A stretch of 64,000 nucleotides of DNA from Rhizodiscina lignyota (Eukaryota): positions 372,001 through 436,000 of the forward strand of contig ML978138.1 of the NCBI GenBank assembly GCA_010015805.1, written 5' to 3'. Shown one piece after another: positions 1 to 64,000 of the stretch (positions within the stretch are counted from its first letter, which is position 1; the number at the start of each line of letters is the position of its first letter). A program made the translations under genes and the position numbers. The notes below the pieces were generated by a model, which saw only the letters and a program-made list of their open reading frames with translations, did not search any database and was not told where the DNA came from.

Positions 1-56
1 AAGCATCCAATTCACGTGCTGTACGGGCAGAAGACGCCACTAACCGTAAAATATAG

Positions 57-1384
57 GCGATTTTCTTGCGTCCGGTCGACTCGATGGCACCGTTGTTGTC
101 TTTGACGTGGAGACCAGTGGAGTCGCGCGCAAGTTGAGGGGCCACACCCGTCAAGTCCAATCGCTCAGTTGGTCGTCCGATGATCGATATCTACTCACAG
201 CATCTCATGACTGGAAGTGCATTCTCTGGGACTTGCAAGATGGCTCAAGGCTTCGAACGGTCCGGTTCGAGGCTCCCGTCTTCATCGCAGAGCTTCATCC
301 CAAGAATCATTTCCTCTTCGTGATTGCGCTCTTTGAAGACCAACCTCAACTCGTCGACGTCTCCTCCGAAACGCCTTTGAAACGTACCACCCCTTCCACC
401 CCGAAGCGGTCCCAGGCGGACAAAGAGAGCGGAGGCGAGAAACAAGCCGCGCAAGATGCGAAGAATACCACTACCGTCGCTACTTTCACGAGCAACGGCG
501 ACCACATACTATCTGGCACGAACAAGGGCTGGTTGAATGTTATTGATACGGCGACCTGCAAGACCTTCTACTCGACCCATCTGACGAACAGCATTGTAAT
601 CTACATCAGACTCAATGGCAAAGGAGAAACAATACTCGTCAACTCCAGCGATCGATGTGTACGCACGATCAAGCTTCCTAATTTCAGTTCTGATGGATTC
701 GACTGGGACAATCTGAGGTTAGAGGTTGAACACAAATTCCAGGATCAAATCAATCGGCAGTCATGGAATCATGCTTGCTTCAGTCCAGCAGACGGCGAGT
801 ATGCAGCTATGACATCCTACATGAACCACATCATCTACTTATGGGAGCGTGCCGAAAAAGGAAGTTTAGTCGCGGTGTTGGAAGGACCAAAGGAGGAGCT
901 GTCAGTCGTGGAATGGCATCCCAATAAGACTTTTGTTGCGGCCATTGGCGTGGACTCCGGTCGCATATACCTCTGGGCGACACCCACGCCTCAGCGATGG
1001 TCGGCACTTGCGCCAGACTTTGTCGAAGTGGAAGAGAACGTGGAGTACGTCGAGCGCGAAGACGAATTCGATATCCATCCGATCGAAGAGGTTCACAAGC
1101 GACGTTTAGACGCGGAAGATGAAGAGGTGGATGTTCTTACCACCGAGCCTGCCAAGGCGGAGTCTGTCGATGGGCAATTCCGGATGCCTGTGCTGCTGGA
1201 TATCGAGGCAAGCGACAGCGAGGACGAAATGATAGCGATTGGTGCGGGCCAGTTCCGTAGGAAGAGCCCCGGGGCTGGACGAGATTGGGGCGATGAAGGG
1301 AGCAACGCTCCGAGTGGAGACGAGCGAAAGGTGAATGGTGCTGTGAGAGGCACCAACGGAAACAAGAGACGAAGAGCCGAGTGA
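57..1384 (+). CDS. SWD1: COMPASS/Set1C WD40 subunit Swd1 (RBBP5 orthologue); 5'-partial, last exon
   Basis: Branch CTAAC (~39-43) and acceptor TAG at 54-56 give GDFLASGRLDG. WD40 repeats are followed by the Swd1/RBBP5 signature WSALAPDFVEVEENVEYVEREDEFDI. Confidence 0.93.
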
Positions 1385-3243
1385 TTGAACATTCAATCGA
1401 TCGGTTGATTTCCTCGGTATGTTACTGACATTGCAAAGCAACATATCTCTCTTCCTTCTCCGTCGCCTACCAGGCGAGTAGGAATACTTAAACAAAACAC
1501 AGAGAAGATCTGCTGCGACAAACTGCTCTAGCAGTGGTGCAGTCCAGGATGGCAGAGAGACAGCTAGGTATCTTTTTGATTTGCCTGCATATACGACTTA
1601 AGACTCGACATTTGGCACGAATGTGCCTTGGTATGGGTCCAGCAGATGTTCATTGGAGATGAGCATGGTGGCTAAATTGGGCATCATCCGCTGCAATGGG
1701 TAGTTGGTTGGGGAATTCATCCCCACGAGATATATTCGAACGAGATCCAATGACAGACGATTATGAATGACACTTCAATCTGAGTTACAAAATCGGCCAT
1801 GTCTACGCTGGTAGAGCGGCTACGCGATCAAAAGTGTTTCGAACTCGTCCACAGCCACACTTAGATACCTGAACGACTTCTTTCGGCGATACTTCACCGA
1901 ACCTCAGCACGCCAACCCACACAGCCAGCAGCAGATCAGACACTTCCCCGAAAAGGCCACAACTGAACCACCGGTTTTTAATTCGATACTAGACACGCAC
2001 GCCATATACGAGCGAATGCTCCAAGTAAATTGCATCTTACAGCCAACAACCTCTCCGAGCTCGGATGGGAGAAAGATGAAGGCACAAGAACATTAGCAGA
2101 AGTGATACAGCAGAAGTGCGCCGATGGCATACTCACGAGAAATGAAAGTGTTCATAAGTCATAAGGTATTATGAGTGAAAGACAGAGGTTCATGTACGAA
2201 GCTTTGGTCAGGGTTAGGGTTCCAACACACGTTGAAGTTTCCACATGTAGACAACAACAGTCCCTTGTGAATTGGATGAGAATAGTCCGAATGAGAAACC
2301 AACTTGTTTGTATACTACTGTTGGAGGTAGTGGAAGTAGCCCACAGGCACCCTCAGATGCTTGGACAGATAACAGTTCAGAGAGAAACATTCTATGATTG
2401 AACATAGTAAGAAGTGAGACAACTCTGACATCGCAACTGACTCGAAAGTAGTCGTGGAGGCACATCCGCTTATGCACGTCCTGCCGCTGCAAGTCGCCGA
2501 GCAGGCTGTTATACGCTTTGAACATGTTGATGGACGGCAGTTCAACGCATTCCTGACTGTGGGCAAGGCGTCGGCGGCTTGGAGAAAGTTGCAACTTCAT
2601 CGCCGAGTTGAGAGTGGTCGTAGCTTCCGTTTTTGCAGCTCACGAGCAGTATCGCCTGACCTATTTCCTCCGCATTCCTTTCTCGCCGATTCTATAATCT
2701 TATGTGTGGCTTGTTCGGATGGCAAAACCTCGAGTCGGAGAGGTCCACTTGCACAAGCAAGCTGAACATTCTTCTTGGCAGCGCACAGCCACAGAAGTCA
2801 ACAAAAGAAAGCCACATGTTCTCGGCCCGTTTTGGACTCGTACGTCTGCGACAAGTGTGGAAGCCTGACAGTTGCCCAACCCACGCAAAGCAATGCGCAA
2901 CATTGGACCAGGAAACGCACCGAACAGACCATCAACACGGCGACCCTCATTGGCTCTCGACGCCACAGTGGGGTGTGATGAGGAAATGACGACACAGATG
3001 CTGCGCCACCTCACCTGCATGATGAGAGCTCCTTCCCCCATGGGATCTTGGCTGTTGGTGGAGAGAGAGCTCGTGCTCACTCTGCAACTACAAACCAACA
3101 TCCTCTCCCACTATTTCCTCCTCTTTGGGCCCTTTACTTCCTGTCGCCTCACTTCTAATTCTCACCTGTCATAGCTGCTGATTTCCTCAAACCTGTCTTG
3201 CTCAATTCTCACGTCCTTCCCACTATCACTCTAAGCGCCGACA

Positions 3244-4882
3244 ATGGCAGGCCACAATGACCCACGCCTGCTTTACTCAATAGCCGGCATCAGAGCCTAC
3301 CACATCCAAAATGGCGAAGAATCGCCTCTCACGCCTTCCGGCCCTCAAACCCTCTCCCTCCTTATGGTCCCCACCTCCTCCCCCTTCGCCGACCTCAGCA
3401 ACACCTACGCACAGAACGAAGTCCCAGAGGAAGACTTCTACCTGCACCTCAACCTCCCTCCAGAGCTCGACCTCCCGCTCCCCGCGACGACACAGATCTA
3501 CCACCAGCCACCGCGCAGCTACCTCATCCCACGATGGGATTTGGGACCAGACTCGGGCGCATTCACGCGTATAGAGTTTCCGTCGCTGGGGAAGGGGCCA
3601 AATCAGGTCTCGCAGGAGGACATTGATACGTTCGAAACGATTCTGGCACAGTGCACAGCGTTTCTGGAGCGCGCTCATCCTCCGACGTCGGGGAAGGCGC
3701 TGCAGGGAGAGAAGGGAGTAGCGAGCTATAATCCGGCGGATTTTGCGCCTGGAGAGGCGTATGCGAAGGGGACAGCTAGCTCGAATCATGGACAGATTGT
3801 ACTAGTGGATGAGGATGATGGAAGCGTCGTTGGCGAACTTACAGATGGCGCACAAGTGGTTGAGCATGAGACGTTGAAGCCAGGTCAAAAAGGTAACTTG
3901 ATATGTCCCGCTACCAATTGAACCATGTGCTTACAATCTTCGTCTAGATCCCGTAGAAATCCAAATCTCCCCCGACGGCAAACGCATCGACGTCCGCCCC
4001 GTCAGCGAAGATTACCTACGCATGGCGCGCCACCCCGCCTACCGAGACAGCAGCATGGTGCAAAACGCTGCTGCGGCCTCGCGCCTCATCGTCACCGGCA
4101 GCTCCTATCTGTCGAACCTGATGTCCAGCGGCGCAGACAACTTCATGGCCAAGACTAAGCCCGTCGAAAGACCGCTCACCTTCACGCCCACCACGCATGA
4201 CCGCGTGCGCAAGATCCACAGCTTCACGGCTGGCGCGGCGGACCTGAGCGCCAAGACGGTCGGGCAAGTGGGCAAGATTGCGCAGAATGTCGGCGCGACG
4301 CTGGCGAAGAGGGAAGCGAAGAAGAATAAGAATAAGGAACCTACTGAGGATTATAAACCAGGACTATTGAACAAGAGCATGATCGCGTTCAGCACGCTGG
4401 CTGATGGTATCGCGTTCTCCGGCAAGAGCATCCTACAGACCGGCCAGGCGGCCACCAGCACCGTGGTGCGGCATAGATACGGCGACGAGGCCGGCGGCAT
4501 CGCGCACCAGCTTGCGGGGGGTGTCACGAACGTGGGCCTTGTCTACATTGATGTAACGGGTGTCTCAAGGCGGGCAGTGATCAAATCGGTCGCGAAAGGC
4601 ATGGTGGTCGGGCGTGTTAAAGGTGGGGGTGAAGTGGTGGTCGGCGGTGGTGATGGAGGCGTCGTGCCCGAATCTGACCTCCGCAAGGCAGCTGGGGGCG
4701 GTGTTACCAACGACAATCTTGGGCAGACACAGGTCGGCGGACCGCCGGGACCAGGACTCGTGGGCTTTGGGAATGCCGCACCGCCGCCGTCGTCGTACGG
4801 CGGTAGCACGGTTGGCGAACCGCTCGGGTCGGCGGGCTTGCATGGCCAGAATTATATGGGTGAAAAGGGTGGCCGGTATTGA
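3244..4882 (+). CDS. Spartin/senescence-domain-containing protein, 2 exons
   Basis: ORFs 3244-3921 and 4022-4882 join in frame through intron 3893-3947 (GTAACT...CTAG). The C-terminal helical segment (LLNKSMIAFSTLADGI...VVRHRYGDEAG...GVSRRAVIKSVAKG) is typical of the senescence domain. Confidence 0.8.
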
Positions 4883-7800
4883 GATTTTCTGGTGTTTGGG
4901 AAATGGGAATTACGAAAAGGGTATGACGTTTATATGAATGGGTCATGAAGGGTACTCCGAAAATAGGTGCATTCCGTGGGCTTCCGTGTGTGGAAGGTTC
5001 AGGGTCGTACAGTTGTTGTTTCTTCAGGTTTGCTTCTCTCACCACGGGCATAAACGCATATTGACATTATCGTCACGTGATGAGACCGCGGATTGCTCCT
5101 GACGACAAACATTTTTTGAGCGACGTGTATATTTTCTCATTGATACCTAGAATGTTAGTTCCGCGGGTGTTGGACTCTAAGCGCCTATGATGTGTGTCGT
5201 CACTGCTATTCCTACCTCTTGAACAAGTTTCATTATTCTTCCTAACTTCTTAATTCGAGGTTTCGCAACACCATTTTGACTCCAAGTTGTTCACTCCGGA
5301 AAGCTCTTCGCTTCAATTCCACCGGAACAATGCATAGGCTTTTTCGCTCGACCTTTGCTTCTCTACTCTCAACGCCCTGGATGGAATCGACGCCGGGCCG
5401 AATGCGCAGCTTCGAGCATGCCCTCAAGTCGAACTTTGTGAGTCACGCCGTAACGGTAAGTGTTCTCCTGCTTTGTTAGCGCTGTACTGCTGGTGTCAAT
5501 GCTCAATTCAACTGATGCTCGCTCGTCACCAGGCCGCGTCAAAATCGACTACTGCTGTCGCTGAAGTGTCCGCGAACACTATGACCGGCGTCTCAGGAGC
5601 AACCGCAATTGCCAAGAAGGGTTTGAAAGCCGTTGTTCGGGATCCCGTCATTAGCGTGAGCAAGCAACGCAATCCGTCGACATCGACAGTCAACAACTCC
5701 GTCTCTTTTGAGCAAGACTGGGTCTCGGTTCACCAACGTTTGGCACCTTGGGCATGAATTGAAGCCAAGTATTTTGTTGCAAAGGCTTGGCGACGTTGGT
5801 GGATGGACGGAGACCGTGCCGTGTCGCTGATCTTCTATCGCGCGAAGTGGTCTCACCTTGCCCGCCTCACTTATGTCCGTTGGGTATTGTTTGAACGGAA
5901 GCTAAGCCTCCATCGGGCCACCATGAAGTCCATGAAGCGGGGTACGAAGACAATTCTCATAGTTTGGACGTTGGAGAGTCGGTGAGAGCACCTGGGGTCG
6001 GGACGAGATCGGATCAAAGGACTGCGAGCCGATAATAGCTAATGCGCGAGGGTGTCCGGTGGGAGGCAATTGTTTAACGTCCAAATAAAGTTGATTCTCT
6101 GCGGTCCGACTGATCCTTGCATTTCGATTTGATGGGTGGACAGGTGTGATGGGCTTGCCCGTCTTGCAGCCGACCATGGCGCAATGCGCCAGCCTGCCTC
6201 GTGGTCGCAGGCCCGATGCTGCCGACCTGTGCATTCGGCAATTGACCGAAATGCCGCCGACGGCGTGCCTCGTGTTCCGTGGAATGTCGTGCTCGAGAGA
6301 GTTAGCATGCCGGTTGTGCTGGTGGCGTCGTAGAGTCGGCGGGAGTGCGGTCACTGCGGTGTCGGTGAGGGCAGGAGGTGCATTGCAGGCCCTCAGTTCA
6401 AGCGTGGTGGACAAAGGGCGCTAGCGAAAGGGAGCACAGAGATCTTAAGAATACGGAAGATCAGACGAGGCAGACTCGCGTCGCTAGTTGCCAATGGAGC
6501 TAGGAAAGGAAAGAGAGACATTCTGCACAAGCAGTGCCTTGGCTGTTTCATTAATCAAAGACATCATTGGTAAAAGCCAATTTTCAGGGGGATGCGAACA
6601 GGTGCAGACGGAAGTGGGAAAATGTGGCAGTGAGCGGAGTCGACGACTCCTCCCCCGGGGCCACGATGGCTTTAATATGAGCAACGGTGGTTATGCACTG
6701 CCTCAACCATCACAGAGGTCTAGATTCGAGGCAACTCGTGAAAAGGAACGCGCCCAGCGATTGTGACAAGTCGGATTCCCGTGGTGGTGGTACGCCGGTA
6801 TGCCGAGAGTCGTGGGCAGCGCGTGGTGAACGTGGAAATGCAGGCAATGCCTCTCGCCTCACGCTCGCCCGCACGCCTGGGGAAGTAATCATCCGGATTT
6901 AGCTTTATGCAGGGTGCAGTTATATTTGCGTCATGCAGCTTTGACGTCTTCCATCCCAGCCGCACGGTGGTGCTGGGTAGGCCTACCGCCTCGCGAACCA
7001 CTCCTTACCAGGAGAGGGCAGGGAGGCCATCTTGTTTTCGTGTTCGCGTAGAGTTTTGAATCTCGATAGTCCCTTGAAGAGTTTTCATCCCAGCTGCGAC
7101 GGCGGGGGCCAGGCCGAAGACCTTACTCGTTGCGCGTAGAGGATTGATACTGAACTCCAAGCGAGTTGCAGCGACAGGAGGTTGAAGACGATCATGATGA
7201 GATTAGCCTTCGAGGAGTGAAACCCGCGGCTTGCGTTGGATGCGCTTCCATGCCACTGCCGCCGCTGCTCGGGAGATTGGCCAATAGCCAGCACGGTTCA
7301 CTGCAAGATGCGCGAGTGAGGATAGTCGCCGTCGCCGTCATGCACGGTGAGCGAGTGGCAGTTGCCGGCCGACAAGCGAGAGCGAGAGCCGACATGACCT
7401 CCTCCACGCGCCCTGGACAGCAGATGCTGCGCTGTCGATTGCGTCGAATATGGACAGCGGTGGCCTGCGTTCGACTTAGCAGCCGGTCCCTGCGATCGCG
7501 TAGAGCGCGCTGCCGTGCGACGCCGGGTGTGCGGTGGTACAGTACACAGGCACTCCGCACGCCGCCAGCGCGGATCCTCATCATCGCTGTCCCAATCATG
7601 TGCCAAGCATTCCATTTTTGGACGCTCGCACGCGACAGCTGGGAGGGGGTGGACGGAATGGGCGTTGTGGAGGCGTCCATCTCCAGCGGTGCCGGGCAAT
7701 TGGGTTGCGGATGTCATGCTGAGCTGCTGCAATACAGCGTTTAGACTCTATGCTGCCCTCGTTATTCCCGGCGTCTGTCTCCTCCACCTGTCAGGGCAGC

Positions 7801-9845
7801 GGTTTGATTGATATTCCAGCTTCGGAATGGTCGGTATGCCTGCTGCGTCACTGCACACCATTTCGGAGAGCATCCCGGCGGTGTGGATCGCTAGAAGCCT
7901 TACCTCACCTGCCCTCTGTACCAAGGCCGCAACGCGCCGCTCGACGCCGCGCCGTCTGGCATAGATCAACTGGGCCGGTGTCACTCTGCTCGGCAGCCAT
8001 CTTGCATATCGCATCTGTCCGGTGAGGTCAGACGGGAAGAGGAAGCTATTCATTAGGTTTTTCAAGGTTTGGCGGCAGCTAGCAGCGACACTCACCTCCT
8101 CTGCCACTTCGACAGTGACGCCGCCCTCTCGGAATGCCAACCGCACCGTCGAACCCTTTCTGGGACGCACGAGGCCCTGCATGCTCCGAAATTTGCCGAG
8201 TGTCCGTGGCCTCTAGTCCTCGGGGGGCCGGTTTCGGGCGGACTGTATGCCTGGAAAGCTATACGTACTCCTCTCGATGGTACGTACAGCTGTAGGGCTC
8301 GAGAGAGCGCTAGCAGCCATGCTGGCCATGTTGCATGCTGGCATGCTCCGGAGCGTAGAATTGCCCGGCACTCTCGCTGATACTACACTCGCTGATGGCG
8401 CGGGAGCGCCTGTCTTTATGGAGCGTCGAGGCCACTGTGGATTACGACTTCCACGGCGTCATGGCGACGTCGCTGCTGTCTTACTCAAATGCTCTTAGAT
8501 CCCGCGGCCCTGGCTGTCGGGACTGTTGCTGCGATCAGGAGGAGCTTCGAAACGATCGTGGACCCTCCCAGGGCGTAACGAGGGCATGCACCTAGCGCCG
8601 GCACGCATTAAGCTACGCTCTAGCCTGCGCCGCAACGGTTGTGGGTGCCGATCATGGGTGCTCGTGGTCTGCTCCAGTCGGCTGCTCCTGGTTCCAACAA
8701 TTCTCCATCCGCCGGGGCCGCTGAAATTCAAGGAACTCATCCATGACCTGATGCTGCCCGATTCCTGCTCGGACTTGCGCGACCAGTTGCTTCCGGCTCA
8801 GCACACTAGCCACGTGTGGACGTCCCCGGCACCTACGGCAGGACTAGCTGTCGTTTTCTCGTTGGCTTAGGTAGTTCACCGCGAGGAAGACGATAAGCGG
8901 CCTCCAAGCAACCCCCAACTGCAACTTGCAACTCCCACGGCGCACGTTACCACTACGCAATTGCAATGGTCATGCTGCTCGGAGATCTCTCCAGTCAGGT
9001 GCCTGGCTCCCTCTGCGCCGCCGTGCAAGCACCCCCAAGTTCCAACTGACGTTATGTCTGACGGACGCTGCAGGATGCGAACGCTTGAAAACGCCGCATG
9101 TGGAGTGCGTGCCACACGACCCTCTCCCAATAGGAACCCTCTCCCGGCGAGATTCCAGGGAAGCTTAGAGCGTGTTCAGCCACCGACTCCTAACTCATCT
9201 TGACGTGGAGCTTAAACCCATCAAATTAGCAGTGATAGTCAAGCCATCCTCTCTTGCTCCTAGCCTGCGTGCATGGATGCCGCAATACATCCAATCACGG
9301 CGAAGCGTGCTCGCTGCTGAAATGCCATAATTGGGATATGCCGCCAGACCATCGCCTGTTTCTGCCCTTCACTTCTACATATTCTGGCGCCAACTCCCGT
9401 ACCCAGCATCCGCAGAGCACATCGCTCGCAAACCGCCGACTGGTTTACACAGTCGCTTCTGCGTGCAAGACGCCGGTCATCGTGGTCTGTGCCGGTCAGC
9501 CCTAACACAGCTTCGTTCGTGGGTGGACGTTTAGAGCGCGAGCGTGTCTACTTAGAGCCTGCTAAGGGCCGGGAGTTTCGCGTGTTTGGACGTCCAGCGT
9601 AGCAATTTGAATAGTCCATTGCCCCTGGTCCTTGCCTGCACAGGAACAACGCCTGAGGCTCCAGCCACGCATTCCTACCCCATAACCGTGCTCTGAGGCT
9701 CTGCATCATAGGTCCCACCAGGCTGCCTGATCTGCTGCAATCGTGTTGCTTGGAAGCTGCCACCGCAGGCCCACTCGTCCCGAGAATTTATTCTTCAAGC
9801 CACTGCGATCCAGATCCACCACGTCTTCCGGACCACCACTTTTCT

Positions 9846-10981
9846 ATGCCGGCCACCTATCTCTCCACTCGTCCGCTTCGACTCGTGGATGGTCCAATCG
9901 CAATGATGGATCATCACTCGAACATGCCAGAACCTCAGAAACCCACCTCTCCACAGACAAGTTACTCATCCGAGTCAGAGGTGAAAGCTGCCGGTATGAG
10001 TCAGTCTGGTGCAAAACGACGGCCATCCCGAGCAGGAACGAGGAGTGTCTCTACTCTCACTGCGGCACAGTTGGAGAGGAAGCGCGCAAACGACCGCGAG
10101 GCTCAACGCGCCATCCGCCAGAGAACCAAGGAGCACATCGAGAACCTGGAACGGAGAATCGCAGAGTTGACTGCCACCGATGACACGAGCTCCAAGCTGA
10201 TGCAAGCGCTCCAGCGCAACGAGGAACTCGAGCACGAGAACGCTATTCTGCGCTCTCGACTTGGCCAAACTGTTGGTGTGTACCCGGGAGAAGGCGAAGG
10301 TATGCGCCGGAGATTTTTGGACCCTTATTATTATGAGTTTACCCTTCCTAACTTGAAGTAATAGGCATAGGGGGTGCCTCTCCATCCGGTAGGATTGCGT
10401 TGGTTGGTCAATCGAGGCTCTCTGCTACACCGACGCGAAGTGTCGCCAGCCTTTCGTCCACCGTCTCTCAGCCTGAGCACTGGCAGCATCACGCAGCTCA
10501 CAGTACAACATCAACTCCGACGATTGGTGCATCATCCAGCAACGTTGCCCCAGAATCTTCTCAGTCTGGCATGGGCTGGTCTCAGCACGCTCACGGGCTG
10601 CCTCGACCACTTGGACAGCCTGAAGCTCCTCAGCACGCTTTACATCAAGTTGAACCTTCACAGCCCGCCCCAACCAGCAGCTACAGCTACATGTTGGATT
10701 CTAGCGGTCGCCCCGTACATTATCAACCATCCGAGCAAGTTCCAATGTCTTACGACCAGACCCAGACCGGCCATCCACCCAATCCCTATCAGTCACCAGA
10801 TTACCAGTCGCGAAACATCGGTGCAGAAGTCGCGCAGCAACCTCCTACATATCCAGCATACCAGAGCCACCAAGGATACATGGCCAGCGCGCCTATGGCA
10901 CAATCGCAGCAACCACCACATTCGCAAGCCTCGCAGCATATGATGTATAATATGCCACCCAACATGAAGCCCCAACAGTGA
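9846..10981 (+). CDS. bZIP transcription factor with Q/P/S-rich C-terminus, 2 exons
   Basis: Basic region and zipper LERKRANDREAQRAIRQRTKEHIENLERRIAEL. An intron from 10300 (GTATGC) to 10364 or 10370 joins the 10400-10981 frame. Start could be 9846 or a later ATG. Confidence 0.85.
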
Positions 10982-11969
10982 CAACCACAGCACACTTGCT
11001 CGAAAACTTCCTCATTGCGCATGATCGACGAGGCGATCCTCGTACCTTTCTAACTGCCGTACGCGCGTCTCCGTTTCGAGCGCGTACGCACGGTCAGGAT
11101 CGCAACGAACAATCGAATTTTCACGGGACGAGAGAGCACTGCGACAACAGAAGCACTTTATGACGGTCTCACAATTGCAAGGCGACAAACAACGTACGTC
11201 GAACCAATTCGGACCGACCTAGAGGCTAGAGTTGGGCCGCGAGCAACGAGTGAATTCGACCGCCATTTGCCACCAGAACATCCAGAACCTCCTTTTCAAC
11301 CCCTTCGGTCGAAGGACCAGCGAATACGACTTCTTAACACGCTCATGACGACGGTCGCAGTCTATGGAGTTCGTCAAGGGCGGCATTGAACATACTTATT
11401 TTCACACACACAAAACTAGCATAGCACGATGATTTACGAATGACTTCCCACGGCCTGGCACAACAAACACACGAGTTCACAATCCGATTCTAGTTTTCCT
11501 TGTCGATCGTTCCTCCACTGCACTTGGCATCGCATCCGTTCATCTCTTTTGAGCGCCTGCAGCGAACGAACCAGGGCATTTTCTCGTACGGAAGGGATTC
11601 GAAATGGAACTGCATAACCGGAGGCCAACATCTCTTTGCGACTATACCCGGAGGATTGGAGTTCCGAGTCTATAGCGTTGTTGCTATTGGGTGTGGCGGT
11701 GTTAAGAATCCCACTAAGCGCTATTCCAATACCATGAAGCTGCAGTTGGGGTTGGAACTCTCACTTCAACAGCTGTCAACAACTGCAAGAGTAATACAAA
11801 ATTGGAACTGCCACGACCTTCCTATAACAGCAACAAACACCGAATAAGCTCCGCAGCATACACATCACTACATCTCCTGATCTTTACGTTCGAAAACGGA
11901 AACTCAACCACCAACTTCTAAGCATGCCCACACGCCCACAGTCCCCCACGACGACAATAACCTAATCTC

Positions 11970-13706
11970 CTAACCTGCATGTTTCGACAGGGCCTCTTTC
12001 CTTTGTTGCTCACGAATCTTAGCCAAGAGCTCCGGATACTTCGGGTCAAGTCAGCCATGGACCCTTCAAACACCAACATTTCCAAACTTACCCAACGCTC
12101 ACCCACATCAGGGTGGCTTTTGACGCGATTCGCGAGAGTCGCCTCACCCAGATGCCCCCACATGCCCTTCCGAAAGCTGAACTCCACGTCCTGGGCCCTC
12201 TTGCCTTCGCTTTTCCGCTTATCGACCTCCTCCTTCAAACGCCGCACGCTCTCCGGCACGTCCATCTCCTCAAACTTTGCGTCGTAGCTCACGCCCTGGA
12301 AGAACGGACACGAAAAACGTGGGCCTTGGCCCTTCCGTGGGGAGAGGACCCGGTGCGTGGTGCTGGCGCATACCCCCCCGGTTACAGCCTCCAAACCTTG
12401 GCCGATGGCGACCACGAGCGTGCCCGCAATCGGCGACACGGGGACCCAATTGCCGCGGTGGTTCTGCGCCTGCAGGCCCGGCTGCGGGGAGCATTGCAGC
12501 AGGTAACTGGTCAGCATACTGTCCTTGTGTGGGCCGACGCCTTGGCGCGCGATGGCTTCGTCTTCCGAGACGGTGGCGTCGCGCGTGGCGTCGCTACTAC
12601 CATTGGCTCCATTGGTATTGTTTGGGGCCGGGGTGCCGTTTAAATTCGATAGATCGACTTCGGGATACTTCACAATTTTGAGCTTGTGCTGCTGGCTGGC
12701 GTCGAAGAAGCGGTCGAAGGTGGTCGCGGGCAGGCCGATCGCCTCGGCGATGAGAGATGTAAAGAATGTGCTGATGTCCGACATGCGGCGCATGTAGTCT
12801 TCGAAGACGGGGCGGAATTGTGGGAGACGCGATGGGGAGGGCCATTGGTTAGGAGCGAGGAGGTTATGGTAAAGAGGAGCGTCGGGTTCGGGAATGGGAT
12901 GAGGCGTCGATAGGTCCAGTTGCTCTCGATGGTCGGCATGGTGGGCGGTTGTTTCGTTGTCGAGCTGTTTACGTTCGATCAGCATGGAGTACGAGAAAGA
13001 AATTTGAACTTGGGCGGCAAAATCATATTCGCAAAAGCAAGCAAGCATCTGGCATTGAACGATTCATGATGACACTGACGGCCGGTTTGATCTTGCATGT
13101 ACAACATCCTTTTCTTAGCTGAACAAATTTCTCTTTTTGTCACAAACGATTGCTACTGTAACTAGAATATGAGGAGGCTGAAATCCATTGATCAATAGAC
13201 ACAAGCGTTTTTAGATAGCATAAGCAACGATTTCTCATGTATTGAAATAATCGCAATTTGTGCTGGTCAGAAGCCTGGCTAGGGAAATTCGTACTCGATT
13301 GAAGTAAAATCTGACTCTCCTTGAGACAACGGAAAACAGGCAAATATATAGCATTGTATAGGCATTGCAACTAGGATTTACTGCAAATAGCAAGCATTGG
13401 ACCAGGTAAAAATCCAAACGGAAGTTGACTTACGCGAGACCATCCTAGAAAGCTTTTCTGATTCTTCATCTCAATTCTCTCCTTCTCTTCTAAGGGCAAG
13501 ACATCCTCGTCGAAGAAACGGTGTGTCTGCTGGATAACTTGCTCCACCAGCTCGTCCGGCAGCCCAGTATCCGAGATATACATGAAGCCGACGCTGAGCA
13601 GGGCATCGCGGAGCTGTGCCAGAAAGGCGGGCTTTGTCTCTGGCGAGCGCGCCGCTGCGAGCGACAGCACTGGGACCTCCGTGAACGACGAAGGCGGTAT
13701 AGTCAT
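11970..13706 (-). CDS. 2-oxoglutarate/Fe(II)-dependent dioxygenase (IPNS/DIOX_N family), 3 exons
   Basis: DIOX_N-like N-terminus (VPVLSL...VGFMYISDTG), HKD...H iron triad (GVGPHKDS, TTHRV) and RFS co-substrate motif. Introns 13433-12965 and 12091-12039; stop TAG at 11970-11972. Confidence 0.9.
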
Positions 13707-14848
13707 TTTGCAATATCAGAAAGGTTCCCAGACAGTCCCAAGAGCTTAGAAACGACTTGGTGGTGGCACAGCCGGAAAGGAACCCGTCGAACCGCGACCC
13801 CACTTTTGTGCAACTGTGCAGTAAGATATCTCTCACAGGGAGCTAGGTGTCAAGAATGTATGAAACGACGAAGCCAATGCTTAGAAGTTTCATAAAGAGG
13901 ATCGCAAATAACGCTAAAGTCGGAAGGAGCGCCATGCCGAGGGATGTTGTGTCGTGATGATGGTACGATTGAAGTCGAAATCGCCTCGATCTATGGCGTA
14001 ATTCGACCAAGGATCAGCTTATTTGATTGGCTCGTAGATTTTCTCTTCTCGACATTCACGACCCGGGTATTTGGAAAAGTATCTTTCCCATCCAGATTTT
14101 GGTCAGGTTTGTACGGACGCCACGAAGTGTATGGTAACGCCGGGAGTGCGCTGACAATATGTGGACCGCAGAGCCGCACTCTGCGGTGACCCTTCCCACG
14201 TAAGCATGCATTGAAATTCAATGTTGATCTTCGACGTGTTCAGTCCAATGCCCCAGAGTTTTGTACAATTATCTCAAACACTCTTATGTTGATATTGCTG
14301 CAGAAGCGAAGGCTGCAGAGCGGACGTGATGAGGGAGCTTCCCGGTTGCATATAAAGAGTGAGACCAAGCCATTCACTCATGCCCGGAGCGTTGTCATTG
14401 CTGCCGCTAGTACCTTGTGAAAATCTATTCGTTCGGCAATACACTGTGCTTGATAGATGTGAGAGTAGAAGTACTTGAGTGCTTCTACTTCTAGCCAGGC
14501 CTGAACATCATGGCCAGAACATCCTCCTTGCTCGGTCACTGAACTACTTCAAACTGATATCGTAAAAATTGAGCTGCAGGTGTAGTTCATCTTCCAGTAT
14601 AAATGGCATCAACTTAGTGCCACTGCCAATATATTTCAGGTATTATGCCATTACTCGACTGCACACACAACGTCTGTGAGCTCTCTGAACTACGAAGCCA
14701 GAGTCTTCGTCAGTATGAGCGCGAGTGATTATGAAATTTTTGCCGTGAAAACGATTTCCCGTGTTTTCAGGTAAGGACCGGATCACCAGATGTGTGGTGA
14801 GTGACGAATTTAGTGGCGAAGGTAAGGAACTAGAGCGTATAGCACTGC

Positions 14849-15937
14849 TCATGTTGCCGTTTGGGGCTTTTGAGCGCTATAAATATGCCTGCAGAAGTAA
14901 GTTAACCCAAAACTGAGGTAGCTATGGTTGAACAGAGATACTTACAGTTGCCAGTAGTAATATTTTGCCGGATCATACATATCTTTTCGTACGTCAACGA
15001 GGAAAGCTTCCACATCTTCTTTCTTCCATCCGAGATACTTGGTGTACCAAGACAGGGCAATGGCGTCGAGAAACTCGTTGGTGTTGATGATCATCCACCT
15101 GCCAATGACTTTCTCCTTCTGTCCTTTCGGCCAAGTTCCCATTGGCCATTGAAGGGAGTTGTGGCGGATATTGACAAATCCTTGCTTTTCAATCATCGTC
15201 GGAAATTTCTTTGTTATCATTGTGTCGATTCCACATTTCTCACCCGCTTCCGATATTAGTCGCGACCATTTGGCAAATGGAGCGTCCTTTTCGTCGGTGG
15301 TATTTGCCCAATTGAGAGGAAACTCCGGCTCATGAACTTCCATCCACCCACCAGGTTTCAGGTTTTTAAATGTCTGTTGGAAATACTTCTCCCAGTCATG
15401 CAACCCGAACAGAAGCATACGGGAGCGAATGAAGTCGTACTGCTTGTCAAATATCCATTCGTCCTCTGCGTTATCGATCAGGAAACTGCAGTTCGGAGGG
15501 GTCCAGGCCGGTTGTATTGGGCTCAAGTCTGTCCCAAGGACAGTAGCAGAAGGATGCTGGTCTGCAAATTCGATTGCCCACTGTCCCGTTCCAGTGCCAA
15601 TATCCAGCACATCTTGGACATGCTCCGACAAAGGCGCCAGGTGCAATTTCCCGTTTAGGCACAGTCTCCACACATGGTGCTGTATATCGAGCCGGCCGAT
15701 CTCTTGGTCGTCGTTCGGGAGGGCATAGACGTCTTCGTCGAAAGCATGGTAGCGGCGGCCATTTTCGACGCGAAAATTGGTAATTTTGGATGTGAGTGAA
15801 GTGGAGATGGAGGCCTTGTCTGTGTCGCCAAGCGCCGAATCAACATCAGATCCTGTCACCGAATCAAGATCCACTTCGAGCGCTTCCCCGACCACCGCAT
15901 GTGGCGCGTGCCCTTCCTGCTGCTGTGATTGCTCCAT
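14849..15937 (-). CDS. LaeA-like class I SAM-dependent methyltransferase, 2 exons
   Basis: ENGRRYH, YALPNDDQEIGRLDIQH, VLDIGTGTGQWAIEFAD and GTDLSPIQP motifs. Intron 14945-14889 gives the terminal HIYSAQKP. Confidence 0.9.
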
Positions 15938-16683
15938 CTCAAATTCCAACGCAGAATGGAGGATGAGAGCAAACAGTCCATCTCTGGCAACTGTCCTCAA
16001 TTTAAACGATGCCGCATGGCCATGCAGGCGTATCCCTACCCGGACGAGCGGTCCGGTCTTGCGAATTCGACGAGCTGCCGCCTGCAGGTCACTTCATTCG
16101 GAGCGTTTCTGGAAAAAAGCAAACATACATGTTTGATATGCCTGAGTTGATTGGCGTCCTCTATCTACAGCTACCGCACTCTCTGCTTTCAAGGTATTTT
16201 CTTTTGCAATGGACAGCATATCGACAACAGTGCTATTCATGATACGATGCCTTGTCGGCACAATTTTGCCTCTCTTCTGAGCAACGATCTCTTCGGAGAA
16301 TAAAACGCTAACTGAAGTAACCAGTGACGATCGCCTTATAGTAGAGCGTTTGGTACAAATGTGGGCTGTTGTCTCAAGCTTTTCTGCTGGCTATTACCAT
16401 TCGACATCCCACCAGGACTCATCCGGCTATTCCTTTATTCATATAGTGTTCAAGATTTCCTCTTTTGTCTAGAGCATCAAGGCCGCCGTCTCTTATGTGA
16501 ATAAATCTACAATCGGATTAGAAATGCCCATGGTTGCGTTCAAAAAATCATGAGGTAGATCGAATACTTATGATACAGGGTACAAGCCACTTTTTGATAC
16601 CAGTGAGATCGCCAGGAAGTTTCTGCTGCATGGTCAATCGCAAGAGTACGAAGAGCCCGTTTCGTCTCATTTCTATCTTGACT

Positions 16684-17705
16684 ATGTCCCGAAGTCTTAA
16701 TTTCTTACTGATAATCATTCCCGTTTCCGCATGCTGCATACGGTTCATTTCGGCACAAGAAACGCCTCACCGAGAACAGCACGACCAGAACCAAGCGTCA
16801 GCAGTTTGCCTGATTCACGAATTTCCAAAGCCATCATGGGTTGAGAACCTCGCTGTGATGCGAAACGGCTCCATCCTGGCAACATTAATGACCAAGCCGC
16901 AGCTGTACATGGTAGATCCATTTGGCAAACAAGTTCCTTTCTGATACACAAGTTTTCTAGGTACTTAAGGATCCTTGGAATCACCGAGACAGACCCAGAC
17001 CTTTTCGCCGTAATAGCCGGAAGTCAAATCGTACCCTGGATCTTACGCAGTCTGGCACATCGACTTGAGGCGACTGAGACCACAGGTCTCTAAGATCGCG
17101 GACGTCCCAGAAGCCTCGTTCTTGAATGGAATGGTATATCTTGGCCAATTAAAACACGCAGTCCTTCTCATAGACTCAACTCTGGGCGTGGTATTCAAGC
17201 TCGAGCTCTCTACAGGCAAATCACTCGTTGCGATTGACGATCCGCTGATGAAGAAATGCTCCCCGGAAGTGCTCGAAGGGATCAATGATATGAAGCTGTA
17301 CCAGAAACATGATCAGGCATATCTCTATTTCTCAAATGCTTACTGCGGCTTCCTGGCGCACATATCGATCAATCCAGATGGTACAGCCTCCGGAGCCTCG
17401 TCAGTGATAGCATACTCCAACGACCCTGCGACGTACATGATCGACGACTTTGCGGTTGCAAGAGACGTGGCCGCCTACGTAGCGACCGGAAGTGAGAACG
17501 TAATAACGAAAGTCGGGGCTGATGGCAAGACCGCCATAATTTCAGGCAACTTGAACAGCACCAAGATCGCTGAGCCGACAGCCTTGGCGTCTGGACGGAC
17601 GAGGAGTGATTGGAATACATTATACGTAAGCACAGGAGGTGCGTTGGCCTTCCCACTGATGGAGATGTTATCGCGGGAGGATATATAGTCGCTATTGATC
17701 TTTGT
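16684..17705 (+). pseudogene. Secreted six-bladed beta-propeller (SMP-30/gluconolactonase-like) pseudogene
   Basis: Signal-like N-terminus and motifs WVENLAVMRNGSIL, GITETDPDLFAVIAG, PGSYAVWHIDL, FLNGM, IDDFAV, PTALASGR and GGYIVAIDL. The motifs lie in different frames, needing about 3 frameshifts (~16940, ~17030, ~17652) with no introns to explain them. Confidence 0.7.
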
Positions 17706-17739
17706 TGGGACGATCGTTACAACGACGAGAAATTCTTGT

Positions 17740-18482
17740 ACCTCATAAATGCCAAGCATTAACGAAGCAGCGATATTGACAGGGTGTCGCCAGAGTACCG
17801 CATCTTGCAGGTTGCGATTCAGCTGAATAAGAGCCTGCTCGTAATGGGATGCGGCAGCCTTAAGATCGTACCATGAGTCCCTGATGTTCCACATGAATCA
17901 GATCATGGAAAATCGAGGAGATAAAAAGGCGCTTACGAGAGAACAAGGCACCTCCGATACAGCATACTGTCGAGTATGTAAGAGAGTGAAGTCGGGTCGA
18001 ATTAATGCATTCAAATAACCATGATGCAGTTCCAGGGCGCAGGGGGCCAAAGAGCTTGTCGCTCACATATGATACCCATACGTTCTAAAGCCATATGTTA
18101 TAGATGAGCAAGCCCATGAAGTGGTCCAATGTAGAACGAACCTCGCGGAATGGGGATAAATCCAAGGTCACTGGACTAGACTCCCTGGATCAGAGTCCTT
18201 TTGTGCATTAACAACGGGCACAGGAACTTGTGGCTTGTGATCGCTGCCCGAAGTGGTCACAATGGCCGAGCCTTGCGCAACGGAGTTGACAAAAATGGTG
18301 GCATTTGGCTCGATCGAGTATTCGCAAATCATGTAGGCTTTCCGACAACGCTTACAGACAGGTCTTAACTCGTCTTTGTGTTCGTCAGAATAGCATATCC
18401 GGACAGGATTTACAACAATGCATGCTTACCACTTGATTTTCCCCGTTTTACAGGTTTTACAACCCTTTGATCTTGGTGTCAT
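17740..18482 (-). pseudogene. Truncated Zn(II)2Cys6 transcription factor relic
   Basis: ATG at 18482 gives MTPRSKGCKTCKTGKIKC, then an intron with a defective junction, then DELRPVCKRCRKAYMIC. Downstream fragments (HYEQALIQLNRNL...NIAASLMLGIYE) resemble the fungal TF middle domain, are broken across frames and end abruptly. Confidence 0.65.
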
Positions 18483-19553
18483 TTCTTGCTTTGTCGATGA
18501 AGACTCCTTCTCATCTGCGCCAGACTCTCCCAGTCTGATAGCATGTTACCTAAAAGGAGGAGAATGTTCCTTCTCATAATCCATATGGCCTTCCAGTCGG
18601 GCGTTCGCAGGAGACAATGACGTTCTGTACTACCCAACAGCGTGGTAGTTACATCGATCACCGTCGGCAACGAACGCCTCGACCGCGGAAATCAGTGCCA
18701 CAACGCTAATTGAGGTCATAGAAATGCCATTTGTTGAAGACGAGCCCCTTTAATGCGCGCCATGGGAAAGAGGTTGAACAATTCCCAAACGAAGATGTCG
18801 GACCTGGCAGGCCTGCAGGACGCCTACCAAAGAAACATCGCGCTATCCTAAGCCGCACCTCGACCAGACTAACTTCTTCTAGGAAAGCTCAAATCAGACG
18901 GAAAATTTAACGTGCCAGAAATAAGTTCAGTAGATACGAGTGATGAGACAAGATATGCCAGTCACACACACCGTATTTACATTTGTAGAATAAAAGAATC
19001 GAACTCGTTCCTGAGCCACCAAATGGCTGATCTCAAGACTTATCCCGTATTGAGCGGAGCATAAAACTAGAATAGGCTTGCGATCATAGGCCGCTAGGAG
19101 AAACTTCTCCACAACAAGAATCCTTCCATCCTCGCATCTGCTAAGACCAACGCCGTTGCACGCCGACCACTTTTCGTCTTCAGGCTCCTTCGAATGTTTC
19201 TGTCTTCGAAACAAGCTTTGGAAATCACCACTCCGCTTGATGCGGGGTGATCCGAGCCAGGATAGAAGTCAAGATGGCACAACGTGCCGGAAACGCGTTC
19301 ATAAATGCAGCCATTTATCCGATCTACATGCGTTCTTCCCCAGTTCTTCCCCATCTGCGGCGAATCTCACCGCGAAATTCTTTCCAACGATGCTGCGGAG
19401 ATGTGACCGTTCGGTTGCTATGACGCCATGTCTGGGAAAGTACGTGGTAGCACTCAAAGGATTTAATGTCTTGTGTGACCTTCTCCTCAGGCCGGGTACA
19501 TAGGTAAGAGTAATCTCACAAGTTCAGCATCACTGCTGTCTACCCTCGCAATC

Positions 19554-21363
19554 ATGCTCCTCGAGTCACTTTCCACCTTTTGGCTTTTATTTTCCACATT
19601 CCAAAAGATATCGGCGGCACCAACAGCGGGAAACCCCACAGCGAAGACGAAGAATGGTACAGTCGTCGGCCGACATCTGGAAAGCTTTGATCAGGATCTT
19701 TTCCTTGGAATTCCTTACGCTGAAGCTCCACGACTGTCCAACCCGCTTCCTGTCGATAAAACTTATGAGACCTCCTTCGATGCATCACACTATGGCTACA
19801 CTTGCTACGGGTTCGGCTCGAATCCCATCTTGACACTGACACAGAGTGAAGATTGCCTCAACCTTAACATTATCAGACCGGCTGGTTGCTCCGAAGACAG
19901 CAGGTTGCCCGTCGTATTCTGGATCTACGGTGGAGGCTATCGTCAAGGCTCGTCTGCGGATCCCGAGTGGAACATGACATATATCGTCCAGCGCTCAGTC
20001 GAGGAGGACCAGCCTATAATCGCCGTAAGCATCAACTATCGTCTGTCATTTCTGGGTTTCCCTGGTGGGCAGGAAGCACTGGATGCGGGAATTACGAATT
20101 TGGGTCTTAAGGATCAGCGGCAAGCGCTCTTATGGGTGCAAGAAAATATAGCAGCATTCGGTGGAGATCCTCGAAAGGTGACTGTCTGGGGAGAGTCAGC
20201 GGGAGCGAGCAGCATTGCGAACCAGCTCGTTGCATACGGCGGGAAAGGGGGTACAGATCTGTTCCGTGGCGGCATTCTGGCAAGCGGATTCGCAAATGGC
20301 GCTGCATTGGCAACCGTCAACAAGACGCAGACAGGATTCGACCTCATTGCAGCAAGCGCAAACTGTTCGAAGGTTGAGGATAAGATAGAGTGTCTTCGGC
20401 ATGCCTCTTTGACGACTTTATATCCGTTCGAGGATACTTCGGTCAACGGCACAAGTTGGGCTCCGTTCCTTGACGGGGACTGGTTTCGACAACCACCAGC
20501 GTACGAGATAGCTGCTGGTAACTGTGCTCGTGTGCCTATCCTGCTGGGTGCCAACAGCGACGAGGGATTTATCGATGTTGGAACTGGAACACCGCCATTT
20601 CCAAACACAACCGATGAGACCGCGGCCTGGATTGAGACGGTCTTCCCACTTTTGAACCAAACAGTCGTCGACCGACTTCTTAAGCTTTACCCGGAAGGTG
20701 GACCCGCTCCACCATACTCCCTCCCTTCCAACTTTCCGTGGTGCCAAGCTATGAATGCCGTGAACCTGGCGTGCGGGTCACAATATCGCCGCCTTGCTGC
20801 CATTCTCGGAGACCATTCCGCTGATGCTCCACGACGGAATATGGCCCAACTATGGTCGCAGCTTGGACTACCTGCTTACAGCTATCGTTTCGATACGAAT
20901 CCAACCGCTCTTCCGATAACGTACTTTTACGGTCTGGGCCCCGGATTTGCGGACCATGGCACGGAACTTGCATATGAAGTGGGTCTCCCCGGCGGATACA
21001 GCAACGGGCTGCAATTCTACCCAGCAGTAAAGAATATCCCTACGCATCTCACGGTCTCGCATGAGATGAACAAGAGGTGGATCTCATTTGTTGTCACCGG
21101 ATCTCCGAACCATGTCAAAGGTGAGCCTTGCACTGCTTGGCGCGCTAACTGATGGACGATAAGGGTAAGCTGATACAGCGTTAGGGAAATACGAGCTGAA
21201 TTGGCCGGAGTACAAAGATTCTGCGAGCAACTTTGTGTTCAACGCGACTGACCACAAAGTGAACATTCACATCGAACGAGACGATTACCGGGCGAAAGGG
21301 ATTCAGACGTGGATCGATAATGTCCCTGATGCTGATTATTATGGGATAGCGCCTAAAAGCTGA
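19554..21363 (+). CDS. Secreted carboxylesterase/lipase type B, 2 exons
   Basis: Signal peptide, FLGIPYA, SEDCLNLNI, WIYGGG oxyanion hole, GESAG nucleophile and ADHGTEL His. Intron 21121-21184; stop at 21361-21363. Confidence 0.93.
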
Positions 21364-21790
21364 GGTCTCCAGGCGACACTGATTCGCCAGATAAAGGAGA
21401 TAGAGGAATGTCATAATGACAAATTTAAAATCTACGGTGCTTAAGCCTAATCGGCCCAAGTGAAGCTGAAACAAAACTAAACAGAGCGGGTCTTCATAGT
21501 CCGTATTCCGTAGAGTGCCGGGGAACGCGTACACGAGGTTCATTTCCGCGGCGCCTCATGGTGAGAGACGTGCCAATCCCAACCTTCTCGTGAGTGCTTC
21601 CGAGACCTGGCGCCTGGATTCCAAGGAAGTTCCCCACGCACAAGACAGGATTCTCATGCAACTGCCGGCGTTCTGTACGAAAGCTAGCGTAAGCGGGCCT
21701 TCCGCAGCCTTGTTCGTGGGAAGCCAGAATTGAACCGTGTAAATTGTGATCAATCGGGGAGAAACAATGCCTTGGTAACCCCGGCTTAAA

Positions 21791-21937
21791 CCCCGCATCC
21801 CCGCGAATACCCCATGCATATGCTTAGTACCGGGGTATCCGCACTCCTGGACCCACACGTTCTAGGCCAAGGCCAGCCGCCTTTCTGTCCGTTCGGGAGC
21901 ACGCAATAATACCAGCCGTCCTGGGCAGAGTATAAAG
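21791..21937 (+). promoter_or_regulatory. Putative CreA/Mig1 (SYGGRG) site cluster and TATA box upstream of the MFS gene
   Basis: CCCCGC at 21791 and 21799 (GCGGGG on the minus strand), CCGGGG at 21830, and TATAAA at 21932, about 100 bp before the ATG. These motifs are short, so a chance match is possible. Confidence 0.35.
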
Positions 21938-22032
21938 CGGTGGTACTTGGCCTGTCAGGAGTTTCTTCTGACGGTCGCTGTTTTGCCGCGTGTTGCCGAA
22001 ACTAGCTGTTCGTTGTGCTTTCCTACTCTATC

Positions 22033-23935
22033 ATGGCCGACATCAAAGAAACAGGTGCAGACCACCTAGAGAAAGGTCCTATTCCTTCAGTCCCAAGCGA
22101 TGAGCTGTTTGATCATCTTGCGAAGGAGCTCGACGAGCACGGCGAGTTGGTGACGGTCGACAACGGCATCGACGAGCACCATGTGCACATCGATCTCCCG
22201 GAAGCAGAGCAGAAGCGTATCTTGCGGAAGGTCGATCTCAGACTAGTTCCCCTTCTCACTTTCCTGTATCTTATTTCCTTCGTCGATCGGTCGAACAGTC
22301 AGTGCTTCCTCCAGAACGATGGAAATATCCTGAGCTGACGCCAGTATACAGTTGGAAATGCAAAGATTGCCGGATTGACGGAAGACCTCCATATGGTTGG
22401 GCTCGAGTATAACACGGCCGTGACACTCTTCTTTATTTGCTACACGTTGCTCGAAGTCCCAAGCAACATTGTGCTCAAGATCCTACGTCCGTCAATCTGG
22501 ATATCGATCCTGTTGTTTTCCTGGGGAACGGTCATGACGTACGAGATATCCAAGCCTTGTTAGAGCGCAATCACTAACTCCTTTCGTAGGCTCATGGGTC
22601 TTGTGACTACCTACCACGGCTTGTTGGTTGCTCGATTCTTCCTCGGCGTAGCAGAGGTATGTGCCCATTGTACGTTGTCTCTGTACAGCATTGCTAATCC
22701 GTGCCAACAGTCCGGATTCTTCCCTGCCGCAACATTCCTCTTGACGCTCTGGTACCGCAGATTCGAATACCAACAACGCCTCAGCATATTCTATGCTGCA
22801 GCCTCGCTGGCCGGAGCATTTTCAGGCCTTTTGGCATTCGCGATTGAAAAGATGGATGGTGTTGCAGGTCGAACAGGGTGGCAATGGTATGCGCCTATCT
22901 CGCTTCGAATTTTTTGTGCTTGCTAATACCACCTCAGGATCTTCATTCTCGAAGGATTAGTTCCAGTCGGAATGTCTTTTGTCTTGTACTTCATCCTCCC
23001 GGATAGCCCGGAGACTGCCCGATTCTTGACGAAGCGTGAGAAAGAGTTCATTATTAATCGTCTTGCTATCGAAACTGGATCCGGTAGAGGGCATGTGACA
23101 AACCATGATAAGATCAAGTTCCATCACGTCAAGGCCGGCTTTTCGGATTGGAAGCTCTGGTGTTTCATTTTTGTATACTGGGGCAATTCTGTTGCTGTTT
23201 ACGGGTGAGCTTTCCATCTCGTCTGATCTTGCTCACGTTCAAACTGCTAACTTGGTGGTGAAGGTTCTCAGCTACGGTTCCGACTGTGATTGAAGAGCTC
23301 GGTTACACGGCAGCTGATGCGCAGCTCCTCACAATTCCGCTTTATGTTTTCGCTGTCATCTTGATCATCGTCTTCGCTTTCTGGTCCGATCGAATCCAAA
23401 ACCGGTGGCGTTTTATTGTTGCGGGTTACAGTCTGGCAGTCTGCGGCCTCATCGCTCAGCTGGCAATTCCACACCCAAAATTCCCAGGTGTAACGTACGG
23501 ATTCCTCTTCGCACTATGTGGGGGCATGTACGCAGGATATCCACCAATGTTGACCTGGATTGGTGAGTGATACCAAGACCACTATTGAGAACTCCTCTGA
23601 CATTTCTATCAGCAAACAATCTCGCTCCGTCTTCCAAGCGCGCTGTCGGAATGGCACTTGTCATCTCCATTGGCAATATGGGTGGTATCATGGGATCCAA
23701 TATCTATCTGGCTAGGGAAGCTCCGAAGTACAAGACCGGTTTTGGCGTCTCGCTCGTCATGCTTGGTCTTGGAATCATTGCCGCCCTTATTCTTCGCGTT
23801 GCTTATGGCCGCGAGAATAAGAAGCGAGATGCATTGTTGGCTGAGATTGGAGAGGAGGGAGTCCACAGTCGCTTCACAGACCAGGAGCTCTTGGATATGG
23901 GAGACAAAAGCCCATTCTTTAGGTACTGTATTTAA
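22033..23935 (+). CDS. MFS transporter, anion:cation symporter (Dal5/Tna1-like) family, multi-exon
   Basis: RILRKVDLRLVPLL, DRSN(V)GNAKIAG, EVPSN, ARFFLGVAE, GFFP, LPDSPETARFL and GDKSPFFRY motifs across about 7 exons with GT-AG introns. Confidence 0.93.
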
Positions 23936-24130
23936 GTGGATTCGCGCACTTCTAAGATACAGTCGCAGGGCAAAATGGGTCCAGAAAACAGGCCAGAAAC
24001 TGTCCTTCATATATAGCTCGTACGTGACACTAGACAATATATGCGAAGATTCTAGATTTGAGCAGTATCTCCAGCCGTCCGGCCCGCGAAATCCGTGATT
24101 CTGCAAGGGTATCTAAATGCCCGGTAGTTA

Positions 24131-25251
24131 TTATAATGTCGAAAGGAATTCGTAATATCGAGCTTCCATTGGCTCGTATAGTCCATGCAGATCTGGCGTC
24201 ATTTCAACAACATCTTGAGTGACCCGCGGACAGCTGAATACTCCACGGAGTTGCATATTTTCTGGTGAGATTGCTGCCATGATGCCTTGAAAACTACTTC
24301 CCATTAGCATATTGTACAGAATTTCCCTCGCCCCGTGGTCTTTCGACGCTTCTAAATACAAATCTGGTTCAATGGCTTCGACTTCCATGAGAACAAAATC
24401 TCCCGAATCACGAATGACTCCATCTACGCGACAGTACGCTAATTAGCCAACATTCGCGGAGCTGCACTGGGAACAGACTCGAACGATAGCGCAGTCGTAC
24501 TTCCACCGAACTCAGGCTGACAGCGGAATTCATCCTTTGAAGGGACTTTGTGGATAACGAATCTGAACGAATTTCCAATGTAGATGAACGAGAATTCCCC
24601 CTTTGCGATTGCGGGCTCGAATGTTTGAACCATCAGCGAGCCATCAGTTCCGGTGCCGTGAATACTTGCTAGGTACTCAGCGTCTGCAGATGAGATAGAA
24701 GACGGATCAAGTATCAAGTGTGTCTGCTTTGATGATGATGATGATATCGATGGCTTGGGGACGACGGACGAAGTCGTGTTGGACTCCGACACAGTTAATG
24801 CGAGTGCAGCAACTTATGATACAAGTCCGCTTAGTGTTCCGAATGAAGTGGGGTCTTTGACATAGGCCGTCTTCGAGGTATTGAAGCCTGCCGTCTCGAG
24901 TTGAAGAAGGTATCTCGCTCTGTTGTAGTTCTAGAGAACAACGGAGGTGTCATTGATGGTTTTGAGGGACGGAGAAAGCGACTTCGCCAACGCTAGCCGT
25001 TGACGAAGAAAAGCCTCGAACGTGGCAGGATGCTCGTCGTAATCGTTGCACCAAAGGAACGTGACGGTGTCGAAGGCTGCAATCTTTTCACTCGTGAGAC
25101 TCTCGTCAAGCCAGGAGATGATAGACACTTCTGCGCCTCGTGCCTTCAACATCTGCGGTAATGTGTAGTTTTGATGTAATGGCCATTCTGCTTTGATAGC
25201 GTCCGGCCGCTGGGTGGCCAAAAAGAGCACCTTAACACTCGAGGCTCTCAT
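24131..25251 (-). pseudogene. ATP-grasp ligase (RimK/DcsG-like) pseudogene
   Basis: VVPKPSISSSS, LMVQTFEPAIAKGEFSFIYIG, DEFRCQPEFGG, YCRVDG and LMEVEAIEPDLYL motifs. There is an in-frame TAG at 24931-24933 where W is expected (VVL*NYN), and at least one frameshift (~24440). The true 3' end is uncertain. Confidence 0.7.
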
Positions 25252-26100
25252 TGCAAGTTGTGAGGATGTGCAGACCGTACAGTTGTCGGTTCCAGCAGCA
25301 AGAAGAATGCGGGTTTCAAATGTAGAGTACTCGGTACATAGGGCGCAACCAGTCGCTTAAACGCTCCAAAGGACTTTCAATATCTCATAGATTGAAGAAA
25401 CATATCTTGTAGTCTTATTTTACTGTCCACTTATTACATACGGTATAAATGCAGCGAAACTATGCAATGGTACCATCATACGGATCTGTCCGAGCATCGG
25501 ACTATGCACCAGCACAGTAATACGACAAACCCCTTGTCATCGAAGAGAACATGTCTTTAAAATCTGTTTTTAATACATATTGGCTAACGAGGATATAATT
25601 CTGCCAATTCGGTAGGTGAAAGCTGCGGTGCATCCTTTTGGCCAACCGTCAGGCCAAGTACACATGTACTTCGGTCCTCTGGACTCACATGGACTAGCAT
25701 CTGACACCTTGCTACTGGTACACAGATGCAAAAGGATTGAAACGCATCGCAATTTTGACGATGCGTCCTTACTGTGATCATGAGATCTGCTGTGACCTAT
25801 TCCACACGTGCTGCATTTCTGGGCGAGGGAGGAATGGCCCGGAATGAAATTCGACGAGCAGCGGAGCAAGAGGTCTGTGTCCCACGAAGGCATGCTCGAA
25901 ATGTCGACAAGCCTAATTGCTTTCTCATAGGCCCTTTCCGAGATGACGCGGAAGACATGGGATCCAAACTCTCAAACCAAAACATGCTTTCTTCAATCAT
26001 CAACTATTGAGGGGACGAATCGCCCTCGTCCTTCGTGAATCGTTATGACTTCCAGTAGTACTGCCTGATAGTCACCACGCCGAGACACACCGGCTGTCGT

Positions 26101-27643
26101 TTAAGGCAACTCTTGTCGGAGTTGATGTCCTTCTCCAGGTGCTTCTACTCTAGCGTTGTCTCCATCAAGTTGCTGCGCCTCAGATTTGTAGCCGATGTGC
26201 ATAGTCTCTGAACCGTGTTCGATCATTTGTCCGCATCTCCTCTTATGCCGCATAGAAGAGATGAACCAACCCGCTGTGAAGAAAAGGATGGCGCCAACAA
26301 CACCACCCACTGTTCCGCCCGCAATGGCCGCTGTGTTTGAGCCTCTAGAGCTGGATGCAGTATTCGACGCTGCGGGGGTTGACTCTCCTGAGTTGATGGG
26401 TCCAGTCCAATCGCAACCAATTGCTTGGATATCTTGCTGATCTGGGCCTGCGTGTGTAGCTAGTGCGATGCCATACTCTTTCCCAGACTCGTCGTAACGA
26501 AGGTATATCTCATTGAGGAACGGGCCACCTAGCACGTTTACACTTTGCTGTGTTGAAGGCTTAGTATCTGTCAAATGTCACGAAGACAGAACAATTAGTA
26601 CTAACCTCATAATTGCCCCATCCACCCTGTGCTAAAGGCAATATCCAATGCGAAGAGTCATTTGTAGGCCTGAGCTTAACAGTCACTTCGAAGTTATCAG
26701 TTAAGGTGAACGTTAGACTCCCATCCGGAACAGGATCTTCCAAACTCCATTGAGAATAATAATCGAGCATATCGTCTTGATATGCGCCAGTAGCGGTGGC
26801 ATACGCATCGCTTACAGCCTCCGGTAGCACAATACTCGGCGAGCCCGGCTCAATGCACGCATCAAACGCGCCGGAGCTGATACCCATTGGTGCAGATCCA
26901 TTGCGTGGGCGGTACTCGACGTTAACGACCGTCACCTGCAACGCGCAGTTCTTCTCGACGGGATTGCCGACGGGAATGCTGATGGATGCAGGTGTGCTCA
27001 AAGCAGCCGCTGCATCAACGCACCCGAGACAGAGTGTGCCGCCTCCAAGACCCCAGGATTTGGACGGAATGAGCTTCTGTTGATACATAGTTTCCATGAA
27101 TACAGAGCTCTCGGCGAGACCGAGAGGGGAGTTGCTGAATTGCCCAAACCCTGCGTTTGGTATGACAACTGCCATGGACGGAACTGCCAGGTTGTCAGCA
27201 GTCTCTAGGATCATCGAATCGGCGCCTCTGGTCCAGTTGGAGAAGTCGTCGAATCTGCGATCGACGATGGTCGACGTATTGCCAGTTATCGTCCAGCTTG
27301 ACGACTGCGATGATGCGAAGCCTCCTCCGTACGTCTCGAGGCAGAGGTCGTCTGAAAGGCTAGAGAGGTTGCGGCAGCCGCCATTGTCTTCCGTCAGTAT
27401 GGGTATGAACGTGCTATTGATCATAAGCGACGGCGTAAGAGCAAAGTGTTGCGGCGGAGTGCCCAATCCAATTGCAATGCCGCTCGACTCGACACCAGCG
27501 CTGACGCTGACATTACGGATTGGGAGGACGATTGGAGCGGTGCTGCATTTGTCGCAATCGGCTCCTAGTATACACAAGAAGAGCGCTAAGATGAGGATGT
27601 GTGGTTGCGCTGTGTGCAAAGTTGAAAATGAAAATGTTTCCAT
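26101..27643 (-). CDS. Membrane-anchored aspartic-protease-fold protein, probably catalytically inactive, 2 exons
   Basis: Hydrophobic N-terminus, IGLGTPPQHF, SWGL..GTLCLG and VLGGPFL..IYLRYD. An intron starts at 26605. A Ser-rich linker precedes a TM helix (AAIAGGTVGGVVGAILFF) and a cytoplasmic tail. No DTG/DSG motifs. Confidence 0.75.
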
Positions 27644-28269
27644 GATGTCCCAACTGAATAACGCGCCAGCGTCATTCTTGCACGTAGAGTGAGTGAGCCA
27701 GAAAACAGTGACTGGAGCTGAAACCGGGGAATAGTGCTTTTTGGAGGATTTGAGGAGGCAGATCTGAATACGAAGTGGCTGCTCTATCACGACTCGGGAC
27801 TGTGGCTTGGCTGGCAGCTGGTGCATATTCTAGGCCATGGCGCCGAGAGAAGCTGAACTGCGGGTTGAGATGAAATTTCTAATCACTTTTGGCGATTCTA
27901 AATATCGTCGATATTGACTCAAAGAAGAAAAGGAGCTTATACGAATCGATGGGAATTGAACTTTGCCTGAGATAGTACGAACGATTCTGAACATTTGGAC
28001 GGTTGGATACGATGAAATTAGACTCACACATCTTAATGATTCGTTATCATTCGAGCAACTATTCAATGCTATTCAGGTCTATGCAATACGCCTTGCTATG
28101 CGTCAGATGTCATATGCCGGTCTTTTTTCCGAAGTACTTCTTCTTGAACCGACCATTCCATCCCATGATATATCAACTGTATCTGTGAATGCTCCTCGAA
28201 AAGAGCTCGACAAGTGGTCATTTGAGCTAAAAGTGCGCTCCCATCGGGAGATTTATGTCACCGGCCGCC

Positions 28270-29185
28270 TCATCTTTGTGAGCCAGACCTTACTCCTTGC
28301 TTCTTTCCACCCATGCCGAAGAATGCACCACCTGCAGAACCACCATCATCCAGATCCATGGCATCCATGTCATTTCCACCGCTGTCACCGAAACCCCATT
28401 CAGTGACCCTCGACCTCAGACTTCTCTTCTTACCCTTCTTGTCGTCGTCTTTCGCTTCCTCCTCGAGCTTCTCCCTCTCCTTGTCTGCCGCGTCCTTCGC
28501 ACGCAGTTTACGTTGCTCGCGAAGCTTGGCCGCCGACTTGACTTCGGCGATCTTAGCGTCCAGGTCCGTCAGCGCAGATTCGCAGCGCTCGCTCCACATT
28601 GCAAGCTGGTTTAGCAGGCTAGGAACACTGCCTGGAGAGAGGTCACGGAGGGGTGAAACGGAGGATATGATGGCGACACCGTGTGATGGATCCAGTGTGG
28701 CGGTGATGAGTGAAGAGTAGATGGCGGTGGTGAGAAGGGATTCCAGTTCACGGGTCGAGGAGAGGGATAGAGCGGAGGTCAGATGTTGGTATGTCAAAGT
28801 CGAAGAAGTTGGCGAATTGGAAGCGGCGAGAGTGAGGAGGGTAAGGAGGCGCAGCTTCTGTTGCTGCTGGGCGGATAGTTCAGGGAGGGACTGGGCGTTC
28901 GCTAGATATATCAAATTTCGCGTTTTCGAATAGTTGAAGGAAAATACCTTGGTAGTCGGCCCATGTTCCCCAAGAGAATATCTCCAGCAGTTTCAGGTAT
29001 TTGGCATGCTCCGGAGCATCGCGCAGGGCCTGAATGTTCGGAGTCTGAAGGAGTTCGGCGAAGACATAGGTATTAGGCGCAGAAGTAGCTTGAGTGATGA
29101 GATCAGATGCAGCGCGAGGAGATGTCGCGGACTTGGAGAGGACGACGAAAGGCTCGAGAGCGTTAAGGGCGCGTGTCTGCTCCAT
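28270..29185 (-). CDS. CSN7: COP9 signalosome subunit 7 (PCI domain), 2 exons
   Basis: MEQTRALNALEPF...ATSAPNTYVFAELL...LLEIFSWGTWADY, then KLRLLTLLTLA and RELESLLTTAIYSSLI. One short intron near 28900-28947. Confidence 0.9.
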
Positions 29186-29830
29186 GGTGATGATTGTAGA
29201 GAGTTGCAAGAGGGTGCAGAAGTCCGAATGGAAATGGGTAGTTTAAAGTCCGATGTCACGATGAAGTTAAAGCTTGGGCCACCATGGAAGCCTTGAGGCT
29301 TGGCGTGGTGCACCGAATTGAACGTGTTGCAAACGCAGAACTTTTGGCAGTGGATTGGTATCAAATATTAATCTTCGTCTTCTTCCTCTAACACCAACTT
29401 CTCCCCCCGCAACTCGCACAAGGCCTCCCCAAAGACGAGGTTGGCCGACTGGACAATCTCGCTGAGCTTGACGAGTCAGTGACAATTGGCGGAGAGGGGT
29501 GCAGCTCATTAACACCAGTCAATGATAGTGTCTTCCAGCATTATGTGAGCAAGCGTAAAGTACGCGAGTTCGCAACCTTTGAATCTGGCAATCCCACCAC
29601 ATTGGGAGACTCTTTGACATTGTTGAAATGTAGTTAGGGGTCCTCACACGACCATCTGCAATTATATGAGTCTAGCCGCGCCTCATTATGAATCGAAACC
29701 AACTGCTGTTCCCCAGCACTCATCACTCTTAACTTTCTGCTTGACCCCATCGTTAACGTACATCGTTTTTCTGTTCCCATTCCGTAATTTCTCAGAGTTT
29801 AGAAGTCTACTGTCTCATTGTCTCACCATT

Positions 29831-30205
29831 ATGAAGCTCAACCAAGTGACCGTCCCAGTGAAAGACATCAACCGCTCAATAGCATTTTACAAGATACTCG
29901 GTCTTAATCTCATCGTTCACACCAACGAATGGTACGCCCGATTCGAATGTCCAGACGACGAATCAACTTTCTCACTTCACCGTGTGAACGACTTACCCTC
30001 TGGTGACGGAGTATGGGTCTACTTTGAAGTCCCAAATGTCGATGCAAAAGTTGAGGAACTTCAGCAGGAAGGCATTGAAATTGAAGAAGCGCCCGAAGAC
30101 AAACGATGGCTATGGCGGGAGGCAAGACTGAGAGATCCGGATAGAAATGTGATCATCGTATATCATGCTGGGGAGAATAGGAAGAATCCTCCTTGGAGGC
30201 TTTAA
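29831..30205 (+). CDS. Glyoxalase/bleomycin-resistance (VOC) family protein, intronless, bacterial-like
   Basis: 124 aa: MKLNQVTVPVKDINRSIAFY...VYFEVPNVDAKVEEL...WLWREARLRDPDRN...AGENRKNPPWRL, a single-domain VOC pattern. Confidence 0.85.
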   Translation: MKLNQVTVPVKDINRSIAFYKILGLNLIVHTNEWYARFECPDDESTFSLHRVNDLPSGDGVWVYFEVPNVDAKVEELQQEGIEIEEAPEDKRWLWREARLRDPDRNVIIVYHAGENRKNPPWRL

Positions 30206-32324
30206 GCACGCTGTAATCTAAAGCTGGAGGAGGAGGAGAACTACTCGGGCGGGCTTTTCATGGAGGTCCCTCCGTCGGGCTTTCGAAAGACTGGTAGCGC
30301 GTGCGGAAGTAGAGGTGATGAATATCCAGAGTTGTATTTGAACGTGGCATCAGAGTCCGAGGGAGCGGACTCAAATGTCTCCCGCTGAGTGTGACGTGAT
30401 GGAACTCTTGTAGAGAGATTGAGGGCGGTAAAAGCCTTATCTACTGGGACGAATAAGAGGACTGTGAAAGCAGAGAGTATTGATGAAATGTGAAATGCAT
30501 CTTGATCAAGAGCAGAATCGGGATCCTTATCCTCAAGCTTACTGAGGAGTATGCAAAAGCCGTGACGTTTCTGGAGAATACGGGAGACAGTTGTACAGCT
30601 GTACTCCAGACAAGGTATGTACATATCCATCAAGGACATGTGAAAGCATCTCCCGTGTTTTCTATGGCGGCCTTCCCTCCCTTTATCCCACCCTATCACG
30701 ATATGCGCCCAATCCTTCTCGGTTGGAGCTGCACGGTGGAGTCTTTTCCGAAGGTAGCCGGGAGAAGGGCCTGGCAGTGCGCCCAATGGCGGCGCGGCAT
30801 GCCGGGCCATGGCAGCCAAGCATTACGCCGCTTGCCGCAATTGTGCGCAGATCGACGTAATGCAGCAGCGACCCGCATCGTCGGACGGGACCCTTTCTTT
30901 CGCTGCCCAAATTACAATACAGCGTCGCGCGGCGCGGGTGGAAATGAGCACAGGCGAGCTGTTCGCGGTGATCCGTGGCGGCGACGAGACAAAGGACGGT
31001 TTGACAGACGATGGAGTGTCAATGTGCGGGCAGCGACGACGGCAAATAGGAGGCGGAGAAGCAGGCGAAGGAAGAATAAGGACGTCGATCGGCACGCGAA
31101 GAGGAGGCTCTGTCGTTATCGATACGACCTTGCTTACGCACCGCGATTCATGAGAGACAAGATGAGTTCAGATCTCGCATTTGCTGCACCTCTGGGGTCT
31201 GAAACGCGCCTCCACTCCCCAGAAAGTTTGAAGCCGCCTTCGTCATTCTCGATTTCAGGAGGCTGGGCGCGATGAGCACGGGAGCACAAGGGGAAGTGAG
31301 CCAGGGGCGAGAAAGGGGGGAGAAAATTGAGCAGGCGGGACGGCAGAGGCAGCGTGGACGAAGATTGAGACATCGCCAACTGACGCAGGCAATCTCGTTC
31401 CATTCGCCTCCGTATTCGACATGGGACCGGCGGTGGAGCGCAGCGGAGAATATGACGACGCTTTGCTCGCCGGGCCGTCGGCACGCTTCGATATGGGCGC
31501 TGCTCCGGCTCGAACTGTGTGAATTGCGAGGCAGCGAGGCAGAGAGCAGGACGCCACAGGGTTCATCTATGCGTGAGATGGGCGAGGTGCTCAGCAGCGA
31601 GCAGTTGCGTCGGTGGCGACGGCGGAGGATGCGATTGCGGGCCAGCACTGACGGCGGGCAGGAGCAATGACAGTCGACGGGCAGGGGCAGGGCCCGCACG
31701 CTGCAGTCGCAGGCACTGAATAGAGCACACGTAGAGCTATACCACTCCCTCTTGTATACGCCTTCCACTGCCGGCTGCTGCATGGACAGCGTTGTTCGCG
31801 CCTCACACACCGAAACAAGTGCCCGATCCGGCCGGCCGCCCTGCCAGTGAAGCAGTGAAGCAGTGAATGGTGGCACAGGTGGAGGGTCAGCAGGTGCTCG
31901 CTTGGCTCCATCGGCCGATGGAGCGTGCTTGATCCCTACCGCCTTCGCACCTCACGCCAACTTTCACTCACCACCACGCTCTGCCATCGTGAACAACCAC
32001 CCTCCCTTCACACCTATTGCTCCACCACACGAGCAGTTGCACCATCCTCGTGTGTTTGTCCTCTTGAATTCGCTCCTTCACCCGCTTACCTCAGTCCTCT
32101 TTGCCCCTTCGCGCGTGGCGCCCCGCACCCTCGCTGACCCCTGGGCGCGCTCGCGCCAGTGAGCAGCCTTTCTTTCGGCCGCCGACTGACCTCGAAGTCA
32201 TCGCGAGCACGGCCGCTACAGACGACATACGTGAACGACAACCTTCCCGAGCACGCCTTACCTCGATATACTGCACATGTTCGGCTTCAATGCTCTGAAA
32301 AAGCGAAGAACGCCGGGCAGCACC

Positions 32325-35300
32325 ATGCCTTCTTCAGACGACACCACGAGTGCCGTCGCCACCATTCTCTCCACCCTCGCCAAACAGCACGATCCCAACG
32401 CTGACGAGTCTTTCAATGGCGCTGCGGCCACGAACGGTCTGAAGGCGGCCAAGATAACACTGCCAGGTCCGGATAATGTCGCAAAGCAGAATCTGGAGAA
32501 GGAGTTGCATGCACTTGCAGCCCGCATACAATTCCTCGAGGCGCGAGCAGCAGTCAATAGCGATGCCTTCCCTATTACTCCCAACGAGCCTGGTGTAGTG
32601 ACACCATTTCCCGTCGACTCGCCTGATTCCCACCGAAATGGATCGTCGCCCGCGCGACATGTGTCCATCGGCAGTCGCGACCAGCGCACATTGTGGGTCA
32701 ACAATTGGCTCACGTCGAAGGAGGCCAGCAACAATGTTCCTGTCACGGAAGAGCAGCTAGGCTATCTCCGCGACCATGTCAATAAGCAGGCGGATCAGAT
32801 TAAGACCCAGCGCGAGCACATTGACGAACTGTCTACTTTTGTCCAACAGCAGCAACAGAAGCAGGAGAATGTGTTCAGTGCCGACGAACAGAACTATGAG
32901 CAGCTGAAACGCGAGCTCGTAAAGAATCAGCAAGCGAATCTTGCCTTCCAAAAGGCCTTACGAGAGATTGGCAGCATCATCACCGCTGTGGCCAATGGAG
33001 ACCTTAGCAAGAAGGTGCTGATCCATGCAAAAGAGCTAGACCCAGAGATTACAAAGTTCAAGCGCACAATCAATAAGATGGTTGATCAACTACAAGAATT
33101 TGCACAGCAGGTCACAAGGCTGGCCAAGGAGGTGGGCACAGAAGGCAAGCTTGGTGGACAGGCTGTCGTGCCAGATGTCAGTGGCATCTGGGCCGAATTG
33201 ACGATGAATGGTATGCACGAGATTTTGAGACGTATTGAGGTTGTGACCCCGCTAATTTCATACAGTCAACCTAATGGCAGAGAACCTCACGAACCAAGTC
33301 AGAGAGATTGCAGTTGTTACTACAGCTGTCGCACACGGTGACCTGAGCCGGAAGATCGAACGACCTGCAAGAGGAGAAATTCTCGAGTTGCAACAAACGA
33401 TCAATACTATGGTGGATCAACTCCGCTCCTTTGCAACAGAAGTCACAAGAGTGGCTCGCGATGTCGGTACCGAAGGTGTCTTGGGTGGACAAGCAGAAAT
33501 AGAAGGTGTTCAGGGCATGTGGAATGATCTGACCATCTCTGTGAACGCCATGGCCGAAAACCTCACAACGCAAGTGCGAGACATTGCCCAAGTCACAACT
33601 GCCGTTGCCAAGGGTGATCTGACCCGAAAAGTCAGCGCAGAGTGCAAGGGTGAAATCTACAAGCTTAAATTCACAATCAACAACATGGTGGACCAGCTGC
33701 AGCAGTTCGCGCAGGAAGTCACGAAGATCGCCCGTGAGGTCGGAACGGAAGGTCGACTAGGTGGTCAGGCAACTGTTCACGGCGTCGAAGGCACATGGAA
33801 GGCTCTGACTGAAAATGTCAACGGCATGGCTATGAACTTGACAACCCAAGTGCGCGAGATTGCAGAGGTTACTACTGCCGTGGCGAATGGCGACTTGACG
33901 AAGAAGGTCCAAGCAGAAGTCAAAGGAGAGATTCTGACGCTCAAGAACACTATCAACACTATGGTGGACCGCCTGAATGCGTTCGCCTTCGAAGTGAGCA
34001 AGGTCGCAAGAGAAGTCGGAACAGAAGGAAAGCTTGGCGGTCAGGCTACTGTGGAGAATGTGGATGGGAAATGGAAGAACCTCACAGACAATGTCAACAT
34101 CATGGCACAGAATCTCACCACACAGGTGCGAAGTATATCAAGCGTCACGCAGGCCATTGCGCAGGGTGATATGACGAGGCGTGTTGAGGTACACGCGCAA
34201 GGCGAGATCTTGCTTCTGAAAGATACCATCAACGACATGGTTGCCCGACTAGACGATTGGTCTTTGGCTGTCAAGCGCGTCGCCCGAGAAGTCGGCGTTG
34301 ACGGCAAGATGGGCGGCCAAGCAGAAGTTCAGGGCATTGCCGGCCGTTGGCGCGAAATCACACAAGATGTCAATACCATGGCGCAAAATCTCACGGCCCA
34401 AGTGCGTGCTTTCGGCGACATTACGAATGCAGCAACACAGGGTAATTTCCAGAGCGTGAACGTTGAAGCGGCTGGCGAAATGGATGAGCTGAAGCGAAAG
34501 ATCAACAAGATGGTTAGCAACCTGCGAGAGTCAATCCACCGTAACCAAAGCGCACGACAGGCAGCCGAATTGGCAAACAAGACTAAGAGCGAGTTCTTGG
34601 CTAACATGTCTCACGAAATTCGAACGCCGATGAACGGAATTATTGGCATGACGCAGCTTGCTCTGGATACAGACCTCAGCACGTATCAGAGAGAGATGTT
34701 GACCATTGTGCACAACCTTGCGAATCAACTTCTGACCATCATTGACGATATCCTGGATATCTCCAAGATTGAGGCCAAGCGGATGGTGATGGAGCAAATT
34801 CCATTCTCGCTTCGTGGAACAGTCTTCAACGCGCTCAAATCCTTGACAACACGGGCCAATGAGAGAAGTCTGAACCTGGCGTACGAGGTCGACAGAACCG
34901 TTGCAGATTACATTGTTGGTGACAGCTTCAGGCTACGACAAATCATCCTCAACCTTGTCGGCAATGCTATTAAATTCACAGAGAATGGTGAGGTGAAGGT
35001 GAAGATATGCATGGCAGACTCTGCAGATCTCGTTGAGCCGATTAGCGAGAAGGATGAGGACACTGGTAGCCAGGACTTTGCTGGACAGGATTCGATTGAT
35101 TGGAGAGGCTCTTTTGGACACGATAGCACTGATGAGCCAGGCAGTGGATTCGTTCTTGGCGAGATTGTTGAGGGCGGCGCAGTGGATGCTATGAAGACAG
35201 CTGCAACGAAGCCAGTGAACAGAAGAAGTGTGGGCTTTGGCGAAATGCCTCCGAAACGCACCAGCGTCCCCGGCATTGAAGTCTCAAAACATCTTACCGA

Positions 35301-36910
35301 TGCATTCAGCGGATCTCCCGCATCTTCTATTGGCCAGCACAGCTTCCCTGACCTTGTGAATACAGATCCGGATGAAGAGGAGGACGTCGGGCCGGACACA
35401 TTTGTTATTAAGTTCGCTGTGAGCGACACAGGCATTGGCATTCGCAAGGACAAACTCAACCTCATCTTCGACACCTTCCAGCAGGCCGATGGCAGCACGA
35501 CAAGGCGATTCGGCGGCACGGGCCTGGGTCTGAGCATCTCCAGGAGACTAGTGAATCTCATGGGCGGAAGAATGTGGGTAGAAAGCGAGTATGGCCAAGG
35601 AAGCACATTCTTCTTCACGTGCCGAGTACACTGTGCGAGCCCGGATGTCAAAGCTATTCGCCCACAGTTCAGACCGTACAGACAGCACGAGGTGCTCTTC
35701 ATCGACAAGGGGCGCACCGGTTACGGAGATCAAATCGTTCAGCACATAAGAGAACTCGATCTTGTCCCGCACCATGTCAAGGTTTCTCCCAAGGCCGACA
35801 CACCTCTACCGGACATTCTACGTGCGCCAGATCCGATGTACGGGTGCGTCATTGTGGACTGCGACGGAACCGCCCGGCAGCTGAGGGATCTGGAAAAATT
35901 CAAATACATCCCTCTTGTCATGCTGACGGACCACATCAATGTTTCTTTCCGCTCGGCTCTGGAGGATGGAATAAGCAGCTACATGACGACTCCGTGCCTT
36001 GCCATCGACTTGGGTAATGCCCTTATTCCTGCGCTGGAAGGACGTGCGGCTGCACCCGTCAGCCCTCACAGCAAGAGTTTCAACATTCTATTGGCCGAGG
36101 ACAACGCAGTCAATCAGCGACTGGCGGTCAGGATATTGGAGAAGTATCATCACACGGTCACGGTCGCGAATAACGGTCTTGAGGCCGTTGAAGCGATTAA
36201 GAAGATCAGGTATGATGTCGTGCTCATGGATGTGCAGATGCCTGTGATGGGTGGCTTTGAGGCAACAGCCAAGATCAGAGAATGGGAACGCGAGAACGGC
36301 CTCACGCGCAGTCCTGTTATCGCTCTCACTGCCCATGCCATGGTTGGTGATCGCGAGAAGTGCATCCAGGCACAGATGGATGAGTATCTCTCCAAGCCTC
36401 TCAAGCAGAACCAACTCATTCAAACGATCGTCAAGTGTGCTACGCTTGGCGGCGCTCTTGCGGCCCAGAATGATCAGAGAACCTCACTGGCTAGCTCGCC
36501 GCAGGATGCTGATGGCGAGTCAGCTCCGGCCGAACCGAAAACACCGGTGGAAGAGACGCCAAGAGGCACACCGGCACCGGGCAGTGCAGGCAAAACTCCT
36601 GGCGGCCTGACTCCGAAGCGGCCAAAGATAGAGAACCGCGCGTTTACCGAGAGAAATACCGGAGACGAGAGTCCGAAGCTGATGAGCGTGGATGTGGTGG
36701 ACACTGTTGATAGGGTACGTTTACCTCATTGCTTGTCGCACTGACTTTCGTCGTATCTGTGGAGGACTCTTACATTTACTTGATTCATTGGCGTCCAAAC
36801 TGCGCGCTGGGTTTGGTTTGGTTTATGCATGCAAGTATTGCAGGCATCCTTACTGTCAGAGGCATGCTAACTTTTACCCACAGTTGCTTCTCAGGTCGCA
36901 CAGTAGCTGA
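32325..36910 (+). CDS. NIK1: Group III hybrid histidine kinase (HAMP repeats, HisKA, HATPase, receiver), 3 exons
   Basis: Tandem ~92-aa HAMP repeats ([14 protein letters not shown]), H-box [17 protein letters not shown]1/F/G2 boxes and receiver VLMDVQMP. Introns 33211-33265 and 36715-36883; C-terminus LLLRSHSS. Confidence 0.96.
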
Positions 36911-38647
36911 GACTAGGGATTTCTACAGACACAGATACCCAGAGCCGTCTCAGACTATTAATGGCCGCGACCCTTCGCCTTTTGTACCATCATCCCGAAT
37001 TACCCGGCTTCAGCCTCGTCGTTCGCTGTCCATATCTGCGGGGCGTACAGCTCCTCAAGTGCTCTGCACGACGACGCTTTGCATAAGCGGCCCGGCGAAC
37101 ACAGAACTATTGTTACGAATCTCCTTTCGATCGTCCGTTCTCGGTTGTCGTATCCGCCCTTCGACGATTCTCCCATTCCGCGCATTTGCGCAACTTTCAC
37201 TTTAACTGCCGTACAGGCAGCTTTCTCATTTTCCGGGCGTTGGAGGGGGTTGGCGCTTGTTCGGGGGCCAAGCATACGAATGGCGCAGGGAGACTTATGC
37301 CGCGAGCAATCTGGTTGCTCTTCATTCTGGGGTTTTAGTTCCAGGCATTTGCACTTTGAGCGGCTTTTACTTTGATTGCCTTTGATGCTTTCAGAACTTT
37401 TTTTTTTGTCACAGACAACTTTCCTCTTCTTGCTTCTACTTCTTTGCCCTTCGCTGTACGGAATGCTTCAACTTTGCTTTTTCGACGGCTTATCTGATGG
37501 TTTTGTTTTCCGTTGTTGGGGTGGAGGGAAGTTGCGAGTAGCTAGCATTTCTAGGCGATGACGGACTGGGCATGGCAGGCAGGCTGCAGGTGGAGCTGTT
37601 CACTCTTCTCTCTCCGGCCTAGAATTTCCCCTAAGATATCAAGTCGAATCGAACGGGGAATGAAAGAGCTGCCGCTTTCGGCGTTTTGATACTGGCTGCT
37701 GCGGAATATTTGATGCACGAAGTGGTGAGGGGTTCATAGCCGACATCGAGAAGTGCCCTTTTGACTCATCGTCTGTGGTAGCCATCTTCTGCGTGAGAGC
37801 TAAAGCATATCGATGCCGGTGAAGGCGCCCGGTTGTGAAGTGTCACTCTATTTTCGTGTCGAGTTGGCGGCACAGCGGCCTCACTTCTCCGGTTGACATG
37901 TGAGGTTGCCTTCCTCCGCGTCTGCCTGCGCCTGCCTGCGCCCGGCGCCTGCCTCGCGGCCAACTGGTTTGCAGATGAACGCTTATATGATATAGCCTGG
38001 GCCTGATATGTTGATTCCGAGAGCCTGGAAAGGGAAAGCGTGTGACGCTAATGGAAGTTTGAGAGCAATCACGTGTTCACGCTTCGCCGGCCCCCTGCGC
38101 TAATCCCCGCTACACTCGAAACTTTGTCACTTTGGGTGACGCGATCGTACATCGCAACTCCCACTCATCATCGACCACCGCTTCACCCATCACCACGCGC
38201 CGCGCTGCGTTGAGCAGGTGAAGCGTTGCTCTATTCTGTGAATAACCTTGTTGCCACCATCTCTTCGCGTAGATACATTTCTACGTTGTCTTTCTCCAGT
38301 TTGCGGAGTCGATAAGCCAATCAGCAGACTGTACTTACGCGTCGTCTGTTGCGACAATTTCATCTCGTTCATCGGCGACTCAAGTAAGCATTTATTCGTT
38401 CAGCCTGGGTCATCGATAGTTTCACTGTGCCATTAACTGACGCTTTGTTTGTCATACATAGCTCTCTCACACGGCGAGAGGTGCCACGATCATCGCATTC
38501 GTTGATTTGTGCTCCGCGCACAACTCGACGAGGCAAAGCTGAGCCCACCACCAACGCGAGGCTGCATTTGGACCAATCTGGCTCTGCTGTCCACAACGGC
38601 GAGCTTCACCGGTCTAAGCTGCCTTGCGGTCTCCACAAATCCTCGAA

Positions 38648-41600
38648 ATGGCTTCCAACTTGCCGCCGAACCCAACGAGGGAGGACATTGAAGATGAACT
38701 TGCCTTCCTGCAAGTTCGCCACGATACGTAGGCGCCCTCTGCACGCGCCCAAGGCGGCGGGTATATAAGCTAATACGTCTTGCAGACTTGAGCCCGATGC
38801 CGTAGACTACGAAACCGATAAAGGCAGCTTGCAGAGGGACATGGAGGAATTGGAAGCGATGCTCGGCAACATGCAGAACCCGCGCAACAATGGAGCTGGA
38901 GGTTTCACGCAACACGCAGCCTCTTTGTCGGCAACAAACGCTTACAATGGCCTTTCAACGGCGAGCCTTTCAACGCCAACACGAGCAACCGCTCAACACT
39001 ATCGCCCTTCTATAAATTCGGGTTCCACTATTCCTTCTGCATCGAGCTCCTCTTCCCTCTCTGCAGCGAATAACATGTCACGCAAGCGACCCTACGACGG
39101 TAACAATTCACACTATACCCTTACTGCTGGCGATGGCGATATGAGGATGAGCAAGTCATCGCGGACAACGCCTAGCCCTGGCCCCTCCACGCCTGGCACA
39201 ACTGCGTCGGAAGATTCGCTAGAGTATTTGGGCGAGCTTTTGAACCAGCAGCCTACGTCTTCGGACCCTAGCGCGAGACAGCGGGTCATAGACCGCCAGC
39301 GCCACTCTCACCAGAGAGTACTCCAGCAGTTCGAGCAGAGTAAGAGGGATGCAGAGTTAGCTAGGCAGCTGGAACGAGGTATTCCTGTGAGAGCTCCACA
39401 GCCACAGAGCGCAAGCCAAGCACTTTTGAATCGTAATGGAGGCTTTAAGGTGCCAAAGGCTCCTACACCCACTCCACAAGTCTTTGCATCTTCGAGCAGT
39501 CAGACCTCCAACCCTTTTGCATTTGCTGGATCGGGAGCCCCTCCTTTTAACACTATTTCTCCTCAGCTTACGCAGCAGGTTGCGTATCGTCCTGGCCATC
39601 TTGCAGTGCCGCCTATGGAGCTGTATCAAACACCCATCAAACCAGAACAGCGCCTCAGATCAACACCGACGTTGACTAACCAAGCACAGCCGCGATGGGG
39701 AGCAGATGCTAGTGCTCCCAGACCACAGACTCAAGATAGCGACTCATCGGACCTGGAAGAGATCCCGCCAGAGGTGTTTGCCCGCTCAAGTGCTAATAGG
39801 CCACCTCCTCCACATCGCCAAAGCATGCCAGGAGCTTTCCCTACTGCGAACTCTTTCCCAGTCCCTCAGCCGTATTCTGTCCCAGCGCCGTCTACTCCTT
39901 TTGCTAGATCTAACGCCTATTCTCCATATCCAGGCGCTGTGATGCCTCCTGCGATGATTGTTCCTTCCAGGCAATACGCGCAGGATGAGCTCCGTGAGAT
40001 GATTAGAGCTCGTCATGCACATATGGGCGGTCACCTTCCGGATCTGGCTGGGCTTCGCGATACCATCTTCTCAATCTCGCCAAATACAGTCCCTAGCTCT
40101 GCTTTTGGACTCAATCCTCGAGCCCCATTGTACATCGATAGTGACGATGACGATGACCCTTCTTCGCGATACAACCACTACTACATGACGGCGCAGGAGC
40201 AAGAAGAGGAGATAAAGAAACTCATCGAAAATATCAGGCCTGACGAGGAAGCTGACCCTACCAAGCGCGAACCCACCCCTGAAGCGATGAATGATAAGTT
40301 ATACCCACATCAGCGCTTAGCTCTCACATGGATGAAGAACATGGAAGAAGGCACGAACAAGGGCGGTATTCTAGCCGATGATATGGGTTTGGGGAAGACG
40401 ATTCAGGCTCTCGCGCTTATGGCTACAAGGCGCTCTGAGGATCCACGGAGGAAGACGACTTTGATCATTGCTCCTGTTGCTTTACTGTCCCAGTGGGCAA
40501 GGGAGATTACAACAAGGCTCAAGTCTGGTAAACACTCGTTATCCGTCTTCATCCATCACGGGCCAAGGAGGAAGAAGTCATTCAACGAGCTCAAAATGTT
40601 TGACGTTGTGTTGACAACTTTCGGAACACTTGGCCAAGAGCTGAAGAGGCTGCAAGAGTGGCAGAAGAAGCAGGCAGCAGATCCTGATGCGTACCTACCA
40701 CCGGCTCAGAATGTTCTGCTCGGAGATAATTGCAAATGGTACCGCGTAATCATTGACGAGGCTCAGTGCATCAAGAACCGGACAACTAAAAGCTCGATGG
40801 CCACTTGTGAGATCCAGTCCATCCATCGATGGTGCATGACGGGCACGCCAATGATGAACGGACTCAGCGATCTCTTCGCTCTTGTTCGTTTCCTAGGGAT
40901 CAAGCCTTTCAACGACTGGGACATGTTCAACAAGGAATTCATCAAACCCATTAGGGGTAGCGACATGCCAGACCTTCGCGCTGCTTCGATGAAGAAATTC
41001 CAGGTCTTCATCAAAGCTATCTTGCTTCGTCGCACCAAGACATCGCAGATCGATGGGAAGCCGATCTTGGAGCTCCCGCCTCGCATTGTTGAACAGAAGC
41101 ATGCGATCTTCAGCGAGGACGAGAAGAACTTCTACGATGGCCTGGAGAAGAAAACCCAAGTCACCATCAACAAGTACCTCAGGGAAAATACCGTCATGAG
41201 ACACTACTCCAATGTCCTTGTGCTTCTGCTTCGTCTGCGCCAAGCTTGCTGCCATCCGCATCTGATCAAGGATTACGCACAAGCTGAGAATATCACCGAC
41301 ATTCCAGAGGACCAGCGTCTCACTCTTGCGAAGAAGTTGCCTCCCGATGTCGTCGAGCGCATCGTCGCTGCAGGGGGCGCATTTGAGTGCCCAATTTGCT
41401 ATGATGGTGTTGACAATCCAGCCATCATGTTTCCCTGTGGCCATGATACATGCATGGAGTGCTTCGTCAAGATCACTACTCCAGAGCAGGGCATCGCTGA
41501 AGGTGATGAGAATGGCCAGGCAAAATGCCCCCAGTGCAGAGTAAAGGCGGATAGGAACAAGGTGGTGGACTATGAGACTTTCCAGAAGGTTCATGAGCCA

Positions 41601-42549
41601 GAAAAGTGGGCTGAGAAGCATCCAGATGCGGGCAACTCGCAGGAAGATGACGACGATACTGCCGACGAGACTGAGTCTGAAGACGATGACGACGAGACGG
41701 AGAGCTTGGATGGCTTTATAGTTGATGATGATGTTGAAACTGACCCTGACGCCGACGAGGATGAGCCGAAACCGAGCACAAAGGGCAAAGGGAAGATGAA
41801 GCCAAAGTCGAAGAAGAAGGGCTCGAAGGGCAAAGGAAAGGCCAAGGCCGCGCCGAAGCTCACGCTCGCCGAGCTCAAGAAGTTGAGCCTGCGCAACAAG
41901 GCTTCGAAGCGAAAATACCTTCGCCGTCTTGAGAAGGACTGGGTCACCAGCAGCAAGATCGACAAGACGATCGAAATCCTCAAAGAGATTGACGAGAATG
42001 ACCCTGAGGAGAAGACGATCATCTTCAGCCAATGGACTAGTATGCTCGATCTGCTTGAGGTCCCGCTCCACAGGCAGGGCTTCATCTGCCAGCGCTACGA
42101 CGGTAGCATGGACGCAACCCTTCGTGCCAATGCTGTCGAGGAGTTCATGACCCAGTCAAGGTGCAAGGTCATGCTCGTCTCGCTCAAGGCCGGAAACGCG
42201 GGACTCAACCTCACGGCTGCCAGCCAGGTCATCATCCTTGACCCCTTCTGGAACCCGTACGTTGAGGAGCAGGCTATTGATCGAGCTCACCGTATTGGTC
42301 AGCGCCGCGATGTGCACGTGCATCGTGTGCTGGTTGCGGATACGGTCGAGGACCGCATCATCTTGTTGCAGAACCAGAAGCGTGACCTTATCGGTGCGGC
42401 TCTGGATGAGAATGCGAGTAAGGATTTGGGCAGGTTGGGTGTCAATCAGATTCGGTTCTTGTTTGTAAGTATTGATCCGGACTTGAGTTGCTTGGGCTTT
42501 ACTAACTTGTCGATAGGGCCTCGGCGGCAATCCCACTGCGCAGGGCTGA
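38648..42549 (+). CDS. SNF2-family helicase with RING finger (Ris1/Uls1-like, Rad5/16 group), 3 exons
   Basis: GGILADDMGLGKT, IIDEAQ, CMTGTP, LLRLRQACCHP, RING CPIC...CGH..C..C...CPQC, SLKAGNAGLNL and QAIDRAHRIGQ. Introns 38728-38785 and 42465-42516. Confidence 0.92.
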
Positions 42550-43149
42550 GAAATTAGCGGGCACGCGTAGACTAGGCGGGAAGCGTTTCGAGACGCGAGG
42601 TGTTGGTTCGGAGTTGTTTCTCTCCTTTGCTGCCCTGCAGATAGCTTTAAGCTCTGCTTTCATTGCTTTTACTTCGTGCACAAGGTGTGCAGAATGGCGT
42701 CGGCATAGATCCGCTACGCATTTCTACCTTATTTCAAGCCCTGATTGCCCGTTTTCCTTCGATGTATTTTTCACTACTGGTGGGGAGGCCTTCTGCGGAT
42801 CTGACACGGCGCATACGAAAGGCATATGATACCCGCACGCCGCATGTTCTTTTTTCATTGTGCTATTCTCGGTTTTGTTTGACTTGCTGGAGTCTTTCTC
42901 GAATCATGGTTTGCGCTTAACGTGTCATAGCTTTCGATGCTCGCAATAGCGAAGGAGGCTCTTTGCTGCATGGTTACTGAACTGTATAGCAGGTAGAGAA
43001 TCGAGCTTGATATGTTTTCTCTAGACCTCGCGGCCATCTGACTTGACCTTTGAAGCAGTGAAATCTACAATACACGTGTGACGGCGCGAAATTGCAATAA
43101 GCTCTATGGAGTATGCTCCGCCTACGCAATGCGAGCGACCAGGCGTTCT

Positions 43150-44660
43150 GCTGATGTCGCTCTTCAACCCGAGGTGCGTACGCCCGTAAAGCTTCATGTT
43201 TCTAAGTCTTGTGGTCAAACTGGCTCACCGCGGCTGCTGACTGAGCGCGTGTTCAATTGTTCTTGGAGTTTACTTGTCGTAGCTTCGCGAACGTGGGAAA
43301 ATTCTTTCACTTAGTGCGCAGTGTCTCCTCTTGGGTGGCTGTATATGTGCGCGAAGAGAAACAGGCTCCTCCGAATGCGTACCGCGCAACTTATTATACA
43401 GTATGCAGATGTATGTATCCAGCACACTCTACCACTCCATGCGCAAGACATTCGTGCGTATAGTCTCCGGTCGTGAGTCCTTCCGGCCTCTTTGGGATAT
43501 GGTGCGAGGCGGATGCGAGGCAGATAGTCACGTCTTCCGGCAGCATGCTTGTGTCGAAGATGAATTGCGACGTAGGAATGTCACTTCCGCGCATCTTGTA
43601 TAGAGAAGGGACTCCGGGTTGAGTTTACTAACAAGCAAGCGACCGGCTGCCCTGACGATATAGCTCTTCAACTTAAAATACCCAAAAGGAAGTGCAGCCT
43701 TCTTCTCATCCCTGCCCTCTTCTTAACCCGCAGTACGTCTTGTTAGCCTACTGATGTCGCTCTTCGATCCAAAGACCGCATGCCCATAGAGGATGGTGTT
43801 TCTAAGCCTTGCAGCTAGAAAAAGTCAACAGCGACTTCTGCTCGAGCACGGATTCGATTATATCTAGAGGGTGCTTATTGTAGCTTCTCGGACTTGGGAA
43901 AATTCATGAATTTGGTAAGAAGTGTGACCACTTACCTAACTGTATATGTACGCGAAGGGAAACAGGCTGCTTAAGAGTTCGTGCTGCGTATAGTTGGTCT
44001 ATGTGAAGTGAGTGTCTAGCTGCTCTGCGAAAGTCGTTCTTCAACCCAAACACTCAGAGACGGAAGTGCGGCCTCCTTCGTCCTCCTCGCGTTCTTCGTC
44101 GCTTCCTCGAGCAGCACTAAATCTGCTTTACTATAGTGGCCGGATTCTCTTATGGCCTGGGTATAGTAGCTCTCCCCACTGTCCAGATCTCGCCCGGATC
44201 AATGACGTGGGTCTCGACGACCTATTGGAGGGTGTCATATCTAAATCGGCCACAGCCGTGGGATTGGTCTCCGCCTCCCCTAGGGCACCTCCTCGAAGGG
44301 TCGACGGTAAGTGTATACCGCTACATTAGTACTTGATATACATCTCTTTCTTCTTGCCTCTCTTTAGTATTTGTGCCAGCTCCGTGTCAGGGTCATGCTC
44401 CGCCACAAAAGTGTCATTTTGAAGCAGTCTGGATCCGGTTGTACTGCGAGCACCAAGACCATCTTCGCCTACGTGTAGGGTCACGGAGGCTCATGTTTCT
44501 AAGTGTTATTGTTAGTAAAGATTAGCTGCGACTCCTGGTCGAGTGTGTATTCGATTATATCCGGAGTCAACTTGTTGTTACTTCGTTTTGTAGGAGGTAT
44601 GTCTGCTTATCTAGTAGTCCTATGCACGCTAATAGAAACAAGCTGATTAAGAGATCGCAC
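43150..44660. repeat. Three degenerate dispersed copies of a ~230-bp unit
   Basis: Shared anchors: CTGATGTCGCTCTTC at 43151 and 43751; TGTTTCTAAG at 43197, 43797 and 44494; GTATATGT.CGCGAAG.GAAACAGGCT at 43341 and 43942, with a weaker copy (TATGCACGCTAATAGAAACAAGCTG) at 44621. Confidence 0.75.
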
Positions 44661-44969
44661 TCCCACAGTCGGTGCATGTGAAGAAAACGTCTATGTACAT
44701 AGTTTATACACGAAGAGGAGTAACTCCCATCCCACTCCTAGCTTGGACTAAAATGCCAGTTACTGGGAGCTCGGATCAGGAGATCAGCACAAGGATCGCG
44801 TCCCCAGCACAGACATTCCGCGTCTTGCACTCATGAGACAATCCAGCCTTCAGAAACAGACAGCTGGGAATTGCCGCAAAAATGCGGCGTATTCCAATGT
44901 CTTCGAGCTCTCCGAGCTCTTTGAGCCTTCTCCATATCCAATTGACTTTCAATCCTGCCTCAGCCAAAT

Positions 44970-45971
44970 ATGTTCGGTTTTTTCGAACCAACTTTCCATC
45001 CAGACACTGATATCCCAGACCTTGCGGGCAAGGTCTTTCTAGTTACAGGCGGTAATAATATGTACTCATTACAGTATTTTGCGATGAAGTATTCGACTAA
45101 CGCTTCATCAACATCGACAGGAAATGCAGGACTCGGGAAAGAAACTGTCTTGCGACTCGCGAAGCACAATCCGCGCAACATCTTCCTGGCTGCGCGAGAC
45201 AAGATGAAAGCTGACGAAGCTATTCGCGACATAAAGAAAGATGCCCCAAATGCGACCATTACACATCTGTCCCTCGATCTCGCTTCTCTGAAGTCCGTTC
45301 GCGCCGCTGCCGAGACCGTGATATCTACTACGGATCGATTAGACGAGCTCATCAATAACGCTGGGGTGATGGCAGTACCAGCGGCCGTAACGCAAGAGGG
45401 CTACGAGATCCAATTCGGCACGAACCACATCGGCCACTTCCTACTCACGAAGCTACTACTCCCACTACTCCAACGAACAGCCGCGTTGCCAGATTCAGAT
45501 GTGCGAATCGTGAACCTGAGCTCTGGGGGGCATATGCACCCGCCATGGAGCGGTATACTCTTCGACGGTAGCTTAGAAGGCACGATGGAGGCATATAACA
45601 CATTCGTGCGCTACGGACAGTCCAAGCTGGCCAACATCTTGCATGTCCGAGAGCTCGCGAAGCGGTATCCGACCATTAAGGCCATTGCAGTTCATCCCGG
45701 CGGCGTGAACACAAATCTCAGCGTCACCTTTCAGAAGAACCATCCCTGGGTTGGCATACCAGGCGCCTACTTGCAGAGTTTCGTGTTGAAGACGGCGGAG
45801 CAAGGTGCCTTGACGCAGCTATGGGCTGCAACGAGTCCGGATGCCGTGAGCGGAAAGTACTACGTGCCAGTCGCGAGGGAGAATTCGGGTTCTGCATACT
45901 CGCGGAATCCAGAGATGGCAGCGAAGCTGTGGGACTGGACGGAAGAGCAGCTGGCAAAACATGGGTACTGA
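44970..45971 (+). CDS. Short-chain dehydrogenase/reductase (retinol dehydrogenase/WWOX-like), 2 exons
   Basis: TGGNAGLG after removing the 69-bp intron 45052-45120, plus LINNAG, QFGTNHIGHF, YGQSK and VHPGGV. Confidence 0.93.
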   Translation: MFGFFEPTFHPDTDIPDLAGKVFLVTGGNNMYSLQYFAMKYSTNASSTSTGNAGLGKETVLRLAKHNPRNIFLAARDKMKADEAIRDIKKDAPNATITHLSLDLASLKSVRAAAETVISTTDRLDELINNAGVMAVPAAVTQEGYEIQFGTNHIGHFLLTKLLLPLLQRTAALPDSDVRIVNLSSGGHMHPPWSGILFDGSLEGTMEAYNTFVRYGQSKLANILHVRELAKRYPTIKAIAVHPGGVNTNLSVTFQKNHPWVGIPGAYLQSFVLKTAEQGALTQLWAATSPDAVSGKYYVPVARENSGSAYSRNPEMAAKLWDWTEEQLAKHGY

Positions 45972-45975
45972 GCCG

Positions 45976-47469
45976 TCATATGATAACAAACGTCTCTTCT
46001 GGGAATTCGCCTTTCTCGTGCGCATCCATTGCCATCTGCTTTGTTGTGTCGTTCAGGTAGCATGGGCCGATCAGCGTGTACTTAGTATCAGCTGACTCAT
46101 CCGAGCGTAGCATGTGCGGTAGTTCGGCATCGGGAAAGAAACAGCAGATGTCCCCTACTTTCGTCATCCCTGGGCCTAGGCCAATATATCCGTTGCTGCA
46201 CACGAAAAGACGTCTCTTTCGGGCGCAACTCACAGCCCGCAAGGTGAAGTGGGAGTAATCCGCCGGGCTAGGGTGGACTTCGTCTTGGATCTCCGCTGGG
46301 AGACTGTCCTTGTCAAAATCGGAAACTAAGTGCTCGAATTCTTGAATCCATTTTATAAGGCAGGGCTTTACATCGGTAAGTTCGAAGTGGGCGAATTGCG
46401 CTATCATAGTGAGAGCCAGCGATTCCAACAAGTCATCATACACAGACGAGCCAAACTCTTCGCGGTGCAGGCGCCGCAAGGTATCGATGAATGGGTTCTT
46501 GGTCTCCCATCCCGAGCGCTTGTGGGGCTCTCTGACAAAAACGTCGTTTCTTCTGATCGATGCCGACACATGGGACACGGTGCCAAGTTTGAAGCCTTGG
46601 GCATGCAGCTCAGTTCGATCGCGGATTGAAAAGTGGTAGCCTGGTTTTCTTCTGGGAGATTCACGAAACGGAGAATTCGGCTGCAGTTTGGACTGTTGAG
46701 TTTCATTCCATTGCGGACACCAGGACGGGCATTTGCTTTCTGGTGCGTCTCCAGTGCAAACCCCAGCGAAGGAAAGCAGGTTCAGCGTCTGCCGCGTTTG
46801 TAACCATGAGATGGCAAAGTCAAGGTATACATCCTCAATGGATTTGGTGTAGTCAGGATGGATTGTTGTCGCTAGCAGCGGATGCGCGAGAAAAGCATAA
46901 ATGTAGTCTCGTGGGTTTGATGCCTTGTACTTTTGTCTTGCGCAGTCCAGAGCGAATAGAAACGCTTCGGAGTGTCTCATCCATTCTGTCGCCTGGCGAT
47001 GGCTAATGTCGTAAGATCTCCACATGACGCCGGACGTAAGTCTGGGCACATCTCGATACTCGTTCTCAATCCTAAGAGCATATCTCTTATGGCTTCCAAA
47101 GAAATACAGGACCTCCATGAGGTCTCTCCAGTCCAGCCTGTGTTCGCCGTACAAAATAACCGCCTCATCGGCGAGCCCTACTTCCTGGACGGTCCACGCT
47201 CTAGAAAACCACGGCATTCGTGTCATGCGGTCCAGAGCCTCCCAATTCAGCGATGCGAACTCTGATTCGGGGTCGTTGATTTTCAAATTCACCTCCGGTC
47301 CGTACTCGTGAATCAAATGGATCAGCTTCTGGACGGATTCGATCGCCAGGTGGGCATCGCCATGAACGTCCGGTCCGACATGAATGAGCACCCGCACAGC
47401 AGCTTTGTAGATTTCACCCATATGAAATACCTGATGACTGCGCTCTTTAACGTTGATTTGCTCGATGCA
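45976..47469 (-). pseudogene. HET-domain (heterokaryon incompatibility, HET-6-like) gene, 3' half, separated from its 5' half by an insertion
   Basis: Begins CIEQINVKERSHQVFHMGEIY, then PWFSRAWTVQEV, ASNPRDYIYAFL, PSWCPQW, RRLFV..NGYIGLGP..KVGDIC and YTLIGPCY. The frame is open to the stop at 45976. Confidence 0.9.
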
Positions 47470-48549
47470 TATCGCAACGAAACATGAGCGCGGCAACCAA
47501 GTCCATTTCATGTGCCATTACCGCTAGTCCCATTTTAGACGTAAAGAAACATGACTAAGTGCATCGTAATTACCTGACTGCGTCTCCTCTGAACGCGTGA
47601 GATTGTCTAAATCGAAATTCTATTAGCAATAGATACCCCAAAGTTTATTCATTAATTACCGCGAGCTCCCTAACTAACGAATTTATACCTTACTACTATA
47701 TTAGAGTTCTAGAGTCAGCATCGAGTAGCAGATAATTGGCGAAAGTCTACCCATCTACCGGCTCATTCCTAGTTGAAGAGACGTGTTTGGCGACGGGTGT
47801 AGCTGCGTCAATGACGTGAGCTATTTCAGCGTACATAGATTGCGGTTGTTCATGCTTTGAGCTTGCGAATTTGTCACTCATTTCCTAGAAATGACTGATC
47901 TCATTTACCCTCGAAAGGGGCAAGTGCTGGAAGTCTGGTGCCTTTCCTGCTGTAATCCTCATCTTTCCAGCATAGATGTACTCCTCAGTTAGTCAAAACC
48001 CCGACACATTTCTGTAGTAACGATCACGAAACCTTTGGCCGGTTAGGACCTCAAGACAGCAAAATCCGGCAAGGCAAAGTTCAGCTGTCATGAATGCATG
48101 CAGACTTGCATTTGATGACAGCGACTTTCTTCTGAAATGTGGCTATAATAGGGTGAGACTTTTATTTTGGACGAGCCAGTTCCTGCAAGGAATCGAGAAC
48201 ATCGCTGCTTTAGTGGCGAGGTATACTCTATTCTGAGACCATACGGAGCAGTTTCTATTCCAATGGACCCGTAATCTTGTTTCATCTGCTTCTACGACAA
48301 CCCAACCTTGTTTCCATATTCAGCATCCGAGCTCATAGCTTCCCCAGATCACCGCACTCTTTTCATATCCCCAAGGTCTTTGATGGCTGCTTCCCCTCTC
48401 CTCACATCAGTCTTTCGTCAGACGACTCCATAGATATCTGCAGAAGATATTGTGTCTGAGAAAATTGTCATGTTCATCTCGGACTGGCAGCCGTAGCTAT
48501 CTTTAGCGAATGTAGGCGAAGTGGAGAGGAACTCTGAATGCGACTACGG

Positions 48550-48560
48550 TATATAAAGAG
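48550..48560 (+). promoter_or_regulatory. TATA box of the repeat-precursor gene
   Basis: TATATAAAG about 150 bp upstream of the ATG at 48699, followed by an A-rich then pyrimidine-rich leader. Confidence 0.45.
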
Positions 48561-48698
48561 TTGAGACGATGCTAAGGAAACCTTCTCTTCATCGGCTCAT
48601 TCAGAAAAACAAAACTAATACAACCTTTTCGTTATTTTTTTCCATTTTATTCCCTTTTCCCTAGCTCCTAGATTCTAATACTAGTCCAGTCATTCAAG

Positions 48699-49889
48699 AT
48701 GAAGGTTTCCGTGTCAGTTGCGATCCTCGCGTTCTGCGCTGCTCTCGCTGTTGCCACGCCAGTCCCGTCTACTAGCGGCGAGCAAGGATTGACCAAGCGC
48801 GGTTTTGGCTTCGAAAATTTCAACAACGAGCAGGACGGTGGCCGCGGCGATAACTTCAATAACGAGCAGGACGGCGGCCGAGGCGATAATTTCAATAACG
48901 AGCAAGACGGTGGCCGCGGCGACAACTTTAATAACGAGCAAGGACTCCGCAAGCGCAGCAGGGACAACTTCAACAACGAGCAGAGCGGCAGCGGCCGCGG
49001 CGACTTCAACAACGAGCAAGGCGGCAGCGGCGATAACTTTAACAACGAGCAAGAGGGTGGCCGCGGCGATAACTTTAACAACGAGCAAGGAAAACTCCGC
49101 AAGCGCAGTAGGGACAACTTCAACAACGAGCAGAGCGGCAGCGGCCGAGGCGACAACTTCAACAACGAGCAGAGCGGCAGCGGCAGCGGCGACAACTTCA
49201 ATAACGAGCAGAGCGGCAGCGGCAGCGGCGACAGCTTCAACAACGAGCAGAGCGGCAGCGGCAGCGGCGACAACTTCAATAACGAGCAAGGCGGTAGCGG
49301 CGACAACTTCAACAACGAGCAAGACGGTGGCCGCGGCGATAACTTCAACAACGAGCAAGGAAAACTCCGCAAGCGCAGCAGGGACAACTTCAACAACGAG
49401 CAGAGCGGCAGCGGCCGAGGCGACTTCAACAACGAGCAAGGCGGCAGCGGCGATAACTTTAACAACGAGCAAGAGGGTGGCCGCGGCGATAACTTCAATA
49501 ACGAGCAAGGAAAACTTCGCAAGCGCAGCAGGGATAACTTCAACAACGAGCAGAGCGGCAGCGGCCGAGGCGACAACTTCAACAACGAGCAAGGCGGCAG
49601 CGGCGACAACTTCAACAACGAGCAAGAGGGTGGCCGCGGCGATAACTTCAACAACGAGCAAGGGAAACTTCGCAAGCGCAGCGACTTCTGCAGCAACTTT
49701 AACAACGAGCAGATTATGCCGGTCCCCTCTTACGTTTACAAAAAGTTCCCCACCTTCAAGGGCTACTATTTGGTGCACGCCTCTGCCACCGCCACCGCCT
49801 CCGCCTCCTCAATCGCCGACGATTCGTTCAGCAACTTCCAGTCATCGGGAGGAGATGGGCAATCGTTTAGCAACGTACAGATCAACTAA
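48699..49889 (+). CDS. Secreted Kex2-processed repeat protein (KEP-like) with 24 FNNEQ repeats
   Basis: Signal peptide MKVSVSVAILAFCAALAVA, pro-peptide ending LTKR, five (K)LRKR sites separating blocks of 4, 4, 7, 4, 4 and 1 (D)NFNNEQ units with G/S/R/D linkers, and C-terminus GQSFSNVQIN. Variation between repeats is mostly at third codon positions in this frame (AAC/AAT, TTC/TTT, CAG/CAA). Confidence 0.9.
   Translation: MKVSVSVAILAFCAALAVATPVPSTSGEQGLTKRGFGFENFNNEQDGGRGDNFNNEQDGGRGDNFNNEQDGGRGDNFNNEQGLRKRSRDNFNNEQSGSGRGDFNNEQGGSGDNFNNEQEGGRGDNFNNEQGKLRKRSRDNFNNEQSGSGRGDNFNNEQSGSGSGDNFNNEQSGSGSGDSFNNEQSGSGSGDNFNNEQGGSGDNFNNEQDGGRGDNFNNEQGKLRKRSRDNFNNEQSGSGRGDFNNEQGGSGDNFNNEQEGGRGDNFNNEQGKLRKRSRDNFNNEQSGSGRGDNFNNEQGGSGDNFNNEQEGGRGDNFNNEQGKLRKRSDFCSNFNNEQIMPVPSYVYKKFPTFKGYYLVHASATATASASSIADDSFSNFQSSGGDGQSFSNVQIN
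48816..49712 (+). repeat. Coding tandem repeat (33-48-bp units nested in ~150-bp higher-order blocks)
   Basis: The core (G)ACAACTTCAACAACGAGCA recurs 24 times with variants; blocks are delimited by CGCAAGCGCAG. Confidence 0.95.
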
Positions 49890-50684
49890 TTTTGAAGCGC
49901 CTGATTGTCTCGCCTTAGCTGCTGGCGTGAAGGAACTGCAGCACGTGTGGATTTTGGTGAAATCTCTATGTTGTCTTCTTGCTTATGTGGAGCATTTGCG
50001 GTCACCGTTGCATGTCAATTGCCTCATCTTGTTTGACTTTCTCATTGTTTTTATTCTGGGCTTCCGACTTCAGCCACTCATTCTACCCGACCTCAAAAAG
50101 GCTCGCGGAAAGTCGATCTGATCTTTGCGAGTTCTGGCTTTCACGGATAATAAAATTTAAATACCATAATGCTTTCTTGAACATAGACAACGATCTTATT
50201 TGACCAGGGAGAATGTTCGAGTGAACGACTAGGTGTAAGGTCGACTGGTGGACCAAACAGAAAATCTGTTAGAAGACTGAGTTAAGGGTTAGGAAGCTAA
50301 GTGAGGTTTCTTAACGGTAGATCGAGGCCAGATTTTTCGGCTTCCGAGAGGGTACTCTAAGATCGATTTTCGGAAGCTTGTTGGCGCTTAAATTTCGTTT
50401 CTGTCTGAGAATGTATAAATTTACGAGAGTTACTAACGTCAGTAATGGAAATGTATTCATACAACACATTGAGAGTTGCTGAAGCTATGAATCAACAATT
50501 AAGAGTAGCTTCAATGCCTCCATAATGTCCGACCCGAAAGGGACTACCTATCTCAGCGAGCGATAGGAGTTTGACTTAGTCGCCAAGAAGATCAAGAACT
50601 TCAAAAGCACGACAATGACTTCGGAAATTCATCGTGAAATCTCAACGATCTAATTGGACTATCGCTGAAAGCTCAGCATGCTAA

Positions 50685-51152
50685 TTACATTATTACCTCC
50701 TCAAGTGCCTCTTCCAAATCCCTATCAATGATGCTCACGTTGTTGCCATCACCGATCTCGGTGACAGTATTCGTAGTTTTCCCGCTGTTATGGTCGCTGA
50801 TGGAGACGTTGTTTCCATCCCCATCGATATTGACATTGTTGGTGTCGTCGCCGCAGTTGCCATCGCTAATAGATACATTGTTGGCATCGCCCTTGGTACT
50901 GACATTGTTTGTAGTCGAGCCCTTCTTGTTGCCAGAGCAGGTCTGGCCCCCAGTATTTCCATTGTTGACTTGAGTGTTGCTGATTTGGGTGCCACCACTC
51001 CCGTCTCCGCCCTGTTCGTTGTTGAAATTGTCGTTGCCGCTTCCGCCATTGACTTGAACATTTGAGATTTGTTTCCCATGACGCGGGAGTGGGGCGGCGC
51101 CGACGAGGACAATAGCAAAGAAGCTTGCAGTGAGGATGCTAGTGAAACGCAT
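50685..51152 (-). CDS. Small secreted Asn/Gly-rich repeat protein (155 aa), partner of the KEP-like precursor
   Basis: Signal peptide MRFTSILTASFFAIVLVGA. Contains QISNVQVN, DNFNNEQGG, QISNTQVN, three GD(A/G)NNVSI repeats, NNVST, NNVNI, two Cys and an acidic tail. Confidence 0.85.
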   Translation of the reverse strand: MRFTSILTASFFAIVLVGAAPLPRHGKQISNVQVNGGSGNDNFNNEQGGDGSGGTQISNTQVNNGNTGGQTCSGNKKGSTTNNVSTKGDANNVSISDGNCGDDTNNVNIDGDGNNVSISDHNSGKTTNTVTEIGDGNNVSIIDRDLEEALEEVIM

Positions 51153-52143
51153 CTTGATTGTATTAAACAATAATTGTAGAGAAAAACGCCGCAAAAGAGT
51201 GACTTGTGAGATCCGAAATTCCTAGAGATTGCGCCTTTGAAAACTACATAAGAGGGTAATGTTACGCTTTAAATCTCTGGGAGGGGGGAAAATCCTTGTG
51301 CTGCTTACTGCGTGTTGCGGCGGTGTGCCCGTAATGCTAATAAAGCCTTCTTGCGAGTTCCTCAAATAGCCCTAAGCCCAAGGCCTTACGTATGGAAGGT
51401 CTAAGAGAACTCGTAAATTGCTCACCATGTATTACTCAACTTAGATCACCTACCCCGTAAACAGAGATTTGGTAAGGACCCATCTAGTCAGAAAATATTT
51501 ATAGCTATTACGGTGTATGACAGGGCTTGTATTACCGCATCCCGGTAACTGCATTAACTCCGTCAAAACTACGCGCCCTACCCCTCTTGTCTGTAATCGA
51601 CGTCAAAGAGTGTGTCATTTGAGTGCTTTGTTACAAAAGATTCTGAAGGTAAAGATCTACACTAAGAACGCCCGTGGCGAATATACACAGTTCCCGATCG
51701 GGAACACCCGGGCCGGATAAATCTATTTCCGGTCCCGTCATCTGAAATCGTGTTCGTGCACCTTGTTCACAATTCAAAGATATCGAGGAGGTCACGTGAT
51801 GCTGGTCGCACACGCGAATTTTCGAAAGCCTACTCCTCTATAATTAGCGTATATATAAGTATAAAAAGTAGATAGATACGCGTAGAAAGGCTTGACTTGA
51901 AATCAAATAGAGCGCTTTTCTCGAATTCAGTCGTGGGCGATTATCATAGAGTTGTAAAATAGAGCATGACCAAAAATTTGAAGAATTTGATGGGGGTTCG
52001 CAGGCTAATTAGGTAATAACTAGCCTAAAGGAATTGTCCTTAGGTAGGATAACAGCGGCTTTTCGACTTGGTGAAACCCCTTAAGAACCTAAGGTATAAA
52101 CCTCATAGATATGAAGTAAGTCATTATGTTTCGTTGCAAATAT

Positions 52144-52760
52144 ATGCAGATGGCGTCTGCCCACAAATCAAGCGCTTGTGAAGTGCTTCGGATCCGCCGA
52201 AGAGCCACTTCGAGAGTCTTTGTGATTTTTAATTTGCAACCATTGCAGAGGATTTCGACGCTGTCGGAAACGTTCCCCCAAACGTAGGAAATAGCTTGGT
52301 AGTCTGGTCCCGCGCTCGTCCTTTCGATGCGCAGATCGCATTTGATGGGATCGTCTCGTTGGCCTGGATATAGTCGAACAATACGAATGGAGTCCTCATA
52401 TGGAAGCGCCTGATAGACGGATTTCTCCCCACTCGAGAGTGTGGAGAGTGTGGAGAGTGGTTCCCTAGAAGCATGTTCCGCGATGTTCAGCCTTGCCAAT
52501 TGCGGGACATTCTCGCCGCGACCTCCAGTCGTGTCACCATCTTGCTCTCGTCTCGAAAATGTCCCCTTGCTGAACGATAGGAGATGCCCGAAGGCCGAGC
52601 AGACTTTCTGTATCATCAAAATGTCTTTAATATGCAGAATTGAAGACGAGATGCCGTGGGACGTTACACGAGGCTGTATATATTGACTGCCTTGAAAGCT
52701 GCGCCACGAATGGCTTGAGGCTAACCCGTCATAGGATTGCATCCATGTCGCGCCAGGCAT
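52144..52760 (-). pseudogene. HET-domain gene, 5' half
   Basis: YQALPYEDSIRIVRLYPG, YQAISYVWG, ITKTLEVALRRIR and LWADAICI form the canonical HET N-terminal half, which stops at the insertion. Start ATG could be 52760, 52742 or 52616. Confidence 0.9.
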
Positions 52761-52859
52761 CCGGGATATTTAGTATTTCGTAAGGACGCATCTCGGAAGT
52801 GTAAGGTCCCGCAATATAAAGAGTTTGTTATCATTCAGACGATAGAGGAGATATCACAA

Positions 52860-55800
52860 TCATGCGAATCGCACTTCACCAAACATACTGGCCCTCACTT
52901 GCATCAGCGCAACGAGCTCCAGCTCGAACTCCTGCAAGATGACCGCATTCGTCAGGATATGACTCAAGCTCGCCTCTCTCAACGCTTTATCCGTCTTCTT
53001 CTCTTCTGACTTTGCGCCTTCAGTGTCTGCGTCAGGACCCGCCTCCGCTCCTGTCGCAAACTGCTTTTCACCATCAGCCACCTTCTGGTTGTCTTTACTC
53101 CCAAACTGGAATCTCCTCTTCAAAATCTCCGCATCAGCTTCCCTTACAACGTCGTTCAGCAGAGCTCTCGGATCTCTCACAGCCGCGTTCATGCTCTCCC
53201 CTGGTCTAGGGCTCTGCGCCCTCGATCGCGCCTGTGGCGTCGCCGGACTCCTGGATCCAAGCAGCCCATAAGAGCCCAAACCCTGCTGTTGTTGTGGCGT
53301 CGATGACCCTGGACTACCACTCGGTGGAACTTTGCTCTTAGAATTGCTGCGTGGCGTCCTAGGAGGACGTGGAGAATCTCGCGACCCGACACTCGCGTCG
53401 CCGCCGATGCTGCGCTCATAGTCGGCCAGCATGCGCTGTGCGAGATTCAAAGTCTTGCCGACGCCAGGAATAGGCTTGCTGGGGCTTCCACTGCCGCTGA
53501 TACTGCGTTCGTATTCGGCGAAGATGCGGTCTGCAATGCTTCGCTTTCCGTCCTTTGGCGCCGGTGTACCTGCTTGGGACCGTGGAGGAGATGCCTGGGC
53601 AAAGTCTTTTGGTGGGACGGGAGGTGGTGCGTTTGCGATAGCTTCTGATATTGCATCGTACAGACTGAATGCTTGCCGGCGTGCGGTAAGGAGGACGTCA
53701 AAGTCTGGGACTGCAGCGCGCACAGATGAGAGTTCCGCATGAATTGCATGTAGCGCCGCGAGAAGAGACGGGGTATTCCGTCGATACCAATTCGGTCTAC
53801 GACGGGCAAGCTCTAGGGCTGTTATATGGTCCGCCTCCGTTGGTAGAGCCCCATTTGTAGCTGTCATTGATTGAGATAGCGATTGAATCGAAGATTCAAG
53901 GTTGGAATCTGTGTCATGATACACGTATTTCGATGGCTCGACGGATAGCCATCCTTCGAGTAGCAGATGTCCGCATGAGGCGAGTGTGATAACTGTCTCT
54001 GTGAGGCCAAGATTCACCTCGACGTTATTCGTCAAGAAAGTCTCGAGGACCTCCAGTGTATACCGGAACATGCTATCGTCAGGGCTTAGATGATGGGTTG
54101 TAGGTTCTCGCAGACAGATGAGGCTTGAGTCTGCCTGCTTTGGGGCAAATCCAAGCTCGTCCAATTTTAAAATTTGGGCCGAACAAGTGTGCGACTCAAG
54201 GAGTTTGAGCGCATCCTTCAGATGGCTTTCGTAAGCTTCATCAAGGCCAGTGTCTCCGATTGTCTTGGCGAGGTCAAGATATGCGTCCATCTCCGCATTG
54301 AGACTGCCATGTGTTCGATGGATTTCCTTGTTGGAACTGAATGAAACTTTGACGAGCGAACCAATGCCGTACGTGTGGTTCTTGCTGAGTATGATCGAGA
54401 CGAGACGAAAGGCTGCAGTGACAGTCTGCTGGTTGTTTGAACGGAGGCTGCTTAATATCAAGTCGACCAGACTGAACAAAGAGGGGTTCAACTGTTCATC
54501 ATCCTTCGGATTGCTCGCAAGTAGCATAAGTGACCGACGCCGCCGGACGAGCCGAGGGGATGCAGATGATTCTTGAGGAAGTCCATTCATGCCTTCCGGC
54601 ATGGCTAGAAGGTATTGCAGCATCATATGAATTAGTTCCGGATGGTCGAGTGCTTCAAGAATGCGTCGAAGGTACATCAAAACCGCAACAGAGGAGCCAC
54701 CGTCAGCATCAGAGGACTCCAAAAGAGATGGGTATCTACAAATCGTCAGTGAGGGTGAATGCGGGAGGGGGCTAGACATACAGTAACTGCTGCAAGAACA
54801 AGACTTGGAAATGATCCAATAAGGTCTGCCGGACATCAATAGATTTGCAATGCTCCAAAACATCTTGCCAAAAGGTCAAGTATGATAGAAACGTGTCCAT
54901 GTGGGTCTTGAGGTTTGGAGAGAAGAGGCTCTCAGCATCGCCAGCCGGCGGTCCTTCTGCATAGTCCGAGAGCACAAGCACGATCGGCATGTCCTCTTTT
55001 GGATGGACAATTGAGAGTTTTCTGATCCATATTAGCATATTATCTCCATCAGAGTACAGACCTCATACCTGCTGAGCTGGCTATACAGCGCGCCCAACCC
55101 AGTGGCCATCAAAGTCGGGATATCACTCTCAACTAACCACTGCTCCAACTCATCGCTCTTACTTGCGCTCTCAAACACATACAGCAGCCCCGTCCTCGCA
55201 AAGTCCCCGATTCTCCCCCCGTGATGCACGTGGTCAATAAGCTGATAGCACAACGGGAAATCCTCCTTCTGCGTCACTCCCGCAAAGCCCTGCCTCCTCC
55301 TCTCCCTATCCTTCTCTAGAAACTCGCTCTCCGAAATCACATTCCTCTGTCTGAACCACACGGGCAGGATCTCCGGCTGCAACCTAATCTTCGCCGTAAT
55401 GCCAAACAGCAGCTCCACAACCTCGACCTCCGTGTCCTCACCCACGAAGATGCCGCCTCCGCCTCCCGATGAAATCCGATCCACAAACCCCATCAGCGAC
55501 TGCGCAAAGCGCTCGGCCGCGAGAAACTCCTCCTCCTCGCTGTCGATGAGCGCGCCGAAAAAGGCGACCGCCTCGCGAATGACAGACTCATTGTAGCACG
55601 CGCTCGCGATGCGCGCGATCGTGATGTAGATCTGGGCGGAGGCGGCGAAGGAGAGGGAGAGATGCGGGGCTGGAGAACGGGATTCATCGTGGAGGATGGT
55701 GGTGAGGCGTTGGAAGGAGACGCGGATGGACTCGAGGGCCTGGGGGTCGTTGTGGAGGGCTTGGGATTTTTGGACGGTGTGCTGGAGAGCTCTTAGAATT

Positions 55801-55999
55801 TGAAAAGTGTCGGGGGGTATGTGGGAGGGTGTGTAGTACCAATAACCGATCGTAAATCTGTTGGAAGCGTGCCAGGCGCTGTTTGGGATTATTCGATGCT
55901 GAAGATGGCTTGTTGCCTCCGCCGATCAGGCGCGAGAACTGTGGAAGTCAGATACTCTTGTCTCAAGTGAGAGCCTCGTGGGGCACTTACAAAGTCCAT
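52860..55999 (-). CDS. fhipA: FTS/Hook-interacting protein (FHIP/FAM160, RAI16-like), multi-exon
   Basis: MDF|FSRLIGG start, VVELLFGITAKIRLQPEILPVWF, GRIGDFARTGLLY, LMATGLGALYSQLSR, FLSYLTFWQDVLEHC, YPSLLESSD and C-terminal LSHILTNAVILQEFELELVALMQVRASMF. Confidence 0.88.
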
Positions 56000-56398
56000 G
56001 TTGCGATTTATAGCGCATCTTGTCTGCGCATATTCTCACTGAAATGTTCAGGCGGTAGAGGTGTACACATGCATGAAGCTGTGGAAATAATGCTGGGCTT
56101 CGTTTCATGGGCTTGAGGCTTGGGCGTGGGCCAATGACGTACAAGATGTCAAAAGGGTGTGGTTTTCGAAGAGATTAATGAAACATGTCTACAATTATTA
56201 AATCTATATAGGCACAATTACTTGTATCATAATCAAATGTGAATATCCAAGCTTCGCGCCCGCTGTAAACACGCAAGCCTGTAGTGACAAGGCCCATCGT
56301 CTGCAACTGGCCACATTTACATATCCATCAAGGCATATCACGGGATTCCGATCCAGAACCTTATGTTGACTACCTCTCTTGTTGACAACTCTTCTCAT

Positions 56399-57448
56399 CT
56401 ATTTATTCGCTGCTTTTATGTGCCACTCCATAATCTTCTCGAAGATGCCCTTACCATCGGTCTCGATCACGTCGCCATGGCAAGGAATGATCCGGTCGAA
56501 GTCCCACTTTGCAATCTTGTCCACGCTCTTGTTGAAGCTCGGCTTATTGGCGCTGGAAGGACCGTACCAAATGAGTCGCTTCTGTGCAAGCGCTGCGCCA
56601 GCCGTACCGTTGAGGTAAATGAAGATTTTGGTCAGGATGCCGGCTGATTTGCGTTAGACGCCACAACATCTCCTAATCATCAGATATGTGTAGACTTACA
56701 ATTCGGCGATTGTCCGCTCTTGCTGAACTGTTCTGTCGCCGGGAGATTGAACATGAGATCGGCCTCGATGAGTGTTCGCTCTGGCTTGTAGTTGAAGACG
56801 AGTTCCTTGTTCGCATGGCCGTCCACAAATTCATAGTCGAAGTTGGCATCGAAATCGTCGTCGATTTTGAGATCGTTCTTATTCTTGGCCGTGAACACGT
56901 ACGTGAAGTGTACATCCTCGTTCTTCTGCTTGGCTCTCTTCTCGGGAAGCCCTTCTGGGCCGATAACCTTCGCCTTGGGATACTCCTTGGACCAAGCTCC
57001 GATGAAGATGTGATGCTAACGTTTGGTCAGTTCCATATACTGGTATGACTTGTTCCCAACGCACCTCAATATCAGTTGCTGCAATGTACTTTACATCGCC
57101 GCCCAACGATTCGACCTTTTCTTTAACCTCAGGAGTCAATGCCGTTGGGGAGAAGACTGCCAAAGCGCCGGATTGGAGACGAACTGGGAGAGTGTTAGTA
57201 TCGCAAGATCCGCATTACCGTAGTCACAAGTCAATCTGAAATTCATGACAGTGAAATCGTTCTCAAAGCATGAGGGGACGCGATGCGCCTAGGCCGCGGA
57301 TTCAAATTGACGTACCGATCGTTCCCCTTCCTCCAACCTTTATGCGCCCAAATCGGTAGAAAGGTGCGGAGCATGTCACAATATTCGGCGTGACATCTCT
57401 AATCACCATCACCGCCGACGGATTCGGTGGAATGAGCTTGGAAGTCAT
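56399..57448 (-). CDS. DUF4336 / metallo-beta-lactamase-like protein, multi-exon
   Basis: MTSKLIPPNPSAVMVIRDVTPNI...FGRIKVGGRGTI, AVFSPTALT, YIAATDIE|HH, NKELVF..RTLIEADLMFNLPATEQ and WDFDRIIPCHGDVIE. Confidence 0.82.
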
Positions 57449-58234
57449 GGTATCGATCGAAGAAACGTCGCAGCAATATGAAATTCACCGAAAGTTCGAC
57501 GAGCGAGCGTTAAATAGAGAAATGTTGGGCGATAAAATTGAACGATTCCAACAGCGTGCTAAGCAAAAGCTCAGGTGATATCTCGTCGAAAGGGAGGTGC
57601 GATGGTGTGGAAGTTTATGTGTGGCAGTCAAAGTGGTGACGTGCCTTCCAGCCCTGTCGCGGCCGCTAATGTAAGCTTAAATTAGTGCAGGAAGTCGCGA
57701 CTGATGATGCTATTGATATTGATATTGGGCAATGGAGCTGCCCTGTCGGCTCTGGGACTGCTCAGATATATAATCGTCTGCCAAGTCGTGAGAGCTTGCT
57801 TGCCGCTTGCGAGTATCGCGAGATTTCTCGTATCATGCAACAGCATGCAACAGCATGCAGGGCAAGCTGGTGCGCGTCGTGGCGCATTCGTGGAACTCAA
57901 ATCATGGGTTTGACAGGTCGCACAGCACGGGACAGCTTGATTAAGCGACCTCGGCGCAGCGACGAACAGGATGACTAACTCTCTCGGCCGTGATCTTGAT
58001 GTAGGCTGCTCCACATCTGGGATTGAATAATGCCTGCTCAATGCTTGCGCAGGCCTTTCTGCGCAAATCGTGTTCGAGGCCGCGGTCTACTAATCCCCAA
58101 GCCAACTCAAATACCATCATGCCGTGAAGTATAAAACATCGGCGACCACCTTTGCCCCGACGCCCCGACACCGCGCTGATGAGAATTAAACAAAAAGGCA
58201 CCCTGCTACGCCCTCACTTCGGACGATTCCGAGG

Positions 58235-59800
58235 CTATGTCCTCAATTCCGAGAATATGTACGGAAAGATGACGATGCAAGCTGTGCCAAAGATTGCAAA
58301 TCCCTTTGCCATTGCAAATGGCTTTGCAATCAAGCTCGCTTGCTGTATATACAGCCATATTGCGAGCAGCGCCACCGCAAAGAAGTGGTAGAAGAGCACG
58401 AACGGATTTCGGATGATGCCAGCTAGGAGACCGACAGGTCCGTCGATGCAATTGCCGCCCATCTGAAAGTAGCGAAAGCAGCCGAGTTGTAGTGCCTTCA
58501 GGTTTGGATCTGAAATGGCATGTCAGTAAGCTTCTTAGATCTTCCTTGGAGGACGGAGAACCATACCGTCCGCGGCAAAGAGGCTGTATAACGCTTGTGC
58601 CAAAATGTTGATAACTGATGTGAGGTTCTTCCGCCGCCAGTGGAAGGTTGACATCTGCTTCAGAACTACCTTCGTATCGTCTAATCGAGGAACGTTTTTA
58701 GGGCTGAGCAATTCTGCGAGCAGAACAGCATCATTGAATGCGACTGTCATACCGCCGCCCGTCAATGGGTGCCTCATGTTCATTGCGTCTCCAAAGATAA
58801 TCATTCCAGGTGTCTTGTTCGTCGTAGGAGGAAGCCATGAATTCGGCATTGAGCGCAGCGCACCGCGATCCAGAGCTGCTTCGAAGGATGGCTGTACACA
58901 CTTGGGCAATGATGGCATCACCACATTTCGCAGGTGACCTTTGACGCCGCCATTCTTGACAGATGCCGTCTCGCAATTTTCGGGAATATCCACGAGTGCT
59001 CTCGTCTCATGTGTGCCGATTTGGTAGAGAAGTACGGGTGCGCCATCACCAAGGACGACATGTCCATGCCTGGGCTGCGGAAGCTCCGCGTCTATGAGCT
59101 CGATGCCCCAAAATCGCGATCGCGAGACCGGTTGAAGCTTGATGTAGTCTTTTCGAAACTTGGAATTGTAGCCGTCAACAATTATCGTAAGGTGGCCGAA
59201 GTACTGCGAGAAAGGCCGGTGTTAGCAAGCCATGGGGAAGTGTGATGTCAATGAGCTACCCACATAATCTTTCTCGCCCTTTGTTGAGCATTCTACCCCT
59301 AAGACTTCGCCCGTCCAACCATTCTTGATAATCTCGGTGGCTGTCGTCTCAACGACGGTGATGTTCTTGTTTCGTAATGCGACAGCGCGCAATTGTTGTA
59401 TGAATCGACCATGATGAAATGACCTTCCCTCTGCCCTCGTCCCATTGGCGCTGCCTGCATTCGCAGGATATGGAATATTCACCTCCGCCCCGTAGTATAT
59501 TACATCGTATCCATTCACCTTTATCGCATCAATTCCCTCCAAGCACTGGTCGAGCCCCAGTTCTTTCAGCGCAGCCACGCCACCAGGTTGCAGCAGCTCC
59601 CCTACGATTCTGTCCGGCTCTTTCAAGCTCTTCTCGAGTAGTATCACGCTGCGGCCCTGATTTGCCAATGCTACAGCAATCGCACAGCCAGCGATCCCAG
59701 CACCAACAACGAGTACATCCGCATCGTGGTGAAGGCGTCGTCGTTCTTCGCGCTCGTCGTATATAGGGGAGGGAGGAGGTGAGTCCAGCATCAGAGGCAT
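58235..59800 (-). CDS. ERG1: Squalene epoxidase, 3 exons
   Basis: VVGAGIAG FAD motif, EPDRIVGELLQPGG, GRSFHHGRFI, GDAMNMRHPLTGGGMTVAFND, INILAQALYSLF and C-terminal hydrophobic helices. Confidence 0.96.
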
Positions 59801-60311
59801 AACGATTAGCCTGTCGAAATCATTCGAGGTGAATTGGAGAAGGGAGACGCGTCATGGAGGATATGAAGCAAAGAAAGTCGAGAGTGGACGCAATTTTAGT
59901 GGCGCAGGCCTTTATGTGGCGGGCTGCCGAGTCCAGACATCATGCCATGCTCGCACGACTGTGAACCGTGCAAAAATACGTGGATGCGAGCCAATTACCG
60001 CTTCCATAGCAACATCATCTCTAATATCGGTATATAACGGCTCAAGGGTCCTTGACCGCCACGTTTTCCACGCGATCATTGGATGGCTCTTGTGCCTGAT
60101 CCTTCAGGTGGCATCCCTGACGTTGGCCGCATGCCACATTACATAATCACTCAGCTGTGTGAACTCTCACATGTCATCAGACAAATCGCCGCTTCGCTTT
60201 ACTCCGTACAATCAACAAACGCCCCGACTGTCTTCGCACCAGCGATAATCGTCGCAGCTAGCTCCCGCCTAGGACAGCACTTGCATCGTCTTTCGAGATG
60301 AGATAGCCAAG

Positions 60312-61458
60312 ATGGAGAAGTACTCGCAGTTTCGCGACAGAGGTGAGAGTTGCCACGGGTGATTTCAGTGCGAACCATAGCCGACAAGTATAATCTAACT
60401 TTTCGCAGGCTCTGGAATCTCTCCCTTCCTGCCCATCCCAATTGAAGAACGATCGATTCTTCTCCTTCCTTTCTATCTCTTCCTGTTCGTGATTCGAGTG
60501 CCAATACTCATCGGACTTTCGCTGAGCTACTTGCTCTTCCTGCAATGGCTCCCTATCGGATCTCTGGGCAAGAAGGCCATTCTCTGGTGCATACTGGGAA
60601 CTCCGGGTATCTGGTGGATAGATCTCCAAATTGACGGCGTCAGAAGAGGGTGCGGAACCAAAACTGCCAGCTCACAGTAACGCACTAATTTCACGATACA
60701 GTTCATTAGGCACAAAAGCAAACAAGCCGAAACTACCCTTCCCAGGCACTGTCATTGCATCCTCTTATACCTCTCCGATCGATTGCCTCTACCTTGCCGC
60801 GATCTTCGACCCGATTTTCACGGTCTCATACCCGAACACTCGCAGCGTACGACGTGTCGGCCTCTTCGAGGCGATGCTCCATGCTCTCTCCTACCCCCGC
60901 GACACACCTCCTTCCAATGCCCGTCTGACTACGGTGGCTGATCTGATACGCGACAATCCAGATGCAAGCATACTGGTTTTTCCGGAATGTACAACGACAA
61001 ATGGACGCGGCATTCTTCCGTTCAGTACTAGCCTGCTCTCTGTAGGCCCAGAGACCAAGATATTCCCCATCAATCTTCGCTATACTCCTGCGGATATCAC
61101 GACGCCAGTTCCTGGTACGTGGCTCAGCTTTCTGTGGAATCTCTGCTCAAAACCGACACACTGCATCAGAGTGCGCATTGCCGAAGGAGTGTACAATAGC
61201 GCCCCAAAAAGCCAGAACACGTATGACACAAATTACTTTGATGAGTTGGACAAGCGCGAGACGAGGCAGAGGAATGGTGCCACAAATGGAGATATTTCTC
61301 ACAATGGCGAGAGCAGTGTGAGCAAGGAAGAGAAGCAACTTCTCGATCAGATTGGTGAAGCACTCGCAAGACTGGGAAGAGTCAAGAGGGTGAATCTTGG
61401 CGTGAAAGACAAACAGCAGTTTGTCGCGACTTGGTCGAAGAATCGGAGGATATGGTGA
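60312..61458 (+). CDS. LOA1: Lysophosphatidic acid acyltransferase Loa1/Vps66, 3 exons
   Basis: MEKYSQFRDR|GSGISPFLP, IWWIDLQIDGVRRG, SYTSPIDCLYL and VFPECTTTNGRGIL. Confidence 0.88.
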
Positions 61459-62116
61459 GATCTGCCGGCGTGCACTTGGTTTGCAAATTGTCTACCATGT
61501 CAGAGTAAACATTGCATCATCTCACCAGAATGAACAGTAGCATGACTGCTGAAAATTGATCTCAAGTCCAAGTAAGTCGCTTTTTCCGACTGGGTTGAGC
61601 ATTGACGATGCGCTTGTGCTTACTGTTCTGTTCAGCCTCATGGGAGCTAGCCCGTTTCCTAATGTGGCCGTGATGTCCAGACGAGGCCTCGTCCTGTCTA
61701 CAGCCTCGTGCACTGTCGGCGATCGTGTGATTTACGCTCACCCGCCCAATCCGAATTCTCTATTGGACCGTTCAATATTGGAGGCGTGCATGAAGCCTCG
61801 CCTGCTGCGTTCCCCGTTCGCTACCATGCATCATCATGCCTTCAGCCTTGTTGAAGCAGACGGGAAGGTAGGAAGCGAAGTTGCTTTGCACATACATCTA
61901 TGCGCGTCGCCACGATACGGGCTCTCGCATCGTTTCATATATCTTCATCGCGTAGGAAAGTTCATTTTCATAAAGTCCTGCGCCAGTAGTGCTTTTCACT
62001 CAGCTGCATTTGATCGCTCCACTGAAGCAGTTGCTCGCTCGCCATTCGTTTTTCATTAGATACTATGACTTTCCTTCAATCTTCAACCGACCCATATTTC
62101 ATTGGTTACTATCTAG

Positions 62117-62984
62117 GTGAAAACGAGCAGGAATCCTTCACTGCCCGTACGTACCGTCCGTATCGGCTTCTCTGTGGCACTGACTATTGTAGTTGAAACG
62201 TTTTATTGCACTTCTGGGGCAACATATCAGTCCGCACCATCTCAATACGCCTGCTGTCCACCAAATACAGGCACATGCTATGTGCCGACAGCCTGTGTGG
62301 GATTCTCTGGCCTACTTTATAATTTTAATGGCAACCCTTCAAGTTTTATTTGGTAAGGAGGACCGTCTTCATCCTTCCTTGAGTTCGTTAAGGCTGCAAT
62401 GGAGGCTCTGGTAGGACGTACTAATTATCCTTTAGCCCTACTCCCTATGCCTGCGCAACTCGGACGGTTTTCGAAGCCTATCCCACGATATCACCACTCA
62501 TTGATGTCCTGTGTATGGCTGAAGGTGATCCTCCCACGCTTTTCCGCAACGTGCCACGGCAGAATACAGCTACAACCACATCAAGTAACGCTCCCCCCGC
62601 TCCCCCCAGCCATTCCGGGAGTTTCCACTGATATTCTTATTTGTAGGCCCTTCATCCATATCGAGTCCAACCTCTATCCTGGCCTCGACCTCGACCTCAT
62701 CGAACTTAGTTTCGCACCGGTTCTCGTCCTCGTCCTCGTCCTCGTCCCTACCAAGTATGTCATCAGCGCCTGCTCCAGAAGTTCAACCACACTCTGCAAG
62801 CAAAGCGTGGATTGCAGGTGCGGTTGTTGGTCCCATCGCAGCTATCGCTATTGTGTGCCTCGCACTATGGATTTGGCACCGGAAGAAGAAACCGCCGCGA
62901 GTCTTAAACCCTGAGGCTACTCCTGCAGGCAAGACCGGAGTTGTAGCCTATTATAATGATTCTCAGCACTCACGTCCTTCGTAA
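62117..62984 (+). CDS. Cys-rich ectodomain / Ser-rich stalk / single-TM membrane protein (Mid2/Wsc-like architecture); exon structure unclear, possibly degenerate
   Basis: Fragments FYCTSG...YACCPP..TCYVPTACVG, a (CTCGTC)n Ser-rich stalk and KAWIAGAVVGPIAAIAIVCLALWIWHRKKK. Boundaries approximate. Confidence 0.5.
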
Positions 62985-63807
62985 AACAACCGCACATTCA
63001 GGTTCATGAACCATGCCCAGGAAACTAATTATCTTTCACTGGAACTTTTCATGTGGTCATGCCTTCTTTAAGATGGGTGGTTACAGTACGACTGAATGAA
63101 TATCATGAATAATATCTTTCATTTTACTTCGTATTCAGTCACTTGATGACCTTGACACGAATACGTACAGCCATGAATCGCTCAACAGCGGGAAGGCTTT
63201 CCTGTTCCTTGCATTGACGCCGTTCTTATGACATACTGCGAGAATTTCCCCCATGAACCCGTCCGATTGATATCCGAGAGGTCCAATATCCATGGTGATG
63301 CCATGCCGACTCGACCGAGTTGCGTGCGCCACATGCGGGATGATCGCACAGCTTGCGACATGGTGGGACCTCAGGCACTGGTTATAATGTCCCATCCGCC
63401 AACCACTCGTATGCCAGCCACCCCAGCTTTGACGTGTACCTTTCAGGTTTGTGATAAGTTCCCTGCCGACATTATAAGCGCAGCTGCAAGGCGGCCGCGG
63501 AGCCTGTGACGCAAGCCCCGCTGTTGTGGGAGCTGCTTGATCAAGCTTTCCGCCTCAAGCCGCATGCTCGATCAAACGCTTATTCACCAGGCCTACCGCT
63601 GAACTAATAAATACCACATTTCCAACCTGCTCTGAGCTTTGTCCCTTCCCTTGGAGTCTCCTGCTTTCGCAATTGGGGTCAATTGAGTGCTGCCGCGTCG
63701 TTTGATACCCTTGCCTTGCTTTCTTTTGCAGACGGTTACATCACGATTGCAGTTGCACGTGAAAGCTTTCCTTCTTTAGAAGAGATTGAAGAACTGAAAA
63801 CAACACA

Positions 63808-63917
63808 ATGGCGAACGCAAAAGTGACTGGGGACAAGCCGATTCCAGGCACGAGCAGGAAGATTGAGCTCTACTCGCCTACGTACTTCGCTGCTTGCACA
63901 ATCGGTGGTATAATTGG
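63808..63917 (+). CDS. Mitochondrial phosphate carrier (Pic2/Mir1 family), first exon; 3'-partial
   Basis: KIELYSPTYFAACTIGGII followed by donor GTACGT. Confidence 0.75.
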
Positions 63918-64000
63918 TACGTCACCATTCCTTCACTCAAGCTTCCAATTGAGCTTTGATTATGATGTTTCGAGCTCTTATCTCGAAAATTGAACTTCCT

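What the first reader, a model, noticed from the sequence alone, without database searches (positions are those of the whole stretch)
47465..52148. A 4.67-kb cargo element with DR and asymmetric TIRs has split a HET gene inside its signature motif
Seen: two minus-strand HET fragments 4.7 kb apart end ...LWADAICI (52144) and begin CIEQINVKERSHQV (47469). ATGCA is duplicated at both junctions. A perfect 12-bp inverted repeat (GCAACGAAACAT / ATGTTTCGTTGC) lies 4 and 6 nt inside the two ends. Removing 47470-52148 gives TGG GCA GAC GCC ATC TGC ATC GAG CAA, in frame. Known: HET domains carry WxDAICIxQ...ER..QV..M..IY; classical DDE transposons have TIRs directly abutting the target duplication, whereas fungal tyrosine-recombinase Starships have short direct repeats and asymmetric TIRs but are far larger and carry a captain gene. 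Inference: this is a small non-autonomous gene-carrying mobile element ('mini-Starship'-like or a new class) mobilised in trans.
Basis: partly seen in the sequence, partly recalled or inferred. Interest (0 to 1): 0.93.

Follow-up and report, generated by a model that had tools for sequence, protein, structure and literature searches.

The report
Small gene-carrying transposon splits HET gene
A 4.7-kb piece of mobile DNA with matching inverted ends, carrying two genes for secreted repeat proteins but no enzyme of its own, has recently landed inside a fungal cell-death (HET) gene and cut it in two.

Summary
ATGCA stands at 47465-47469 and 52144-52148. GCAACGAAACAT and its reverse complement lie just inside both junctions. 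The two minus-strand HET pieces are Pfam HET profile positions 1-55 and 56-146 and abut exactly where five homologues read LWADAICINQ.

The "offset, asymmetric" TIRs are an alignment effect. With a one-base indel the repeat runs to the tips: ATAT-C-GCAACGAAACAT against ATAT-TT-GCAACGAAACAT. The duplication is therefore 4-5 bp, or 6 bp with one mismatch.

The insert (about 47470-52143) holds no transposase, tyrosine recombinase, LTR, tRNA or Rfam RNA. It carries two convergent orphan genes for secreted proteins that share a DNFNNEQ motif. One is Kex2-type repeat-protein-like.

Contigs re-assembled from one public run span both junctions at flat depth, so the element is single-copy and not a scaffolding artefact. 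The host by a 100 % protein match is Rhizodiscina lignyota. No second genome, empty site or second copy could be reached.

Best reading: a recent insertion of a non-autonomous class II TIR transposon with gene cargo, of the ToxhAT/ToxTA kind but from another family. The superfamily is unresolved. Nothing supports the Starship link. Interest is moderate.

The parts
45976..47469 (-). Downstream (C-terminal) fragment of the split HET-domain gene, 497 codons plus stop. The public annotation calls part of it a gene of its own (399 aa, 100 % identical, named hypothetical protein NA57DRAFT_81417, Rhizodiscina lignyota).
   Evidence: Pfam HET profile 56-146 at residues 1-96; 100 % hit P0001; collinear with 5 homologues
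47465..47469 (.). Left copy of the duplicated target ATGCA. The boundary is ambiguous by 1 nt: the duplication may be ATGC, ATGCA or TGCA, or 6 nt with one mismatch (GATGCA against TATGCA).
47469..47485 (+). Left terminal inverted repeat ATATCGCAACGAAACAT (perfect 12-nt core at 47474-47485)
47486..48698 (.). Left non-coding arm, 43.7 % GC (measured over 47470-48695). It includes a TATATAAA box at 48550-48557, about 140 nt upstream of the cargo-1 ATG.
   Evidence: no Pfam family in its ORFs
48699..49889 (+). Cargo gene 1: a 396-aa secreted repeat protein. It has an N-terminal hydrophobic signal-like segment, 24 xFxNEQ units (mostly DNFNNEQ) and 6 KR dibasic sites, and is Kex2-processed-repeat-protein-like. 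The tandem array lies at 48812-49663.
   Evidence: minor variants at 23 third-codon positions against 3 at first or second positions among the 24 units; no homologue
50685..51149 (-). Cargo gene 2: a 154-aa secreted protein with one DNFNNEQ unit and NNVSISD-type repeats. It is convergent with cargo 1.
   Evidence: the motif is shared with cargo 1 (inverted DNA repeats I1-I18); no homologue among 1.84 billion representatives or
51152..52125 (.). Right non-coding arm, 42 % GC, with RIP-like dinucleotide indices. Positions 51852-51927 and 52028-52062 have a diverged second copy elsewhere in the genome.
52126..52143 (-). Right terminal inverted repeat; read inward it is ATATTTGCAACGAAACAT
52144..52148 (.). 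Right copy of the duplicated target ATGCA
52149..52769 (-). Upstream (N-terminal) fragment of the split HET gene, an open frame of 207 codons. Its reading runs on for 19 codons into the element before a stop at 52089-52091.
   Evidence: Pfam HET profile 1-55 at residues 157-207

Best explanation
This is a single-copy, non-autonomous class II (cut-and-paste, TIR-bounded) DNA transposon of about 4,675 bp. A transposase encoded elsewhere in the Rhizodiscina lignyota genome inserted it, recently, into the coding sequence of a HET-domain gene. Shown: the host gene was continuous before the event; the insert is bounded by a 4-5-bp direct duplication of the target and by 17/18-nt imperfect inverted repeats that reach its tips; it has no recognisable mobility gene; it carries two complete, related genes for orphan secreted repeat proteins; it is single-copy and both junctions are real in reads. 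Inferred: a DDE-type transposase binds the GCAACGAAACAT core, makes a staggered 4-5-nt cut in the target, and gap repair gives the duplication. Also inferred: the HET allele is now null, because the N-terminal product ends 19 codons into the element. Also inferred: the event is young, because both HET fragments are still free of stops. The superfamily cannot be named without the autonomous partner. The TA../..TA or ATAT..ATAT tips and the short duplication fit IS3EU/GingerRoot-like or short-TSD hAT lineages better than Tc1/mariner, CACTA-type, Ginger, Mutator or Harbinger.
For: One domain split at adjacent profile positions 55/56, with an exact abutment against 5 of 5 homologues. A 705-codon open frame after in-silico removal. 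The 12-nt perfect inverted core was matched by 0 of 40,000 same-spacing controls and occurs only twice in the window. The gapped TIR alignment reaches the ends. No LTR-type terminal direct repeats. 0 of 65 internal ORFs of 30 aa or more pass a Pfam cut-off; the best E-value is 0.038. No tRNA and no Rfam hit. Logan contigs of run X1 bridge the left junction (record 1, 45200-48866, 0 differences) and the right junction (record 7, 51615-54400, 0 differences), at depth 154, 160 and 152.5 across flank, element and flank. In a simulation the median was 17 substitutions (0.8 %) to the first stop in the 2,112 nt of HET fragments and the 95th percentile was 69, so the open frames argue for a recent event. 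Precedent: ToxhAT/ToxTA is a single-copy, 14-kb, non-autonomous TIR transposon that carries a secreted-protein gene in Dothideomycetes (PMC12506042, abstract and passages).
Against: No second copy, no autonomous relative and no empty-site allele was seen, so mobility rests on the anatomy of one insertion. Apart from one short diverged fragment (51852-52062), no listed contig piece of X1 matched the element at 80 % or more (8 of 24 laid pieces were listed). The TIR is short and imperfect, with no subterminal repeats beyond chance. The combination of termini and duplication length matches no superfamily's published signature cleanly. A pattern scan of metagenome contigs gave only single chance matches. 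The element sits in a gene-dense core region without any other transposon.
Confidence: 0.6

Rival explanations
1. The element is of the same kind, but is a Tc1/mariner-pogo type with a TA duplication. It would span 47472-52142, and the ATGCA repeat would be part of a pre-existing palindrome TGCATATGCA in the target.
For: TA lies at both candidate junctions (47470-47471 and 52143-52144). Tc1/mariner is the class to which the closest analogue ToxTA was reassigned (PMC12506042). The reconstructed site would still be in frame (inferred).
Against: The empty site would then encode WADAICICIEQ, two residues more than all 5 aligned homologues, which read WADA[IT]CI[NH]Q without a gap. It also breaks the exact 55/56 profile adjacency. 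The TIR tips align worse (TCGCAACG against TATTTGCAACG).
Confidence: 0.07
2. The element is a captain-less derivative of a tyrosine-recombinase element (Starship- or Crypton-like), mobilised in trans. The ATGCA would then be the crossover core rather than a staggered-cut duplication.
For: Starships have short direct repeats and occasionally TIRs, and they carry cargo (PMC11162782, passages). Sanctuary has a 6-bp repeat (10.1101/2024.03.04.583430, passage). The element is single-copy, as Starships often are.
Against: No DUF3435 or any recombinase relic is found in the element or in the window. Its 4.67 kb compares with 15,020 bp for the smallest surveyed Starship. Described mini-Starships keep the captain. 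My searches for captain-less forms found none. The target is ordinary coding DNA of about 51 % GC, and no 5S rDNA or other Rfam family was found at 47000-52600; the 5S rDNA and AT-rich targets reported for Starships are not what is seen here.
Confidence: 0.07
3. This is not a transposon. A stretch of genomic or foreign DNA was captured at a staggered double-strand break during end joining. Fill-in gave the 5-nt duplication, and the inverted repeat is a coincidence or a property of the donor.
For: No other copy and no mobility gene were found. The cargo looks like ordinary fungal genes with their own promoters. There are no subterminal repeats.
Against: A 12-nt perfect inverted repeat placed within 4-6 nt of both ends was never matched in 40,000 controls, and the tips also pair. 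A clean duplication with no deletion of target bases is the signature of transposition.
Confidence: 0.12
4. This is an assembly artefact: two unrelated regions were joined inside a HET gene.
For: The short-read contigs break inside the tandem array at 48866-49634, so no single listed contig spans the whole element.
Against: Independent contigs cross both junctions with 0 differences and equal depth. The duplication plus the TIR geometry is not what a mis-join produces. The run is probably the same isolate, so this rules out a scaffolding error but not strain-specific structure.
Confidence: 0.02

Closest known systems
ToxhAT / ToxTA (Dothideomycete non-autonomous cargo transposon carrying ToxA)
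   Same: A class II element with TIRs, single-copy per genome, with no transposase of its own credited for movement. It carries a gene for a small secreted protein and lives in Dothideomycetes (PMC12506042, abstract and passages).
   Different: ToxTA is 14 kb with 74-bp TIRs and a TA duplication, and its mobility is proven by empty sites. The element here is 4.7 kb with 17/18-nt TIRs and a 4-5-bp duplication, is known from one site only, and carries unrelated orphan cargo.
Starship giant transposons
   Same: Short flanking direct repeats, occasional TIRs, low copy number and gene cargo (PMC11162782).
   Different: The defining DUF3435 captain at the 5' end is absent. The size is 4.7 kb against 15-511 kb. 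The insertion lies in a coding exon.
IS3EU / GingerRoot DNA transposons
   Same: TA..TA termini are possible here under two of the boundary models. The duplication is short. IS3EU occurs in fungi (PMC10045372 and PMC12730594, passages).
   Different: The published signature is a duplication of usually 6 bp and, in rust fungi, TIRs over 30 bp ending TAYGG..CCRTA. Here the duplication is 5 bp (6 only with a mismatch), the TIR is 17/18 nt and the end is TATCG. There is no transposase to test.
hAT elements with short duplications (hAT5/hAT6; hAT-1_Ptr)
   Same: TIR length of 17 nt and a duplication shorter than 8 bp occur in hAT. hAT-1_Ptr of Pyrenophora has 17-bp TIRs and a 6-bp duplication (10.1101/2025.11.13.688278, passage). 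hAT5 has 5 bp (PMC12730594).
   Different: hAT5 and hAT6 are placed among animal lineages in that paper. The usual hAT tip motif (recalled, not from a call) is not present. There is no transposase to test.
Kex2-processed repeat proteins (KEPs); comparison for cargo gene 1 only
   Same: A secretion signal followed by many near-identical units, with dibasic KR sites between blocks (PMC7329392, PMC6339444, PMC9769878; abstracts only).
   Different: KR sites delimit blocks of about 50 aa (four NFNNEQ units each) rather than each short unit. No homologue was found and no processing has been shown.

Membership tests
Class II TIR (cut-and-paste) transposon, non-autonomous | Terminal inverted repeats at the very ends | tested here: met
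   ATAT-C-GCAACGAAACAT against ATAT-TT-GCAACGAAACAT; the 12-nt core was matched by 0 of 40,000 controls
Class II TIR (cut-and-paste) transposon, non-autonomous | Target-site duplication flanking the TIRs, single in the empty site | tested here: met
   ATGCA stands on both sides. The empty site is inferred, not observed: Pfam profile adjacency 55/56 and 5 of 5 homologues gap-free.
Class II TIR (cut-and-paste) transposon, non-autonomous | No transposase inside; a related autonomous element elsewhere | tested here: inconclusive
   Absence inside is shown (0 of 65 ORFs). The partner is not testable because no genome is held.
Class II TIR (cut-and-paste) transposon, non-autonomous | Evidence of mobility: other copies or polymorphic empty site | not testable with these tools
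   One run only, at single-copy depth. The metagenome pattern scan gave chance hits.
Starship | DUF3435 tyrosine-recombinase captain as first gene at the 5' end | tested here: not met
   No Pfam hit in any of the 65 internal ORFs, and none in 36 large ORFs of the window
Starship | Large size (15-511 kb in the starfish survey) | tested here: not met
   About 4,675 bp against PMC11162782
Starship | Short direct repeats, sometimes TIRs | tested here: met
Tc1/mariner-pogo | TA target duplication | tested here: not met
   The TA model predicts a 2-residue insertion that is absent from 5 of 5 homologues
CACTA/EnSpm-Mirage-Chapaev-Transib (CMCT) | 5'-CA..TG-3' termini with 2-5-bp duplication | tested here: not met
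   The tips are (A)TAT.. and ..ATA(T); the signature is from PMC12730594
Ginger1/Ginger2 | TGTNR termini, 40-270-bp TIRs, 4-5-bp duplication | tested here: not met
   The duplication length fits, but the tips and the TIR length do not (PMC2836005)
IS3EU/GingerRoot | TA..TA termini, duplication usually 6 bp | tested here: inconclusive
   TA..TA termini hold only under the TGCA model or the 6-bp-with-mismatch model (PMC10045372)
LTR retrotransposon or solo LTR | Long terminal direct repeats; TG..CA ends outside a 4-6-bp duplication | tested here: not met
   There are no terminal direct repeats. Taking the ends as TG..CA would leave no duplication and a frameshifted HET.
Helitron | No duplication, no TIRs, asymmetric ends | tested here: not met
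   A duplication and TIRs are present
MITE | Small size (under about 0.8 kb, recalled), non-coding, high copy number | tested here: not met
   4.7 kb, two genes, single copy
Spliceosomal intron of the HET gene | GT..AG borders on the coding strand | tested here: not met
   On the minus strand the insert begins ATATTT and ends ..GATA

The most novel reading that the evidence does not exclude
The element is a natural minimal cargo vector of a kind not yet described. One possibility is a captain-less derivative of a tyrosine-recombinase (Starship-type) element moved in trans. The other is the first non-autonomous member of an undescribed fungal TIR superfamily with ATAT tips and a 4-5-bp duplication. 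Either would specialise in ferrying whole genes for secreted peptide precursors into core genes such as HET.
Probability: 0.1. Interest if true: 0.75.

Novelty: new member of a known kind. Interest (0 to 1): 0.4.

Why it matters
Small TIR elements that move intact genes, rather than gene fragments, are rarely documented in fungi. The best-known case, ToxhAT/ToxTA, moves a crop-disease effector. This is a very clean second example of the architecture in a saprobic Dothideomycete: a complete two-gene cassette for orphan secreted repeat proteins, between short TIRs, that has inactivated an allorecognition/cell-death (HET) gene. If the autonomous partner is found, the locus gives exact ends, the target duplication and a selectable empty-site assay, which is restoration of an open HET frame. 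That would allow study of how secreted-protein genes become mobile. As it stands it is one insertion in one genome. It is a tidy annotation result that also corrects a public gene model, which names the C-terminal fragment as a gene. It is not a new class of element.

Tried and rejected
Whole-genome search: no genome is held for this window.

Earlier notes of this scan: nothing was found by place, by sequence (both termini) or by words.

Empty-site allele: only one run holds the stretch. Its contigs show no joint from 47469 to 52149, but contigs drop rare variants, so this says nothing about excision.

Other copies: at 80 % likeness the only listed contig piece from elsewhere in the genome is a fragment at 51852-51927 and 52028-52062 that stops 81 nt short of the right end. 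17 further pieces were not listed.

No flanks resembled the element (best 13 of 25 nt). One locus (L008) had a 1-mismatch inverted partner about 540 nt away, but it had no duplication, no ATAT tip and a coding-looking interior, so I rejected it as chance.

Longer or degenerate TIRs: the best local alignment of the two 600-nt arms scored 15.0 against a shuffle mean of 14.9. Subterminal short repeats did not exceed shuffles.

Transposase relics: none. tRNA and Rfam: none.

Cargo function:
- No Pfam family.
- No homologue by word-indexed search, which did not return the query proteins themselves either.
- None among 1.84 billion representatives for cargo 2.
- Atlas: no usable hit for cargo 2, and only hits below 0.9 for cargo 1.
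- The single-sequence AlphaFold model of cargo 2 had mean pLDDT 50.8, too poor to use.

Supplements of the cited papers were not opened. Repbase-style TIR tables in them might have allowed a better superfamily guess.


Full report
**What is there**

On the + strand the left junction reads ctcgATGCA|tatcGCAACGAAACATgagc (47461-47490). The right junction reads cattATGTTTCGTTGCaaatat|ATGCAgatgg (52122-52153). The 12-mer and its reverse complement are the only two matches in the 64-kb window, even with one mismatch allowed. In 40,000 random pairs of sites with the same spacing, excluding the true one, none carried a perfect inverted repeat of 12 nt or more within 25 nt of both ends.

**The host gene was one gene**

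Two minus-strand open frames flank the insert.
- The frame at 52149-52769 matches Pfam HET at profile positions 1-55.
- The frame at 45976-47469 matches positions 56-146.

In an alignment with five full-length HET proteins from the homologue search (P0002, P0003, P0004, P0006, P0010), the first fragment ends LWADAI and the second starts CIEQ. The homologues read LWADA[IT]CI[NH]Q with no gap or overlap. Removing 47470-52148 in silico gives one open frame of 705 codons.

A 100 % identical public protein of 399 aa covers part of the C-terminal fragment. It is named as a hypothetical protein of Rhizodiscina lignyota. This identifies the organism and shows that the fragment is currently annotated as a gene. 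The next-best homologue is only 31 % identical, so no orthologous empty site exists in the protein collection.

**Boundaries**

A gapped alignment shows that the repeat continues to the tips. Taking the duplication as ATGC, the ends are ATATCGCAACGAAACAT and, read inward from the right, ATATTTGCAACGAAACAT. That is 16 matches, one mismatch and one single-base gap.

The shared bases allow four boundary models:
- ATGC (4 nt);
- ATGCA (5 nt);
- TGCA (4 nt);
- a 6-nt duplication with one mismatch (GATGCA against TATGCA), which would give TA..TA tips.

A TA-duplication model of the Tc1/mariner type is also geometrically possible. It predicts an ancestral WADAICICIEQ, two residues longer than all five homologues, so I disfavour it. 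The repeat does not extend beyond about 18 nt. The best local alignment of the two 600-nt arms equals the shuffle mean. No short subterminal repeats exceed chance. There are no terminal direct repeats of the LTR type.

**Contents**

All 65 stop-to-stop ORFs of 30 aa or more that were scanned (of 69 found inside the element; I left out four short ORFs lying in the tandem array) gave no Pfam family at its curated cut-off. The best E-value was 0.038, and nothing resembled a transposase, integrase or DUF3435 recombinase. There is no tRNA and no Rfam match.

Two convergent genes fill the middle.

Cargo 1 (48699-49889, + strand):
- It encodes 396 aa, with a hydrophobic N-terminal signal-like segment.
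- It has 24 xFxNEQ units in a 13-residue rhythm, 6 KR sites and a TATA box about 140 nt upstream.
- Among the 24 units the minor nucleotide variants fall 23 times on third codon positions and 3 times on first or second positions. This argues for a translated, constrained repeat rather than a mere minisatellite.
- The layout resembles Kex2-processed repeat proteins (abstracts only).

Cargo 2 (50685-51149, - strand):
- It encodes 154 aa, again with a signal-like start.
- It has one DNFNNEQ unit and NNVSISD-type repeats.
- The shared motif shows up as inverted DNA repeats between the two genes.

Neither protein has any detectable relative. A single-sequence fold of cargo 2 was too uncertain to use.

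**Is it real, and how many copies?**

No whole genome is held, and one public run holds 97 % of the sampled words. Its re-assembled contigs cross the left junction (45200-48866) and the right junction (51615-54400) without a single difference. Depth is flat at 154, 160 and 152.5.

The run is probably the sequenced isolate itself. It therefore excludes a scaffolding error and shows a single copy, but it is not independent population evidence. The contigs break inside the tandem array (48866-49634), so the number of repeat units is unverified.

The only listed piece from elsewhere in the genome is a diverged fragment matching 51852-51927 and 52028-52062. It ends 81 nt before the right tip. The right arm also has RIP-like dinucleotide indices (TpA/ApT 1.12; (CpA+TpG)/(ApC+GpT) 0.89), unlike the left arm and the flanks.

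**Age**

Both HET fragments (2,112 nt) are free of stops. In 2,000 simulations of neutral substitution the first stop came after a median of 17 changes (0.8 %), and by 69 changes in 95 % of runs. The insertion is therefore young, unless the fragments are still under selection. This is an inference.

**Context**

The window is a gene-dense core region. It holds a HAMP-repeat histidine kinase, an SNF2/RING helicase, squalene epoxidase, a short-chain dehydrogenase directly beside the HET gene, and other ordinary genes. The 36 large ORFs scanned include no transposase or recombinase.

**Mechanism and classification**

A clean target duplication plus tip-to-tip inverted repeats, with no loss of target bases, is the signature of DDE-type cut-and-paste integration. 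With no enzyme inside, the element must have been moved in trans.

Published signatures exclude several groups:
- Tc1/mariner (TA duplication);
- CACTA-type groups (CA..TG termini; PMC12730594);
- Ginger (TGTNR termini and long TIRs; PMC2836005);
- Helitron and LTR elements.

These leave IS3EU/GingerRoot-like elements (TA..TA termini, duplication usually 6 bp; PMC10045372) or short-duplication hAT lineages as loose candidates. A hAT in Pyrenophora has 17-bp TIRs and a 6-bp duplication (10.1101/2025.11.13.688278). I do not file the element in any superfamily.

The closest described thing in function is ToxhAT/ToxTA. It is a single-copy, non-autonomous TIR element that moves a secreted-protein gene in Dothideomycetes (PMC12506042).

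The Starship idea fails its defining test, because there is no captain, and it fails on size (PMC11162782). 'Mini-Starships' in print still contain the captain. Two literature searches for captain-less or non-autonomous Starships found none. A trans-mobilised derivative is thus not excluded, but nothing here supports it.

**What could not be done**

An empty site, further copies and the autonomous partner could not be sought in fungal genomes with the tools at hand. A metagenome pattern scan returned only chance matches. The verdict therefore rests on the anatomy of one insertion.

Noticed in passing
window 51852-52062: A diverged second copy of this stretch lies on another 862-nt contig of the same run (9 differences in 76 nt, with a 100-nt skip between 51927 and 52028). 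It ends 81 nt inside the right tip. The whole right arm (51152-52143) has RIP-like dinucleotide indices, while the left arm does not. It may be a relic of an older repeat inside the element.
   Followed up: partly
window 48812-49663: The cargo-1 tandem array has units of 39 nt within higher-order units of 150 and 420 nt. It is open in four reading frames, and short-read contigs break inside it, so its unit number in the assembly is unverified.
   Followed up: partly
window 45976-47469: The public annotation names the C-terminal HET fragment as a stand-alone 399-aa hypothetical protein. The two cargo proteins were not returned by either protein collection, so they may be unannotated.
   Followed up: partly
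window 45608-45665: A 57-nt piece inside the short-chain dehydrogenase gene is matched by another contig of the run, with loose ends on both sides. It is probably a conserved paralogue segment.
   Followed up: no
window 47470-47517 and 52089-52148: Both HET fragments read on into the element. The C fragment's frame stays open for 16 codons upstream of the junction. The N fragment gains 19 foreign codons before a stop, so a truncated N-terminal HET product is possible.
   Followed up: no
window 33256-36744: A large HAMP-repeat hybrid histidine kinase (HAMP, HisKA, HATPase_c and Response_reg domains) lies about 10 kb upstream, in a gene-dense region without transposons.
   Followed up: no

Follow-up and report, generated by a model that had tools for sequence, protein, structure and literature searches.

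A candidate non-autonomous TIR insertion in a HET-domain gene carries a putative Kex2-processed repeat protein and its small apparent paralogue

What do two convergent genes for Asn-rich, secreted-looking proteins, lying together on a short insertion and having a repeat unit in common, provide to the genome that carries them? Such a pair, here called P0001 and P0002, is found in the window analysed (the whole stretch of 64,000 bases). The original prediction took the pair for a mobile two-component extracellular fibre or surface coat, in which a large precursor supplies peptides that a small protein templates or anchors. The explanation favoured here, with moderate confidence, is that these are lineage-restricted paralogous genes for secreted proteins, a Kex2-processed repeat protein (KEP) and a small partner, and that they reside in an ascomycete-type fungal genome on a non-autonomous insertion of 4.7 kb bounded by terminal inverted repeats (TIRs). 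As to function, an extracellular or cell-surface peptide product is our best guess, and P0002 may associate with this product through the common Asn-rich units, a view that we hold weakly.

Both genes are located in an insertion of 4675 bp (47470..52144), a candidate non-autonomous TIR element that splits a HET-domain gene. The GC content of the insertion is 0.472, and its non-coding parts are at 0.42-0.44 compared to 0.51-0.53 in the flanks. When the left end is aligned locally with the reverse-complemented right end, a TIR emerges, of 16 nt on the left (TATCGCAACGAAACAT, 47470..47485, plus strand) and of 19 nt on the right (52126..52144, minus strand, where it reads TATATTTGCAACGAAACAT). The 13-nt core of these repeats has its only sites in the 64 kb at the two ends of the insertion, and none of 100 shuffles contained at least two core matches. 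Read directly from the sequence, a TGCA target-site duplication borders the element on the left (47466..47469) and on the right (52145..52148), with a length that is ambiguous between 4-5 bp and 8 bp with one mismatch. Duplications of 'TA' or of 3 bp were ruled out, as they would leave the HET frame wrong after removal.

The 5' half of the interrupted gene (52149..52760, minus strand) matches positions 1-58 of the Pfam HET profile (E 2.6e-10), while the 3' half (45976..47469, minus strand) matches positions 54-146 (E 5.3e-14). In silico removal of the element and one TGCA restores a single HET ORF of 701 aa that has no internal stop and reads D-A-I-C-I-E-Q over the junction. The insertion probably landed cleanly and recently in this gene. 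An intron of the HET gene was rejected as an explanation, given that splice-like ends are missing and that 4.7 kb is too long. Contigs of one DNA run, possibly the source of the assembly itself, bridge both junctions, and neither an empty site nor an alternative joint was seen in the contigs of that run. The TIR ends, together with the restored HET frame, argue for mobility of the element, of which one copy was seen. With inverted repeats, a duplication and a restorable empty site all present, the best filing from its sequence is as a putative non-autonomous TIR (class II) element.

Apart from P0001 and P0002, the element contains 41 stop-to-stop ORFs of at least 35 aa, none of which reaches the Pfam cut-off or resembles a transposase, and two of which have sub-threshold Pfam matches (E 0.038 and 0.086). 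Rfam families are absent from 44000-56000, and a literature search for fungal TIR families with a TGCA duplication gave no usable match. The original prediction had described an insertion in which these two were the only convincing genes, and the inverted-repeat ends, the TGCA duplication and the survey of the other ORFs bear out both points.

The large gene, P0001, encodes 396 aa on the plus strand (48699..49889), beginning at the first ATG of a stop-to-stop frame (48672-49886). About 149 nt upstream of this ATG, a TATATAAA box was read from the sequence (48550..48557, plus strand), a TATA box that may serve as a promoter element. The protein is laid out as a signal-peptide-like segment (residues 1-19/20), a pro-region that extends to TKR34, then the repeat array and finally a tail of 69 aa. 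Residues 3-19 have a mean Kyte-Doolittle value of 2.55 compared to -1.71 for the rest, and the hydrophobic core ends with AVA followed by T; the signal peptides of both proteins were judged by hydropathy and inspection, and Kex2 cleavage by inspection. The array consists of five KR-bounded blocks (48801..49679, plus strand; residues 35-86, 87-136, 137-226, 227-276 and 277-327) of 52, 50, 90, 50 and 51 aa, each of which ends in RKR. In order, these blocks contain 4, 4, 7, 4 and 4 FNNEQ units, and inside each of them a sub-unit of 11-13 aa is repeated in 4-7 copies. The blocks account for 293 of the 396 residues (74%), and TRF detects periods of 150 and 420 bp in the array with 87-89% matches. 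In the whole protein, FNNEQ occurs 24 times and DNFNNEQ 19 times. The C-terminal tail (residues 328-396; 49680..49886, plus strand) has one FNNEQ, a degenerate SFSNFQ and a terminal SFSNVQIN.

According to Le Marquer et al. 2019 (PMC6339444), a KEP has a signal peptide and three or more internal repeats, which are separated by KR, RR or KK and together make up 15% of the protein or more. With a signal-peptide-like leader, five repeats, KR sites and 74% coverage, P0001 falls within this operational definition. It is distinguished from other KEPs by the lack of a sequence relative in the searches, by blocks that are themselves 4-7-fold arrays of a sub-unit, and by its position on a TIR-flanked insertion next to a paralogue with a common unit. 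Processing of such a precursor would begin with removal of the signal peptide, followed by Golgi cleavage behind the KR pairs at residues 34, 86, 136, 226, 276 and 327 and by trimming of basic residues from the cut pieces. This would yield five peptides, acidic and rich in Asn and Gly, that are about 47-87 aa long and contain 4-7 DNFNNEQ units apiece, and would also release the 69-aa C-terminal piece.

The small gene, P0002, encodes 155 aa from its first ATG (50685..51152, minus strand). Residues 1-19/21 are signal-peptide-like, with a mean Kyte-Doolittle value of 2.08 for residues 3-19 versus -0.99 for the rest. The mature protein would have about 134 aa, in which three copies of the common unit type precede three 23-aa strand-turn-strand repeats. 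The units lie 14 aa apart (ISNVQ at 29, FNNEQ at 43 and ISNTQ at 57) and are followed by NNV(S/N)I repeats. The single DNFNNEQGG unit, common to P0001, is found at 51006..51032 (minus strand), and the sole Phe of mature P0002 lies within this shared FNNEQ unit. The three strand-turn-strand repeats of about 23 aa (GDANNVSISDGN, GDGNNVSISDHN and GDGNNVSIIDRD) span 50724..50918 (minus strand). The motif G[DN][AG]NNV has three sites in the 64-kb window, all of them in P0002 at residues 88, 111 and 134, which gives a period of 23 aa, and comparison of the protein with itself has its best offsets at 23 and 46.

Structure prediction, which had been suggested along with the original prediction, delivered a low-confidence all-beta model for P0002 and nothing but disorder for P0001 (pLDDT 35.1, without secondary structure). 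The AF2 model of P0002 has a pLDDT of 50.7, with short strands across the repeat region at pLDDT 53-62. P0002 is present letter for letter in the ESM Atlas, without a usable feature match, and the model there (pLDDT 0.56) has solenoid-type neighbours at TM 0.47-0.65. When the P0002 model was compared to 48,161 PDB chains with VIA-align, 28 reached a Z of at least 5, and the neighbours among the matches listed are mostly beta-helix or solenoid proteins. Foldseek returned no match to the PDB at E <= 0.001. P0002 probably stacks into a small beta-solenoid. The strand-turn repeats expected of the small protein are present in a 23-aa register, and the low-confidence models are solenoid-like.

The two genes, whose stop codons are 795 bp apart in convergent orientation, look like paralogues from their sequences. 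With all 64,000 bases translated in six frames, FNNEQ is confined to these two genes, and SN[VT]Q[VI]N occurs three times in the window, as the last six residues of P0001 and at residues 30-35 and 58-63 of P0002. When mature P0002 was shuffled 200,000 times, FNNEQ appeared in 12 of the sequences, SN[VT]Q[VI]N in 110 and DNFNNEQ in none. At the nucleotide level, the DNFNNEQGG unit of P0002 is identical to the first P0001 unit at 24 of 27 positions, with a local score of 39, whereas 200 shuffles averaged 18.8 and never exceeded 26, and the shared unit lies 113 and 119 nt past the ATG in the respective genes. With P0002 as query, BLASTP matches P0001 at a best E of 4e-4. Furthermore, the first 50 residues of the two proteins run collinearly, both having AxPxP at 19-23, and their global score of 48 was reached in none of 2000 shuffles, a null that destroys the hydrophobic block. 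The start context is also common to both genes (TCAAGATG, with A at -3). The motifs first reported for this locus were all recovered, with the 24 copies of FNNEQ and the terminal QSFSNVQIN in P0001, and with one DNFNNEQGG, two QISN(V/T)QVN and three GD(A/G)NNVSI in P0002. The coordinates, motif counts and beyond-chance shuffles agree with the proposal of a convergent, secreted-looking pair with common units. Given these features, we infer that the two products may be secreted and act jointly. The score of 0.00 in a complex prediction for mature P0002 with P0001 residues 87-133 speaks neither for nor against joint action.

Peptides derived from KEPs are described as widespread and mostly without a known function (PMC6339444, PMC7329392, PMC9769878), and the products of P0001 may be independent secreted peptides or effectors, diffusible and directed at either another organism or the fungus itself, with P0002 as a diverged paralogue that has its own role. 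We regard this as unlikely, although several features of the locus accord with it. The predicted P0001 peptides look soluble, acidic and disordered, with a net charge of -5 to -11, a pI of 4.05-4.21 and about 28% charged residues. RGD tripeptides are present 11 times in P0001 (in GRGDNF and GRGDF) and are one possible route of action, another being that the acidic Asn/Gly units bind Ca2+. However, RGD is not in every linker, the remaining ones reading GSGD or SRD, and it may be a by-product of linkers rich in G, R and D. In addition, the unit is kept at a matching position in the neighbouring paralogue, which hints at a link between the two proteins rather than at independent roles. A precedent for effector genes on an element of this kind is ToxhAT, which carries ToxA and illustrates that TIR elements bear secreted effector genes (PMC12506042). 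The present insertion is likewise a TIR-bounded DNA element with genes for secreted-looking proteins, but differs from ToxhAT in its size (4.7 kb versus 14 kb), in the absence of a transposase remnant, in its 4-bp TGCA duplication and in the one copy seen (PMC12506042).

The originally proposed reading is that of a mobile functional-amyloid pair, in which Kex2-released DNFNNEQ peptides form the fibre subunit and the P0002 solenoid templates or anchors them through its ISNVQ, FNNEQ and ISNTQ units, in the manner of CsgB with CsgA. It appears distinctly unlikely. A precedent for amyloid among KEPs is Rep1 of Ustilago maydis, a precursor that is cut at KR in the secretory pathway and whose peptides assemble into amyloid fibrils on the surface of aerial hyphae (PMC3133707). 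The likeness to Rep1 noted for the large protein holds at the level of architecture, since the five RKR-ended blocks suggest a pre-pro-protein cut into multiple peptides. P0001 differs in that it would give strongly acidic, Asn/Gly-rich peptides and in that it has a partner gene, none being described for Rep1 in that account (PMC3133707), and the general database searches showed no homology to Rep1. Fungal NLR/effector pairs (NWD2/HET-S, HRAM, PP and sigma) offer a second parallel, as they have a motif of about 20 aa in common and the fold is passed on by templating (PMC5485727). P0001 and P0002 echo these pairs in being adjacent genes with a short common motif that is N-terminal in one product and C-terminal in the other: mature P0002 has the common unit type in its N-terminal part, while P0001 ends with it. 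In contrast, the NLR pairs are cytosolic, with NACHT/NB-ARC and HeLo-type domains, whereas P0001 and P0002 have leader-like N-termini and no Pfam domain.

A third parallel is provided by the curli proteins of bacteria, with CsgA as major subunit and CsgB as nucleator. CsgA and CsgB have a common repeat architecture, with strand-turn-strand repeats of about 19-23 aa that are rich in N, Q, G and S. P0001 and P0002 resemble them as two related secreted-looking proteins, of which P0002 has strand-turn-strand repeats of 23 aa, and the units are rich in Asn and Gln with an aromatic residue. The CsgA fibril 8enq_A is the best of 48,161 PDB representatives for the P0002 model in VIA-align (Z 8.4 over 98 residues), but this match has an rmsd of 9.2 A on a low-confidence model (pLDDT 50.7), and its Z is near the best values of 7-8 that are typical of models without a true match. 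Neither the Foldseek search of the PDB (0 matches at E <= 0.001) nor Pfam (no Curlin_rpt at E <= 1) points to curli. Unlike CsgA and CsgB, P0001 and P0002 have one unit type in common without a shared repeat architecture, would follow a eukaryotic secretion route without equivalents of CsgE/F/G, and include a predicted disordered, Kex2-cut polyprotein in place of a 5-repeat solenoid. The strongly acidic character of the peptides also argues against fibres, as such charge (net -5 to -11, with about 28% charged residues) disfavours amyloid at neutral pH. The wider claim of a transposon-borne extracellular two-gene amyloid system, a eukaryotic mobile analogue of CsgA/CsgB and extracellular counterpart of the NLR/HET-S templating pairs, has a lower probability still. 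In such a system, Asn-ladder DNFNNEQ peptides would come from the Kex2-cut polyprotein, and the paralogous mini beta-solenoid, with that unit at its exposed end, would nucleate or anchor them. Of the fibre proposal, the convergent pair, the insertion, the KR-cut precursor and the strand-turn repeats stand, while the amyloid mechanism is disfavoured by the disorder of P0001, the missing Curlin repeat and the weak CsgA match.

Searches for relatives of the two proteins came back empty. In word-indexed searches of 5.8 billion proteins, covering targets of 0.55-1.75 times the query length, no relative was found for P0002 at E <= 0.01 among 1113 candidates, for P0001 among 8000 scored candidates, or for the P0001 tail (residues 328-396) alone at E <= 0.1 among 5 candidates. 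For P0002, a full phmmer run over 1.84 billion representatives gave none at E <= 0.001, and the exact sequences of both proteins are absent from a 15-billion-protein collection. For either protein, phmmer against the PDB at E <= 10 and Pfam at E <= 1, Curlin_rpt included, returned nothing. Scans of metagenome contigs gave 595 and 18 pattern matches, of which tblastn confirmed 0 as relatives. The best ESM Atlas score for P0001 (0.82, to Ascomycota hypothetical clusters) is below the reliable range and serves as a lead only. A literature text search did not find 'NFNNEQ', and the supplementary tables of two KEP surveys, PMC6339444 (2 files) and PMC7329392 (3 files), contain no FNNEQ, NFNNE or SNVQ; PDF or other supplements could still list them. 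That neither family could be recognised at the outset is consistent with the protein, metagenome, PDB and Pfam searches. Since none of these searches produced a relative, conservation outside this genome lends no support to a function.

The same searches, and the absence of the exact sequences from the 15-billion-protein collection, are what would be expected if the genes were young or decaying passengers without function, the array having grown by slippage or unequal crossing-over and its open frames being incidental. As in simple repeats, other frames of the array also stay open, in the form of four long overlapping ORFs, and its higher-order TRF periods of 150 and 420 bp are typical of recent expansion. 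Nevertheless, this is very improbable. Only the plus-strand frame from 48699 combines an ATG 9 codons past a stop with a hydrophobic leader, regular RKR boundaries and a non-repeat tail. Blocks 2, 4 and 5 of P0001 differ among themselves by 4, 7 and 5 synonymous and 0 non-synonymous codons, albeit at few sites, and variation in the 24 FNNEQ cores is limited to three columns, each a third codon position with synonymous changes. As the changes between blocks are synonymous only, the reading frame of the peptides is under selection. The A at -3 and the common TCAAGATG around both starts and the TATA box upstream of P0001 also speak against incidental frames. If the genes were untranscribed passengers, the locus would be only a curiosity.

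Three further candidates were ruled out: a RiPP cluster (dikaritin-type, ustiloxin-like), as neither UstYa/DUF3328 nor tailoring genes are found among the 41 ORFs or in the flanking HET halves; an NLR amyloid-signalling pair, as neither an NLR nor a HeLo domain is present and the two products look secreted; and RTX or hexapeptide repeats, as Pfam returned no match and their spacing, judged by inspection, is different.

If the genes are a KEP and its small paralogous partner, as favoured here, the recurrence of a KEP unit in an adjoining solenoid-like paralogue would provide a concrete case for extracellular assembly of peptides on a template. At the same time, a 4.7-kb element without a transposase brings two complete genes for putative secreted proteins and disrupts a HET allorecognition gene on arrival, making it a compact example of how fungi could shift secreted-protein cassettes and vegetative compatibility in a single step.

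A minor observation concerns the nucleotide sequence of the small gene, in which the DNFNNEQGG unit at 51006..51032 takes part in all of the inverted-repeat pairs I1-I14.

ORF translation places the gene for the large repeat protein P0001 (396 aa) at 48699-49889 on the plus strand and that for the small protein P0002 (155 aa, counted from the first ATG at 51152) at 50685-51152 on the minus strand. P0001 contains FNNEQ 24 times and DNFNNEQ 19 times, and when all 64 kb are translated in six frames, FNNEQ turns up outside P0001 only once, in the DNFNNEQGG of P0002. In the same scan, SN[VT]Q[VI]N has three matches, one at the very end of P0001 and two in P0002, while all three occurrences of G[DN][AG]NNV lie in P0002. 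When mature P0002 was shuffled 200,000 times, FNNEQ arose 12 times, DNFNNEQ 0 times and SN[VT]Q[VI]N 110 times. The sharing of DNFNNEQ and SN(V/T)Q(V/I)N by this convergent pair, as claimed in the original prediction, is borne out by the counts and shuffles, and its structural description of the genes is accurate in ORFs and motif numbers alike. The shared unit is identical at 24 of 27 nt, with a local score of 39, where the highest of 200 shuffles scored 26, and lies 113 and 119 nt downstream of the respective ATGs. The two proteins can also be aligned in collinear order over their first 50 residues, sharing AxPxP at 19-23, and BLASTP of P0002 against P0001 gives an E-value of 4e-4. The two genes look like paralogues.

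Neither protein family had been recognized at the outset, and wider searches return the same answer. No relatives of P0001 or P0002 are found among 5.8 billion proteins (word-indexed search), in metagenomes (tblastn) or in the PDB (phmmer), neither has a Pfam family or a match by exact look-up in the protein collection, and a full phmmer search of 1.84 billion representatives gives no relative of P0002; the collections searched contain few unannotated fungal genomes. P0002 is present exactly in the ESM Atlas, without a feature hit, and the best Atlas score for P0001, 0.82, is below the reliable range.

Residues 3-19 of P0001 are strongly hydrophobic (mean Kyte-Doolittle hydropathy 2.55, versus -1.71 for the remainder) and are followed by AVA|TPVP and a short pro-region up to TKR34. 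Five blocks of 52, 50, 90, 50 and 51 aa, each with RKR at its end, hold 4, 4, 7, 4 and 4 FNNEQ units in order, and a non-repeat tail of 69 aa terminates in SFSNFQ...SFSNVQIN. TRF resolves the array into a 36-bp unit with higher-order periods of 150 and 420 bp. Across the 24 FNNEQ cores there are three variable columns, all third-position and synonymous, and pairwise comparison of blocks 2, 4 and 5 shows 4, 7 and 5 synonymous codon differences and no non-synonymous ones; by this pattern of variation, only P0001's frame, among those kept open by the repeat, behaves as coding. Three long ORFs in other frames at 48668-50121, on both strands (345, 354 and 438 aa), are artefacts of periodic sequence rather than genes. 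A TATATAAA box is read from the sequence about 149 nt upstream of P0001 on the plus strand, and P0001 and P0002 share TCAAGATG at the start. The linkers between residues 48 and 320 contain 11 RGD tripeptides (GRGDNF or GRGDF), the others reading GSGD or SRD; the RGDs may simply reflect composition, or may represent an adhesion-type motif.

According to the survey that defines them, Kex2-processed repeat proteins (KEPs) have a signal peptide and at least three repeats, at least 15% of length, with dibasic sites between the repeats (PMC6339444). The sequence of P0001 shows all of these features, the signal peptide as judged by hydropathy and inspection, and P0001 is an orphan member of the class. 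FNNEQ is not found in the supplements examined of two KEP surveys (PMC6339444; PMC7329392), and a literature text search for 'NFNNEQ' returns 0 papers. Functionally, the closest parallel is the Ustilago maydis protein Rep1, which is cut at KR into peptides that build a surface amyloid (PMC3133707). Unusually, each KR-bounded block of P0001 consists in turn of arrayed 11-13-aa sub-units, the convergent apparent paralogue carries P0001's unit ahead of a modelled solenoid-like repeat domain, and both genes are carried on a small element with terminal inverted repeats (TIRs), for which ToxhAT with its ToxA cargo is a larger precedent (PMC12506042). The gene pair lacks at least one tested defining feature of each of three classes, namely curli, NLR amyloid-signalling pairs and ustiloxin-type RiPP clusters.

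The hydrophobic leader of P0002 (mean Kyte-Doolittle hydropathy 2.08) precedes three units spaced by 14 aa, namely ISNVQ at 29, FNNEQ at 43 and ISNTQ at 57. After a Gly/Asn-rich link, the C-terminal part comprises six NNV(S/N)x strands, grouped into three 23-aa repeats, GDANNVSISDGN, GDGNNVSISDHN and GDGNNVSIIDRD, placed by self-register at residues 88, 111 and 134. A KK pair at residues 75-76 (50925-50930, minus strand) sits between the three-unit region and the repeat domain, and is a possible weaker Kex2 site that could split P0002 in two. An AF2 model built without alignment is all-beta (pLDDT 50.7), and the ESM Atlas model (pLDDT 0.56) has solenoid-type neighbours, namely a bacterial cluster (TM 0.65), a DUF2807 adhesin head (0.50) and RTX (0.47). 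Foldseek gives 0 PDB matches at E <= 0.001. With VIA-align (48,161 representatives), the top match is the E. coli CsgA fibril 8enq_A (Z 8.4, rmsd 9.2 Å, 98 residues aligned), followed by beta-helix and solenoid proteins at Z 5-7.5; by the tool's own account, models that have no genuine counterpart commonly reach a top Z of 7-8. These results thus make a solenoid-like fold plausible and establish no specific link to curli.

At the level of architecture, the most likely reading, and one we hold with some confidence, is that P0001 would be secreted and that Kex2 would cleave it to give five acidic peptides rich in Asn and Gly and a tail piece, accompanied by the secreted, small, solenoid-like P0002, with a predicted extracellular function for the pair. 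Minus basic residues, the predicted peptides are 47-87 aa long, with net charges of -5 to -11 and pI 4.05-4.21. We can only guess that they associate with P0002 by way of the units in common. A reading in which the products act independently, as diffusible peptides or effectors, towards which RGD or Ca2+-binding leads point from inspection only, is unlikely. The original prediction of an amyloid, with the peptides as subunit and P0002 as nucleator, agrees with the chemistry of the units, with the 23-aa repeats and with the placement of SNVQ(V/I)N, N-terminal in P0002 and C-terminal in P0001, which echoes fungal NLR/HET-S templating pairs (PMC5485727). However, the peptides are strongly negative, P0001 is predicted as pure disorder without secondary structure (pLDDT 35.1) and Pfam finds no curlin signature in either protein, and we regard this model as rather improbable. 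It is very unlikely that the genes are functionless passengers, given that between-block divergence is synonymous only.

The window is fungal DNA, and Pfam places HET (heterokaryon incompatibility) domains and a RAI16-like protein beside the gene pair. HET profile positions 1-58 match the ORF at 52089-52760, positions 54-146 the one at 45976-47511 (both minus strand), and the 4.7 kb separating them has an inverted repeat at each end with TGCA beside each. The left repeat, TATCGCAACGAAACAT (47470-47485), and the right, TATATTTGCAACGAAACAT as read on the minus strand (52126-52144), were identified from the sequence and by end alignment; their 13-nt core is present nowhere else in the window, and at least two matches arose in 0 of 100 shuffles. 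The length of the target duplication is ambiguous, either 4-5 bp or, allowing one mismatch, 8 bp. In-silico excision of 47470-52144 with one TGCA restores a single 701-aa ORF with 0 internal stops, whose junction reads D-A-I-C-I-E-Q, the HET core. As both halves of the HET-domain gene (45976-47469 and 52149-52760, minus strand) are still open, the insertion is probably recent, and so would be the inactivation of an allorecognition-type gene that it caused.

Among the other ORFs of the element (stop-to-stop, at least 35 aa), 0 of 41 reach the Pfam cut-off, in keeping with the earlier view that P0001 and P0002 are its only convincing genes. A scan of 44000-56000 gives no Rfam family either, and the element is therefore read as non-autonomous. 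We would class the locus as an orphan KEP that, together with a paralogous partner, is the cargo of a non-autonomous TIR element. Upstream lie a SNF2/RING helicase-like ORF (38829-42557, plus strand) and an ORF resembling short-chain dehydrogenases and apparently containing an in-frame intron (44970-45971, plus strand), both named by inspection, and a RAI16-like/DUF5917 protein gene (52860-54863, minus strand) flanks the element. These flanking genes look like ordinary core genes, placing the element in a gene-dense, non-repetitive region. Both junctions are bridged by contigs of the only DNA run that contains this stretch, possibly the assembly's own source, with no alternative joint. At 51423-51824, summed word depth is 202-219 versus about 160 around, and contigs of run X1 break at 51615-51634, which hints that the right non-coding arm includes a short stretch with further copies in the genome. 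Two GC-rich palindromes, CCCGATCGGG and CCCGGGCCGG, lie at about 51695-51718.
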